DNA of 64,000 bases from the NCBI GenBank assembly GCA_037447605.1, contig CM074806.1, forward strand, positions 1,178,001-1,242,000. Reading direction: 5' to 3'. A program made the position numbers and the translations under genes. Origin of the DNA: Zygnema circumcarinatum SAG 698-1b. Lineage: Eukaryota; Plantae; Zygnematophyceae. Of the stretch, positions 1 through 64,000 are shown piece after piece. Numbering within the stretch: position 1 is the stretch's first letter; each line of letters begins with the position of its first letter. The notes beneath the pieces are model-generated. The model was given only the letters and a program-made list of their open reading frames with translations, did no database searches and was not told where the DNA came from.

Positions 1-3000
1 AAAGGCACACTCTTCAAGCTCATCAGAATACACTATAGCCAATTCTAACGTGACTCGCGAATAAGGGCAACTTGGTCTGCCTCCATGTAAATACTACACG
101 ACGTCAGAGACCATTTCATTCTTCTTTTTTCATTCGCCTTTCTTTCGTTTTTCATTCTTCACTTCTTTCTTTTGCAGCTCTCAATCTGCTTTTCCAAAGC
201 CCACTGCTGACGAATTTGGATCGGCTTCCCACGACAACTAACGACGACCAGCTGGTCATCAGAGAAATAGAGAACAGAAAACGATAGAGAAGGGAGAGCG
301 AAGGAGGAGAGGGGGGGTGTCTGGGAGGAGAGAAAATAGAAGGTGAATGCAGAAAACGGAGTCAAGCTTGTCCAAATCACCTTCATCAGGAGGTTCTCGA
401 AACCTATTAATAGCTGCAATGTCACTGAGGGTGACACCGTCACGGCTGAAGAGGCCACCATGGACTGTGAAAACGCGACCATTTAAGACGTGCGCAAGTG
501 GAAGGCAGCAGAACACGTCTGCAAAAAGTTCTACCATGGTTTCGTTGAATGTGTGACAAGTCAAGGCGTACCGGCGGTGGAGGTAAAGCAAAATGTCTTC
601 TTGAAAGAAGCATTAAGCAGGTAAGCAAACAAGTAAGCAAGCCATTGAATCGAAGCGCTGAAAGGATATTTGCTCTTCACTTCGCCATCGAAGCCGTATA
701 TCTTATTCATGCTTCTGCTCTCATGATTCCCTCGTGACAAATAGAGCCCTGCAGCATCCAGATCTCATTAAGAAGTGTCAAGAGAAATCCACTTACTCAC
801 CTTCAACAGACAAACCTGGAGAGATAAGCTGCGAAGAGAAAACAGCAACCTTACTGCTGGCGATTACCAAGTCTGCCTACCTGAAGGATAGAGACACTTG
901 AGTGCGAAGAGGGTGAAGATACACTCCACAGAGAATGAACCCCGATCCACAAAATCTCCATTGAACAAGTACGGGTTATCTTCTGATGGTAGGCCATTAA
1001 GCTCAAAAATGTTAAGCAGGTCATAAAATTGCCCGTGGATATCACCGCATATTGTAAAATGTGTGCCATCGGGAACAGAAATTTCCACCAGACTAGGCAT
1101 GGCTTTAAGCAGATCCCGGACCTGCAAAAGGATCTGGAAAGCATACCTGCACCACTCAAACCGATTTGCCCACATGGCAGGTCAGACAAATTTTGACCCT
1201 GGTACAGCGCATGTACTTGAATAGTGAAGGACCAATATGAAAGAACGAATGAAGCTGTCGCGGAAGGAAGGGGAAGCTACGCACCGCTTATGGATGCTTT
1301 TTTGGCTTTTAAATTCATCCATCATTTTTTTTACAAACTCGAGGGTTATTCTATCACCCTCTATCCTTGGGCCGGTGTAAGCTGCCTCCACCTCTGTACC
1401 ACCCACCCATTGCATCCATTAAAACGAAGCTGCAAAGGTTTTTTCTACAACACACAACAGAGCTTCCACTGCATACCTTCACGCTATAGATCTGAACCAT
1501 AATTTCACAGCGATAACTTTCATAGACACTTCCAGGAGTGAAGATAGAAACCGATAAACGGCAAGGTCTTATTGCCCAACGAGTAAACTGACCTATTTCT
1601 GTATAGTCAATAGCGAGCTCCGGCCCTCCTCCTAGGCCATCCACATCTGGATGAGCAATAGCATCTCTAAATTTCTGGTCTTTCACTGCCTTCTCACACT
1701 CCTTCACCCTTCTCCGAGCATCCGCATCACGCGGAGCAGCTTTGGAAGCCTGGAGGGTTAGGAGCACACCCACTCACGAGGTTAAGTACAGCACTTCGTC
1801 GGCAAGCTGCAAGTCTACAATAGAAGGGCGGGCTTGAAATCATGGTATTTGCAGTAGTAGATCACAGTTTAAAAAAAGGGGGGGTTGTGGAGGAAACACA
1901 ACCGCAGAGATCTTGTTGAACAACAACCAATCAGAATCCTTAGAATGAGGATCAATTCTCTCGCCCTAAATTCCATAGCCAACGATTAACGAGCCACACT
2001 GATATTCTTGCAGGGTTGTATGACCTAAGTTTCACCTGCTTAAAATCTGTCAACGCCTCCTTCACCTTCCCCATGGCCAGATGGGCCGTGCCACGCCTGT
2101 AGTAGCCCTGCAAGCCTCCCTTCCATCACTGACCATGGCGCACGAAATGCACATCACCATGCCAATACATAACCTGTCCTTTGGGCATAGCTCTCAGTCA
2201 ATTTCCTCTCCCACAGCCACTCTCGTCTTGGGAATGTACAATGCAATGTCTACATCGTCTTTCCTTCACATTGCCCACTAGAAGCCATAACCGCCACAGG
2301 AGTATGCTCACCAACTACCCTTTCAATTCCAAAACCTACGCCATTCTGAACAGCCCTCCTACGGTCCAATCGTTGCACATTAAGCAGGGGAAGGAAAGCT
2401 GCCATACATACCTTGATATACTGGGGATCCAACTCGATGGCTTTAGTAGCATCTGCGACTGCCATGGCATACTCTTCAAGCTTGGTGTGAGCAAAAGCTC
2501 GATTAGCCCACAATATGGCATGACTAGGATTGGTCTCTATGGCTTGGGTGTATAACTCGACAGCTCGTGCAAAATGGTGTTCTGCAGGTAGCTCCAAGGC
2601 AACAAAAGTTATGGTTCGTTAGATCACAATTCAAAAAAAACACGCAGCTTGGCCTCTTGCAACATGAAACCAAGTTAGTTTAATTTCATTGGTCAATCTG
2701 ACTGTTTCTGCCTGATATCTCGTATAGCCACGGCTTCAACGAATTATAGTGACAAGCTCAATAAAGTTCGAGGGTCTAAAAGCCCATTTCACAGTCTTTC
2801 ATTTATGATAGAGATCGCTATTCTCCTATATGATGAAAGAAGCTAAGTTAATTTATAAAGAAGTCTTCTGTATCTCGATACTTCGAAATCTATTAGAACA
2901 GTCACTTAGAAAAACATCTCTTACGAACTGAAAAATGCAAAGCTGCCAGCGAAGGGATACCACGATCTGGCGTTAGACATGAGAAGGCTGGATCAACTAA

Positions 3001-3702
3001 AATAGAAGTACGTTCCCAATGCCATTAACTTTGAACTTTAAAACGAAAACAGGCTCAGCTCCTCCGCTGAGAAGCATTAACTCGAATTCTATACTTATTG
3101 ATGCGGATACCCATCAAAAAACATGTGCCGTTTCTACAAATTTAACGAGAGTAGCTCTTCCGCTGGAGTTCATGTGCTGTAATTAACGATTAGAAATGCC
3201 CACAAAATTAAAGTCGGTCGCAAATATCTCTACATGGCACGCTTGGTATTGTTGCAACTCAGAAAGACCAACAACATTCGGTCTGAGCTTCACAACGCAT
3301 GAAAAAATTTACGAACCTTGTACACATTTCGAAACTCAAATTTAGACTAAAATAGAGCACCCTGGATTTCACGCCCCCAATTCCAAATAAAAATACTGAC
3401 AAGCACCTCTACCCTGCAGAAATGCCTCCTCCACCCATCATCTCCTCCTGGAAGACACAAAAGTGTTTACAAAAGTCCTCCACTTCTCATCCCAAACACA
3501 TTGAAAGTTACAGGGCCCTGCCTTGAAATGCCTGATTCGCTTGCTTTTTCAGCCCCTCCGCAAGCTCCACATCCTCTCTCGAGGGAGACGTCGCCATCTC
3601 TTCCGCTCCTCCATCCATAGCTCCTATCTCTACCGCAGCGTTAGCCCCTCCAGCTTCAACTTCAAGCGATGAAGCCTCCACATGCCCATTCATCGCTAGC
3701 AT
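1..3702 (-). CDS. PP5: Serine/threonine protein phosphatase 5 (TPR + PPP domain), multi-exon, 3' end runs off the window
   Basis: Exons give TPR motifs ([23 protein letters not shown]) and PPP motifs [23 protein letters not shown]. Confidence 0.93.
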
Positions 3703-4591
3703 CGCATACGCTTCATGCGCGCATAGCCGCCCTGCAGCGCCCCCTTCACCCTAAAATCTCAGCCTTTGCAAGAGCAGAGCTTGCCTGTCGCCTCCTCTCG
3801 GCTATGGCGGCTGCAGAACTGGTGCTTGCCGCTTCCATGCTCGAAATCCATTTCCTGTTCTACGGCGACATTTAAAACCGTTACGAATTCTGCAGTGCAT
3901 AGAACGCTACAACATTGAGCATGAGAGTTGTTGTGAGCCCATGTTGCGCACTAGGGACGGCGGTTCGTGTCGCTAGTTTTTTAGGGTTACCGAATTGAAA
4001 GGGGCGGGGGGGCCTGGTCGGGCGGAAGGGCCTCTGCCGTCGTTGGGCCTGTCTGGAGAAGAGCTGAGCATCCATGGAGGGTGGCGGCCTTCCGCCCTTC
4101 TGCTGGAGCCCGCTGCTGCCACTGTGCGAGGTACTCCTCGACGCTTCTGATTGTTAGGGAAATGGAAGCGAATACGAAGTGAAGTCCTGCAGCTCAATAT
4201 GGAAAGAAGTGTCAAAGTGAGAGCCGGGGATGCCGCACTTGTCGCCAAAAAGGGCGAGGATGAGCTGGAGATCGAAGGTAGGGTTGGGGTATACATTTGG
4301 AAAGGAATGTTATGAGTGAGAAACTGGTTGAAGGTGGATGATGGTGGTAAATGCAAAACTACATGTGGATGCTGGAGATTTTGAGATGGGGGTGGGTGAT
4401 GTTTCTTACAACAGGCCAGCTGGAGTGCGCCTGTCGTGCTTGTTCTATCCTTGCATGATTAGTATGCCAGGCGCTGCTTCACACGAGCCGCCTTGCTGCT
4501 GCACCCTTTTTAGGCTCTGAAAAAGCGTTCCCATTTTCCATTCTTGAATTCTGGCTGATACCAAATGCCGTACTGCCGTAAACACTTGCAG

Positions 4592-7148
4592 ACCTTCGGG
4601 CGAAGCAGCAAAAAGAAAGGGAGGCTCTGTCCTTGTTTAGAAGACCTTTGGGAACGGCAAAGTATTGCAGCTTAGCTCTGGCAGAGCAGCTGGCACGAGC
4701 AGCTTCCTTTCTCCTCAAGAGCAGAGTCTTGTTTGGACTGTTGCTTAGTATTCTGTTAACTCTGCTGGCGATCGTGGCGGCCGATGGCCCCGATCGAGTG
4801 GTAAGGATCAGGACTCCTCTGGCTGCGCTCAAGGACAGTGTCGCTCGAGAGGGTTGCACTTGCAAGTCAACGTTAGCTTCTCTATTTATGCTTTCTCACC
4901 CAGCTTGAAGGCCAGCTTTTGCCTCGCATGTATCGGAGGTATGGCTTGTTGATGTTGGAAGCCTTCTCAATCGAGTTCGTGTGGGCCTGCAGTACATGCG
5001 CACTATCTGGGCATACGTACGATTTCTAACGTGGTGGTTATGTCTCGGCATTGCGTCTTCCATCGGCCTAGGTGACCTTTCCCCATTTTTTTCCTGATAT
5101 GTGTTTTTTATTAGCAGACACGCGCTGTAACGGCTTGGGCGTTTGCTTTCCTCTTTGATGCTTTTACTCTCTTGGTGGCTTACGATTCTGGTAGGGGACA
5201 TTGAATCCACCCCTCTGATAAGCACGATTTTATTTTTCACTCACTTTTTTATTGACCTTCGCTTTCAGGGTCTGGATTGCACACTTTTGTCCTATACCTT
5301 GGGCCGCATATTGCCCGTTACACCTTGAAGGCTACAGCTTGTGGTCGTGTGGACTTTAAAGCAGCCCCCTATGATACTGCGCAATGGCTCCAGGAAGCTT
5401 CATGGAGCAGGAAGGATTGTTCAAAGTTTGGACCACCTGTGTTCCAACATATTCCCTCTGAACATGGTGGTTATTACAGTGTTCCTCTGCTTCATCTAAT
5501 GGCAGCTGTTCAGCTTGAAGCTTTCTTATGGGGACTTGGGACTGCCATTGGAGAGCTGCCACCTTATTTTGTCTCGCGAGCAGGTAACCTTCTCTAGAGG
5601 TTTTCCCTGCTTTCAAGGGACCATTCTTTGTTTATTTGTTTGTTTTGTTTGTTTGTATTTGCTATACTGGCGTCGCCAATCAAGATCACCTTCTTCAACC
5701 CATCGGATGACTTAAAAACCACAACACCGCAAATCAAAGTTCTGAATACAACAACAAGGTTTCTGACGGAGAATATGGCCATAAAGTGACAATGCTGGAG
5801 ATTTCTCGGCAAACTAGAAAGCACTGACTGGAACTCCTATCCTTGACCTACTATTTAGTATTTGGGGTTTTTGCAGCTCGGCTATCTGGGGAGAAGGTGA
5901 AGGAGTTGGAGGAATTAGAACGGGAAGCTCCTGCGGAAAGCCACCCCATTTTCCAGCGTCTCAAGCTTTGGATGTTCTCCCATGCGCAGTCATTTGGTTT
6001 CTTCACCATACTTGCATTTGCCTCGGTGGGTGCTAAGGTTTCGAGATAGATATTTGAGGGAAAGGAACCCACTGCTAAAGTTGGAAATCCCATTCCCTGT
6101 GTGGTATGTAAGGGAGGTTTTTTGTATGCTGGAACTCCTTATTTATGACTGCCTTCAATCTGTAAAAGTGAAGTAGGCACACTACCTGCTTTCTGAGTCT
6201 ATCTTTGTCTTTCCCCTCCAGGTGCCCAATCCGCTTTTTGATCTTGCGGGAATCACATGTGGCCATTTCCTGGTGCCCTTTTGGAAGTTTTTCTTAGCAA
6301 CAGCAATCGGCAAATCGCTTGTCAAGACTTCTTTGCAGGTGAGAAGATGGTGGCGTTGTGGAATAGTTTCTGCAGAGGTTGTGAAGTCAATTTGGTAATG
6401 CTAAATCATCAGTGTACTTTCAGCGGTTGTAGTAGGGGTAATTTAACAATATCATGTTGGAAGGAACTCAATTTTCTTATGAATCGCCCTGTTTACTTAC
6501 TGAACGAGTGCATTCTGTCCAAACGTGACTGAGAGGAAAATTACAGTATGCTAGAGCACGTGTAACGTCACATAAACGCTTTGCCTGTGCAGACAATATT
6601 CATAGTCACGGTATTCAATGCTCACGCGGTGGAGATATTGGAGACAGCTCTTGAACGCATGTTGGGGCAGATTCCAGTGCTGAAGGATCAATTGCCAGCT
6701 ATCTTGACTGCTTTGGATGATGTGCGCAACAGGTTTTCGGGGGGCGAACAAAAGGTGCGATCATAGTATTTTTTATGAGAAGGAATCTGCGAAATATTTT
6801 ATTTGATGATGTAACCACAATTCGATATCTTTCAAGATGTCCATTAATTTAATTGGGCTTTGGCGTGGGTCATTTGCTGCCCTGTACCCTAAGTGGAAGG
6901 TTGTACTGTCTGCTTTTTTCATAATCAGAAAGCTCATGGCTCCTACTGTTTTTGGCGTGGGGGTGCAGGGTTCGGCACTGCAGTTCAACCTTTCCCTCGT
7001 TTGGAGCACATTTGTGCTGCTTATGTTGACCATTTTTGTTGCATCCATTGTGTCTTCGACAGCTCGGGGCTATCTGATAGAACGACAGCGGACAGAGCTG
7101 AAGTCACTCCAAGACAAGTTGAGACGAAAAAAAAGTTCGAGTAACTGA
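4592..7148 (+). CDS. KMS1: Vacuole membrane protein KMS1/VMP1-like, multi-exon; 5' exons and start codon unresolved
   Basis: [47 protein letters not shown] and [10 protein letters not shown] exons with GT-AG boundaries. Confidence 0.9.
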
Positions 7149-8101
7149 TGATGCCTTTGTGAGGGGCTGTGTGCGCTCTCGGCCCCTCCGTGCTTTCTCC
7201 TTTCATTCACAATCCATTGCCATTCTTTGGTTCGTTCGAGTAGGGACAGCGGGACAGCTGCAGGGGCAGGAGCCTATTATCGTGCCAGCGAGCCCGACGA
7301 AAGGCCTTGGAGCAATTCTTTCTCAGCAATAAGGCACGGTCCGCCTGTTGGGTTGTGAAGTGTACCACACGAGACCTGCTCTATACGTGCCATCCTGTCA
7401 GATTCAGTCACTGGTGGCCTGAGAAGGATTTTGGGGAAGGGACCACTTCTGGTGGCATCAGATGCCATTTTCTGCCCTATGTTTATAGCACCAAGCGCTT
7501 ATTGTGACAGGTGGAAGTCATATGATGTATCTAGTTCGTAGGTGTACTAATTCCTTTCATAGAACCGGTACCGTTGTTGTTAAGGATAGACCAGCCACTT
7601 AACAGCGAGCGAGCTATTTTTTGGGAAGAGCTTGGACTCCTCCCGTACTGTGCCATGTATACACCCGGAACTCTTCACCTGAGAATTGCAGCAGTGATTG
7701 TTTCCGTGTGTTTGCTGTCCCGTGCTGCGGGTGCCATGTGCCTGCCGCAGTTGGACAGAGGTCCAAACCCTATCGTCGCCTTGTAAGGTGTAAGGCTGCG
7801 GTTAAGAAATGGATGAGAGTGGAAGAAACACTAGAAACATATCAGTTTAAATCAACCAACCGAATTCTGCCGCTCACTGTTCTTGATCAAACAAGAAGAC
7901 ATCTACACATTCGTCCTTTGACTGGTGTCCCTCACTTATTAATCTTAGGAAAGAAAGAAAGTCGAGAAGAAGTGACGGTGAGGAAACCTGCGGTGGTCCA
8001 AATATGAAATAAAGAGATTATGAATAAAACGTTCTGCAGCAACAGCACTGCTGGAGTGGAATCTGACATGACAGTGCAAAAGAAAGCGATACAAAACTAA
8101 T

Positions 8102-8175
8102 CGCTGATACGTGGGCTCGAACCACGGACCTTAAGGTTAACAGCCTTACGCTCTAGCCAACTGAGCTACACCAGC
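8102..8175 (-). tRNA. tRNA-Asn(GTT)
   Basis: Reverse complement folds to a full cloverleaf: GCTGGTG/TATCAGC acceptor, TAAGG-CTGTTAA-CCTTA anticodon arm, TTCGA T-loop. TATA and CAA lie upstream and TTTT downstream. Confidence 0.95.
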
Positions 8176-8459
8176 TTGCGTTAAATTGTGGCTGCAATAT
8201 TATATATACATTTATACATATTGATTGCGTTATCCTTTTCTTTGTGATTTTTCAAATATTCACCACCCATGGCCGTTGGTGCCTCTCCAGCGACGAAGGG
8301 CGGAGAGAAGTCGCTGGCTCGCCTCGTCTAGGACACGGGCAGAGAGAGGGGAAGGGAGGGGAAGGGAGAGGAAGGGAGGGGGAGGGAGGGGAAGGGAGGG
8401 GAAAAGAGGGGGAGGAGGGGGAGGGAGGGGAGCGTGGCGCTTAAGGGTGGCTGTGAGCC

Positions 8460-10133
8460 ATGATGGGCAGGACGAGCCCCATGGTGACCGGGTCGGAGTC
8501 GTCGTCAGGAAGGCTTGTGCTGGACGAGGTCCAGAACTTGAAGGAGACAGCGAACAAGTTTTTCAGTGAGGGGAAGTTTGAGCAAGCGATTATCGGTAAG
8601 CCATTCTTGCTCACTCTGCGGCTACATTGTTCCATTAGGTGAGTGAACGGAGCAGCGTTTCGTGCACTATGAATTCTGGGAGTTGAAAAGTACATCAAAA
8701 TGTCCTTGAGGAACGTGCGTCTAAAGCCGTTAAAATATTTCATGTTAACTTAGAACGTGCCTGACTGTGGTGATGTTATCCAGAGATCCGAGAGCCTCCA
8801 TCTGATACATTAAGGAACTTTCTATGCGCGATTTAAGTAGCAAAAAGAGAGGGTGAACCTGTGGCACTCAATCAAGGTCAATCTGTATTTGCGTCGTGAA
8901 AACTCTGGATTTTTTATTTACCTAGTGTAGCGCATAAGCGTCTATCTTAAGAAGAGTGCAGACGAGCATGCGAGGTTGTGGCTAGAAAAAATAATAGCAA
9001 TTTAGTCTTTCACGTTGAATGTCCATGAGGTTGTAAGCCAACGTGATGATTCTGTCGTAGATTTGAAAACCGTGGACGATTTCCTTATTCTTGTTTCAAT
9101 TGTCCTTGTTAAGTTAAGGACGTTAAGTTGTTTCTGGAATTTAACGGTTTGGCCCTTTCATTAAGACCATCTTCTTCTCCGATGTTGCACTTCGTCAACA
9201 CGTTTCCTGTCGCTCTGTAGGATCGACAAAAAGCAAATAATCAATTCGAATTTGAGCGTGTGATTTTAGCAAGCCCCTTAGATGTATCTATTTTTTACCT
9301 CCTCGCGGATTAAATTCAACCACAACCGTCTCCCTTCCCTGCTCTGACAGTTGGACTTGTAAATTTCCAATTCTGCAGGGTACAGTTTTGCAATTCAGCA
9401 GATCCAACAGGCTATAGTTCCTGCAAACCAACGAGAAGCAACTGTTAGTCCACAAAGAATTGCGTACCTTTTAAAGGCTGGTGGATCGAAGCTGGCGGAA
9501 GCTGCACTCCTTGCAGCCGTTTTGTTCAGCAACCGAGCACAAACGTATCTCAATCTGAAGAAGAACGCCAAGGTGAGTGCAGCTTTCCAGCATGTTGTGT
9601 TTCGAGTCACAGAACGATTACATAGCGCAACTTGAACTTTGAAGGACCGTACACACATATTGCTTCCTTGTTTTGATGTGTAGACAATGGTGTAGCACAC
9701 TCGTCACTTTGAAGAAAGTTTTGCTTATTTTCCAGTAAAAACTATTTCACGAGCATCTTCCTGGCTCATCTCAACTATGCTGCCAAAATTCGCTCTCTTA
9801 GATACGCAGTTATCCCTCCAAACGCTTCTGACTCTGACCTGTTTCGAATGCTCCTTGATGTGATTGAACTTGGAAGACCATGGGCTGGAAGCTGAGCTGA
9901 CTTCATTCCGTTAGTTATTGCAGGCTTTGGCAGACGCTGCAGCAGCTGCTGAGCTGGATCCAACGATGTTTAAGGCATGGTACCGGAAAGGTGTGGCTTG
10001 TTCCAACCTGGGAAAGCCTTACGATGCCATGGTTGCTCTGAGGGCGGCAGTGAAGCTGGACCCTTCCAGCCATGAAGCAAACTCCCTCTTGGCGGAGGTA
10101 CAATACAAAATGGGCAACCGAGACTCTATATAA
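8460..10133 (+). CDS. Small TPR-only protein (~180 aa), exons 8460-8595, 9379-9572, 9924-10133
   Basis: In-phase splicing gives LKETANKFF..SNRAQTYL..KAWYRKG, a co-chaperone-type TPR with carboxylate-clamp-like residues. Confidence 0.8.
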
Positions 10134-10883
10134 GCATGTGCAATAATATATTTTCTGCTGATTGATATCAATCACGATGTACAGAAAAAGGCGAAGAAGA
10201 CAGTGAGTGCAGTGCCTTAAGCTTTGTACCCGCAGCTCTTGGGAGGTGTCTGTGGCTGATAGACAGGTTGCTCACATCTTGGTGACTTATCCAAAGGTTC
10301 TGTTTCTTTCTGCTGGAACTAAACTTTAAAGGAGTAGACAGTGTCGCTTGTAGGGAATTCAGAGTAATATATATGAAGGATATAGTTAAACAGTTCAGTA
10401 AATATGAAATTACAGGAGTGACCATGGATTTCGGTTTGACATCTAATAAAATGGTCTGTGTTGGCATATTAAGTTGCAGTCGTTCGAAGTCACTGGAGCA
10501 GTTTCTCGATAAATTTTTCTCTACGGAGTAATCTGTAGCATATACATTATCATATTGCTCGCAACCACGTCAGTGGTGGGCCCATTAAAGCGCAAGCTCT
10601 GGTCAGACAATGATCCTAACGGCTGCCCTGGCAGAAGTGTCATGGGACTGTCTTGAGCTCCAGATAGGATCTTGACAAAACATGGGGAGATTTAGTGGGT
10701 TCTTAGGGTTGACGAGGCACTTCACCCGTACATCAACAATTGCCGAACTGTGGAGCTTCAAAAGCTAACTGATGCAGGGAGTGAAAAACAAAGTTAACTT
10801 CACAATAGCAAATCCAATTTTACATTTCGATAAGCACGCAAGCCAAAGCAATACAGGCTGAAGCAAATACAGCAAGTTCACGG
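8748..10883 (+). repeat. Copy 1 of a ~2 kb diverged direct repeat
   Basis: Colinear with 21976-23742 from ACTTAGAACGTGCC to ..GCTGAAGCAAATA, with many substitutions and indels. Confidence 0.92.
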
Positions 10884-11672
10884 TTCTCAGTGCAAGGAGT
10901 TGATTTGAAAACCGGTACATTGATTAGAGGAGAAAGGTCAATGCTGACGGCCGATAACAAGGATTAGCAAGGAAGAGAAATGAATCCATGCCAGAAATTC
11001 GCTAAAGCAAAGGCAGTCTAGCTAACCTGTAAGGCTCAAGCATCACATGCGTTGCGTAAATCTCCCATAACATCTCAGGCATAGATGCCTCATTGATCTT
11101 AGCTAAGTTGCCAAGAGCCCTTCACTTGCTGCTTTCTAGCCAGCCTGTTTCTGATCGAGCACTAATAACAAGCTTTAGTGACCTTGTAATGAACACAAAA
11201 TTATCTGCATTGCTTTCTAAACAGGTAGCCGTCCATCTCGACCTTGCTCATTCGCGTCTACTGTACGATACAACAACGCCTTAGCATTTAGCCTCCCCTG
11301 TTCCTTACAAGGTGGAAGAGCTGCGACTTGCATCCACCTCACTCAGCAGATGCGAGTGGAGTCGAAGGCTGCATGATGCTATTATCCCCCCAGTCCAGCC
11401 CCTCTAAATATCGCCTCTACTCTTTTCTTTAAAAATCCGAGCATAGTGGTGGTAATGAAAAAAGCTACCAGTGAGAATGACAAGCCCCTCAATGGGACCC
11501 TACTGCTGCGACATGGTATGTATGGCGCTTATGGAACCCTAACCCTAACCCTTCAACCTCATCTTCCTCATCCTCATCCTCTTCTTCCTCATCCGCTTCT
11601 TCATTCCTCATCCTTCTATTCCTTCTTCCTTTCCATCATCCTCTTCTACCACTCCCTTTGGTATTGCATTCG

Positions 11673-14600
11673 TCAAGTGCTTAATTTTAAGTCGCGAATT
11701 TCTTCCCTTACCTTATGTACCTCATCCTCATCCTCATCCTCCTCCATTGGCAATTCCTGCCCATTATTCTCATCCAGCGGGCCCAGCACGTGTACTCCTA
11801 CCGAACCCTTCTCCAAGATTGATTTCAAAAGCTTGATGGCGTCGGATGAAATATAATTTTCATTCAAATCCACAAGTTTGAAGGCTGGCAAGTATGCCAC
11901 TGCAGATGCCGCTGCGATGGCTCCAACTGTTGTGCATTTATTCTGACTTAGATGGAGCTCTTCCAATTTCCTGCACAAAGTCAATCGACACCGACCATTA
12001 ATAGCCTAACTCATAACATTTGACATAACAAATTGACGAAAGAAAAGTGCAACAAAAGTGCAGATACCCTCCTTTAAAGTATGTTTGAGGCACAAGACAA
12101 TACCTGTGTTGAGGACTTATGCTTAGGCACACAAAGGCAACTCCTTTGTCCCTCAATCTGTTCTCCCCAAGGTCGATCTTTCGCAAACCTTGATTGGTTT
12201 CTATCAGGGAACCCAAAGATTTAGTCGCCTTTTCAGTGATCTCATTGCCTCTAAGCTCCAAAACCTGAAACAACAATAGGATCAAACGCATGGCATTCAG
12301 ATTTAGCAATAGCCAGAGTCAGCATCGTAGGGACAAGGTTGAACTTGAGGCCATGTCTTAAGTCTATCATTACTAATATAGGTTATACATTTGGCATGGC
12401 AATTGAACTCACCTCGAGACTAACTACAGTGTTGTCTTTTTTAAGAGCCACCGCCAAAGCAATCGCGCCCTTGTCTCCAACACCTGAAGATCAATTCCGT
12501 TCAAAGCAATGACAAGAAATAAAATTAGAACATGTTTACAATTGAGAAAAACAAAAGCTGCCAGGGAATCAGCAATCCATGTGAAAGTTGGTCCTTCAAA
12601 TGAAAGCAACAATATAAAGAGGAAGCTGCAAACATTTCACAAAATACAAAAAAGCTGCAGATTGAGCTTCAATCTAACCTGTGTATGAGAGATAAAGTTC
12701 CCGCAAGCTGCTGTGACACTGCAGTGTCCTTGCAAGAGCTTGACCAATTTCTTCATTGAACATATTATCATATAAATCCAACGATTTCAAATTGCTACCT
12801 GCAACGGGAAACAAAGGAGGCATCAAGGAATGTGTTTCAAGGATGTCTCCTTCTCAACAAAAAACGCCATTCTTAGGCCAGGTGTATAACCGAACAACGT
12901 CATATTAAAAAAAAAGGTAGGTTTAAAAAATTTACCTGACATCAGAGCTTCTGCGAGGGCCAGACCACCCTCTGGCTTCAACCTTGTGGACGAAAATCGG
13001 AAATTTTCCAACTTCTTTGACTTTGCTACAATCTTTGCAAGCATCTTTGCGCCGTCATCTTCTGCAATTCATGCAATAGCAACAAATAAACCTCAGACTA
13101 ACCTTACAATATTCTTGGCAACCAAAAGCGTACACGATTTTAGTATCATCTATGTACACAAATCGCTAATGCACTGGAATTGGCCTGCCATATATTGCCC
13201 GACATAATCAAAGACCGATCAGACCAGCTTTCTTACTTTCGCACTACTGCATTCGTGTATAGTTCTTAACCAAGTGTGATGCAACAAATCAGGTCCTGAT
13301 TGAGCCATACCGCTGTACAAAAAAGAAGTTTTTGCGCTAGTCAAGTGACCATTGCATCATTTACTATAGGACAGCTTACCGATCAAGTCTTGGTGGAAGT
13401 GAAACAACCGAAGATCGGGCATGTCAGGCATTGTTTCAACTATAGCTATGGCAGCGTCCTTAGAGATGCCGGCATTACAAATTGACAATTGTTGAAGCGC
13501 TGTCTGCAAATCAGTACACAAACAAGAGCTTTAGCACCAAAACCAATAACAAAAAATTCAATCAAAAATTCATGACAAATTCTACTTTAGTCAGTCTTCA
13601 ACCACACAGCCCCACCACATGTGTACTGCACCTGTCCTTGCAAGGCATCCGCGCACGATCGTATGCCCTTTTCTCCCAAAGCATTGTCTGACAGGTTGAT
13701 TGCCAAAAGCTTAGTGCCCATTAGGGCCTTGCTTATGGTAGCCAAGGCAGCCAGTGCCTTGTTCTCCTGCCCATCCCCAAACATCACAAGTACAGATGTC
13801 ACCACAAGCCTCTCATCATCAAGAAACTCAGCATGCGTATGAAAACAACACTAGCATTCACAACGTGAGATGGCATTGAAAATGGCACCAGGAGGCCATA
13901 ATCAATTTCACCAAACTCGTGGGAGAAGAACAAACCTCTAGCCCGGCAATTGTGTCGCTTAAATCAACTTCTGTCAACGACGCTTTTACATTTTCAAATG
14001 CCTTTGCCGCCACAGCTGCAGCTTCCGGGCCGAAGATTTTCGAACTAAGGCAGACCTGCCTCACTCACACCCAGCACATACGAAGCGCTCCAAAGCATAA
14101 GCGCCTTATTCAAGCTTCCTAGCAAGTTAGAACATAATCTATCAAACCACGTGTAAGCATTCAAATAGCCAAAAGAAATGCATAGGACATCAGATATATA
14201 CCTTGGTGATAGACGAGGTAAAAAGCCGTTGCAAAAGCTCCTCTGCACGCTTCTCAGTCAGGAATTCACGTGCTCCACGGGACAGATCCACCTGCTTGCA
14301 TGCCGAAATCCCGTTGTAAGCGAGAGTTTGAGGAACAAAACCAGGAAAAGTTTTAGATTTCAGAATCAAAACGTTTTAATAACTAGTAGTTTCAGAGTTT
14401 TAAAACACTTTTAGAACAGTCGTATGACCGTTGAAATTGAATGACATTAAAATCCCCATGACAGCTTACAGCCCTATCATCCATTACACTTACCTCCAAT
14501 AGCAAGGGAGGAAAAACCTCATCTGTGTTACCAAAGAACCGGTTCACATGTTCCAGCTGCAACATAAAACAAAAATTGTAAAGATTTAAGGCAAAAAGAC

Positions 14601-17600
14601 ATCCCTTGAAAATGTGCTACTTTTTTTCTTTGACGATTTTAAGCAAAAAAACAAAAGAACAATTCCTAGCATGCAAGATAATCACCCCACTACCAAGATA
14701 GATATTAGGATGGAAATCAACACGCTTTTTACCTGCAATTTCAATACTTCTGAATCCTTGGGATAAAATTTGTAGAGTTTCATGACTCGAAACGACTCGC
14801 GCTCCGCCGCCGTCATTGAATCAATGAATTTGTTTCGCTCAATTTTAGCCTGCCATGTTGCAACAAAACTCACACTTCTTGTTAGCAAAATGTATGCAGT
14901 AAGAAACAAACATTCATATCAGCATCCATGTAAACTTTCATCCTTCTAAGCCTTTCCAGTTGAACTGCAACTTCTTACATAGAGCGAACAAAGGTCAAGC
15001 GTCTGGTAACAAGACTGGCGGCTAGCGAAGTGAATGCACAAAGGTTGTTATTCAGGATTTCTTTAGAGCTAAAAAGCATGCAAACATCTTACTGATGACT
15101 CTAGCAACTCTAAAGCTAGACAAAGGCAATCAGTTTATGTCTCAACTCACCTCCCTGATCTTGGCTTTCGCTGCATTCGCTTGATCTTTGCAGTGTGCCT
15201 GACCCATAAATTCAAAGCAACGCCAATACAACACATCCAATCAGGAACTTAAATGTGCCCAAAGATTCTAAAACTCACAAACCAAAAACAGTAACAGTGG
15301 GGAGTTCTAGCTGCAGCCTTAACAGCTTCTGATAGATAGTTCCTCCTTTCCGTTTCCACTGCCAGTCCCATCACTTAAAGCACTTGAAGTGCTTGAAAAC
15401 ACTGGTACAACGGCCAACGGTAAAAGCTTATAATGCAAAGGACTCACCTGTGGCTCGTCAGATATGTACGAGATTGGGACTACTGACTCTGCTGGGGGAT
15501 CCCCTTCTTTCTTTGGTTTGAAAAAATCTGTACAGGAACATCCAATAGATCAGTATCCAACCAGGCAGGCACCAACCAAAAGAACAGGTCGATCTGCGCA
15601 ATCTGATTCCAAGAATCAAGACAAAAAGCGCGCAAGAATCTACAAGTACGTCAAATAGGAAGAACCATAAAAAGGGGAAGTGAGTTAAACTCACATGGAA
15701 AGAAATATTCAATTTTTTTAGCATCCTCCCCTCTCTTCCGTTTCAAATATGTCCTGGTTGTCCTGCATAATGCACTTGGAAGTATGTGTTAGCAACTCAC
15801 TCGACAATACATGATTTAGGCGTGAAGCTGGAAAAAAACGGAGAAGCATCAAGACAAAAGCAACAATAGTTTCCGTATTACCTCCGTTGTTTGCACTTCA
15901 ATACAGAAACTTCAGAACGTTCTGCAGCTTTTCTCCTGCACAGCCGCACACCAAACAACAAAAGGCAAGAAATAGAGTTGAGAAACCAGCAATGTTTAAT
16001 CACATGAGCATACGACTGAACACGTACTGAGCGAGCGCAGAGAGCAAGTATTACTACCGCGCTGACTCGACGTCAAAATATGGCGACCAATCAATCTTCA
16101 TTGCCTCCATATCTATTATCTGTTCATCTTCCATTGCAACAGACTTCACCACGAGCTTGTTGGACGGGGCCAGTGGAGAAACCACCTGCCAGCCATAACA
16201 CAAGTCTTAATCAGATTAGTCCATGACCTTGACCACATTTACAATCGCATTTGTGAACAAAGGAAACAAAGCTCTAAGGGCTGAGGGATGAGGTATAGCA
16301 AGACAAAAGCCAGCAACTTACAGCAAAGATCACCGGGATCAAAAAAGCTTTCTCCAACACTTGCGAATATCCACCTGCATTTGACAGACAGATCAAATGT
16401 TCACTTATCGCTAAACTTCAATGCGGACTTACAAAAACAGAGCATGGTAATTTGTTACTGTTTTAAGTAGATGGACCTACAAGTGTAAAACGAACTTACG
16501 TTCAGTTGACCCGTACAGCCAGCAGGTCTTTTTGTGCAGGACCGCGCCAGGCTCGAATGCTTCCTGCAAAAGCATTTGAAGCATCTTGGTTAGTACATCA
16601 CCTCTGCTTTTTCATTCCTTGATCAATAAGGGCGCGCAAAGCATTTTCTGCCGCAATTTGCGCAGCAAAAGGCGTACTTTTTTTAGCCGCTTTAAATCCA
16701 GAAGCTCCAGCAGATGACCAAGATATGACTTGTCCTCTGACGTCCGTGATAGTAACAATTGTATTGTTGAAGCTAGCTTGCACATGGATCACTCCTTTAG
16801 AAGTTCTCCTTTTATTTTTGCGAATAAGAATTTTATTTGTTGGTCTAACCATGTTATTATAAGCAATTACAATTATATCAATATACGTGTGTTTTTCTCT
16901 GTGTGCATTTGTTTATTGCATATGTATTTACAAAGTGAGAACACAAAAAAAGTACTAAAATTTTTTCGAACACATAAGCAGAATATCTATCAATATAGAA
17001 TTACTCCAATAGTTTAATCTCATAAACACAGAAGAAAGATATTCGTGCATATAGTATGTGAAAGTTTTATTATATCTTGGTAAACAGCATTATCCTTGAC
17101 GCTGTTTGTGTTTAGGATNNNNNNNNNNGAGTTTCAGTGTTGTTTAAATTTGATGTAGAATGAAATGTGGGCTTGGATTCAAAAGTATTGTCAACTGTGA
17201 GCAAAGGTTTTAGCAAACTATTAAGATTCTGTGAAGCTTCACTGATTGCTTCTTGAGGGGTTAACGATCCGTTGGTCCATACTTCTAATACCAACATTTC
17301 TTGTCGTATGTCCCTTTCTCCTAAAGAGTGAATACTATAATTAATATTCCGAACGGGTTTTAAAGCAGCGTCAAGTACAAATATGCCATTGGTTATAGGT
17401 ATTTTTTTTTGCAAGGTACATGTTTTTGTATTTTCAATAGTAATATGAATTTCTATTGACGTCGATGTTTCTATATTAGCAATGTACTGCGTACTATCCA
17501 CTACTTTCACTGTTGGTGGTAACTGAATATCTTCGGCGGTAACGATTCCAGGACCATTAAACAATATTATTCCTTTTTGTGTCTCCAAAATATCACTTTT

Positions 17601-20165
17601 CAGTACTATATCTTTTAGGTTCAATAGTATATCATGTATGGATTCTCGAATTCCTTTTAATGTAGAATATTCATGTGTAGCACCAACTACATAAGCAGAA
17701 GTAATACAAGTACTATGTACCTCTCCTAATAATGCCCTACGAATAGCTGTTCCGATTGTTATAGCTTGGCCGATAGACAAAGGATACACAACAAAACGTC
17801 CATAATGTAGTCGTAAATTTTGTATCTCATGGTTCAAACATTTGCATTTTGGTTCATTTGAGATGCGATGTAGGTTCATGTGATGATGTTGATTGCCAAA
17901 GATAATTATACACGTCGTTTCTTGGGAGCTCTACAACCATTATGTGGCATTGGAGTTACGTCTCTAACAAAACTAAGTTGAATTCCACTATTTATAATAG
18001 CCCTAAGTGCTGTGTCTCTCCCCCTACCTGGACCGCTTAGCATCACCTCTGCTTGTTTCATTCCCTGATCAATAAGGGCGCGCAAAGCATTTTCTGCCGC
18101 AATTTGCGCAGCAAAAGGCGTACTTTTTTTAGCCGCTTTAAATCCAGAAGCTCCAGCAGATGACCAAGATATGACTTGTCCTCTGACGTCCGTGATAGTA
18201 ACAATTGTATTGTTGAAGCTAGCTTGCACATGGATCACTCCTTTAGAAGTTCTCCTTTTATTTTTGCGAATAAGAATTTTATTTGTTGGTCTAACCATGT
18301 TATTATAAGCAATTACAATTATATCAATATACGTGTGTTTTTCTCTGTGTGCATTTGTTTATTGCATATGTATTTACAAAGTGAGAACACAAAAAAAGTA
18401 CTAAAATTTTTTCGAACACATAAGCAGAATATCTATCAATATAGAATTACTCCAATAGTTTAATCTCATAAACACAGAAGAAAGATATTCGTGCATATAG
18501 TATGTGAAAGTTTTATTATATCTTGGTAAACAGCATTATCCTTGACGCTGTTTGTGTTTAGGATTAGTGCATACTACCATAACCTTTCCTCGTCTACGAA
18601 TCATTCTACAATTACTACATATTTTGCGTACTGAAGCTCTTACTTTCATTTGTTATTACCTCCAAATTTGAATTTTTTTCTGTCCGAATTTATCTACCTT
18701 AGAGAATTTTTCTTTATGCAATATTGTGAAATGACATCTTATGTCGNNNNNNNNNNGAGTTTCAGTGTTGTTTAAATTTGATGTAGAATGAAATGTGGGC
18801 TTGGATTCAAAAGTATTGTCAACTGTGAGCAAAGGTTTTAGCAAACTATTAAGATTCTGTGAAGCTTCACTGATTGCTTCTTGAGGGGTTAACGATCCGT
18901 TGGTCCATACTTCTAATACCAACATTTCTTGTCGTATGTCCCTTTCTCCTAAAGAGTGAATACTATAATTAATATTCCGAACGGGTTTTAAAGCAGCGTC
19001 AAGTACAAATATGCCATTGGTTATAGGTATTTTTTTTTGCAAGGTACATGTTTTTGTATTTTCAATAGTAATATGAATTTCTATTGACGTCGATGTTTCT
19101 ATATTAGCAATGTACTGCGTACTATCCACTACTTTCACTGTTGGTGGTAACTGAATATCTTCGGCGGTAACGATTCCAGGACCATTAAACAATATTATTC
19201 CTTTTTGTGTCTCCAAAATATCACTTTTCAGTACTATATCTTTTAGGTTCAATAGTATATCATGTATGGATTCTCGAATTCCTTTTAATGTAGAATATTC
19301 ATGTGTAGCACCAACTACATAAGCAGAAGTAATACAAGTACTATGTACCTCTCCTAATAATGCCCTACGAATAGCTGTTCCGATTGTTATAGCTTGGCCG
19401 ATAGACAAAGGATACACAACAAAACGTCCATAATGTAGTCGTAAATTTTGTATCTCATGGTTCAAACATTTGCATTTTGGTTCATTTGAGATGCGATGTA
19501 GGTTCATGTGATGATGTTGATTGCCAAAGATAATTATACACGTCGTTTCTTGGGAGCTCTACAACCATTATGTGGCATTGGAGTTACGTCTCTAACAAAA
19601 CTAAGTTGAATTCCACTATTTATAATAGCCCTAAGTGCTGTGTCTCTCCCCCTACCTGGACCGCTTAGCATCACCTCTGCTTTTTCATTCCTTGATCAAT
19701 AAGGGCGCGCAAAGCATTTTCTGCCGCAATTTGCGCAGCAGAATAGCTTAAAAGTGGATAAAAACAAAAGCGGCGAGCAAAACAGTACATTCAGCAATTC
19801 CACTACTACGTATCATCGCTGAGACGTACAAAAGAAAAGGTAGAGCGTCGAATATTTACCTTCAGGGAAGAAAAATCCCAGTTTTTTTCACGAACATCCA
19901 CGTGTTGAGCCATCTGTAAAAGAGCAAAAGGTCAGACTTTTGCAAAAATGCTTAAAACAATATGACTGAAAAAGTGATAGCGATTCTCACCTCAGTTCCA
20001 ACCAGAAGAACCTCCTTCCAAAGATTTTCCTACAGAAGTGAAGGGAGAAGTGTCAGGCATTTCTCCAATCTTCAATGACGATGCGTCAACACCAATAACG
20101 TTTTCCAAAAACTGCTTCACACGGAGTCTCAGGGCCTAATGTGAGGCAGACGCAATACTCACCAT
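11673..20165 (-). CDS. HIT4-domain / RanGAP-LRR fusion protein (~20 exons)
   Basis: HIT4-like exons: [13 protein letters not shown] (20029-19991), NWDFSSLK (19913-19860), EAFEPG..YGSTE (16563-16500), [17 protein letters not shown] (16185-16058), [21 protein letters not shown] (14849-14733), [12 protein letters not shown] (14556-14494). A phase-0 GT-AG intron then leads to RanGAP-like exons [11 protein letters not shown] (14291-14202), [36 protein letters not shown] and LGPLDEN plus an acidic tail. Confidence 0.8.
16598..16852 (-). pseudogene. rps11: Plastid rps11 5' fragment, frameshifted at the nuclear junction
   Basis: Identical to the first part of 17906-18298, then a 1-bp deletion and truncation. 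Confidence 0.85.
17129..17879 (-). CDS. rpoA: Plastid RNA polymerase alpha subunit, 5' part, cut by an N gap
   Basis: [37 protein letters not shown] motifs. Confidence 0.92.
17906..18298 (-). CDS. rps11: Plastid 30S ribosomal protein S11
   Basis: [35 protein letters not shown]; intact, 130 aa. Confidence 0.95.
18536..18649 (-). CDS. rpl36: Plastid 50S ribosomal protein L36 (below the ORF-track cutoff)
   Basis: Manual translation gives [37 protein letters not shown], with a GGAGG Shine-Dalgarno upstream. Confidence 0.95.
18757..19507 (-). CDS. rpoA: Second identical copy of the rpoA 5' part, cut by an N gap
   Basis: Same sequence and same gap-adjacent end as 17129-17879. Confidence 0.85.
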
Positions 20166-21050
20166 ATTTACATACTAAAAGTTTACCAGACTGACCCCGT
20201 ACTCCCTTCTATTCCCTCTGCTTCCTTGCCTCCACTCGCCCTTCACTTTTCCCTCTCTCAGTTGCTCAGTCTTTTCTTTCCCCTCTTCCAAAAAACAAGC
20301 AGAAAAAGTGCCCCCCCGCCTCTCCCTGGCCCCTTTTATAGGTCCCCCTCCCCCTTCCTGCACTGGCTCGCCCCTTTACTTCCAAGCCTCCTCCATACAG
20401 AGCCGAGCTCCAACGGCCTCCTTGGAAGGGAGGACCGTTCGGGGGCGAGCCAGTGCAGGACGAGTCGCCACGTAGACAGACGCAACAAAAACTCTGCCAC
20501 GCGGCAAAACAGTATCGATGCAGCGACCGACAACTCAGGAACTCGCTCCACGTGGAGGCTGCGAGGGAGCCACGTGGAAGCTGCTGAGAGGCGATTGGCG
20601 ACTAAAAATCAGGCGATTGGCGACTAAAAATCAGTTTTCGCGTAGGCACACGTGACAAAAGTTCACGACGAGACAAAACACTTTTACAACAGTTGAATAG
20701 TTCCAAAATCCGCGCCACGTGGAGGTTGTTGAGAGCCCGACTAGCAATTGAAAATCAAATTTTGGTGGGTCAAGATTGAAAATGTCTAAACGATACCGAA
20801 ACAAACGGCAAACAAAATTTTTTTATTTAGGCCGAAGCGACCAATCACAGCGCGACATGGCGAGTTTCTGAAACGTCAAGTCCAGCCGCATAACAAGCCG
20901 TCGGGTTCCATGCAATCCCATGCAACCCAGCTCGCAACCACGCTTTACAGTGCAACCATGGACTTTCCAACCAAAAAATAACGTCATCAGACCCATCCTG
21001 CATGCACGCATGCACCAAGAAGGGCAAGATCAACGACAGGTGGCATGATT

Positions 21051-21121
21051 TGAGTGGAGGGATTCGAACCCTCAGCATTCGGTTAACAAAACCGCTGCTC
21101 TCCCAGTTGAGCTGCACTCAT
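21051..21121 (-). ncRNA. tRNA-like element (pseudo-tRNA or SINE head; nominal anticodon TGT/Thr)
   Basis: TGAGTG/CACTCA stem, GCTC-AACTGGGA-GAGC D arm, CGGT/ACCG stem with TTTGTTA loop, GAGGG-TTCGAAT-CCCTC T arm. Mismatches at 1:72 and at the top of the anticodon stem. Confidence 0.65.
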
Positions 21122-21975
21122 CTTCATCTCCCATCCTCATCACAGACGTAACACGCTGACCGCCCCCACGCAAGCATCGTCTTCAAAACGAGGTACGAAA
21201 AAGTGCCAATGCGAAGGAAAGTAAACGAGCACGACGACGACGACCACACTTCAAGAAAAGAAGCAAAGCTCGAGAGAGCGCTCCTGCATTCTCGGCACAA
21301 ATGCACGAATCCACAGAGAGCCATCTCCCATAGCCCCATCCCTCCATACCCCCATGCCATGCCGTGCCGCGCCCTGTCCTTCCCTCCCCTCCCCTGAGTC
21401 CCCTCTCCTCTCCCCTCCCCTCCCCTGAGTCCCCTCTCCTCTCCCCTCCCCTCCCCTCCCCTCACGTCCTCCTCCCCCTCCACTGACTCCCGCATCCTCG
21501 GCACACACCCCCCCCCACAGAGCGGCCCCATCCACACCCTCGTGCCGTGCCACGACGCGCCGCGCCCTGCCCTGCCCGCGCCTCTCCCCTGCCATCCCCT
21601 GACTCCCCTCTCCCTCTCCCTCTCCCTCTCCCATCCCCCTGAGACCCCTCTCCCTTTCCCTCTCCCGGCGGCTGGACTCCTCTGGCGTGGACGGACGGCG
21701 CGCTGCCACGTCGAGCCCACTCAACAACTCGACGCGTGTCGTGCGCACGCGTGAGACCGCCCGGCGCGCATCTCTGGCACTGTCCTTTCTGGCGGTGGGA
21801 CCTCTGGGGCGGCCACCGACATTTACGGCTGGCAACGATATATTTGTCGTCAACGCGGAGACCAACATTTCCACCGACATTTCCAACACCGACATTTCCA
21901 ACCACTTGAACAACAACAACTTCATGAACAGTAATTTGCGCAACAACAACAACAACAGACTCTGAAAGCACTACT

Positions 21976-23742
21976 ACTTAGAACGTGCCTGACTGTGTTG
22001 ATGTTATCCTGGATTTTTCAGTGTAGCGCATAAGCGTCTTTCTTAAGAAGAGTGCAGACGAGCATCCGAAGTTTTGGCTAGAAAAAAAAAAAATTAGTCG
22101 TTCACGTTGACCGTCCATGAAGTTGTAAGCCAACTTGATGATTCTGTCGTAGATTTGAAAACCGTGGAGGATTTCCTTGTTCTTGTTTCAATTGTCCTTG
22201 CTAAGTTAAGGACGTTAAGTTGTGTCTGGAATTTAACGGTTTGGCCCTTTCATTAAGACCATCTTCTTCTCCAATGTTGCACTTCGTCAACAGGTTTCCT
22301 GTCGCTCTGTAGGATCGACAAAAAGCAAATAATCATTCGAATTAGAGTGTGATTTTAGCAAGCCCCTTGGATATATCTATTTTTGACCTAGTTTCACCTC
22401 GCGGATTAAATTCAACCACAACCGTCTCCCTTCCCTGCTCTGACAGTTGGACTTGTAAATTTCCAATTCTGCAGGGTACAGTTTTGCAATTCAGCAGATC
22501 CAACAGGCTGTAGTTCCTGCAAACCAACGAGAAGCAACTGTTAGTCCACAAAGAATTGCTTATTTTCCAGTAAAAACTATTTCACGAGCATCTTCCTGGC
22601 TCATCTCAACTATGCTGCCAAAATTCGCTCTCTTAGATACGCAGTTATCCCCCCAAACGCTTCTGACTCTGACCTGTTCCGAATGCTCCTTGATGTGATT
22701 GAACTTGGAAGACCATGGGCTGGAAGCTGAGCTGACTTCATTCCATTAGTTATTGCAGGCTTTGGCAGACGCTGCAGCAGCTGCTGAGCTGGATCCAACG
22801 ATGTTTAAGGCATGGTACCGGAAAGGTGTGGCTTGTTCCAACCTGGGAAAGCCTTACGATGCCATGGTTGCCATGAGGGCGGCAGTGAAGCTGGACCCTT
22901 CCAGCCATGAAGCAAACTCCCTCCTGGCGGAGGTACAATACAAAATGGGCAACCGAGCCTAAATATAAGCAGGTGCAATAATATGTATTCTGCTGATTGA
23001 TATCAAACACGATGTACAGAAAAAGGCGAAGACGACAGTGAGTGCAGTTTCTCAAGCTCTGTACCAGCAGCTTTTGGGAGGTGCCTTCGGCTGATAGGCA
23101 GGTTGCTGCCATCTTGGTGACTTATCCAAAGGTTCTACTTCCAGCATGCTGCTGGTGAAGTTTCTTCTGCTGGAACTAAACTTTAATGGAAGTAGACAGT
23201 GTCGCTAGAAGGGAATTCAGAGTAATGTAGTTGAAAGAAATAAATTATATAGTTAAGTAAATATGAGATTTCAGGAGTACGGATTTCGGTTTGACATCAA
23301 TAAGATACTTTTTGTTGGTTTAATAAGTTGCACTCGTTCGAAGTTATTGGAGGTGTCTCTTGATAACTTTTTCTACATTCAGTAATCTATAACGAATACA
23401 TTATTATATTACTCGCAACCTGGTCATTTGGTGGGCTCATTGAAGCGCAGGTTCTGGTCATAAAATGATCCTCTTGACGACTACCATGGCAGAAATATCA
23501 TGGTTTTGTTTTGAGCTCTAGATAAAATCTTGACAAAAAATAGGGAGATTTAGAGGGTCTTACGGTTAACGAAACACTTCACCCATACATCAACAATTAA
23601 CACACCGTGGGGCTCCAAACGCTAATTGACGCAAGGGAGTGGAGAACAAAATCAATTTAATAATAGCAAATCCAGTTTTACATTTCGATAAGAGCGCAAG
23701 CCAAAGCTATACAGGCTGAAGCAAATAAAGCAAATTTACAGG
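21976..23742 (+). pseudogene. Copy 2 of the direct repeat: truncated TPR gene fragment
   Basis: Lacks exon 1 and has a ~260-bp deletion (TTGC microhomology) removing the 3' half and donor of exon 2. Exon 3 is retained at about 22759-22962. Confidence 0.85.
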
Positions 23743-23838
23743 GCGTTTCTTCTTCAGAAGAAAGCTGCTTCTGTCGACAGCTCCTCAGGGCTCAATAAAA
23801 CCGATCTCAAATTCTTAAATGACGTGGCCCCCACCAAG

Positions 23839-26800
23839 TCATCGCATGCGATTCGTACTGCTCTGGGCACAGTTTACCTCAGAGGCCAGTGTCAATTGCG
23901 AGTGTTCCTCTGCTAAGCTGCCACATGCAGTCAATAAAAGCAACATGAGCTTCAGAACAGGAGCACAGGGCATGTGCAATAAAGGCCAATAGATAACCAA
24001 TGCCAATAAAGGCTTGGCTACCTCAAGGTCAGCAGCTGAACACAATCGCTTGACAGCTCAACCGTACATGTCAAGGACTCGAATCGCTTCAAGTTTAGAT
24101 TAAATTTTCAGTTGGACAGCTGAACTGTTCACTGGTGACCAACAGTCCAAACCCGAGACAGCAGATTTCAGATATTTTCGAGGCAAATCAGGAGCAGGGC
24201 AGGCCTCAGCGTGTGTAACAAATGGTCTCAGCCTGAGAGTGCTCAGAGAAATCCGCAATTTGTCATCAATGGCCGCCAGTGAGCTGAAAAGCAGCAATTC
24301 CGACAAGACAGTTGACATACTAGACTATCAACTCCCGCAGCTAACGAAGGAATCCAAATGCCCATCCGTCCAACCTTATCAGCCCTCAAATAACAAAAAG
24401 AATAGCAAAAAGTACATCAGGATCAGGACGATCTCCGGCTTTGGAAAAGTGCTCAGTTGTTGCATCAAGAGTTCATTGGGCCTTTGCAGGCGCTCAAACA
24501 AGAGGTGTCAGAATAGTAGCGCATCATCACTGCACATTTCCCAGCAGCCAGCAGAAATACAGGAGATGACACTGGAGACATTCATGAATGGTGATTGCAC
24601 TTAAATTCAAGTCCACAAACTGTCTGTAAACAATAAGCAACACTCTTCAAGAAACTTGACCACAAAAGGGAATCAGGCTAAGTTGCTCCACTCACCCTCG
24701 ACGATGCACTCCTTAGATCTTCCAAATTTTGCTTGAGACAAACGGCGAAGAATTCCGCACAGGTCCACTGAAGGCAGTCGAGCCATTAGGATGTGCCGAA
24801 CTCTCAGTAGGCCACTTCAGGTCAAGTCTGACTCCACTTGTCCACTAGTGCTGCGCAGTGTCCATAGTATCCATAAGCTGTCCAATCCATACCTGCAAAT
24901 CATAAGAGAAGAAAAATCATCAAGTTGAACATTCGAAACCTGGTGATGATCCAAATGAACATAAGGGGATTAGACATCAAATATCCCAGCCCTGTAGGCC
25001 TTCAGAGCCACTCTGGCATGGGAAGGAAAGATAAGCTGCTTCGTTATCGCCCAGAATTTCATACCCTCACGCCACTAAGCGTCAGGGTTCAGAGCTGGGT
25101 CAGAGGCAATATCACTTCCCTTGGAACTGGCACAAACATGAAGGTAGCAGACAAGAATGGCTACCACAATAACAAATACACAAGCATCACTATCAGTCGT
25201 CAAAGGCAACTGCCTAATCATGGAGACAGTGAAAGGATGGACAATGCAAAAGATATTGCATACCCAAACTCCTGAACTGGTACTTTGGTATGCCAATACA
25301 AAAACGAAGAAGAAACAAATGAAAATGAATGAAAATACAAATGAAGGAATGATGCAGGCAGATCTTTGCACAAAGCGGTAGATGTAGCAGCACAGCTCAG
25401 TGGCGGCTTTTAGTATGGTTCGATTCGTGCCAAGCAACTTCCTCACTGTCATTCGGAAGAGGGAGCTTGATATCATCACTGCTGTTACTGCCTTGGAGGC
25501 ATGTGCTGCTCCTACTGGTGACAAGAAAGAATATGGCTTAAAGTCCATGCTGGAAATTGAATGTGTCAGGCCACAGTATTCGACGTCACGCGCAGATAGT
25601 GCATCGGAGGGAATCCGAATGACTGTATTTCATCCTTCACTTCAAATTCGCCATCGTGGACAAGACTGCAGAGTCTACTAGAGTAGCTTCACAATTGTGA
25701 CGAGTTTGAGATTGTACAAAACACAGTCATCATATCAAAAGTTGGCTCAGACATCCAAGGAAGAGCCGCATCAGCTCTCAAGCCCGGCAAGGCGAAAGCT
25801 CTCGGTCGGCCACTGCGAATGTTTAGAGAAACAAAGCCATTAAAGTTTCTCATCATAGCCAACTTCCGAAAGATTGCAGACGGTCACAATCATAATCCTC
25901 CTTCAAATATGAAGGAGCGAGCAAACATGCAAATGTGAATCAATTTGAGCCGAGTGGCAGAACTACGTAACGCAATCAGAGCTAAAATGAACCTCTCAGA
26001 CTGAAGGTGCCAGTTGCTCAGCTCAGCGGGTACATCCACAGGCATGGCTCGCTTGCACGAACCACATTTGGCTCTGTTGAGCTTGACTTATTCGCATAGT
26101 CATCATCACAATTTGGCACCTTCTTCATACAGACATGCAAATCTCAATTCAAGACCATATCCGCCAAGGACAAAGATAAAAATCTGTCCTAGGACTTTGT
26201 CAACCAGTGAATCACCAGCCAGCCTCAGGACAACAAAACACTACAAAGGACGACAAGTAGAAAAAAAACGACACAATAGGGCGTCACCCTCCATCACGAT
26301 CACCATCACGATTTCCATAGAATACAGGCCTTGGAAAATATAGCATCCACATACCTTGAAGGCTGTGAAACGGCACAAACACAGACGCTTTTTCACAGCC
26401 GTGCGTCATCTGACTGGTGCCTCCAGCTCCATCTTCAGATGCCGCTGTGAAGCCACTGCATTACAAGCTCTGCCACCAACAACCACATCCCAAGATTTCA
26501 AAAACACTTCAGCAGACTTCAGAAGACTTTCAAACATGCACGATTGGCTGTATCGCACACCGCAAAAGTGAAGAAACGCGGTGAATCCAGCAAAAGCGAG
26601 GACATCCTGACTGATGCGAGACAATACCTGCTCCATTTCACATCCACACGCCGCACTTCCATCTCGAAGCGGCCCGGCCCGGCAGCCGCCTGAAAGCCGG
26701 CCGCCGCCTGAAGTTCGGCCGCCGCCAGGCCCCGAACCACCCCTGCAGGAAACAGGTCCGCAATTAGAAGACTGTTGGAGTGCGGACGCTTTATATGAAC

Positions 26801-27020
26801 CGAGATGGCCCTGAACCCAGAGGGAGGCCCTTACAGCCTGCCGTTCCATACACCTGTTTGGTTCCCGTGTCACTGCGCTCTGTCCAGTAAAACTGCCGGA
26901 CATAGATCCGGTGGAGCAGGAACGGTAAACTGCGAGCAGTGAGAGCCTTTCGATAAAGTCAAGAGGGGAGAGTGTGGCATGCGGGCAGCTCCCCTCTATG
27001 GCTGCCGCGGCCTCTGCCAC
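23839..27020 (-). CDS. Uncharacterised, possibly decayed multi-exon gene, head-to-head with gatA
   Basis: A 204-aa ATG ORF (27020-26406) and further Leu-rich segments. No family recognised, and the 3' part has in-frame stops. Confidence 0.3.
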
Positions 27021-27115
27021 TGCCTCTCCCTTTGCCTCTGCTGCAGCGGCGCCTCTCTAGTGGCGCGGAAGGCGGCTCTCCCATGTCTCCTCTCTGCGGC
27101 ATCGGTGAAGCTCAC

Positions 27116-30100
27116 ATGGCAGCCATGAGGAGTTTGCCTGCAGTCGCTGCTGCGCGCCAGCTGGCTTTTGCCTCCAGCTCCCTTGCCGGCCGCACTGTGC
27201 TTCTTGGCAGCACCGCGTGTGGGAGCTGCAGAGTTGCCGCTCGCTGTGCCAGGAGGCGTCATCAGGATGCCCTGGCTGGGGCTCCAATAGCAGCAGTCTC
27301 TGCTCCGCCGGCTGTGGGAGCTCGCCCATCGTCTGTTATTCGAAAGATTGAGGTCGTGTACTTCATTCAGAGTCGGGAATGTGTGTTCAAAGAGAGGAAT
27401 TCACGGAACGATAGCTGGAAATGAGAGTGTTTTGGCCGTAAATAGGCAAGTTGCAGTCACCATGACTTTTCAGCAAACACCACCGACATCACGAACACCG
27501 TTTGTTTCTGCTTTTGAAATCAGGTCCTCTATTGCTGATGCAGAAAGAGCTGAAGTCGCGGGAGAGGTCTGCTGTTGAGGTAACGGAGGAATATTTGCAG
27601 CGAGTGGAGGCCAAAGAACCGCTTGTGGAAAGCTATCTACACGTGGCCAGGTACACTCTTCAGCGTTTTTCATGGACGAGAGGTTGAGATCAGGCTGCAT
27701 TCTCAGGTCGCATTCGAACACATTTCCCCAGCCTGGTGTACAAGAACGAGGTGACGAAGGATAGCACCCCAATAGAAGATAAGAGCCACCTTGGCCAGAC
27801 TCTTCAACCAAGTTAACAAGATCCAAGTTCCAAGTTTGTGATTGAGTTGGGTGGTATCGTAATGCCAGTTTGAGGAACAGGTCGCTGTCAGCTACTGTTT
27901 GAGGCCCATTCGGTTTGCGAAAAGGCTTGTAGTTCAGGCAGATTTCCTGGTGCTCGGCCGCAGCTACACGTCCAAAAAGCAGCAGGTGTGAAGTGTGTAG
28001 CGATGCGAGCGTTCTTGTTGAGCTTGTTACACAGTCACAAAGCTACTGCGGAATACGGGAAATCGCAACGTTATGAACTTCTGGTTTTGTGGGACAAAAT
28101 CGTATACTTTTCACAATGTGACCTTGTGACCGTTTCCCTTCGTGGTGTTCAACCTCACGTGGCCTCCGTGCACTTTCCTCTCACCCTTCCCACCTTTCTT
28201 CGTTCTTTCTTTCCTAAGGTGCAAAATGATTCTCTGAAGGAATTCGTATAGGCTCTTGGGAATTACTTACCCCTCGGATCATGCTTTTCATGCCTTTGTC
28301 GTCACTCCAAGGATTTTCATGAACCATGCTTGGTTGATTTAATAGGTACCCATGGTGCATTTTCTAAAAGTAGCAGGTGCTACTGAAGTGCACCAGATCG
28401 CCTTTGATGATGAGTCATCACTAGGAGCAGACCTATGATTAATTTTATTCATTCTAGCTTTCATTATTCAACTCCCATGTCAGCAAAGAACGCATTCAAT
28501 CATTCACTTGTTAGTGGGAATTTGTTTGTAGGGAAAAGGCTCTGGAGCAAGCGGCAGTTATAGATCGTCAGATTGCAGATGGTCAGGATTTGGGGCCTTT
28601 GGCTGGTATACCACTGGCTGCAAAAGACAATTTCTGCACAGCCGACATGCCGTCCACTGGAGGCTCAAGAGTACTTGAGGGCTACAGGCCACCATACGAT
28701 GCCACGGCTATTCAACGGCTGAGATCTGCTGGAGCAGTGCTTTTGGGCAAGACCAACCTTGATGAGTTCGGGATGGGCAGTAGCACAGAATATTCAGGAT
28801 ACAAGGTAAGCGACTACATGGCAAGGGAGGGGTTCAGAATTGGATTGAGGTGACGAGGCTTGTTCTGAGGAATGCAGGAGGAATGCCTATCATTACAGTG
28901 AGTTTAGCTTCCATGTGCCGCCTTGGTGAATTCAAACTACTTAGGAACGTAGGCAGTGCTCATGTCCGTGGGCAAGAAACCTAAATGAATTATAGAACGT
29001 GGTGCAACAACGACGAAGACTTTGTTCCTTTCTGCATATTGACGAATTTCCCAATTCTATCTGCATATGTCCGACTTCGAAAACCCACTCCCCTCTCCAT
29101 GCAGGTCTCGTCCAACCCTTGGGACTTGTCCAGAGTCCCTGGTGGGTCTTCTGGTGGGTCCGGTGCTGCGGTAGCCGCAGGTCTCTGTGCAGGGGCCCTC
29201 GGCTCAGACACGGGGGGCAGCATCCGCTTGCCCGCATCCTTCTGTGGGGTGACGGGGATCAAACCGACATACGGCCGCGTATCGCGATATGGCCTCATGG
29301 CATACGCATCGTCGCTGGATGTGGTGGGATGTTTGGCCCCTTCTGTGGAGGACGCTGCTCTCTTGTTGGGAGCCATAGCTGGCCATGACTCTGCAGATTC
29401 CACCAGCAGCCGAAAAGTGAGTCCCTGCCTCTTATCTGGGGCATGATAGTCGAGGCTAGACAGGGGTTGGGGATTGTTTTCACGTTTCCTTCGTATAGTA
29501 GGAGAAGTCAAGAAGTGGCCTGGTCACGCCTTTAGGAAAAGCGAGAGTTAATAATGGAAGTAAGTTGGGTTGCAAAGCTTTGACTGGAGTTTTTGTTTCT
29601 GCTCGGTTGAACCAGTACCTGGCATTTTCTGAGACGGATCGTTTGCTAAATTGTCAGGGTGTGAGAGTTTGGTTGTATCCACTTTGTATACAGAATGGAA
29701 TCAAGGTTCAGGAACTAGAGTTTGCTTTTGAAAAAAAAAATTGTACGAATATATTCCAATTACTGGTTTTGCGATGTGTTTGATTCTAAGACTCAATACA
29801 GCATGAAGACATGAAAGGGCATACTTAGCTACTTGGTCCTCACTCACTTCTCCCCTGCTGTCTTTGTAACGTCCCCTCCAACACATGATGGTTCCATCAG
29901 CCAGTAGAAGACTATGCTACTGCTCTGCAAGCTGTAGAGAAGCTTCCGTCTCTTCCATTGAAAGGATCACGATTTGGACTTATCAAGGAGACGATGGGAG
30001 ACGGAGTGGATGTTGAAGTCAAGGCGGCCATAATGACAGCAGCTAAGCATTTAGAGGAGCTTGGAGCTATCATCACCGAGGTGAGGTGACCTGATGAGAA

Positions 30101-32342
30101 GGAAAATGGCAGGAATTTTTAGGCCTATGGTTAGAATGCATTTGTCTTTGTGTAAATATATGAAGGAATCTTGTGCGGAAGGTGAGGACTTTTATGACGA
30201 AGGTGAAGATTGATAAAACAACTGAATTTTATGTGGTCACTCTATGTGGATGATGTCAGGTATCTCTCCCGAGTTTCGCGTATGGTCTGCCTGCGTATTA
30301 CGTGCTTGCGCCGTCAGAAGCTTCATCCAATCTCGCACGCTACGACGGCATCAGGTCCGTGTACAGCTCTACTTCTCGAAGCGAACTTTTTGTTAAGGCA
30401 TATAATGCTAAACATCAGGCTACGCCCTTATTCAGCTGTGCCCGTAGATGCATTTAGTAGAAGGTACTCTAAAAAGTAAATGGCTCGTCAATCCTTTCAA
30501 CTGTGCCGTTACGCACATACTTCGTATCTTGAATAACAGCCTTTCCTGCTATGCCTTCCACACTTGGACGGAGTGTAGTGTTCAAAACTGTTCTCAACTA
30601 CGAGTTTAATCACAATTGCAGAACAAAGATTATTTCGTTGCAGTTGAGACTTACGTGCCACTTGTATTAACCTCTTCTAATAGAGAGGGCTATGTGACTC
30701 GAGCAGATATGGACCGCGGGAGGATGGAGTTGAGCTCGCCAGTCTGTACGCCAACACTCGTGGTTCAAGGCTTGGGCATGAGGTGAGGCCTTGCGGTTTT
30801 CCATTTATTCAATGTACTAATGTGACATGATCAAGCTGCCTTCAGGCCCAGCGTGTAGTCGATATTAGTAGAGCCGTGGTTAATGATAGACACAGGTGAT
30901 TTATGGAAGCTGTTTAAATCTGCGACTTGCAGTTCATCTTGTCGCTTACCTGGTCAATTCATTCATTAGTATGAAAGATTGTGGTTTGAGGGGGAGGGGG
31001 CGGCTGACGAATGCATGGACAGGTGAAGAGGCGCATTTTGATGGGGACGTATGCCTTGTCTGCCGGATACTACGACGCTTTCTACAAACGAGCACAGCAG
31101 GCATGTGCTTGACAGTGGGACCTCGTCATGTATGCCTCGTTTCTCAGATTCGATGAGCCAGGCGGTGACCCATGGGATAGAGATCATGATGGACAATTGC
31201 GTGGAAAGCTAAGAAACGAGAGTTCTAGAATCTATGTTTTGTAGTTGCAAAATCATATTCTTAGTCTATGAGGTTAGTCATAGTCATATGGTGGATGGAT
31301 TCTTGTGGTATGGGGCCCAGGTGCGAACACTCATCCAACGGGACTTCTCCACTGCCCTCGCAGAACAGCATGCCCTGTTGGCACCGACGTGTCCCACCCC
31401 TGCATGGAAGAAAGGCATGTGTTGTGGCCTGCACGTCCGCTCCTATTGTTTCGCATGAGATGCATGGCTCTGCTGCAGAGAGTGTTTATAGTTGCAACTA
31501 AGCAGGTGGGATCAACTCTGCCGGTGGGACTACAACTGCAAGATGCACTGCTGGGTTGGGTGTCAATGTGTGCAGGATCGAAGTCGGAAGATCCACTTGC
31601 ATTATACGCCGGCGACTTAATGACGGTATGTTGCATGGCTTCGGAGGCATCCTGCTCCCCATTTCAGGCATTGTTGCAGAAACGTTGTTGGAGAGGTTCT
31701 GTGTCTCTCCGTGTAGTTTCTTTCCCAGCTCTGGATTTGCTTTCTCTATTGAGCCTTCGCGCACTGTTTCTGTTCACAACACAGAGCCCTAGCAGCACCA
31801 GCACAACTCATTTATTGCCTAGGGTCAACAAGCCCTGTCATTTGCCTTGTAATTGGGGAGCTCCAGTATCCTTTATTTGAAAAGGGGCTAAAGAGGACAT
31901 GGGAGGGGATGCAGGTAAACGTGAACCTGGCGGGGCTTCCAGCCGTGGTGGTGCCGTGCGGCCTTGCGCCAGGGGGGCCACACGGCCTCCCTGTGGGCCT
32001 CCAGATGATTGGGCGCGCATTTGGCGAGGTTCTCTCTCGCTCTCTCTCCTCTCTCTCTCTCTCTCGCCCCTCCCTCTCCCTCTCCTCTCGCTCTCACATG
32101 TCATCTGCATACCCGGCTCGAGTGAGGGCTGCTGCTTCATTTGAGTTGCTGTATAGTGAAGGTAAAGCTGTCGATAGCGTAGCTATCTCTGCTGGAGGAT
32201 TGATCACTCTAGAGAGAAGCTGCTCCCTCACCAGCGCGGGGCCGCTCTGCAGGTGGAACTTATCCGATACGCACACATCTTTGAACAGACGTGTCCGTCG
32301 TGGACTTACACCGTCCCGTTGGGGGAAACTGCGGGCCGGTAG
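27116..32342 (+). CDS. gatA: Glutamyl-tRNA(Gln) amidotransferase subunit A, organellar, multi-exon
   Basis: Transit-peptide-like N-terminus; [55 protein letters not shown] and LPVGLQMIG motifs. Confidence 0.95.
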
Positions 32343-33606
32343 CAGCAGGATGTTGTCATTATAATTGCCTTGTGCAGAACATTCAATCATATTTTAAAAA
32401 CGAAGTAACCAAATCAATGCAAAATAAGAAAATAATTAGTACACATAAGATTAGAGGCGCTATGCTGTCATGTGGTACTGGATGGGGATGGGGATGGTGA
32501 TGGGCATGGAGATGGGGATGGGGATGGCATGTCCGGTAGAGGAGTGGGTGTCTCATGCATGGTTTGTGCAATCTCAACTCATATCCACCGCTCACTCAAT
32601 GTTCAGGAAATGCGAGGATGAAGAAGAATGCCTCCCGGCAGGGCAATCCATACTTGACGGGTCAGAATGTGAGACAATTAAAATTTTAAAAAAAGGGCAA
32701 TCACGGCTTCCTTGGAAAAACTATCTCCAACATGAGCTGGTAAATGTGGCCTCTCTAAAGTGGTTGAAAAAATGAAAAATGATCCCCACGGCGAAATAAT
32801 GAGCAATAGGCGACTGCGAACCATCCCGAGCCTACTTAGGCCAATGAGAGTGACTTCTGCAGCACAACAAGGAGCCATGCGCCACACCCATAGTGGCCTA
32901 AACTCTTCAGTGAAAGCAAATAATGCTAGTTCAACATGAAATAAAGACAGTTTCATCTCCATTGCTTGACTTGCTTGAAGAACAGTGCCTACACTGCGAT
33001 GAACTACGATGAGACAAACGCCGTAATGGAACCTGTGAGTAGCTTTATCTTGATCAGGAACATAGTACCTAATCTGGAAGACCATTCCCCAGTTCAAGTC
33101 CTAATGAAATGAAATGAAAAAAGAGAAAATGAGAAATGTCCGAAGTACCGCTCGACTGACCAATAGGAACAGCCCGTTACTATCCCCCTCTAGTTTAAAC
33201 AATCTGGTAGAAGGATTGCAAACAGATTATAGCTCACCAGCTGAGCATGCGCTGAATAGCATCCGAGATGCATCGCAGACTTGTCCTTATCTCCTCACCG
33301 CCGGCCCTCCGCCCTTCCGCAAAAAAAATTGGTCCCTTTGCCTCAATGCTATGCCACTAGGATGGCCAAGGCGAAGCGATGGTCCAGGCGAAGCGATGGT
33401 CCTTAATGGAAGGTCCACCAATCCCTCAGCTTTGACACATTTCATTGTCACTTGCGGATTAGGAGAAATGACAAAAGGAGAAAATAGAATTCAAAACTCG
33501 GGCTCTCCTTTCCCATCCCCATCAAAAAAAAAAAAAAAAAACGGGACTTGTCGTCACTGCATTCGAATATTCATGCACTATTGGTTTTTGACTAGAAAGG
33601 GAATAA

Positions 33607-35783
33607 TCAGGGGGGTAAAACTGGGCGAATCTCTGCCTCCTCCGAGTCACTGCATATATTCCCATCCTGGCATGTCTTCAAGTGCCACCAGTCACGAAGT
33701 CTGTTTATATCCGAAGAAAATGTAGAGCCAGGCGTACCGTAAAACTGTGAACCAAATACAGAAATTGTCTTTTCCACAAGGGCTAAAACTTCTGTTTTGT
33801 TATGAAGATCCTGTTTGGTCAGCGGCTCTGCCCACGGCTGATCGACCAAAACCGGCAGCCGAACTAAAGGAACAGGCTTCGCATGAAGCGCTAATAATTG
33901 CGTTAGCAACTGAAGCTCTTGGTCATTGCCATTGGTTGCAAGAAAAATTGCATTAATGCCAGGATTCTCTTCGAGCCTCTTCACGATGCAGTTGGCGACT
34001 TGCTGAATCGGATGAAAACAAACAAACGCCCCATGGCGCCCCTGCGCTTTCCCCTTCATACAATGCCCAAAGAAATCTCCTCTTCGAAGGTGAAATGCCA
34101 TGAAACGATTTCCCAAAAACGAATTTACAAAACCAACAGCGGTCTCCAGAATTGCCCTGCTGGGAGTAAGGTAATATCTACAAGAGTCAGATACACTCAG
34201 AGGCCTACTACCCTCGAATCTCAACTCTCTGCCGCCCACACCAAACATGTTGCCGAAGGCAATGACTTCATCAGAGTAGGTGAAGTTTCCGAGAAAATCC
34301 TTCGTTGTGTATTTGAACCATGGACCTGATGTCCTCAACGGAGGGATCTCAGTTTCACCAAAGGTGACCCCCAGTTGAGAATATCTGGTGCGAAGGCCTC
34401 TGCAGATCCTTTGCCCTTGATACGAATGGACATGGCAAATAAACCTGTTCACTCGCAAAACCTTCTTCGGGCCAGCCTGCAAAACAATGACGATGGCGTA
34501 GGTGGTCAGCAATGTCGCGAGGAGAAATGTGAGTTTGTACGACCAGAATTTAGAAAACAGTGAGTCGTCTTTTCAAGGGGAGGGGAATAGGGAGCTGCAA
34601 AGAATTCAGATGCTTTTTCTTGCGATCCCCATGCTCTGAAGCGCATCCGCAACCATAGTACAACCCTCACCTTCTGCGACAAATAGTCGTCTAGCGTCAG
34701 AAAGGTATTTGGCCCGAAGCACTTCTCGGGTTGCTTAAGGTCAAGAAGATACTCATAATTATAGTCAACTCCATGTGAGGGAAAAATGAGTGTCCTATTC
34801 AAAAGTGCAGCGTCCAGCATGTGCTGGCGGATGCAAGAAAGCCGATTGCTCAGCTGACCACCAGAGCACATCAGCAGCATGTATTTGTTTGGCTGAGGTT
34901 GCCATTTCAAACCGCCTTTCTGAGCTGTGTCTTGCAATCTTCCACAAGGAGCGCCTCTACTGCTGTTGTCCTGGATCCTACCAGACGATAATTCAGCCAC
35001 GCCAGCACCATAACCGCCTTTACTCAGAACTTGAGATAGCTTGTTCTGTAGCAAAGCGAGGTCCCGCTCGCGTTCCTGAAGCCGTTGTCCCACTTCCAGA
35101 ATTGAGGCCTTCAAGTCACTCTCTCCACCTCCAAGTACAGGAACGACTATCGGGCCCTTTCCATCGTTTCCAGTCTGCAAAGGCGTACTCAGCTTAGCCT
35201 GCCAGCTTGCAAGCTCCTGTTCTCTCTCCTGCAATCGCGTCGCCAAGCTGATCAAAGCCGCCTCCCGCGCATTCAGCTGGCTGCTGATATCAGACGCCAT
35301 GTCCGCCAGCTTCTGCTCTTGCTGATTCACTGCTGCAAATATGTCAGAGCGCAGCTGCACTGCCCACTCCGTGGCATTGATACCTCCCCGCTCGCCACTG
35401 CCTCCCAACCGCTGCATGGCCGACCACCAGAGCAGCACCGCTCCCTGCACGGCCAGCAGCAGCAGCACGCCAAGAAGACATCCCGGCAGGGAGCTCCAGG
35501 ACACCTTTCTCGCGCCCTTTTCCCTTGCCACGGAGGTAGCCATGGCGCCTCCCCCCAGCGAGCGCGCTTGCGCGTCAACGCGAGGCGCAGTGCGGGCGCT
35601 AGCCGAGGGGAGCGCTTCCATGCGCCAGTTAGCGGCACTGCGAGTCCTTGCCTCGGCTCCCGCGGCCGTTACGGCCTCTCTACGGCGCAGATGTATGTGG
35701 CCATCATCGGACGGTGCCGATGCGCCCATTATGAGAGGACTACATCCGACGGCCAAAAGCAGCCACAGAGCGGTGGTCATCAT
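33607..35783 (-). CDS. GDP-fucose protein O-fucosyltransferase family, type II membrane protein; intron 34477-34670; exact start uncertain
   Basis: TM helix and coiled-coil stem; GQLSNRLSC..AALLNRTL, FMAFHLRRGDF, IFLATN and FYGTPGSTFS motifs. Confidence 0.85.
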
Positions 35784-36077
35784 CCGACAGTAGAGATAGG
35801 TCCATCACAGGTCGGCCTCCAAGGGGCCGGTTCCGACGGTGGGGATGCGCCCATCAAACGCGCGACTAATCATCCGACGGTGCAGATGCAAGACAACGCA
35901 TGGCGGCACATCGCACGCTTCCATCGTTATGATCCCTCTCTCAGGAACGAGGAGTTCGTATTACGAATTTGACAAAAAACAGTACAAACGGAGTCGCCAT
36001 GGACCAATTTCGCAAAATAATTTATGGCAAAAAATGGAGATGTCCGAAATCTTCCGCCACAAGCTACCAGCATGGAA

Positions 36078-39000
36078 TTACGATTTCTTGAGGGTTACGG
36101 TGAGGACTTTGTCTTGGAATTTGGCTCCCGCAACCTTTCCCTGCATGCCCGGGGGAATGGCAATGCTCTTCCGCTGGTCGCCCACTTCCACTACCAGCTC
36201 TGACCCCCCTCGCCACTGCATACATCCCCTTCCAACAACGTCAGAGCGGCCCATTCCAGTTATGTGATATGCAGAGAAGAGTCTAAGGGTTATTTGAACT
36301 GGATCGCAGGAGAGCAAAACTCATAGCAACCCAACTTTGCCAACCGTCGACAACTCGTCCAAGAAGAGAAACAAAGTGGAAGGGAGTATTGAGGGGGCTG
36401 GTGGAGAGTGAATGCCTGATCTGAACAATTACGGAGAGTAAACAAAGGGAGAGGAATATGAAATTCATGCTGCAGTATCCGGCCACTTCATACCTGCGAA
36501 AGCTTCACTTCTCGTTTGTCAAAACCGGGCAGGAATAGGGCTACTGTCCCCTCAGCCTGACTGATCTTCACTGCCGACAGGGTGCTATCTGCTTCCACTG
36601 CGTCCAGAATGCTGCCGGCTGCCTTCTTGAAGCTCTCTATTGCTGCTGGCCACTCCACAGCCTCCCCCTCTGCCAGCTCTGGCAGCTTCGCTACTTTCAG
36701 GGGAGAAAATGCCTCCATTTCCGCGGCCACTGGACCTTCTACCAGGAGAGCTCCTCCAACATAGACCCCGGCTTGCATGGCGCCACCCCATAAACGCAAT
36801 GCACTCTTGACGGTAGACTGTCTATTTGACTGTGCTACTAGAAACGCAGTAAACCGCTTCGGGTTGCTGAAGGCCTCTTCGGCTTTCTGCATTCAGAAAA
36901 AAAAAATAGGTTAGGCATTGGAAAGGGCTGATCAATAAGTCTTGCAATTCACAACTCGTAATATTTGAAATATGCACAGTGACACCCTGCAAATATAAAC
37001 TGACAACGACTTCTATGATCAAGTTCCTCTACGAACACTGCACATACGGCCATAGCTTCGAATAAATTGCTGGGAAATCGCATCCACTTAAAGCTGTAGC
37101 TCATCTGTAAACATAACATGTGTTCCCCTCGGACCATTGCCAAAAGTGCAACAGTTCCTGAAGATAACATAACAACTGCGAAATTACCTCTGATAGACGG
37201 GAACGACAGGACTTACAGAAAGAATGTCATCTGCTGCTTGCCATATCTGATCAGTGCTACGCTCAGGACGATCACCTCCCCCTGTTGTGATGGCAGCCTC
37301 TAGCAAACGAGCGACGGAGGGGAGAGCGACTCGTCCAGCATCTGTTTTGTCAGCCAAGCCGCGAAAGCGCCGCAGGTACCATCTGCAGCCTTCAGACAGC
37401 AGCTACGATGTGCAGTGAGGAACAAATGTGCAGATTCAGATACCCAATTCAAGTGAGTGCTTCAGCGATGGGTGCTTTTTGGGTGCAGTAACGGCAAAGA
37501 AGACGCTTGAATGGGATGCGACATGTCGATCACACGAAGCACCTATAACAAATACACACCTAAAGAGTATGGAATGTACCCCAAAGTTGCTCAAGCAAAT
37601 TTCCACAAATAGGTCACAAACTGTGACACTGGCTTTTCCTGCTGGCGCGGGCACATCCGCCTGACAAGGAGCTCATTGTATCACTCCAACAAAGGCTCTG
37701 AGAAACATAAAACCTTCAAGAGCGCGTAACTACAATGCAAGACAAAACCCAATCGACTACTACCTGTTCCAATCCGTCCAATGTAACCAGCAAATTTGAT
37801 TGCTGCCGGTTGCTTCATGAGAATGTGAAGAGCTTCCTCAAAGCAAAAAAAGGTAAGAGACTGAACAGATACCGTGTGCGTTTCGGACTGCCAAAAATCC
37901 GAAGAGCTTCCCCGCTGCTTGGTCCGTCGTACAAGACGACCTCGAAGTCCTTTGCCGCCATTCCTGGCACTTCTACAATCGAATCAAGCACTCCGCCTGA
38001 CGTTTTCGCTAGCCTCTCCAGCACGGCTGCAGCAAGTAAGCCATCTACTCCAGGCAGCACGCTCAATTCCTCTGCAGCCACCTGAAAGATTTGAGCACAG
38101 CCACAAAAACAAAAACAGGAAACAAAGATTTGTCTATCGTTTAGCAAAAATAGGGGGTTCAGCAAGGATTTTAGGGCATTGTAAAACCAACGACGACTGT
38201 GCCTGAAACTAGATGTTTCTCTGCACATAATCCATCCCATGATCGTCATCCACCATTCCAGCCCTGCTGACCAAGACCTCTCCGTAACACTCTATACGAC
38301 TGCATGTAGAGATTTTGTATCCTTATATTCTTCTGCTGAACCTGGCAGGTAAAGTTGGCTTAGTTAAGTCCATAAACGCACGCATGCTGAGAAACATGAA
38401 AATCGTTGACAAAAAGTGTCTGTAGGAGAGCGTGCAAGCAGGAACCTCGATTTTCCTGTATGCATCAAAAGGAACGGAACGGTGTTCGTCTTCTCGCAAC
38501 AACCACATTCTAAAAGCATAAGGAGCCCTGACAGTCCATTAGCAGCGTCTTACCTCTTCAAGTGCCCCTTGGCTAAACCCGGTTCTGCTGTCTGCCTTCT
38601 TCAGCATCGAAAGAGGTTCTGAAAATAGCTGTACGCACATCAGAAACCACCCCCTTTAGAAGAGCCCCCAGGATTCAGCATGATGAGTCCACCGTGAACC
38701 ATGAATTGCGTATGTGGACTTCGTTAACAGTTTCTATGAATGCATGCGATAAAGCCCATCCAGCATCAAAGCTAGGTGCGAACCATCCACAAACCAGTTC
38801 TTAAGCAACAGAGCAATGTTGTATAGCTAAACTAGAATTCCAAAATGTCCCGAGAAATTGATACTCAAACTGCTCATTTAGACGCCAGCATCCGCGACAC
38901 CAGGATCGTTGGAAGGCGGCACCTTTGTACTCTCTAACCTGAAGGCTGTTAACGCGCCTCCATCCAATTCCGTCCCAGACAGCGACAGCTCTTGGCCAAG

Positions 39001-39493
39001 AAGGGAATCCGCCATTCTATCTTCTGTTGGATGAAGTACAAGACATGTTTTTCGCCCAATGCTCGCATAGTACTGCACACCGGTGGCGGCTACTCATTTA
39101 GACAACTATGCGCATATTTTACTTTTGAATACAGCTGTTGAATGGCCCACAAAATGGCGATAGAGGAGTTTGCAGCAAGCAAACCAAGCAACTTCAACAT
39201 CGCAAACTCCATTAATGCAATCATCCCGATATCACTTCTTTTTTTCCAGAAGTCTACGGATTTTCTGGACCAACCTTTGCAAGCAAAACGGCGGCAGTGG
39301 TTTTCCCAGCCCCTCCTTTCCCTAAAACTGTGACAAGGCGCGGCGCCTGCTGAGCAGCAGCAAATGTCACTCCCATCCCTCGCTTGGCAGCGAGAGGATG
39401 CTTGCACCCATGGCGCCCCCGCACATCCCATGCGCCGGCAAACAGCGCACCCTCTGAAGCAAGCCTGAGGAGGGTGGCGCCGTGAGCAGCCAT
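36078..39493 (-). CDS. ArsA/GET3-family ATPase with a C-terminal alpha-crystallin-like domain (GET3d-like), plastid-targeted
   Basis: LGKGGAGKTT P-loop, ELSVLPGVD, LPGFDKREVKLSQ and ELVVEVGDQR..GAKF. Confidence 0.88.
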
Positions 39494-40664
39494 GGGCGCC
39501 TTTTCTCCAGGGCGCGTTGCTGGCGAGCTTGCATGCCTCGCGAGTCTGTAGGGGACCTTTTGGCGCGTCGTCCGCCTGCGCGTGAGGGGTCCTTCTTCCC
39601 CATCTTGAATCAGGGCTGGCTTTCCTTAGGATACATGGCATCCTTAAGATCGGCACAAACAAACGTGCTTTGCTCGTCTGCCTTCCTCTATGGCACTGCC
39701 CTTTACAGTACAGTCTGACAGTATGACAGTACAGTATTTACAGTATGGAAGTATACGGCAGTATTAAGTTAAGCTGTGCAGAGAAGAGGAGCAAGACGGG
39801 GTTCTGAATTCAAAGCATTGAGCTCCTTCACACCGCGAGACTGAATCTGATCATCGTAAACATCATTGCATGCGTAGGAGAGTCAGAAAAGATTCTTGGT
39901 GGCATTCTCCAGTCAGCGAAACGACCACAGAAACGATGTACAAGCATTTTAGTGCATTACGTTTAGGAGTAACTTCAGTCTGAAGTTGTGCAACCTCCAC
40001 CACATTCAGGAGATTTGTGAATTCATCAAGCAAGAAGCAACTTCATATATTTCAACTTGACCTTCTAGCTTCAAATCTGCAGAAGCCTCTTGGTAGGGAG
40101 AGGACTCTACCGTAAAAAAAACAGAATTCTGCTTAGGTTCCCAGAAACGAGGAGTGTGTGTTCGAGTGTATGGAGTGTATGATGCCAGCAAGGACAAACA
40201 TTTCAGGTTCAGGGATAAGAAAACGGCAGCCATGCAGACTATATGCTTAAAAAATAAATTAGATATCCGAGGACGGCAACATTCTTTTTGAGTGTGGTTC
40301 GAGTTTCCAACATCACACCAGAAATGCAAAAAGGAATATTGAATATTAGAAGATTTCATTCGAAATAGTACAATTGGACCTGCCTGATCAGCTGCTGGTC
40401 ATTATTTGCCCCGCTATACAAGCACCGCTAATGCTGACACAACATTTATTTACCACTCTACTCTGAGGATCAGTCACACGAATGACATCACCTATTTACT
40501 TTTCCGCGTTCTACTCTGTAAAGGCCAAAGCGATTTGGCTCTCAAAAAACATAAAGACAAAACTTTGGTTGTCGACTGATTGATGTGCTGCACACCATTT
40601 GGCGCCTGTTCCTAGCAAAGCCTTCCCCCCCCCTGCCCCCATTCTTCCTCCCTGTACTTGAGCC

Positions 40665-43600
40665 CTAAACATAGTTCACTGCAGATTGTCTCTCGCTCGT
40701 CCCCAAAACTCGCACCGTGCTTCCCACGATTTCGAGTACCTGCAATCGAGTGATGAATCAAAGCTCGTTAGGAAAGTTGCCTTTCAGCGAACAAAAAATC
40801 AGCAAAATCTGGTAGCAAAAATCCACGAAAGATAAGATATGCAGCTGCGCGGGAATGAGTTGAAGAGTAGGGCACCTGTGGAGGGGCGTCCATTATTCCG
40901 CTCGACATGCCAACATCGATGCGCCATACCCGTCCACTAAATTCACTGTCATCATCAGGCACGGAATGGAAAAAACATCGACACCATATTCAGAAGAGAG
41001 TGTTTGAAAAGCCAGCAAGAACAGAAAGTGCAGGACGATTCCAACATAAATGGAGACGAGCCGCGATTGAAAAGGCGGGGGTTGAGAAGTCCAATGAAAT
41101 CATCGTTAATGGGTAGCCTGAATGCTCTGCTACCTCACCTGTTTGCTCCCGTTTCCTGCGGGGTGTGGCCCACGACCTGTCTCTGCACTCCCGCTGCATC
41201 CAGAGCTGCCACCAGTGCAGCATATGCCTGCATTACATCCAATACAATACATAACGAATTGTCAGTTCATGGTTAGTTATTTGCGAAAAATATCACTTCA
41301 ACACCAACGTTGGACGAGATATGCTCAGAGTATAACGATTCAATACAAGTGACGCCTACCATGCGGTCCAGACTATCACACTTATGCGCAAATGCTCGCA
41401 CCTCATTTCCCTAATGACAACTCAACGGCCAAAACAAATGTTTGGTCTCTCAGCCGACTTAAAGCCTCGAAAAACCTGGACATTTGAACAAGGCAGAGGC
41501 TGCCACTCACCATGCGCCGCTCTGTAGCGCTGTCATATCTCCGATGTGAGTAAAGTCGGCTCCACACCACACTATCGTAGCCCTTAATTGCAATGTACGG
41601 CAAGGCTGCTTCCTCCCCCCTGGCATCCGTTTCTCCCCGCATCCATCTGCTGACCTCCAAATTCAAGCGCTCCAAGCCGTAGTTCACTGCAAGTAAAGAG
41701 ACATCCCTCCTCCGTAAGAGCACGCACTTTCCCTGCTTGTCTCATCTTCTCCTGAACTGTCTCGGCTACATCCTAATCCCCAATTCAATGGCCATGCTCA
41801 CCATGATGGGGCAGCACGCCCCCGTGGCAGAACAGCGTATCCTCCACTTGCAAGACCACTCCATGGCGTGCCATCTGGCAGGCCAAGGGACCCCCCGGCT
41901 GGAAGAGCATGGCCCGCGCCTTTTGGCTCCTGTGGGCCTGCAAGGAGGGCTTCCAGGATCAATGAAACTGCAGAGCAAGAGCAGACACAGTTGCCGTACT
42001 GCTTGAACAAACAGGGAACACTATTGCAGCTCACTCACCTGGAGAGGGTTCCAGCGCCACCCAAGCGCCATAGGCTGCTTAGATCGTTTTTGCAACTGCG
42101 CCTCCCTCCACCAATTCACAAATGCGCTGTCCCAGTTGCCTCCATGATAGTCTGTACAATACCGCACAAATTGCTCACATTCGATGTAGGCATCGTCCGT
42201 GACAAAGCGGTAGTCTCCTTCCACATTCATTGTCTCGTGATTTCCATTCACCTGCAGAGTTATAATGTAGTGCTTTAGCGTTTTTCTCACTTTCTCTCTG
42301 TACCACTCGAGTCACCACCTACAGCAGTCAATGATGTGCACACATCTCCACGAAGAAGCTCTACAAACGATTTATTTTTTATCTTCATTTTCCTGTAGCT
42401 CTCTCTGCGCAATCGTTAGCTTCTAGCACCCCGCAATTTGCTGGCTGTTTAGGTCACAATTGTACCGATTTCCACGCATTTCGTACCAAACCCCTGTTTG
42501 CATTTTGTTCCCACTTTAAATTTGCACAACCTTACCTGATAAACCGCACCGTCATGCTTTCGTGCCTCATCCTGTAGGTGCCGCAACAACGACATAATCG
42601 CAATCTCATCCCCTCCTCTGTCTAAAATGTCTCCCACCTGCACCAGAATCTGTTTGCCATTGGACCCCATTCCCTCTAGTGTCAGCCTTCCCTTAAAACT
42701 GAAACCTTGACCAGCGGTCGCCATGCATCAATCTGCAAGCAAACGAATAATTTCTTCCGAGCATACACGGACATAGATATGACCCTGAAAACTTGGACGA
42801 TTTCCACTGCCAACCTGACTGCCTATGAATATAGCCTCTGTTGAAAATGTGGACTATTTTACGATCAGAGATATTGCTCTAATAATGGCAACCATGTGGA
42901 GAACAGACAGAAGCATCGACAAGGGGATGGAACGCCACTTGCAGAAATGCATAGGACACCTCAGAAACACAAAACCCAGGTACTTCACCTCTCCTGAATC
43001 GGCAGTTGAGAACTAAATAAAAAGAAACATTGCATATGATACACCAAAGAACGAAATGGGTCCCAGCAACATTGCAGCTTGTCACAAAGCATGTGAAATT
43101 CGAAAAGGAGTATGCATGCACATCTACACACATCCGTCTGTAGCAACTCACAGTTGAGCCTCCAATCCAACTCATTCGCCCATCCCGACTAAGGACACCA
43201 GCGAGCTGGAAAGAGGCGATAGCTTTGTCCCAATCGCCATGTACATCTCCCACTGCACATTCCCCAGTCAAAGAAATCATCGATAATGGGTTTCTTCCAG
43301 TAAAAGATATATCAAATAACTTCCACAGCATCTGTTGATGGTAACTCGATGTCCCTACCGTACTCATTCCAGCCTTTTCTAAGGAAGGAAAATGGTCTCA
43401 ATACAGGACAATCCAATCCTACCTTCACTGATACACACTACAGACGCAGTTATAATTAAATCAACTTACTTGCCCTATTCGATGGTCGTCCGCTACGAGA
43501 ATCTAACGAAGGGAGTTAGAGGCACACCTGCAACAATACGACGCCCTTCAGCGCTAACTTTAAAAGGCGGATTTGGAGGAGTCTGCTGTTCCAAAGGAAA

Positions 43601-44302
43601 TTCATCCACAAAAACGCCCGGCGTTGTAACCATTACTCCCACATTAAATCCAGGTTGCATCTGGTTCAACCCTGCTGTCTTCCCCTCTGTGCGATTTCCC
43701 ACTTCTGCAGGAGGCTCCACTAACGTCCCATTCACTTTTTCTGACTGCTCCACCTGCCTGGGATTCTCCTTTTCTCTTTCAAATAGAAAAGCCAGATGAA
43801 GCAATTCCTGCTCCGCCAATTCTGGTTGAACGCTGTACGTTTGTGAAGCATCTTGTCGCTGAGCGGCCTCTGCCGAAGGGACGGTGACGAATAGCGCTTC
43901 TTTACGGAGCACCCTAGAGGATTTCAGAGACGCAGCTCGGGACAAACTGCTAGAAGAGAGGAAATTGGAGCCTAGAACTGAACGTCTCTTCGGTAAAAAA
44001 GACGGTCTTAAGAACCTAGTTGCATTACCGGCCCCTGCCTTATTGACACAATCAGCCATGGCTTCCAACGACCATGCTGTGTCCTGAACAGCGACCCTAT
44101 GTTCTGCCAGACCGGCAGATGGAGAGCATTGCAAAACCGCCTTCTCGGGCAGCCGCATATGGAAGAAGTTAGTCTGTGTAGAAGAAGGACAAAGTGGTTG
44201 CGCCTGCCTAACTCTGAAGCTCACAGCTAAATTCTTTGCGCGCGAAAAGTCATTCAATAGTGGCAAGGAGCTCTCCCAATGAGGCGCTAAAACCGCCCCC
44301 AT
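40665..44302 (-). CDS. SLP1: Shewanella-like protein phosphatase 1, multi-exon
   Basis: GDVHGD, GDILDRG, GNHETMNVEGD, HGG, MVVGHTPQ, RIDVGMSSG; last exon VLEIVGSTVRVL..VNYV*. Confidence 0.9.
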
Positions 44303-45061
44303 TGCTGCTGCCTCTCTGCATAAGAATGTTGCCGCAGAGAGACGGCGCGCTGCGGACGAAATCCGCTGGATATCCACGCACTCGACCTCCCTCGACGCCA
44401 GCCTTGGTCCTTCTGCCTCGACAAAGGCCTGCAAGCCAAGCAGTGGCCGGACATGGATGACCCCCTCCGTCCTCTCTCCTCCGTCCCGCTGCCCAGCAAC
44501 CCTCCACCCTTACCCCTCTCGCCCTAACCCTAACCTTCCTCTGCAAGCGCTCCGGAAGCCAGCGCAGAGGCTAGTGCCCTGTCCCTGCCCACCCGCCCGC
44601 CCGTTCCTCAGGGGGCGGCGCGAAAGCAATCGCAGGGCCTGGCTCTGGCGGGCGGGCCGGCGCGGCACGTGGGTGAGAGCCCAGGGGGGCGCTGGGCGGC
44701 CGCCGCGTGGCGCGCAGGGGATCCGCCGTGTGTGGCTGCGCCGGCTCGCGGCGCATAATGCAGCGCGGGGGGGCCAATCGGAGGGCCGGGGGAAGATTTT
44801 TTGGGACACGCGGCGGGGTGGGGCTGGCGGGCGAGGGGGGACCGAATCGGACAGGCGGACAGGTGTCAGGCGAACGGGACGGGCGGCGGCGGTCCACGGG
44901 CTGTGGCTGAACCACGCAGGCCGGCTGGCTGACTAACTCGCGGCCTGGTTAACCGGCCTGGTTTACTCGCTGCGCGTACGCACGCAGGATGGGAGGGACA
45001 GAGCAGATGGAATTTAGTAATAATTAAAAGTTATTTAATTTGTTCAATAGTGTTACCCACT

Positions 45062-45133
45062 TCTTCGGTAGTATAGTGGTAAGTATCCCCGCCTGTCACG
45101 CGGGAGACCCGGGTTCAATTCCCGGCCGGAGAG
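45062..45133 (+). tRNA. tRNA-Asp(GTC)
   Basis: Cloverleaf with TCTTCGG/CCGGAGA acceptor and CCCGC-CTGTCAC-GCGGG anticodon arm, followed by a T6 terminator. Confidence 0.96.
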
Positions 45134-45517
45134 CTTTTTTCCTCTAGTTCCCTATGATGATTTTATCCATGTGCATTTGATGGCCTTGCCATCGTGAGTT
45201 CAAACAACGATCCCTTTCAGCAGTTATTCGTGAAAGACATGAAACTCGTTTGCTGATGCTCCATCACAAACCACACCCCACATGCCATTAATTGCCCAAA
45301 ATGGTTAGGTTTTGCGTGCATTTCTTGCAACGGAGGTCGCGTAGAGGTGCATCTATACGTGGCTTGTTCGACACGTGGCGAGGTCACACTTGCGCGAGAC
45401 ACGTGGCGTGTTCTCGAGCAAAGTCCAAAAATCTCATAATCGGAAATCCAACGGTCAGAAATTTGCTGCATCATGACACATGCGCATATCACGAGCAAAA
45501 CCCCTCAAAAAATTGAC

Positions 45518-45870
45518 ACGTGGCGTATTCACGACAAAACCCCTGCCATCTCGCACGCGGTAATCCAACGGCCGATAATGCCACATTGGAACACGCGGCG
45601 CAACTACGAGCAAATAATAATCTGTGACACGAGGCAATCCAACGGTCAAACAACTGATCAATGACACGTGTCACAATGGAGATACGATATAAGGTATATA
45701 TCCAAATCGATAACGATACGATACATAAGGTATTTACGATACGTTGTGTAACGATACCACACGATATATCCGCACCCACGTTCAAGTACGCCACGTGTCA
45801 AGACGCGGCGTTCTGACCGTTGAATTGTCGCTTGCGAGATGGCAGGGGTTTTGTCGTGGTTACGCCACGT
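45518..45870. mobile_element. Foldback / MITE-like inverted repeat
   Basis: Arms 45518-45555 and 45833-45870 are reverse complements at 36/38 nt. The core is rich in CGATA motifs; no TSD found. Confidence 0.55.
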
Positions 45871-46623
45871 CACCGACAAGCACAGACAAACCGGCAGCAT
45901 GACGGAAGGCGGCAGAGAGAGGGATGCTCGATGGCCTTCTTCATGTGACAACAATCATGGAGCATGCATCCACCCATGCATGCATGCACATAGTAAAGCA
46001 GTCGAGGTTGGGGAAAACAGCTCATGCTGCCACCGCCATGCGCCATGTGGCCATCCTCCTCAGCGCCGAATACCTTCGCTTATGCTTCTGAAAAGTATTA
46101 ACTATCGCGACCTTTCCTCTGACGATGTGCGTGTACTAAAAGCACTAGCTTACACGGAAGAGTCCAGAATGCAAATAGGCGCTGCTTCGCCTGTCTTCAT
46201 TTTTTTATGTTGCCACTAATCATTAAGATAAGTACAAAATAGTCATCAATCAAACTGACATGACCTAAATGAATATGACATGATCTAAATGAATATATAT
46301 ACAATTGTCTGAAAGATGAACCAGTGATGCCCGTAAACCCGAAGCTACCAGGGCATTTCACATGCTGCTCTGTCCATGGAACGCACAAGTACAGAGAGCA
46401 GCAAGCACACCTTTGCCTATCTATCTCACCCATCACCTATCCGCTTCTGGACAAGACCACCTTCTCCACCCTCTGCAAGAGCTCTCTCTGACGTCAAAGA
46501 CATGCTTCCAATGTTCACACTGCGTGATGAATATTCCAAAAGTCTCCCCAATTCTCCGTGCGACCGGTCCATCGGACGTGCAAACGCTAAGAAGGACCAC
46601 ATCCCCGTAAAAGAACCTCTTGA

Positions 46624-48928
46624 TCATGACTTGCTCTGCCCTTCGTGTGACTCCTTCACTCGGACAGCGCGATATATGACCCATCGGTTCTCCATCTCCC
46701 AGCCCCAGTTCTCTGTCCTCCTCACATCCAGAGGAGGCCAATGGTTCACCATCACCCGCGTCCGGGTCACATGTCCAAACAGGTTGACGTCGCGAATGAT
46801 CTGCCATCGATTTTCGTGTTCTCCAAAGAGACTGTCGCGGAGGCCGGCAGTGATGGACCCATCCGGATGGAAGTATCGCAGCATGACAAAGGGCCCCCAA
46901 GAAGAGGGGTCTCCTCCGCGGTACAAAATGGCATAATTTTGAAAATACTACATTCCCCAAGAAAATAACCATCCAATAGGACTTGTATTGATCAAAGCGA
47001 GCAACTACGTGATCGTCTTCATGACATCTGGTAGAGAGTCTCTCTAAACCTATCTGCTGGACCCTGCACCGTTATCCACGACTCCGTAACGTCTGATCCT
47101 TGTCATTCATACAGTGCTAGAAGAGCAGAGGGTCCATATAGAAGAGGGACCTCAAGGTGGCTATAAATATCAAAACAAAAATGCTGGCTTTGGAGGCTTT
47201 AGGAGAAAGCAAAGAATGCAGCGGTAAAATAAGGGCAGGTGAAATTAGTTGCGTCAGCATACGACTGCACAGCTTTGCACCCTCTTCAACATCCCAATCG
47301 CCGAATCAGCCATTACACCCTACTGCTCCCTTGAAACATTTTGTCGGTTAACAAACAGCAGACATACACACACCTCACACTCCTCACTTCTAGCCTTACG
47401 TCCACAAGCTGCAGTTCTTGGCATCCAGGCTCAGGGTAGTGACTCCTACCCCTTTGAAGCAGAACTCCCAAGTGAACTTGCAGAGATCAGCCGCAGTGAC
47501 GAGCACCTGCAGAAAGGCCTCAACATCAACACTAGACAAGTCTCAATCACGGAAGTCTCCCATTGAAGTGGGAGCACGCTGAAACTCTGGAACTAAGGCA
47601 ACTGGTTAGGGACAAGTCCTAAAAGCTCATAGGCCTTGTTTTCACGTATTAGCCGATTGTGACGAGTCAGTTAGACTGTTATATGTACAGTTGATTCTGT
47701 TCATGATGGTTGGAAAATAAAGAATGCACGACAGTTTTAAGTTGCTTTGGTGGATCAGAAATTAGGTAATGCACAGGTTTCCATGGAAGCGAATGTAACA
47801 GGTCCAACTCTGAATACGCCACAAGCATTTAGCGACAACAGATCCTGGGTTGGACAGTAAGCATTCATACTTCAAGTCGACCACTGTCATTAGATTCTTT
47901 CACTAATGATAACTAAGTACAGTGTTTGCCAGTCAGGTCTGGTGAAGTAGATTACAGATGATCAACCAGATGTTAAAGAGACTTCACCTCAGTCATCATA
48001 TATGAGCCTGCAAGGTGTAAGTGATGATGGATGTAGGTGGATTTTTTATCGCAAGATAACTGAAAGGACAATGGGATAGGAAGGGTACAGAAATGATCAA
48101 TGAAGCAAAAGTGGATATGTGGGAAATGATGACATGGAAAGTAGAGTGCCAACATGACCAAGGCGACGATAAAAAAACAATGACCCAAATGCCTTACGGT
48201 TGGTGAAAGTATGTTGATGCTAGTGGTACTGTGGCCTGACGAGGAGCTTACGCGATTGGCATCCACGAGGGAGAAACTGAATGCATGGAGCCGAGACATA
48301 GCATTCGTTTCCAGCGCTGCATCTGGCACGCTCATTCGTCCCTCCCACAAAATGTCACAATGCCTCTGCCAAAGACTGTACTCCTGCAAAAGCGGAAAAA
48401 ATAAATGCAATGCGGTAGTAATTGTTAGCTACTCTATAAGAGAGCAGCCTTATAGATATTCATTACCTCAATTAAGCACGTGCTGGGCTTGATAGAAGAT
48501 TTTTCTACAATGCCTGAACAATTCCAATGCAATAGAGACAGCATTTTCCTATGTTGTGCGACGCAACACAGCGTCACGAATTGGCGATTTTAAAGACTCT
48601 TGACGAAAGCCGCCAGTACAAAATCGACAATTTTGGAAAAAGGTAAGACGGACTTCTCAGCCGCACTACCAGACGAAGACCTAACTACGAAGAGGCAGCT
48701 TAAAGCACCAAGGAACGCAGTAAAGCTGCATTTAGAGAACCAGCTGACGAGCATAGGACTAACTGCACTCCCATCCAGAAGCGAAGCAAAGAAGGGACGG
48801 CAAACCTGCGCTTGGCATCGCCAGGAACGCGAGACAGCCATGCAGCGCGCGAGGCTGGCGGCATCCAACAGCGCGAGGACGGCATGGAGGAGGTCGGGCC
48901 CCAGCGCGCGCGACGGGTCTGCGTCCAT
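46624..48928 (-). CDS. F-box protein, multi-exon
   Basis: N-terminal LGPDLLHAVLALLDAASLARCMAVSRSW F-box; C-terminal RYFHPDGS..VNHWPPL..WGWEMEN typical of a small plant F-box family. Confidence 0.8.
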
Positions 48929-49768
48929 GGCCTCCGCACTCGTCCCCTTTCCCCTCCCTCAGCTGCCCATCAGCTCCTGAACAAGCCGACACGGCAGATG
49001 CAAGCCGCTGATAAAGTGAACATCCCTCGGTTTCTGACGCCTGGAAAATGAAGGGGCTGGGGCCATGGGGGCCATGGGGGCCATGGGACCATTGCACCAT
49101 TGCACCATAGGGGCCATGCGGACCATGGCACCATGGGCATAGGGGTGCAGACCATCGCTCACATTCACGCGTCAATGTGGCGGCGCTGGCTTGTGAGCAA
49201 TTTGAAGCGGGGGGGGATGTGGCATTGATCTCACGATGGCGATGCCATCAAATGTACATGGACAAATGGTTTGAAGCTAAGCTCTAGATCGTGAATAGAA
49301 AGCGAGCGAGGCATCGGGACTCTCTAGTTTCGAACTTGGTGCGACACAATCGTGTTCATGAACAACCTCATCGATAACTGGTTCTTCACTTTTTGATGTT
49401 ACTTGTTGCTTTGCTGCAAACTTCTTTTCCAACTCTCAAGTTCCCAGAGGCATGTGTTCCTATCACCGTCCATTCCCTCCCTTTGTACCTGAAGGGGTAC
49501 TTCAGACAACAAAAAGCCCTATGAGCTGAACCCCTCCCCCTCATCACTCAGATTTTTTGAACGAGATTCCATCCACGTGTGAACGTTGGAAACTCGCCCC
49601 GCGACTGACTGTACGGGAGAAGGAGAGGAGAGGAGAGGAGAGGGAAGGAGCCTCAGACTGAGAAGAAGGGTGAGAGGTGTTGGCGCGAGTGGTAGAGCCC
49701 AGAGGTGCGCCTTCAGGAGCAGCCTGTCCTGCCTCTGGGGAGCTAGAAGGAGGCCGGCAAAGGTAGCC

Positions 49769-51276
49769 ATGGCGAGCTCTGGAGGGGAACTGCATGTCAT
49801 GGTGGTAGAGGGCAGCATGGAGGCAGGCATCGGCAGCGGAGGTGACAAGTACGTCATTATCAGGCTCGGAGAGCAGAGCGTGTCGACGCGGGCTGTCCGA
49901 AGCGATCCGCTGCTGAAGTGGCAGCAGGGCTTCTGCCTGGCCCTAACGGCGGGGGTCACAACTCTCACTGTGAGCTCCGCAAATGCGCCTTGAATGCGGC
50001 TTGATGCTTTCCCTGGCACGAAAATCCACTGCTTTATTGCTATGGGATGAATGCTTCGTCGTTGCGAGAAGCTCCTTTGCAATTTTGGCTTCAGCGGTGT
50101 CTTTACAGGTTCCTCATGTCAGACCCTCCTCTAATCTGTGAATCAATATCTCGCCATCGGCCTTTACGACCTCCTTGCATTCTCAAACAATGCACTAGAG
50201 TCTTGGATTTACCTTCTCGTCTTGACGGTCCCCATCGCTCCGCATAATGTCGTTCTGATGACTGAAACAGGTTAGCATTGGTGGCACTGATAGTGGAATT
50301 CTTGGAGAAGCGCAATTTGATCTTCCAACTGCTCTTTGTGAGAAGGGTGGAACCAAGGCGGAGTGGTATGAACTCCGGAATCCCGCAGGCAGCCCGGTTG
50401 CTCGCTTGTGTCTGGTGCTACGCTTTGTCAAAACATCAGGTTTGCTCACAACACAGTGCTATTTCTGAAACTTCTCAACAGCAAGTTGCCCTAAGGGAAT
50501 TGAAGAGGGGGAATGTCCTTGGAGACTGGCAATCAATGAGGAGCCTCCAACATTGAATATACCTCTAAGGGGATTCTATTGGGCCATAATATGCAGCATC
50601 GGATGGCTCCCAACGACCAGTTCGTTCCGCTACTCTCAATGCACAGACGCGGACTCGGAGTGCTGCTTTGCCCGCAGCTTCTGCTCCTCTGCCTGGGCCT
50701 GCTGGTGCTCCTTCATTTGCCACTTCACCTGCTCCCTCTGCCGCCTCTGCGGCCCCTGCAGGAAGCGCTCGTCCAACTACCTCTTCTGCTGCCAAAGGAA
50801 AACCCTCCGCGTTGGCTCCCTCTCGACCTCCCATCTCCACTGCTGGCTCAACCAATCGTGCACTAGTTCCATCCAAGAGGCCTTCAGAAGGGAAAGGGCA
50901 GCCCGGTCCTCAGAAAGGCTCCGCAGGACAGCGTGTGCTGTTGCTTAGTGGTGGATTGCTCCTCGTAGCGCTTGCAAGCATGCTCCTCGGGGATCGACAG
51001 AGGAAGCCGCAAGTGTATGAGGTATGCAGTCCTTGCCTCTTTGCAGTTCTCTCCCGCACTTACCACTTCGATCTCGACAATCGCTCAACATTAAAAAAAA
51101 TAAACCACCCTATATCTCTGGTCCCTCCTTTCTTGCTGCAGGTAAAGAAGGGAGACACTGTGTGCTCTATTGCAGGCTGTTATGGCCTCAGCCCGGATGA
51201 CGTGGTGGATGCCAATTTGGCTATAGCTGATGACCCTGACCGTATCTTCCCTGGTGACCGACTCTTCATTCCATAG
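49769..51276 (+). CDS. C2 domain - P/A/S linker - TM helix - LysM protein; exons 49769-49969, 50271-50439, 50678-51021, 51142-51276
   Basis: C2: GELHVMVVEG..DKYVIIRLG..KWQQGF..LGEAQFDL..WYEL. TM: VLLLSGGLLLVALASMLLG. LysM: YEVKKGDTVCSIA..DPDRIFPGDRLFIP. Splice phases are compatible. Confidence 0.78.
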
Positions 51277-52462
51277 CTATCGCCACTCAAAAGACTTTGC
51301 GCCACACTCTCTATCCCATTCCCTGCCCTCCTCTCCCAACAAAAGGTGATAGAATCCTCTGCTCCAGGTCGATGTGGAATGGCTGGTTGCCATAACCGCT
51401 CTGGAAATTCCTACGCCCTGACAGACGTCAGGCCATAGTTGGCTGCGCCTTCATGTTGCTGTCCGGCAATTTTGAAGGACCTCACCAGCCTTAGCTTGCT
51501 TCTCCAAATCTAGCCTCTTGAACCGCTGGTTTTCAGGTTCCCGAGGCTGCCCTGAGCGCTAGAAAAGTATCACACTCTCCTTCGGAATGGGTGTTTTTTG
51601 GCGACGAAGCTAGTGAGAAGTGGCTAGCGAAATTTTTGTTCTTGAGAACTTCTTGTCAAGTATAGATCAGGCGTTGTTTGGTGCTTAAAGTGGCCAAACC
51701 TTGCTATGGCTACTTGTTTAACATGTACTTTAATTTTGATTTGTTTATGGGTGGAGCTATTTAGTTCCTGGCATTTTCCGTTCCTTCCCCTTCCGCTCGG
51801 TCCGCACGACCTTCACTTTTCTACGCTTGACTTCTTCGTTGTCCCCATGTCGTTTGCTTGCCTGTTTTACCCCCACGGATAAGCCCGAACGAAAATGAGC
51901 TACAGCCATGTCCTTGAAACGGAAGGAAGGACTACATCTAGATACAGTATGAGTTAGGTCCGTCGAAAGCTGCTGGTCACTTCAAAATGGTGTCAGTGGC
52001 AGTGGTGTTGATCGTGCTTCATGCAATACACGCGTTTATGGACTCAAAAGATTTAAAGTGACAAAGCTCTGTGCTTACTGAATGAGTTTCAACAGCATTG
52101 CCCCAGTAAGTTGCAACCTTAAATAGCGAGCTTCTTTGAAAATCATTGTCAAGTCCTTCGCCACATGCGGTATGCCCCTGCGACGTCTGCCGTCGTCAGC
52201 AACAGGGCCATGCGAATAAAGTCAAGTTTTCCGTGCCAAGCCTTCGCTCCCATGCCGAAGAAGACCCGCTCCGCCGCCATCCACCGCTCCGCCGCCATCC
52301 ACCGCTCCGCCGCCACATGCCATCCCATACCATGCCATACCATGCCATGCCATGGTGACGCCAGCGTGCGCACATCGCCAGGTCAACGCGATTCGTGCCA
52401 CGTAGGCAGGCTCGCGTGGCAAGGAAGTTCGACCACGTGGCGGCGGATATGAATATCACCAC

Positions 52463-52823
52463 TATAGATCCGTATGTATCAAACGCGTGTATTAATACAC
52501 TGTATAATACATGCGTATTATACACCATTTTAAAAATACAGTGTATTTTATATGTATTTAACGTATTTTCTTTTGATTTCTCGCTAATTGAACAGAGATT
52601 GATTATTGGCCAACCAACAACTCAACACGTGTGACGGGCCACACGTGTGACACGTGTGGCCGTATAGTTCCGTACACAGTTTTCGTACAGAAATTCCGTA
52701 CGACTCTATGTCTGGTTGTACGGGTGTTAACAGTTGCGTTCGGGTTTTATACAAAGTAAAATACTGTATTAATACTGTATTATACATTGTATTAAACCTC
52801 AAAGTGTATAATACGGATCTATA
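52463..52823. mobile_element. 361-bp non-autonomous DNA transposon (MITE), hAT-like by its 8-bp TSD
   Basis: Perfect 13-bp TIR TATAGATCCGTAT; TSD ATCACCAC at 52455-52462 and 52824-52831; empty site in the paralogous copy near 58637. Confidence 0.92.
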
Positions 52824-52924
52824 ATCACCACGCAGGCACGATACGCGCTGAATATCGCGCCGGAGTGCGGCGGGCGCTCGAAATTGGAGCCTGTTGTTGT
52901 TTGGCCGCGGAACTGGAAATGGAT

Positions 52925-53069
52925 GCCGCATGGCCGCATGGCCGCATGGCCTCATGGCCGCATGGCCTCATGGCCGCATGGCCGCATGGCCGCATGGCCG
53001 CATGGCCGCATGGCCGCATGGCCGCATGGCCGCATGGCCGCATGGCCGCATGGCCGCATGGCCGCATGG
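52925..53069. repeat. (GGCCGCAT)n minisatellite, ~18 units; second copy 58737-58835 ends in a gap
   Basis: Direct reading; two GGCCTCAT variants fall at the same positions in both copies. Confidence 0.95.
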
Positions 53070-53204
53070 GTGTGGCGACGGCGAGGCCATGGAAAGTGCA
53101 TGCATGCGGGCCATGGGGAACCACGAGTAACCGGGTCACAAAGGACTTGTCCAGAGTGCAATGCACGGACCGTACGGTACGGTGGTCCTGCCCTGTCCAG
53201 GCCA

Positions 53205-53560
53205 GCCAATGTTTAGAACCATTGGCTGGCTACCCACCCAACCATTGTCAATGACTGCAACCACTGGATCCAATGGTTGGTTGGATCGAGGATCAATGGG
53301 ACACAGATCGCAACCATTGCCAATGTTTAGAACCATTGGCTGGCTACCCACCCAGCCATTGTCAATCATTGGATCCAATGGTTGGTTGGATCGAGAATCA
53401 ATGATTTGCAAATCGCAACCATAGACAAATTTTTCAAGCATTGGCTAGCTACCCAGCAAACCATTGCCAATGTCTGCAACCATTGGATCCGACGGTTGGT
53501 TGAATCGGCAATCAACGGTTTGCAAATCGCAACCATTTGATCCAATGGTTGATCCAACCC
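53205..53560. repeat. ~114-bp degenerate tandem repeats with CAACCATTGG/CCAATGGTTG palindromes
   Basis: Units start at 53205 and 53319, with a degenerate third unit. Confidence 0.75.
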
Positions 53561-54054
53561 ACGGCCCGTCCAACGCATGGCCCGAAATATTTTCGGCTGC
53601 CATGTCCGTCCGCGCCGTCCGCGATTGGGCGAGCGTCGGCCGGGCAAGTGAAATTCTCTCCGGTCTCTCTCTCGCCGCGAGTACGACCAGGTACAGCCTC
53701 CCTAACTGCGTCACGCTACGTTACGCCACGTCACGTACCGCGCACCGTACGCAACCATTCCTCCACGGCGGTGGCGCCACCTGTCTATCCGTACAGTCCT
53801 ATCCACAGTTGAAGATGAGGTAGGCGCGCGGCCCGCCGAGTAACCGCGTCCACAAAGGACTGTACGGGTTGCAATACAGGACCGTACGGTACAGGGGTCC
53901 TGCCCTTTTCTAGGGCAGGCAGGGTTGCTTCCTGCTCACTTTCTTTTTTCCTGTGGAGTGAGCTGAGGCTTGGAGAGGGTGCGGAGAGGCGAGGCACTCC
54001 AGTGCAGTGTATCCCGCAGACTAGAGAAAGAGGCGTGCTACTTCTGAGGCGGCC

Positions 54055-57000
54055 ATGCAGGCGTTTCGTTCCTTCTTTTCTCCCCCGCGGCAATCGCTGC
54101 CGCAGGACACCCCAAGCCTTCATAGATTGGAGGAGGAGCAGGGCCGTGTATCAGCAAACAGTGGAGCGTTTACGGAAGTTATGGAATCTGCAGAGGTCCC
54201 AATCCTGCGGCGTGGGATCAAGGTTCTCAATGAAAGAGTGTCATTTCTCGAGGGAAAGGTAAGCAATTGCCGATAAATTACCCTTCGCGTGCATTGCTTG
54301 CTGTTCAGTTCTGTTCTTTTGACTTTTGGGTTGTCTTTTTCCTTATTGATGATCAACCAGGCTATTATGTACAAAAACGACATAGGCAGCAGTTTGAAAG
54401 TGCAAGACACCGTATCTCGGCAATACGAGCAGGCGAGGAGGTCGCTTGCCTGGGCTCAGGAGGAAATCCTGCGAGAGAAGCAGGCTCATGCGGCAGTAGC
54501 TTCAGCACTGCACGAAGAACTTTGCAAATGGCGCGATGCGTTCTACACAGAGCACGCCCGTGTGGCGAAGGTGAGAACTTCGATTCATTATCTGTACTCT
54601 GTGATTCTTACATTTCCTTTGACGTTTGCCTATTCATGGCAACTTTTGTAACCTGCTAATTGACCGTCTTTGCTTGCTTTGAGTCAGATGGAAAGAGAGG
54701 CAAAGGATGTTAAGGCTATGAATGAAGCAGCTGCTGATCAGTTACGGAAGGCAGAAGCCTCCAGGGAGGACGCGGACCAAAAGCTCAGAATAAGTATGGA
54801 GCTGAATAAATCTGCTGAAGATGCCAAGGCGTACACTTGCTCCGTACGGGGAGATATCAACGATCGGATCAATATGACGCAGAAGGAATTCGACAGGCGC
54901 CAGCTTGCGATCGAAAAGAAGTAAGTCCAAATGCACCTTTGTGTTTAATGCGTTTCTGAAATTTTCTGTAGAAACGACGTTTAGTGATATCGCATTTCAC
55001 TTTAATCTATGTTTCTCTAATGCTGTGGGATATGTGCTATGTGTGGGGCGTTCAGGAACCAAACTGCTGCGGAGGAGTTGGAGCAAAAAGCAGCGGAGAT
55101 GATGGATTGGCAGGAGAGGGTGAAGGAGCGCTGCGCAACTGTAACAAAGGTGAGCGGGATATCATCCTTCTTCTCAGGTTTTGCTTCAATTTTTGCGTTG
55201 GTGCCTCCATTAAGGCTGTTCCAAATTCCCTCAATTGATCATGTTTTATCGGTTTGATTGCCCAGCGGGAAAGTTCGGTTGTTGTGAGAGAAAATCGCTT
55301 GCGCACTCGGGGAGACTCTCTTGCAAACTTGGAGAAGCAACTGGGAGAGCAACAACTCGTTCTGGAGGAGGAGAAAGCTCGGTTCTTCTCGATGGAGAGG
55401 GAGTTTGAGGAGCGTGTCGCACGCTATAACGCCATGGTTGATGTAAGTGAGGAAGGCCTTTTTATTGATCTATTTTTTTGCATGGGTAATTCAGGGAAAG
55501 AGGGGAAAGTTGTTTTTGCGGAGCAATTCATGTTGCTTTTGTATTGTTATTGAAGTTCACCAACTTCAAATATTCATGAATTTGGTGCAGGCGGTGAATG
55601 CGAAGGAGAAGAACGCAGAAGGTTTGAGAAAGAGAACGGCCACTTTGGAAGCGGACAACCTTTTGAAAGAGAATGTGAGTATTCGAAGCGACATTACAGA
55701 AATTCGTCCCAGAAATTTCCGTTTTTGAAATTGGTTCTTTGGTATTGGTGTCAAATAGGAAACCTTTGCCTTCTGTGTAGATTTTGAAGCGGCAACTTTC
55801 AGAGTTGGGAGAGGCGGTGACGAAAAACTTGATGGAGAAGGAGCGGCTCGAGACTCTGTCTAAGAACCTCAAGAAAGAACAGCAGGAGGCGGAAGAGCAG
55901 CGACAAGCACTGGTGAGTTGAAGCTTACTGGGAGCGATCGCAGGGCCACTTACTTAGTGGCAGAAGACTGAAGAGGAATGATGAAGGAAAGAAATGTGAA
56001 TATAAGAGGAAGAAAACAGAATGAGGGGGAGGGCGAGCGCAGAAATGGGGCGGGAAAGTGGACAGCGTAAGGGCAAAGGGAGGGAAGTGGAGGAGGCTTG
56101 GTAGGGGAGAAAATGGCAGACAGTAGCAGAGAAAAGGATAAAGATGGAATGGGTTGTTTGAGGATTTTGCTGCTGATTTTGAAGATACTTTCAATGGTTA
56201 CTTCAATGTGTGTTGACAGTTTTTTTATTGTTTTGCTTGCAGGTAATGAGAGAAAAGAGGGTTTCTGAAACGGAGAAGTCGATTGTGAGGGAGATGATGG
56301 ATGTGGCGAACCGTGAGAATGCGCTCGAAGGAAACGCAGAACTTTTCCAGGTCGGGAATTAAAGGGCAGAAAGTAGTCATCCACTGAGTGGAGGGAAGGG
56401 GAATTGGGTATGGGAGCATGTTGTTTTCTCTCTGCTGTTTCGTCTGCTGCTTCCTTTGCTCCCTCTGTCTCGCTCTTTCTCGTCCCCTCTGTCTCTCTGC
56501 TGTGCTCTGCTCTCGTTTAACATGTTCAAGCGTTGGACTGGCAGGCGACCATGAACAACAAAGCGTCAGAATTGGAGCAGCTTCGTGTTTCGCTCGCCGA
56601 TCGAGAAGCAGCTTTGATGAGAGACGAAGCTGCTGGAAAGGACGTGCAGAAGCGGCTGAGTACCTTACAAGAAGATATGACGAGTCTGTCGCGTGAATAT
56701 GCGGAGAAAGAGTCAACGATGAGCAAGTAAGTGAAAAATAAATTTGATATTTGAATCTACCGTCGTTAGTGTCACGATTGATCAGCGCTTTATTGACATG
56801 CCTTGTTGGGGTTTGGGGTTGTCTTGCAGTTTAGAGATGGAAATCGCACGAATTGCGGCAACGGTTGCTGAGTTGCTCAAAGATAAGGAAGCCCTTGAGA
56901 ACGCAAAGGCGCAGGAAGAAGCACTGCTAGAAGCTGCGAAGTCAACACGCCACAACCTCGAAAAGGAGATGAGTGAGGCAAAAGCTGCAGCAGCTGCAAA

Positions 57001-57451
57001 ACTTGAAGACATTGCAAAGTTGAGAGAGGCGGAACTTGTAGAGTTGGAGAAGTTGAGGAAGGAGAGGCAAACTATGGCTGCCATTGATAAGGTAAGAGCG
57101 GATGTGAGAAGCATGTGGGAAAGGGAGTCGAAGACACCAAAAGTAGATGTGAGGCATGGAGAGAACGTAAAAGCATCGTCATCAATGAAAGAGGGTCAAG
57201 TGACTGCGAGTGGATTGACGACACCGGATCTGCAGAGCCTACGACATGGACTGGATAGGCAGTTGCAAGAGCTCCGGTCAACCCTACATTTGGGGAAAGA
57301 GGACATGCAGAGGGCTGAGGAATTGGCGGATACAGGTTTTGCGATCATTGAGAAGTCGTCAGAGGTTGGGAAGAAACGGGGAAGAGAGGATAAGGACGAC
57401 TACTCGCGAAAAATTGCCAGGGGGGTGGGGGGAAGAGTCGGGGATTGGTGA
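54055..57451 (+). CDS. Long coiled-coil protein (~680 aa, 10 exons), divergent NMCP/CRWN-like
   Basis: Exons 54055-54258, 54361-54570, 54688-54920, 55056-55149, 55266-55442, 55591-55674, 55781-55912, 56243-56350, 56545-56726 and 56830-57451 splice in frame with GT-AG. The rod start resembles NMCP. Confidence 0.7.
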
Positions 57452-58845
57452 AGTTATTGAAATGGCGGCGTGGAGCAGCGGTGCATGCTTCCGTAAGCTC
57501 CCTATGGTACGGCTTGGTTTTGTTGTAAGCCCCTTAAGGTTGGAGGACCTTGCTTTTTTCGTGGTGGATTCGACACAGCAATGGGCGTGGGTATGGGCAT
57601 CGCGACCGCGAGGCCATGGAAGGCGCGTGGCCGACATCTGCAGCAACACCAGCAACGTGGGCGGTGCTAGAAGGAACGAAGCATGAAGTCGAAGTTGGAG
57701 ATGTGTCTGGCAATGGATCGTTAATCTTGGACAAACCTGAATCTTGGATTGGCACTCTTTCGTGAAGTGCCCATCCAAGAACAGAGTTCTTTGTCGAGTT
57801 AGTCAAGTGCTCCCGTAGGACAGGTAGAGTTTCCTGATTATTTGAGATAGGTAAAGGTGGAGGGGGCCGTCTATGCGACCGTATGCTCAAGGGCAGGAAT
57901 GCGGATGTCATTCGCCTGTGAGCTGTTCAATAGAGTTTGTGCAATCAAAGTTGTGAATATGTTGTTATGTAAATACATTTGGTTCCTTCGGAACATCTGT
58001 CGTTTGTTCTTTGTTGTATTTTCAAGACTGGAAGGCCCTCTTTCATTGGATGGATAAATCGGCAAGGCAATGTACAATATGGCGTCTCAAACTTGCAAAA
58101 TGGCTTTCGGGTGGACTTGGTTGTCACGCTCCAATGAACCTGAACTGGTACTGGGGAAACGTTCAATGCTTGTCTTGTGGAACAACTCTAAGGCGCCCAA
58201 GGGGGGTACTGCATCAGTGTGTTTTACCATTTGAGTGAAGTGACAAAGCTCTGTGCTTACTGAATGAGTTTCAACAGCATTGCCCCAGTAAGTTGCAACC
58301 TTAAATAGCGAGCTTCTTTGAAAATCATTGTCAAGTCCTTCGCCACATGCGGTATGCCCCTGCGACGTCTGCCGTCGTCAGCAACAGGGCCATGCGAATA
58401 AAGTCAAGTTTTCCGTGCCAAGCCTTCGCTCCCATGCCGACGAAGACCCGCTCCGCCGCCATCCACCGCTCCGCCGCCATCCACCGCTCCGCCGCCACAT
58501 GCCATCCCATACCATGCCATACCATGCCATGCCATGGTGACGCCAGCGTGCGCACATCGCCAGGTCAACGCGATTCGTGCCACGTAGGCAGGCTCGCGTG
58601 GCAAGGAAGTTCGACCACGTGGCGGCGGATATGAATATCACCACGCAGGCACGATACGCGCTGAATATCGCGCCGGAGTGCGGCGGGCGCTCGAAATTGG
58701 AGCCTGTTGTTGTTTGGCCGCGGAACTGGAAATGGATGCCGCATGGCCGCATGGCCGCATGGCCTCATGGCCGCATGGCCTCATGGCCGCATGGCCGCAT
58801 GGCCGCATGGCCGCATGGCCGCATGGCCGCATGGCNNNNNNNNNN

Positions 58846-59190
58846 AGAAGCATGTGGGAAAGGGAGTCGAAGACACCAAAAGTAGATGTGAGGCATGGAG
58901 AGAACGTAAAAGCATCGTCATCAATGAAAGAGGGTCAAGTGACTGCGAGTGGATTGACGACACCGGATCTGCAGAGCCTACGACATGGACTGGATAGGCA
59001 GTTGCAAGAGCTCCGGTCAACCCTACATTTGGGGAAAGAGGACATGCAGAGGGCTGAGGAATTGGCGGATACAGGTTTTGCGATCATTGAGAAGTCGTCA
59101 GAGGTTGGGAAGAAACGGGGAAGAGAGGATAAGGACGACTACTCGCGAAAAATTGCCAGGGGGGTGGGGGGAAGAGTCGGGGATTGGTGA
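58846..59190 (+). CDS. 3' end of the second copy of the coiled-coil gene (remainder in the gap)
   Basis: Matches 57107-57451. Confidence 0.6.
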   Translation, partial: RSMWERESKTPKVDVRHGENVKASSSMKEGQVTASGLTTPDLQSLRHGLDRQLQELRSTLHLGKEDMQRAEELADTGFAIIEKSSEVGKKRGREDKDDYSRKIARGVGGRVGDW

Positions 59191-61048
59191 AGTTATTGAA
59201 ATGGCGGCGTGGAGCAGCGGTGCATGCTTCCGTAAGCTCCCTATGGTACGGCTTGGTTTTGTTGTAAGCCCCTTAAGGTTGGAGGACCTTGCTTTTTTCG
59301 TGGTGGATTCGACACAGCAATGGGCGTGGGTATGGGCATCGCGACCGCGAGGCCATGGAAGGCGCGTGGCCGACATCTGCAGCAACACCAGCAACGTGGG
59401 CGGTGCTAGAAGGAACGAAGCATGAAGTCGAAGTTGGAGATGTGTCTGGCAATGGATCGTTAATCTTGGACAAACCTGAATCTTGGATTGGCACTCTTTC
59501 GTGAAGTGCCCATCCAAGAACAGAGTTCTTTGTCGAGTTAGTCAAGTGCTCCCGTAGGACAGGTAGAGTTTCCTGATTATTTGAGATAGGTAAAGGTGGA
59601 GGGGGGCGTCTATGCGACCGTATGCTCAAGGGCAGGAATGCGGATGTCATTCGCCTGTGAGCTGTTCAATAGAGTTTGTGCAATCAAAGTTGTGAATATG
59701 TTGTTATGTAAATACATTTGGTTCCTTTGGAACATCTGTCGTTTGTTCTTTGTTGTATTTTCAAGACTGGAAGGCCCTCTTTCATTGGATGGATAAATCG
59801 GCAAGGCAATGTACACTATGGCGTCTCAAACTTGCAAAATGGCTTTCGGGTGGACTTGGTTGTCACGCTCCAATGAACCTGAACTGGTACTGGGGAAACG
59901 TTCAATGCTTGTTTTGGGGAACAACTCTAAGGCGCCCAAGGGCGATACTGCATCAGTGTGCTTTACCACTTTTCGCAAGCTAGGAGCTCATCTCCATTCG
60001 GGAGGAAGTGGAGCTGCGGTAACGAGCAGCAGGTCACGGGAATAGAGCTCTGTGCATGTTCGCATTTGAGAATGATGCGGCATTGAACTCTCCCTGCGGT
60101 GCCATCAAGTGACAAAATCATCGTTAGGAATCACGAGAAACTGGTCCCAAAGGACCTAAGGACAAAAGACAAATTTGAGTGGCAAATTGCCTCGTGGCAA
60201 TGCATCGTGGATTTGGCAGTTGCCTGTCTGTGTGTACCCTCTGCTGTGTTTCTGTCTCTAATTGTCATCCTCGAGCTGCATTGCTGGAGGACATGGCCCT
60301 GCGCCATCTCCCGAACGCAAGGCCAATGGGCCCCCGGGGGGGGCTCACTGCACCTTAAGGAATGCGACCGAAGCGAGCAGCCGTCGAGGGCGAGGGCGCC
60401 GCTAAGGTGGGTTTGGCGTCAAAGCGCGCCGCGGTACCTTTATGAGTTTTTAGCAACGTGCGGAAATAGGGCGAGGGACTGCCTCGTCCACTGCAATTTG
60501 CCACTTCGAAAGTCGAGTACAGCCGGTTCTCCAGCCCATTCATTTCCCACGAGCCATAACAAGCCATTGTCTTTTACCTTTGAGACCCAGCTTCAGTTTT
60601 TTAGGCTGTAGAAAAGGGAAGAGCCTTGTTGGAAGCCCAGATACAGCAAGGCATCCCCTAGTAGCTGCTTCTCCACTATTTCCCACGAGGACATCTTCAC
60701 ACTCACTACAACAAAGGGTTTACGCCAGATGTGCTCATTAGCATTTTCCGCAACAGCTCATCCGCCTCTTACTCATTACAATGAAAACTTGTACACGTCA
60801 CTTTTCCATTCACACCAGAGCCATACTTGTCCAGTGTGTGCCCCTTGCGCCTACCGGTAAGGGCACACATACGGCGCCCTTCTAATGAGCATGTACAATA
60901 CATCAGCTTCCGTCAACAGCTGCTAACAACCATAAACTCAGTTCCACCCTATGCAGAGGACGATAAAAGAAAGGAAGGAAATACAGGTTCACTGAACAGT
61001 GTCCACTTCGTTTTTGTTCCACCGAGACAACTGGACATCTCCATCCCT

Positions 61049-63875
61049 TCAAAGCCAAATGTCGGAGGTGCAATCGCCACCCGGATACCGAGTCTCATGA
61101 GCGAGAGCGGGTCCTTCCGGCAAAGCTCCAAAGTCTACGAGGAAGTTTTGATTCAACGTGAGACCACCCTTTTCCGTGTCCACGTCGATCTGAAAAAGCT
61201 GTGAGCCTCTATTCAGGAGATCCGGATAGAACTGCTTGTCCCAAGGAGAGAACAGTGAGTTTGTCACATACAGTCGTTTCCCGTCTAAGCTAAGTTGCAG
61301 CATCTGTGGCCCTCCTTGTAAGACCTTCCCCTGCACACAGCCCCGATCTCCCCTCCAGAAGTGATTTTAGAATTCTCGTGCTGCAATCTTGAGAGATTAA
61401 GTTTGACAAGGAAAACTGGTGAGGTCAAAACTCCTCCTTCTCCCTCTCTCCGTCGTCTTTAGTTAGTTATAAAATTGATTTCAAAGTCTCCAAGCAATGG
61501 GGTCCCTGAATTCACCTTCACCGAGGCAACTTCCACCTGCTCCCCGCCCTTCACAGTCACAGGTCCGCCCTTTCGAAGGGACCCTCCGACAAAGATCTGC
61601 CCGACGAGCTTGGGGCGGCGAGTGTCGCTGACGTCATACTGCCGCACGTCGCCCTGCAGCCAGTTGGAGAAGTAGAGGAAGCGATCGTCGAGGGAGAGCA
61701 GACAGTCCGTGATGAGGGCCGGCATGTGGGGGAGAGCCCACCCCTCAACTTCCTTGGCCTCCACAGTTGCCACCACCTGGAGAACGGACGCACTTGCGTG
61801 TGAGTGTGTGAGAAAGGGAGGAAAGGGGGAGGGGGAGAGAGGGGGGGATAGAGAGGGGAGTGCGAGAGGGGGAGAGAGAGAGAGGGTTAGGAACGGAGAG
61901 TAGGGAGAGGGCCGAGAGGGCGACAGAGAGAGGAAGACGGTGGGAAGGAAGAAATGGAGCAGAGCAGCAGCAGCTAAAGGGCACCAGCAATGCCTACCTC
62001 AGTTGCCCAGTCACCTTCCTCTCGTTTGTAGAAGCGAATTATTGTGCTACTCAATGCAGCCGCCACAAAACCCTCTGATCGATCCGGGTTGTGCAGAAAC
62101 CGCAGCTGTCACCTCAACACAATCGCTGTCATTTGTTCAGAGGGCAACTGCCCGAAAAAGTCTGCTGCATCGTGCCGAACAAAGCAAGCGAGCGAGAGAA
62201 AGGGAGGACAGAGGAGACAGAGAGGAAAAGAGAAGAACAAAGCTTCCAACGCTGCAACACTTTCCGCCTTACCTCGAGAGGAATCAATCCTGTGACTCCG
62301 AGGTCGATCGTCTGCTGTAACTCATGCGTCGTCCAATTCCACACATAGAGCTCCCGCCCATAGTGCCCCTCAGCCACATCCGCAGGGTTGAATCCATTCC
62401 GAAATACCTTTGGAGCACCCCAACTGCTGCTTATAAGCACATTGTGCCGAGGCTGATACCAAAAGTCGTACCCGAAAGCAGGCCTCTCTCCCTTCTCCCA
62501 CCTTCCCTTGACGTTGAGTTCCTCGTCGAGCAGCAGAAAGCCTGCACCGTCCGCATTACCGTCCTTGTCCCCCATGGCGGAAACCATGAGCTCTCCGGGA
62601 AGGCAGTGGACGGTGTGGGGGAAGGCGAGGCCCGTTTTTTCAGTTATCTCTTCCGCCTGCAAAACTTTGTGCAGCTGGGGAGCACGCGGGTCCTTTGCAA
62701 CATCGACGGCGTAGATGCGACCAGATCTGCACTCACAAATTTTATTTATTTTGGTTAGAGGAGCGATGGTCCCATCTTCCACGAGTAGATTAAGTAAACT
62801 TGACGTTCATTTCCAGATCTTCAAGATTGGGGCTATTGTGAGGCGACCTGTCTACTATGGGATAAATCATCTGTATTGAGTTATACCATGGTGCTAGAGA
62901 TATGTCAGTATAGGTGATGGGGATTTTTTGCCATAGCCACCCGCAGAGACTTAATAAACTCTGATAACTCCCCAAATGAGATACACTGAGTAAGCATTCG
63001 TGAGAAACCGCAGTTGAAGCACCGGAAAGCGTAAGTCCAAAGACGGAAATCATATTCTTTAACGCCAAAATTTATCATCCATCCCGCAACAAGGTCAATT
63101 CGGTTCGATTTCTCAACGAAGTCTCTGGTTTCAATTCATCCAGACGCGCTTTGCTCCTATTTGACACGACCAACAATCCATATCTTTCCATTTTCAGCAT
63201 GACGGGCTTCCTTTCCCTTTCTCTCCCTCCCTCTTTCCGAACGAATTAAAAGGGAGGCTGGAAAGCTCACAGGAGCGCCGGCAGGATGAGGTACTTGCGA
63301 GATTTGGTCACATCGCCATGACAGCTGCTGCACGCATTCCATCCTGCACAACGCCCACGCCAGGAACATACATCAGCATGAAATTTATTTCTTGCTTGAA
63401 TAGAGGTTCAAGAAAAGGGGACAAAAATCGCAGCAAAATGCCATGTCACGGCAGACATAAAATGTGACATTTCGCCATGGCAGTGTCTAACCGGAGTGAT
63501 GCAGCTCATCTCCCTTGTACGGCATGAATAGCTTGTGAATGATCTGGCTGTACGTCGGCGACTCCGGGTCAACATCGATAGTGGCTAGAAAGTCCGGCTT
63601 ATCCACTCCAGTTCCTAGTAACAAAACAACCCAATAGAAAAAAATAAAACGGAGTAATATAGAGATATATATGGTACTTTCCATCGCTTCCAGTCGCTAG
63701 CAATTGTGGTTCGATAATGTGTACAGCAGCAAGCAGGCAGGAGCAGCAGAAGCAGCGGCTCACCTGCGTACACGGCAGTGGTGTACAGAATCTTCTCCCG
63801 CGGCCCACCCATGGCTTCCAAGGGGCTGCTATAACCGGGCCCGCCGCCTGCAGTGCCGCCTTCGCAGCATGCCAT
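61049..63875 (-). CDS. SBP1: Selenium-binding protein / methanethiol oxidase, multi-exon
   Basis: [60 protein letters not shown] and [11 protein letters not shown] motifs. Confidence 0.95.
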
Positions 63876-64000
63876 CTTTACTCCTTCCGCGCCCCCTTCC
63901 CCTGCAAGACGACCACCCAAAAAAGGTTCCAGTAACGCGTGAGAGCTAGTGTATTTCATTAGGAATTCACGATAAATAATATGACTAGCAGAATCAGTAG

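What the first reader, a model, noticed from the sequence alone, without database searches (positions are those of the whole stretch)
11673..20165. HIT4-RanGAP chimeric gene: a chromocentre-protein domain replaces the WPP targeting domain
Seen: about 11 exons translate to the conserved HIT4 domain. Where HIT4 normally ends (..NRYYGKAHEVL-like; here [12 protein letters not shown]), the frame continues PPLLLE into a GTAAGT donor. A 202-bp phase-0 intron (14292-14493) then joins [11 protein letters not shown], the start of a plant-type RanGAP LRR domain that ends in LGPLDEN plus an acidic tail. The RanGAP half has no in-frame ATG and little room for a promoter of its own, and the modelled exons have no stops. 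Known: land-plant RanGAPs use an N-terminal WPP domain to dock on the outer nuclear envelope, and Arabidopsis HIT4 is a chromocentre protein needed for heat-induced decondensation. Inference: exon shuffling made a RanGAP-like protein targeted to nuclear heterochromatin. I know of no described protein with this architecture. The ORF track hides it because the exons are tiny and the plastid block interrupts them.
Basis: partly seen in the sequence, partly recalled or inferred. Interest (0 to 1): 0.92.

Follow-up and report, generated by a model that had tools for sequence, protein, structure and literature searches.

The report
Expressed HIT4–RanGAP fusion gene in alga
A filamentous green alga (genus Zygnema) transcribes and splices one gene that joins a worn copy of a plant chromatin protein (HIT4) to a worn copy of the enzyme that switches off the nuclear-transport GTPase Ran; the join is real and was found nowhere else, but both halves have lost key conserved residues and one other sample carries a broken copy, so its job is unproven.

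Summary
The fusion is real. A 21-exon, 671-codon model has no internal stop. RNA-like runs from two studies splice the 202-bp fusion intron at the depth of the HIT4 introns. One 1,240-nt contig runs from HIT4 exon 6 into RanGAP exon 18, and DNA contigs cross the junction unbroken. The gaps lie inside intron 3, in a plastid block that is probably a 75-bp NUPT inflated by the assembler; RNA joins exon 3 to 4 across it.

The reading 'active RanGAP sent to heterochromatin' is weak. The RanGAP half lost 25 of 122 near-invariant residues, including the Arg91-equivalent and the NNM loop. The HIT4 half lost 61 of 125, including a ~37-residue segment. Another sample carries a frameshifted allele.

Best reading: a lineage-specific, dispensable chimera encoding a HIT4-like domain plus a GAP-impaired, perhaps still Ran-binding LRR, with a frame that looks kept by selection. 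No homologous fusion was found. The scan noted no such fusion on other DNA, but a DEK-HIT4 fusion and many other chimeras in this genome.

The parts
20334..20341 (-). TATA-like box upstream of exon 1 (putative promoter)
   Evidence: sequence; RNA loose end of 209 nt beyond exon 4 in X9 implies about 110 nt of 5' UTR if exons 1-3 are as modelled; start site not mapped
20548..20722 (.). three palindromic CCACGTGG G-boxes upstream
   Evidence: at 20548, 20570, 20715; motif enriched window-wide (18 matches vs 2.2 expected); function untested
20163..20165 (-). exon 1 coding part: ATG alone, followed by GTGAGT donor; in-frame stop four codons upstream
   Evidence: Closterium HIT4 models also begin with a 4-residue first exon before the same intron
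19991..20029 (-). exon 2 (HIT4, 39 nt)
   Evidence: same length as Closterium HIT4 exon
19860..19913 (-). exon 3 (HIT4, 54 nt)
   Evidence: RNA loose end from exon 4 matches it; same length in Closterium
16596..19743 (-). plastid rps11-rpoA-rpl36 block inside intron 3 with two N gaps; probably a 75-bp NUPT (16596-16670 = 19669-19743) inflated by assembly, true intron about 223 nt
   Evidence: same variant 75-mer (1 substitution, 1 deletion vs plastid) at both ends; single-copy DNA contig 16341-16649, then depth 9,000-36,000
16058..16563 (-). exons 4-6 (HIT4): 16563-16500, 16374-16322, 16185-16058
   Evidence: joint 4-5 and 6-7 in RNA; exon 4 same length in Closterium; exon 6 finds HIT4 proteins
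15448..15935 (-). exons 7-9 (HIT4): 15935-15882, 15762-15695, 15527-15448; exon 8 carries KRKR (aa 139-142), a candidate NLS absent from 119 homologues
15151..15198 (-). exon 10 (HIT4), short: the ~37-aa conserved beta-strand/helix segment normally preceding it is missing
   Evidence: RNA joints 15197/15447 and 14848/15150; alignment; no remnant detected in introns 9-10
14733..14849 (-). exon 11 (HIT4); site of a 4-bp frameshifting deletion at 14823 in sample X6 (stop at aa 208)
14494..14556 (-). exon 12: HIT4 C-terminal motif, lost stop, six extra codons and the fusion donor
14292..14493 (-). fusion intron, 202 bp, phase 0, GT..AG
   Evidence: skipped in X7 (depth 118.7) and X9 (124.9); bin depth about 10 equals exon 12's share alone (9.3); DNA contigs 14154-14973 unbroken in X3 and X6
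13936..14291 (-). exons 13-14 (RanGAP LRR start): 14291-14202, 14055-13936; exon 14 holds Arg-to-Leu326
13380..13766 (-). exons 15-16: 13766-13632, 13503-13380; exon 16 holds NNM-to-QDL (aa 410-412)
12104..13061 (-). exons 17-20 (RanGAP LRR): 13061-12936, 12798-12679, 12483-12413, 12264-12104
11673..11970 (-). exon 21: last LRRs, LGPLDEN motif, shortened acidic tail, stop
   Evidence: RNA contigs extend into the 3' UTR
11545..11640 (-). GA-rich stretch after the stop that reads as an out-of-frame D/E-rich run, probably the remnant of a longer acidic tail
   Evidence: inference
8924..10881 (+). left copy of a direct repeat (3' part of an intact TPR gene) bracketing the cassette
22020..23739 (+). 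right copy of the TPR-gene repeat, 87-93% identical to the left

Best explanation
A lineage-specific chimeric gene of Zygnema, made by DNA-level (intron-keeping) duplication of a HIT4 gene and of the LRR part of an algal RanGAP gene. Shown: HIT4's stop is gone, six extra codons lead to a donor, and one mRNA encodes a 671-aa protein with HIT4-like N-half, no WPP, and RanGAP LRR plus short acidic tail. Inferred: the protein is made; without WPP it is not docked on the outer nuclear envelope, and a new KRKR motif may bring it into the nucleus. Inferred: the LRR keeps the acidic residues that contact Ran but has lost the conserved Arg and the NNM loop, so it most likely acts as a weak or dead GAP, i.e. 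a Ran-binding or protein-scaffolding LRR on a degenerate HIT4 domain. Inferred: selection kept the frame open while invariant residues changed, but the gene is dispensable, at least in culture, since one sample carries a null allele.
For: Intact 21-exon frame. Fusion splice in two studies at full depth, no read-through into intron 12, one contig over exons 6-18 whose length fits the model exactly (903 + 250 nt + 84). Exons 2-4 equal Closterium HIT4 exons in length, so DNA-level copy. Equivalents of human D86, D121, D245, E304 kept; R91 and the 189-191 loop changed (contact residues from bioRxiv 10.64898/2026.04.28.721414 and 10.1101/2024.10.04.616749). Neutral decay to this level of loss leaves no stop in 2.5% of simulations and all 8 RanGAP-half introns' splice bases intact in about 3%, before counting indels. 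Frameshift in all of X6's depth.
Against: No protein-level, localisation or activity data. The canonical Zygnema RanGAP could not be retrieved, so some substitutions could be lineage-wide or older than the fusion; close paralogous segments exist elsewhere in the genome (loose ends). The intact-frame argument shows selection while the residues changed, not necessarily after the fusion. Residue mapping rests on about 25% identity alignments to human RanGAP1. That loss of the Arg impairs GAP activity is from my own recollection of mutagenesis papers I could not open, and 2 of 120 plant RanGAPs plus some moss paralogues also lack it.
Confidence: 0.55

Rival explanations
1. A transcribed, correctly spliced but functionless chimera of two already diverged paralogues: the divergence and the selection happened in parent copies before the fusion, and the fusion is now drifting towards a pseudogene.
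For: Frameshifted allele plus 3 amino-acid and 2 silent changes in X6; half of HIT4's invariant residues and a folded segment lost; close paralogues share the diverged HIT4 sequence; this genome has many young expressed chimeras (unchecked notes).
Against: Twenty introns and 671 codons intact; flanking repeats already 7-13% diverged and a paralogue of the fusion intron only about 70% alike in part, which suggests the locus is not brand new; the fused splice is the dominant form.
Confidence: 0.25
2. One reading: an active RanGAP re-targeted by HIT4 to nuclear heterochromatin, lowering Ran-GTP locally.
For: Fusion real, WPP absent; full LRR length, acidic contacts and LGPLDEN tail kept; candidate NLS; HIT4 is chromocentre-localised in Arabidopsis (PMC4408840, PMC10970331).
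Against: 25 of 122 near-invariant RanGAP residues lost against a median of 1 and a maximum of 9 in 120 others; 61 of 125 for HIT4 against at most 17. The angiosperm basic N-terminal extension (median 62 aa, 16 K/R) is absent.
Confidence: 0.12
3. A selfish or formerly selfish element like Drosophila Sd: a nuclear RanGAP derivative that disturbs nuclear transport and biases which meiotic nucleus survives in the zygospore, present in one strain and broken in another.
For: Sd is a duplicated, mislocalised RanGAP (PMC7263674). Fast change in a normally conserved protein and an intact/null polymorphism between samples. From my own knowledge, only one of four meiotic nuclei survives in Zygnema zygospores. 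X6 may be UTEX 1559, reported as a non-functional mating type (+) (PMC11096116); this identity is only inferred from run codes, years and strain relationships.
Against: Sd needs an enzymatically active GAP (PMC7263674), and this one looks impaired. The RNA runs are probably from vegetative cultures. No segregation data, no link to a mating locus.
Confidence: 0.05
4. Two separate neighbouring genes, or an assembly chimera.
For: The assembly has artefacts nearby (plastid block, gaps); RanGAP-half contigs are deeper than HIT4-half contigs in X7 (185-308 vs 139), so some RanGAP-only RNA cannot be excluded.
Against: DNA contigs of two samples cross the junction at single-copy depth; the fusion splice is seen in two studies; intron 12 has no RNA cover; no Met before aa 343 in the RanGAP half; a 3'-ward depth gradient is usual for poly(A) libraries.
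Confidence: 0.03

Closest known systems
Land-plant WPP-RanGAP (RanGAP1/2; e.g. Physcomitrium P0179, Ginkgo P0147)
   Same: LRR domain over about 385 aa at 42-47% identity, [11 protein letters not shown] and LGPLDEN motifs, acidic tail
   Different: No WPP; HIT4 in its place; Arg of the AGR motif and NNM loop changed; 8 introns in the LRR where land plants have none; long branch (1.17 vs median 0.22)
HEAT INTOLERANT 4 (HIT4), Arabidopsis and Closterium
   Same: Homologous over the whole conserved domain (38-40% identity), same exon lengths for exons 2-4 as Closterium
   Different: Stop lost and fused; 61 of 125 invariant residues changed; ~37-aa segment deleted; Closterium HIT4 stands alone, ends in the normal motif, no RanGAP within 10 kb
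Drosophila Segregation distorter (Sd-RanGAP)
   Same: Duplicated RanGAP lacking its normal localisation part; polymorphic in the species (PMC7263674)
   Different: Sd is a truncation, enzymatically active and a proven driver; this is a fusion, probably impaired, with no drive data
Young chimeric genes in general (jingwei/Sdic type; from my own knowledge) and others noted in this genome
   Same: Parts of two genes joined in frame by duplication, expressed, fast-evolving
   Different: DNA-based with 20 introns; this pair of partners is not described (no paper holds both HIT4 and RanGAP)

Membership tests
plant RanGAP | RanGAP-type LRR domain | tested here: met
   E 5e-106, 42-47% identity to named RanGAPs; scores 625 bits on a RanGAP profile that includes its own exons
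plant RanGAP | N-terminal WPP domain | tested here: not met
   no WPP hit in the window; at most a 4-residue echo of WPP's last helix before the donor
plant RanGAP | acidic C-terminal tail after LGPLDEN-type motif | tested here: met
   37 aa with 14 D/E vs median 42 aa with 20
plant RanGAP | conserved Arg (human R91 equivalent) and NNM loop (human 189-191 equivalent) | tested here: not met
   Leu326 vs R in 118/120; QDL vs NNM in 120/120
plant RanGAP | acidic Ran-contact residues (human D86, D121, D245, E304 equivalents) | tested here: met
   D321, D354, D466, E527; mapping approximate
plant RanGAP | stimulates GTP hydrolysis by Ran | not testable with these tools
   needs an assay
HIT4 | homology over the conserved HIT4 domain and shared gene structure | tested here: met
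HIT4 | family-invariant residues and the EFDW beta-strand/helix segment | tested here: not met
   61/125 lost; segment deleted, confirmed by RNA joints
HIT4 | free C-terminus ending in the NRYYGKAH motif | tested here: not met
   motif altered at 4 invariant positions and extended into RanGAP
HIT4 | chromocentre localisation and role in heat-induced decondensation | not testable with these tools
   needs imaging and mutants
Sd-type meiotic driver | enzymatically active RanGAP mislocalised to the nucleus | tested here: inconclusive
   candidate NLS present, conserved GAP residues changed
Sd-type meiotic driver | biased transmission | not testable with these tools
   needs crosses
chimeric (fusion) gene | parts of two genes in one spliced in-frame transcript | tested here: met
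chimeric (fusion) gene | parent genes kept elsewhere in the genome | tested here: inconclusive
   an expressed HIT4 paralogue is seen in X9 and other HIT4 loci are noted; a canonical RanGAP was not retrieved, though viability of X6 implies one

The most novel reading that the evidence does not exclude
The fusion protein is a functional nuclear or chromatin-bound Ran-binding decoy (or residual GAP) that alters the Ran gradient in the nucleus, and the intact/null difference between strains reflects a role in mating or in which meiotic nucleus survives: an Sd-like RanGAP innovation in the algal sister group of land plants.
Probability: 0.1. Interest if true: 0.88.

Novelty: new variant of a known kind. 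Interest (0 to 1): 0.52.

Why it matters
RanGAP defines nuclear transport direction by being kept outside the nucleus, and re-localised RanGAP copies are known to cause meiotic drive in flies. A naturally WPP-less, HIT4-led RanGAP derivative in a sequenced alga, with an intact allele and a natural null allele, is a ready-made test of what a nuclear or catalytically impaired RanGAP does in the plant lineage. If it is only a decaying chimera, it is one more example of this genome's frequent gene fusions. A side result may help HIT4 itself: its predicted fold has a sub-domain resembling WNK CCT-like / SNF5 repeat domains, exactly the part this copy has lost.

Tried and rejected
Joined step left out:, the spliced 671-aa protein was never sent to a search, family-scan or folding tool. 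It was assembled only inside scripts from window.fa, for local comparison with fetched proteins. Remote searches used single exons by reference or alignments with exons as separate rows, so no whole-fusion HMM search or structure model exists.

Searches for other fusions were negative. Exon 6 against 1.84 billion representatives found nothing above 59% identity. The HIT4 profile listed only 255-474-aa proteins without LRR; this is weak, because the model would score 148 bits, below the listing cut of 171. The RanGAP profile did not list the fusion although it would score 625 bits against a cut of 605. Exon 21 alone found nothing. No HIT4 lies beside RanGAP in 55 metagenome loci. Coverage of zygnematophytes in these collections is thin, so absence in relatives is not shown.

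Also without result: no zygnematophyte RanGAP could be fetched; alignment A2 piled exons on one repeat and was discarded; Pfam has no HIT4 model; no remnant of the lost HIT4 segment was found in introns 9-10; two mutagenesis papers were not held.

Rejected: misassembly at the junction; a real 3-kb plastid insertion (less likely, not excluded without long reads); retroposition (introns kept); shuffling at the moss linker intron (different phase and place).
Full report
Observation. On the minus strand the window holds a 21-exon model from ATG 20165 to stop 11673. Every intron is GT..AG and the 2,016-nt frame gives 671 aa with no internal stop. Residues 1-251 (12 exons) are HIT4: a single exon retrieves HIT4-like proteins, the model matches them at up to E 8e-38, and a profile search returns proteins named HEAT INTOLERANT 4 from Closterium to angiosperms. 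Residues 258-671 (9 exons) are a plant-type RanGAP LRR with acidic tail: 42-47% identity and E down to 5e-106 to named RAN GTPase-activating proteins. No WPP sequence is present in the window. The first in-frame Met of the RanGAP half is aa 343.

Organism. The plastid rps11 in the window clusters with Zygnema circumcarinatum rps11. The holding DNA runs contain about 70-80 Mb, and the scan lists 1,177 windows for this genome. This fits the 67-71 Mb Z. circumcarinatum genomes of PMC11096116. Genus is well supported; strain is not determined.

The gaps and the plastid block. Both N runs lie in a 3.1-kb rps11-rpoA-rpl36 block within intron 3. The block begins and ends with the same 75-bp rps11 piece, which carries one substitution and one deletion relative to the internal plastid copies. 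In two DNA runs a single-copy contig runs from nuclear intron sequence into this piece and stops at 16649, after which depth jumps to 9,000-36,000. The simplest reading is one 75-bp NUPT in a 223-nt intron, through which the assembler walked into plastid sequence. Unchecked notes describe the same pattern elsewhere in this assembly. Either way it is intronic: RNA contigs of X7 and X9 continue from exon 4 into exon 3.

The fusion is transcribed. Runs X7 and X9 (two studies; type not on record, but they hold only about 38% of the words and skip introns) show a 202-nt skip with CT..AC ends at the predicted junction. Its depth is 118.7 and 124.9, against 138.9 and 124.9 for the HIT4 introns. In X9 one 1,240-nt contig runs from exon 6 to exon 18, and its internal coordinates equal the summed exon lengths. 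RNA depth over intron 12 is what exon 12's 14 bases alone predict, so there is no sign of a HIT4-only transcript ending there. DNA contigs of X3 and X6 cross 14154-14973 unbroken at single-copy depth. Contigs cannot prove full-length molecules, and RanGAP-half depth is higher in X7, so minor RanGAP-only RNA is not excluded.

Both halves are worn. Of 122 columns at least 95% conserved in 120 plant RanGAPs, the fusion changes 25 (others: median 1, maximum 9). Of 125 such columns in 119 HIT4 proteins it changes 61 (others: median 1, maximum 17, Closterium 10-17). Aligned through moss RanGAP to human RanGAP1, the changes include the Arg91-equivalent (Leu326; Arg in 118/120) and the NNM loop (QDL, 410-412; invariant in 120/120). 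That loop lies at human Arg189-Arg191, the residue proposed as an arginine finger in bioRxiv 10.64898/2026.04.28.721414. The acidic residues that contact Ran in that paper (D86, D121, D245, E304) have their equivalents kept. That losing the Arg91-equivalent cripples GAP activity is my recollection; the papers were not held. A fold model of a canonical plant LRR is a ribonuclease-inhibitor-type horseshoe matching RanGAP1 and Rna1p.

In the HIT4 half about 37 residues are deleted, confirmed by the RNA joints. In a model of canonical HIT4 (pLDDT 81) they form a beta-strand and helix of a sub-domain whose best structural matches are WNK CCT-like and SNF5-repeat domains (Z 5.3-6.8; Pfam CCTL2_WNK E 0.0035). 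This is a lead only. The long basic N-terminal extension of angiosperm HIT4 is absent, but Closterium models lack it too. A KRKR motif not seen in 119 homologues has appeared at aa 139-142.

Selection. Mutating a canonical RanGAP coding sequence neutrally until 20% of invariant residues change takes 0.11 substitutions per site. It leaves no stop in 2.5% of runs, and all splice bases of 8 introns survive with probability about 0.03, before indels are counted. So the frame was protected while these residues changed; whether that was before or after the fusion cannot be told without the parents. Against essentiality, sample X6 carries at full depth a 4-bp deletion in exon 11 that stops the protein at aa 208, plus three amino-acid and two silent changes. 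X6 may be UTEX 1559, the more distant strain reported as a non-functional mating type (+) (PMC11096116), but that is inference from coded runs.

Origin. Exons 2-4 have the same lengths (39, 54, 64 nt) as in the Closterium HIT4 gene, which stands alone and ends normally. The RanGAP half has 8 introns where land plants have none. Both halves therefore come from DNA-level copies. The cassette sits between 87-93% identical copies of the 3' part of a TPR gene. Loose ends show an expressed HIT4 paralogue, a second copy of the intron-12 region, and short stretches shared with other loci through the RanGAP half. The six linker codons are either exonised HIT4 3' UTR or a remnant of WPP's last helix (LMLE/LLLE in 69 of 99 RanGAPs); unresolved. 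The moss linker intron is phase 1 and elsewhere, so reuse of an ancestral intron is not shown. In a tree the RanGAP half lies outside land plants on a long branch, with no zygnematophyte for comparison.

Distribution and novelty. No other HIT4-RanGAP protein was found and no paper names both. These collections cover zygnematophytes thinly. The scan has not noted this fusion on other DNA; it has unchecked notes of a DEK-HIT4 fusion, further HIT4 loci, a RanGAP-derived hairpin and many other chimeric genes in this genome.

Mechanism and verdict. Shown: one spliced mRNA with an open frame joining HIT4 to a WPP-less RanGAP LRR. Inferred: the protein is made, may enter the nucleus, and binds Ran or other partners with little or no GAP activity; it is dispensable in at least one strain (0.55). 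Rivals: expressed but decaying chimera (0.25), active RanGAP on heterochromatin (0.12), Sd-like driver (0.05), artefact or separate genes (0.03). It works like, at most, a mis-targeted pseudo-RanGAP; it fails membership of both parent families on defining residues. It is a real new domain combination of a known kind, lineage-specific chimeric gene, and interesting mainly because of what RanGAP mislocalisation can do. Interest 0.52.

Noticed in passing
P0027 residues 216-286 (model m489b75f20288, residues 167-237): Canonical HIT4 has a predicted beta-beta-alpha-alpha sub-domain resembling WNK CCT-like and SNF5/BAF47 repeat domains (Z 5.3-6.8; weak Pfam CCTL2_WNK hit). The rest of HIT4 has no clear solved match. 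Possible clue to how HIT4 acts on chromatin.
   Followed up: partly
window 16596-19743: Plastid block bounded by the same variant 75-mer with two gaps: probable assembler inflation of a tiny NUPT in intron 3.
   Followed up: yes
window 14823 (run X6): 4-bp frameshifting deletion fixed in another sample; the new stop overlaps an in-frame ATG (aa 209) that would lead into the RanGAP half, though re-initiation there is unlikely.
   Followed up: partly
window 16370 and 14387 (loose ends): An expressed HIT4 paralogue shares exon 5 but differs in exon 4 (24/30 alike); a second genomic copy of the intron-12 region diverges to about 70% below 14387.
   Followed up: partly
window 16186-16283: An X7 contig runs from exon 6 into intron 5, so intron 5 may be partly retained or alternatively spliced.
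   Followed up: no
window 8924-10881 and 22020-23739: Direct repeats of a TPR gene's 3' part (87-93%) bracket the cassette; tRNA-Asn at 8102-8175 and tRNA-Thr at 21049-21121 lie near its ends.
   Followed up: partly
window 20356-20460 and 20548-20722: Perfect 19-bp inverted repeat and three CCACGTGG G-boxes just upstream of the TATA box: possibly a borrowed, stress- or light-responsive promoter.
   Followed up: no
window 57107-59971: 1.1-kb 99% duplicate beside the third N gap (58836-58845), probably another assembly overlap.
   Followed up: no
L002, L016, L030, L054: Some moss-type RanGAP paralogues have Gln in place of the otherwise conserved Arg of the AGR motif.
   Followed up: no
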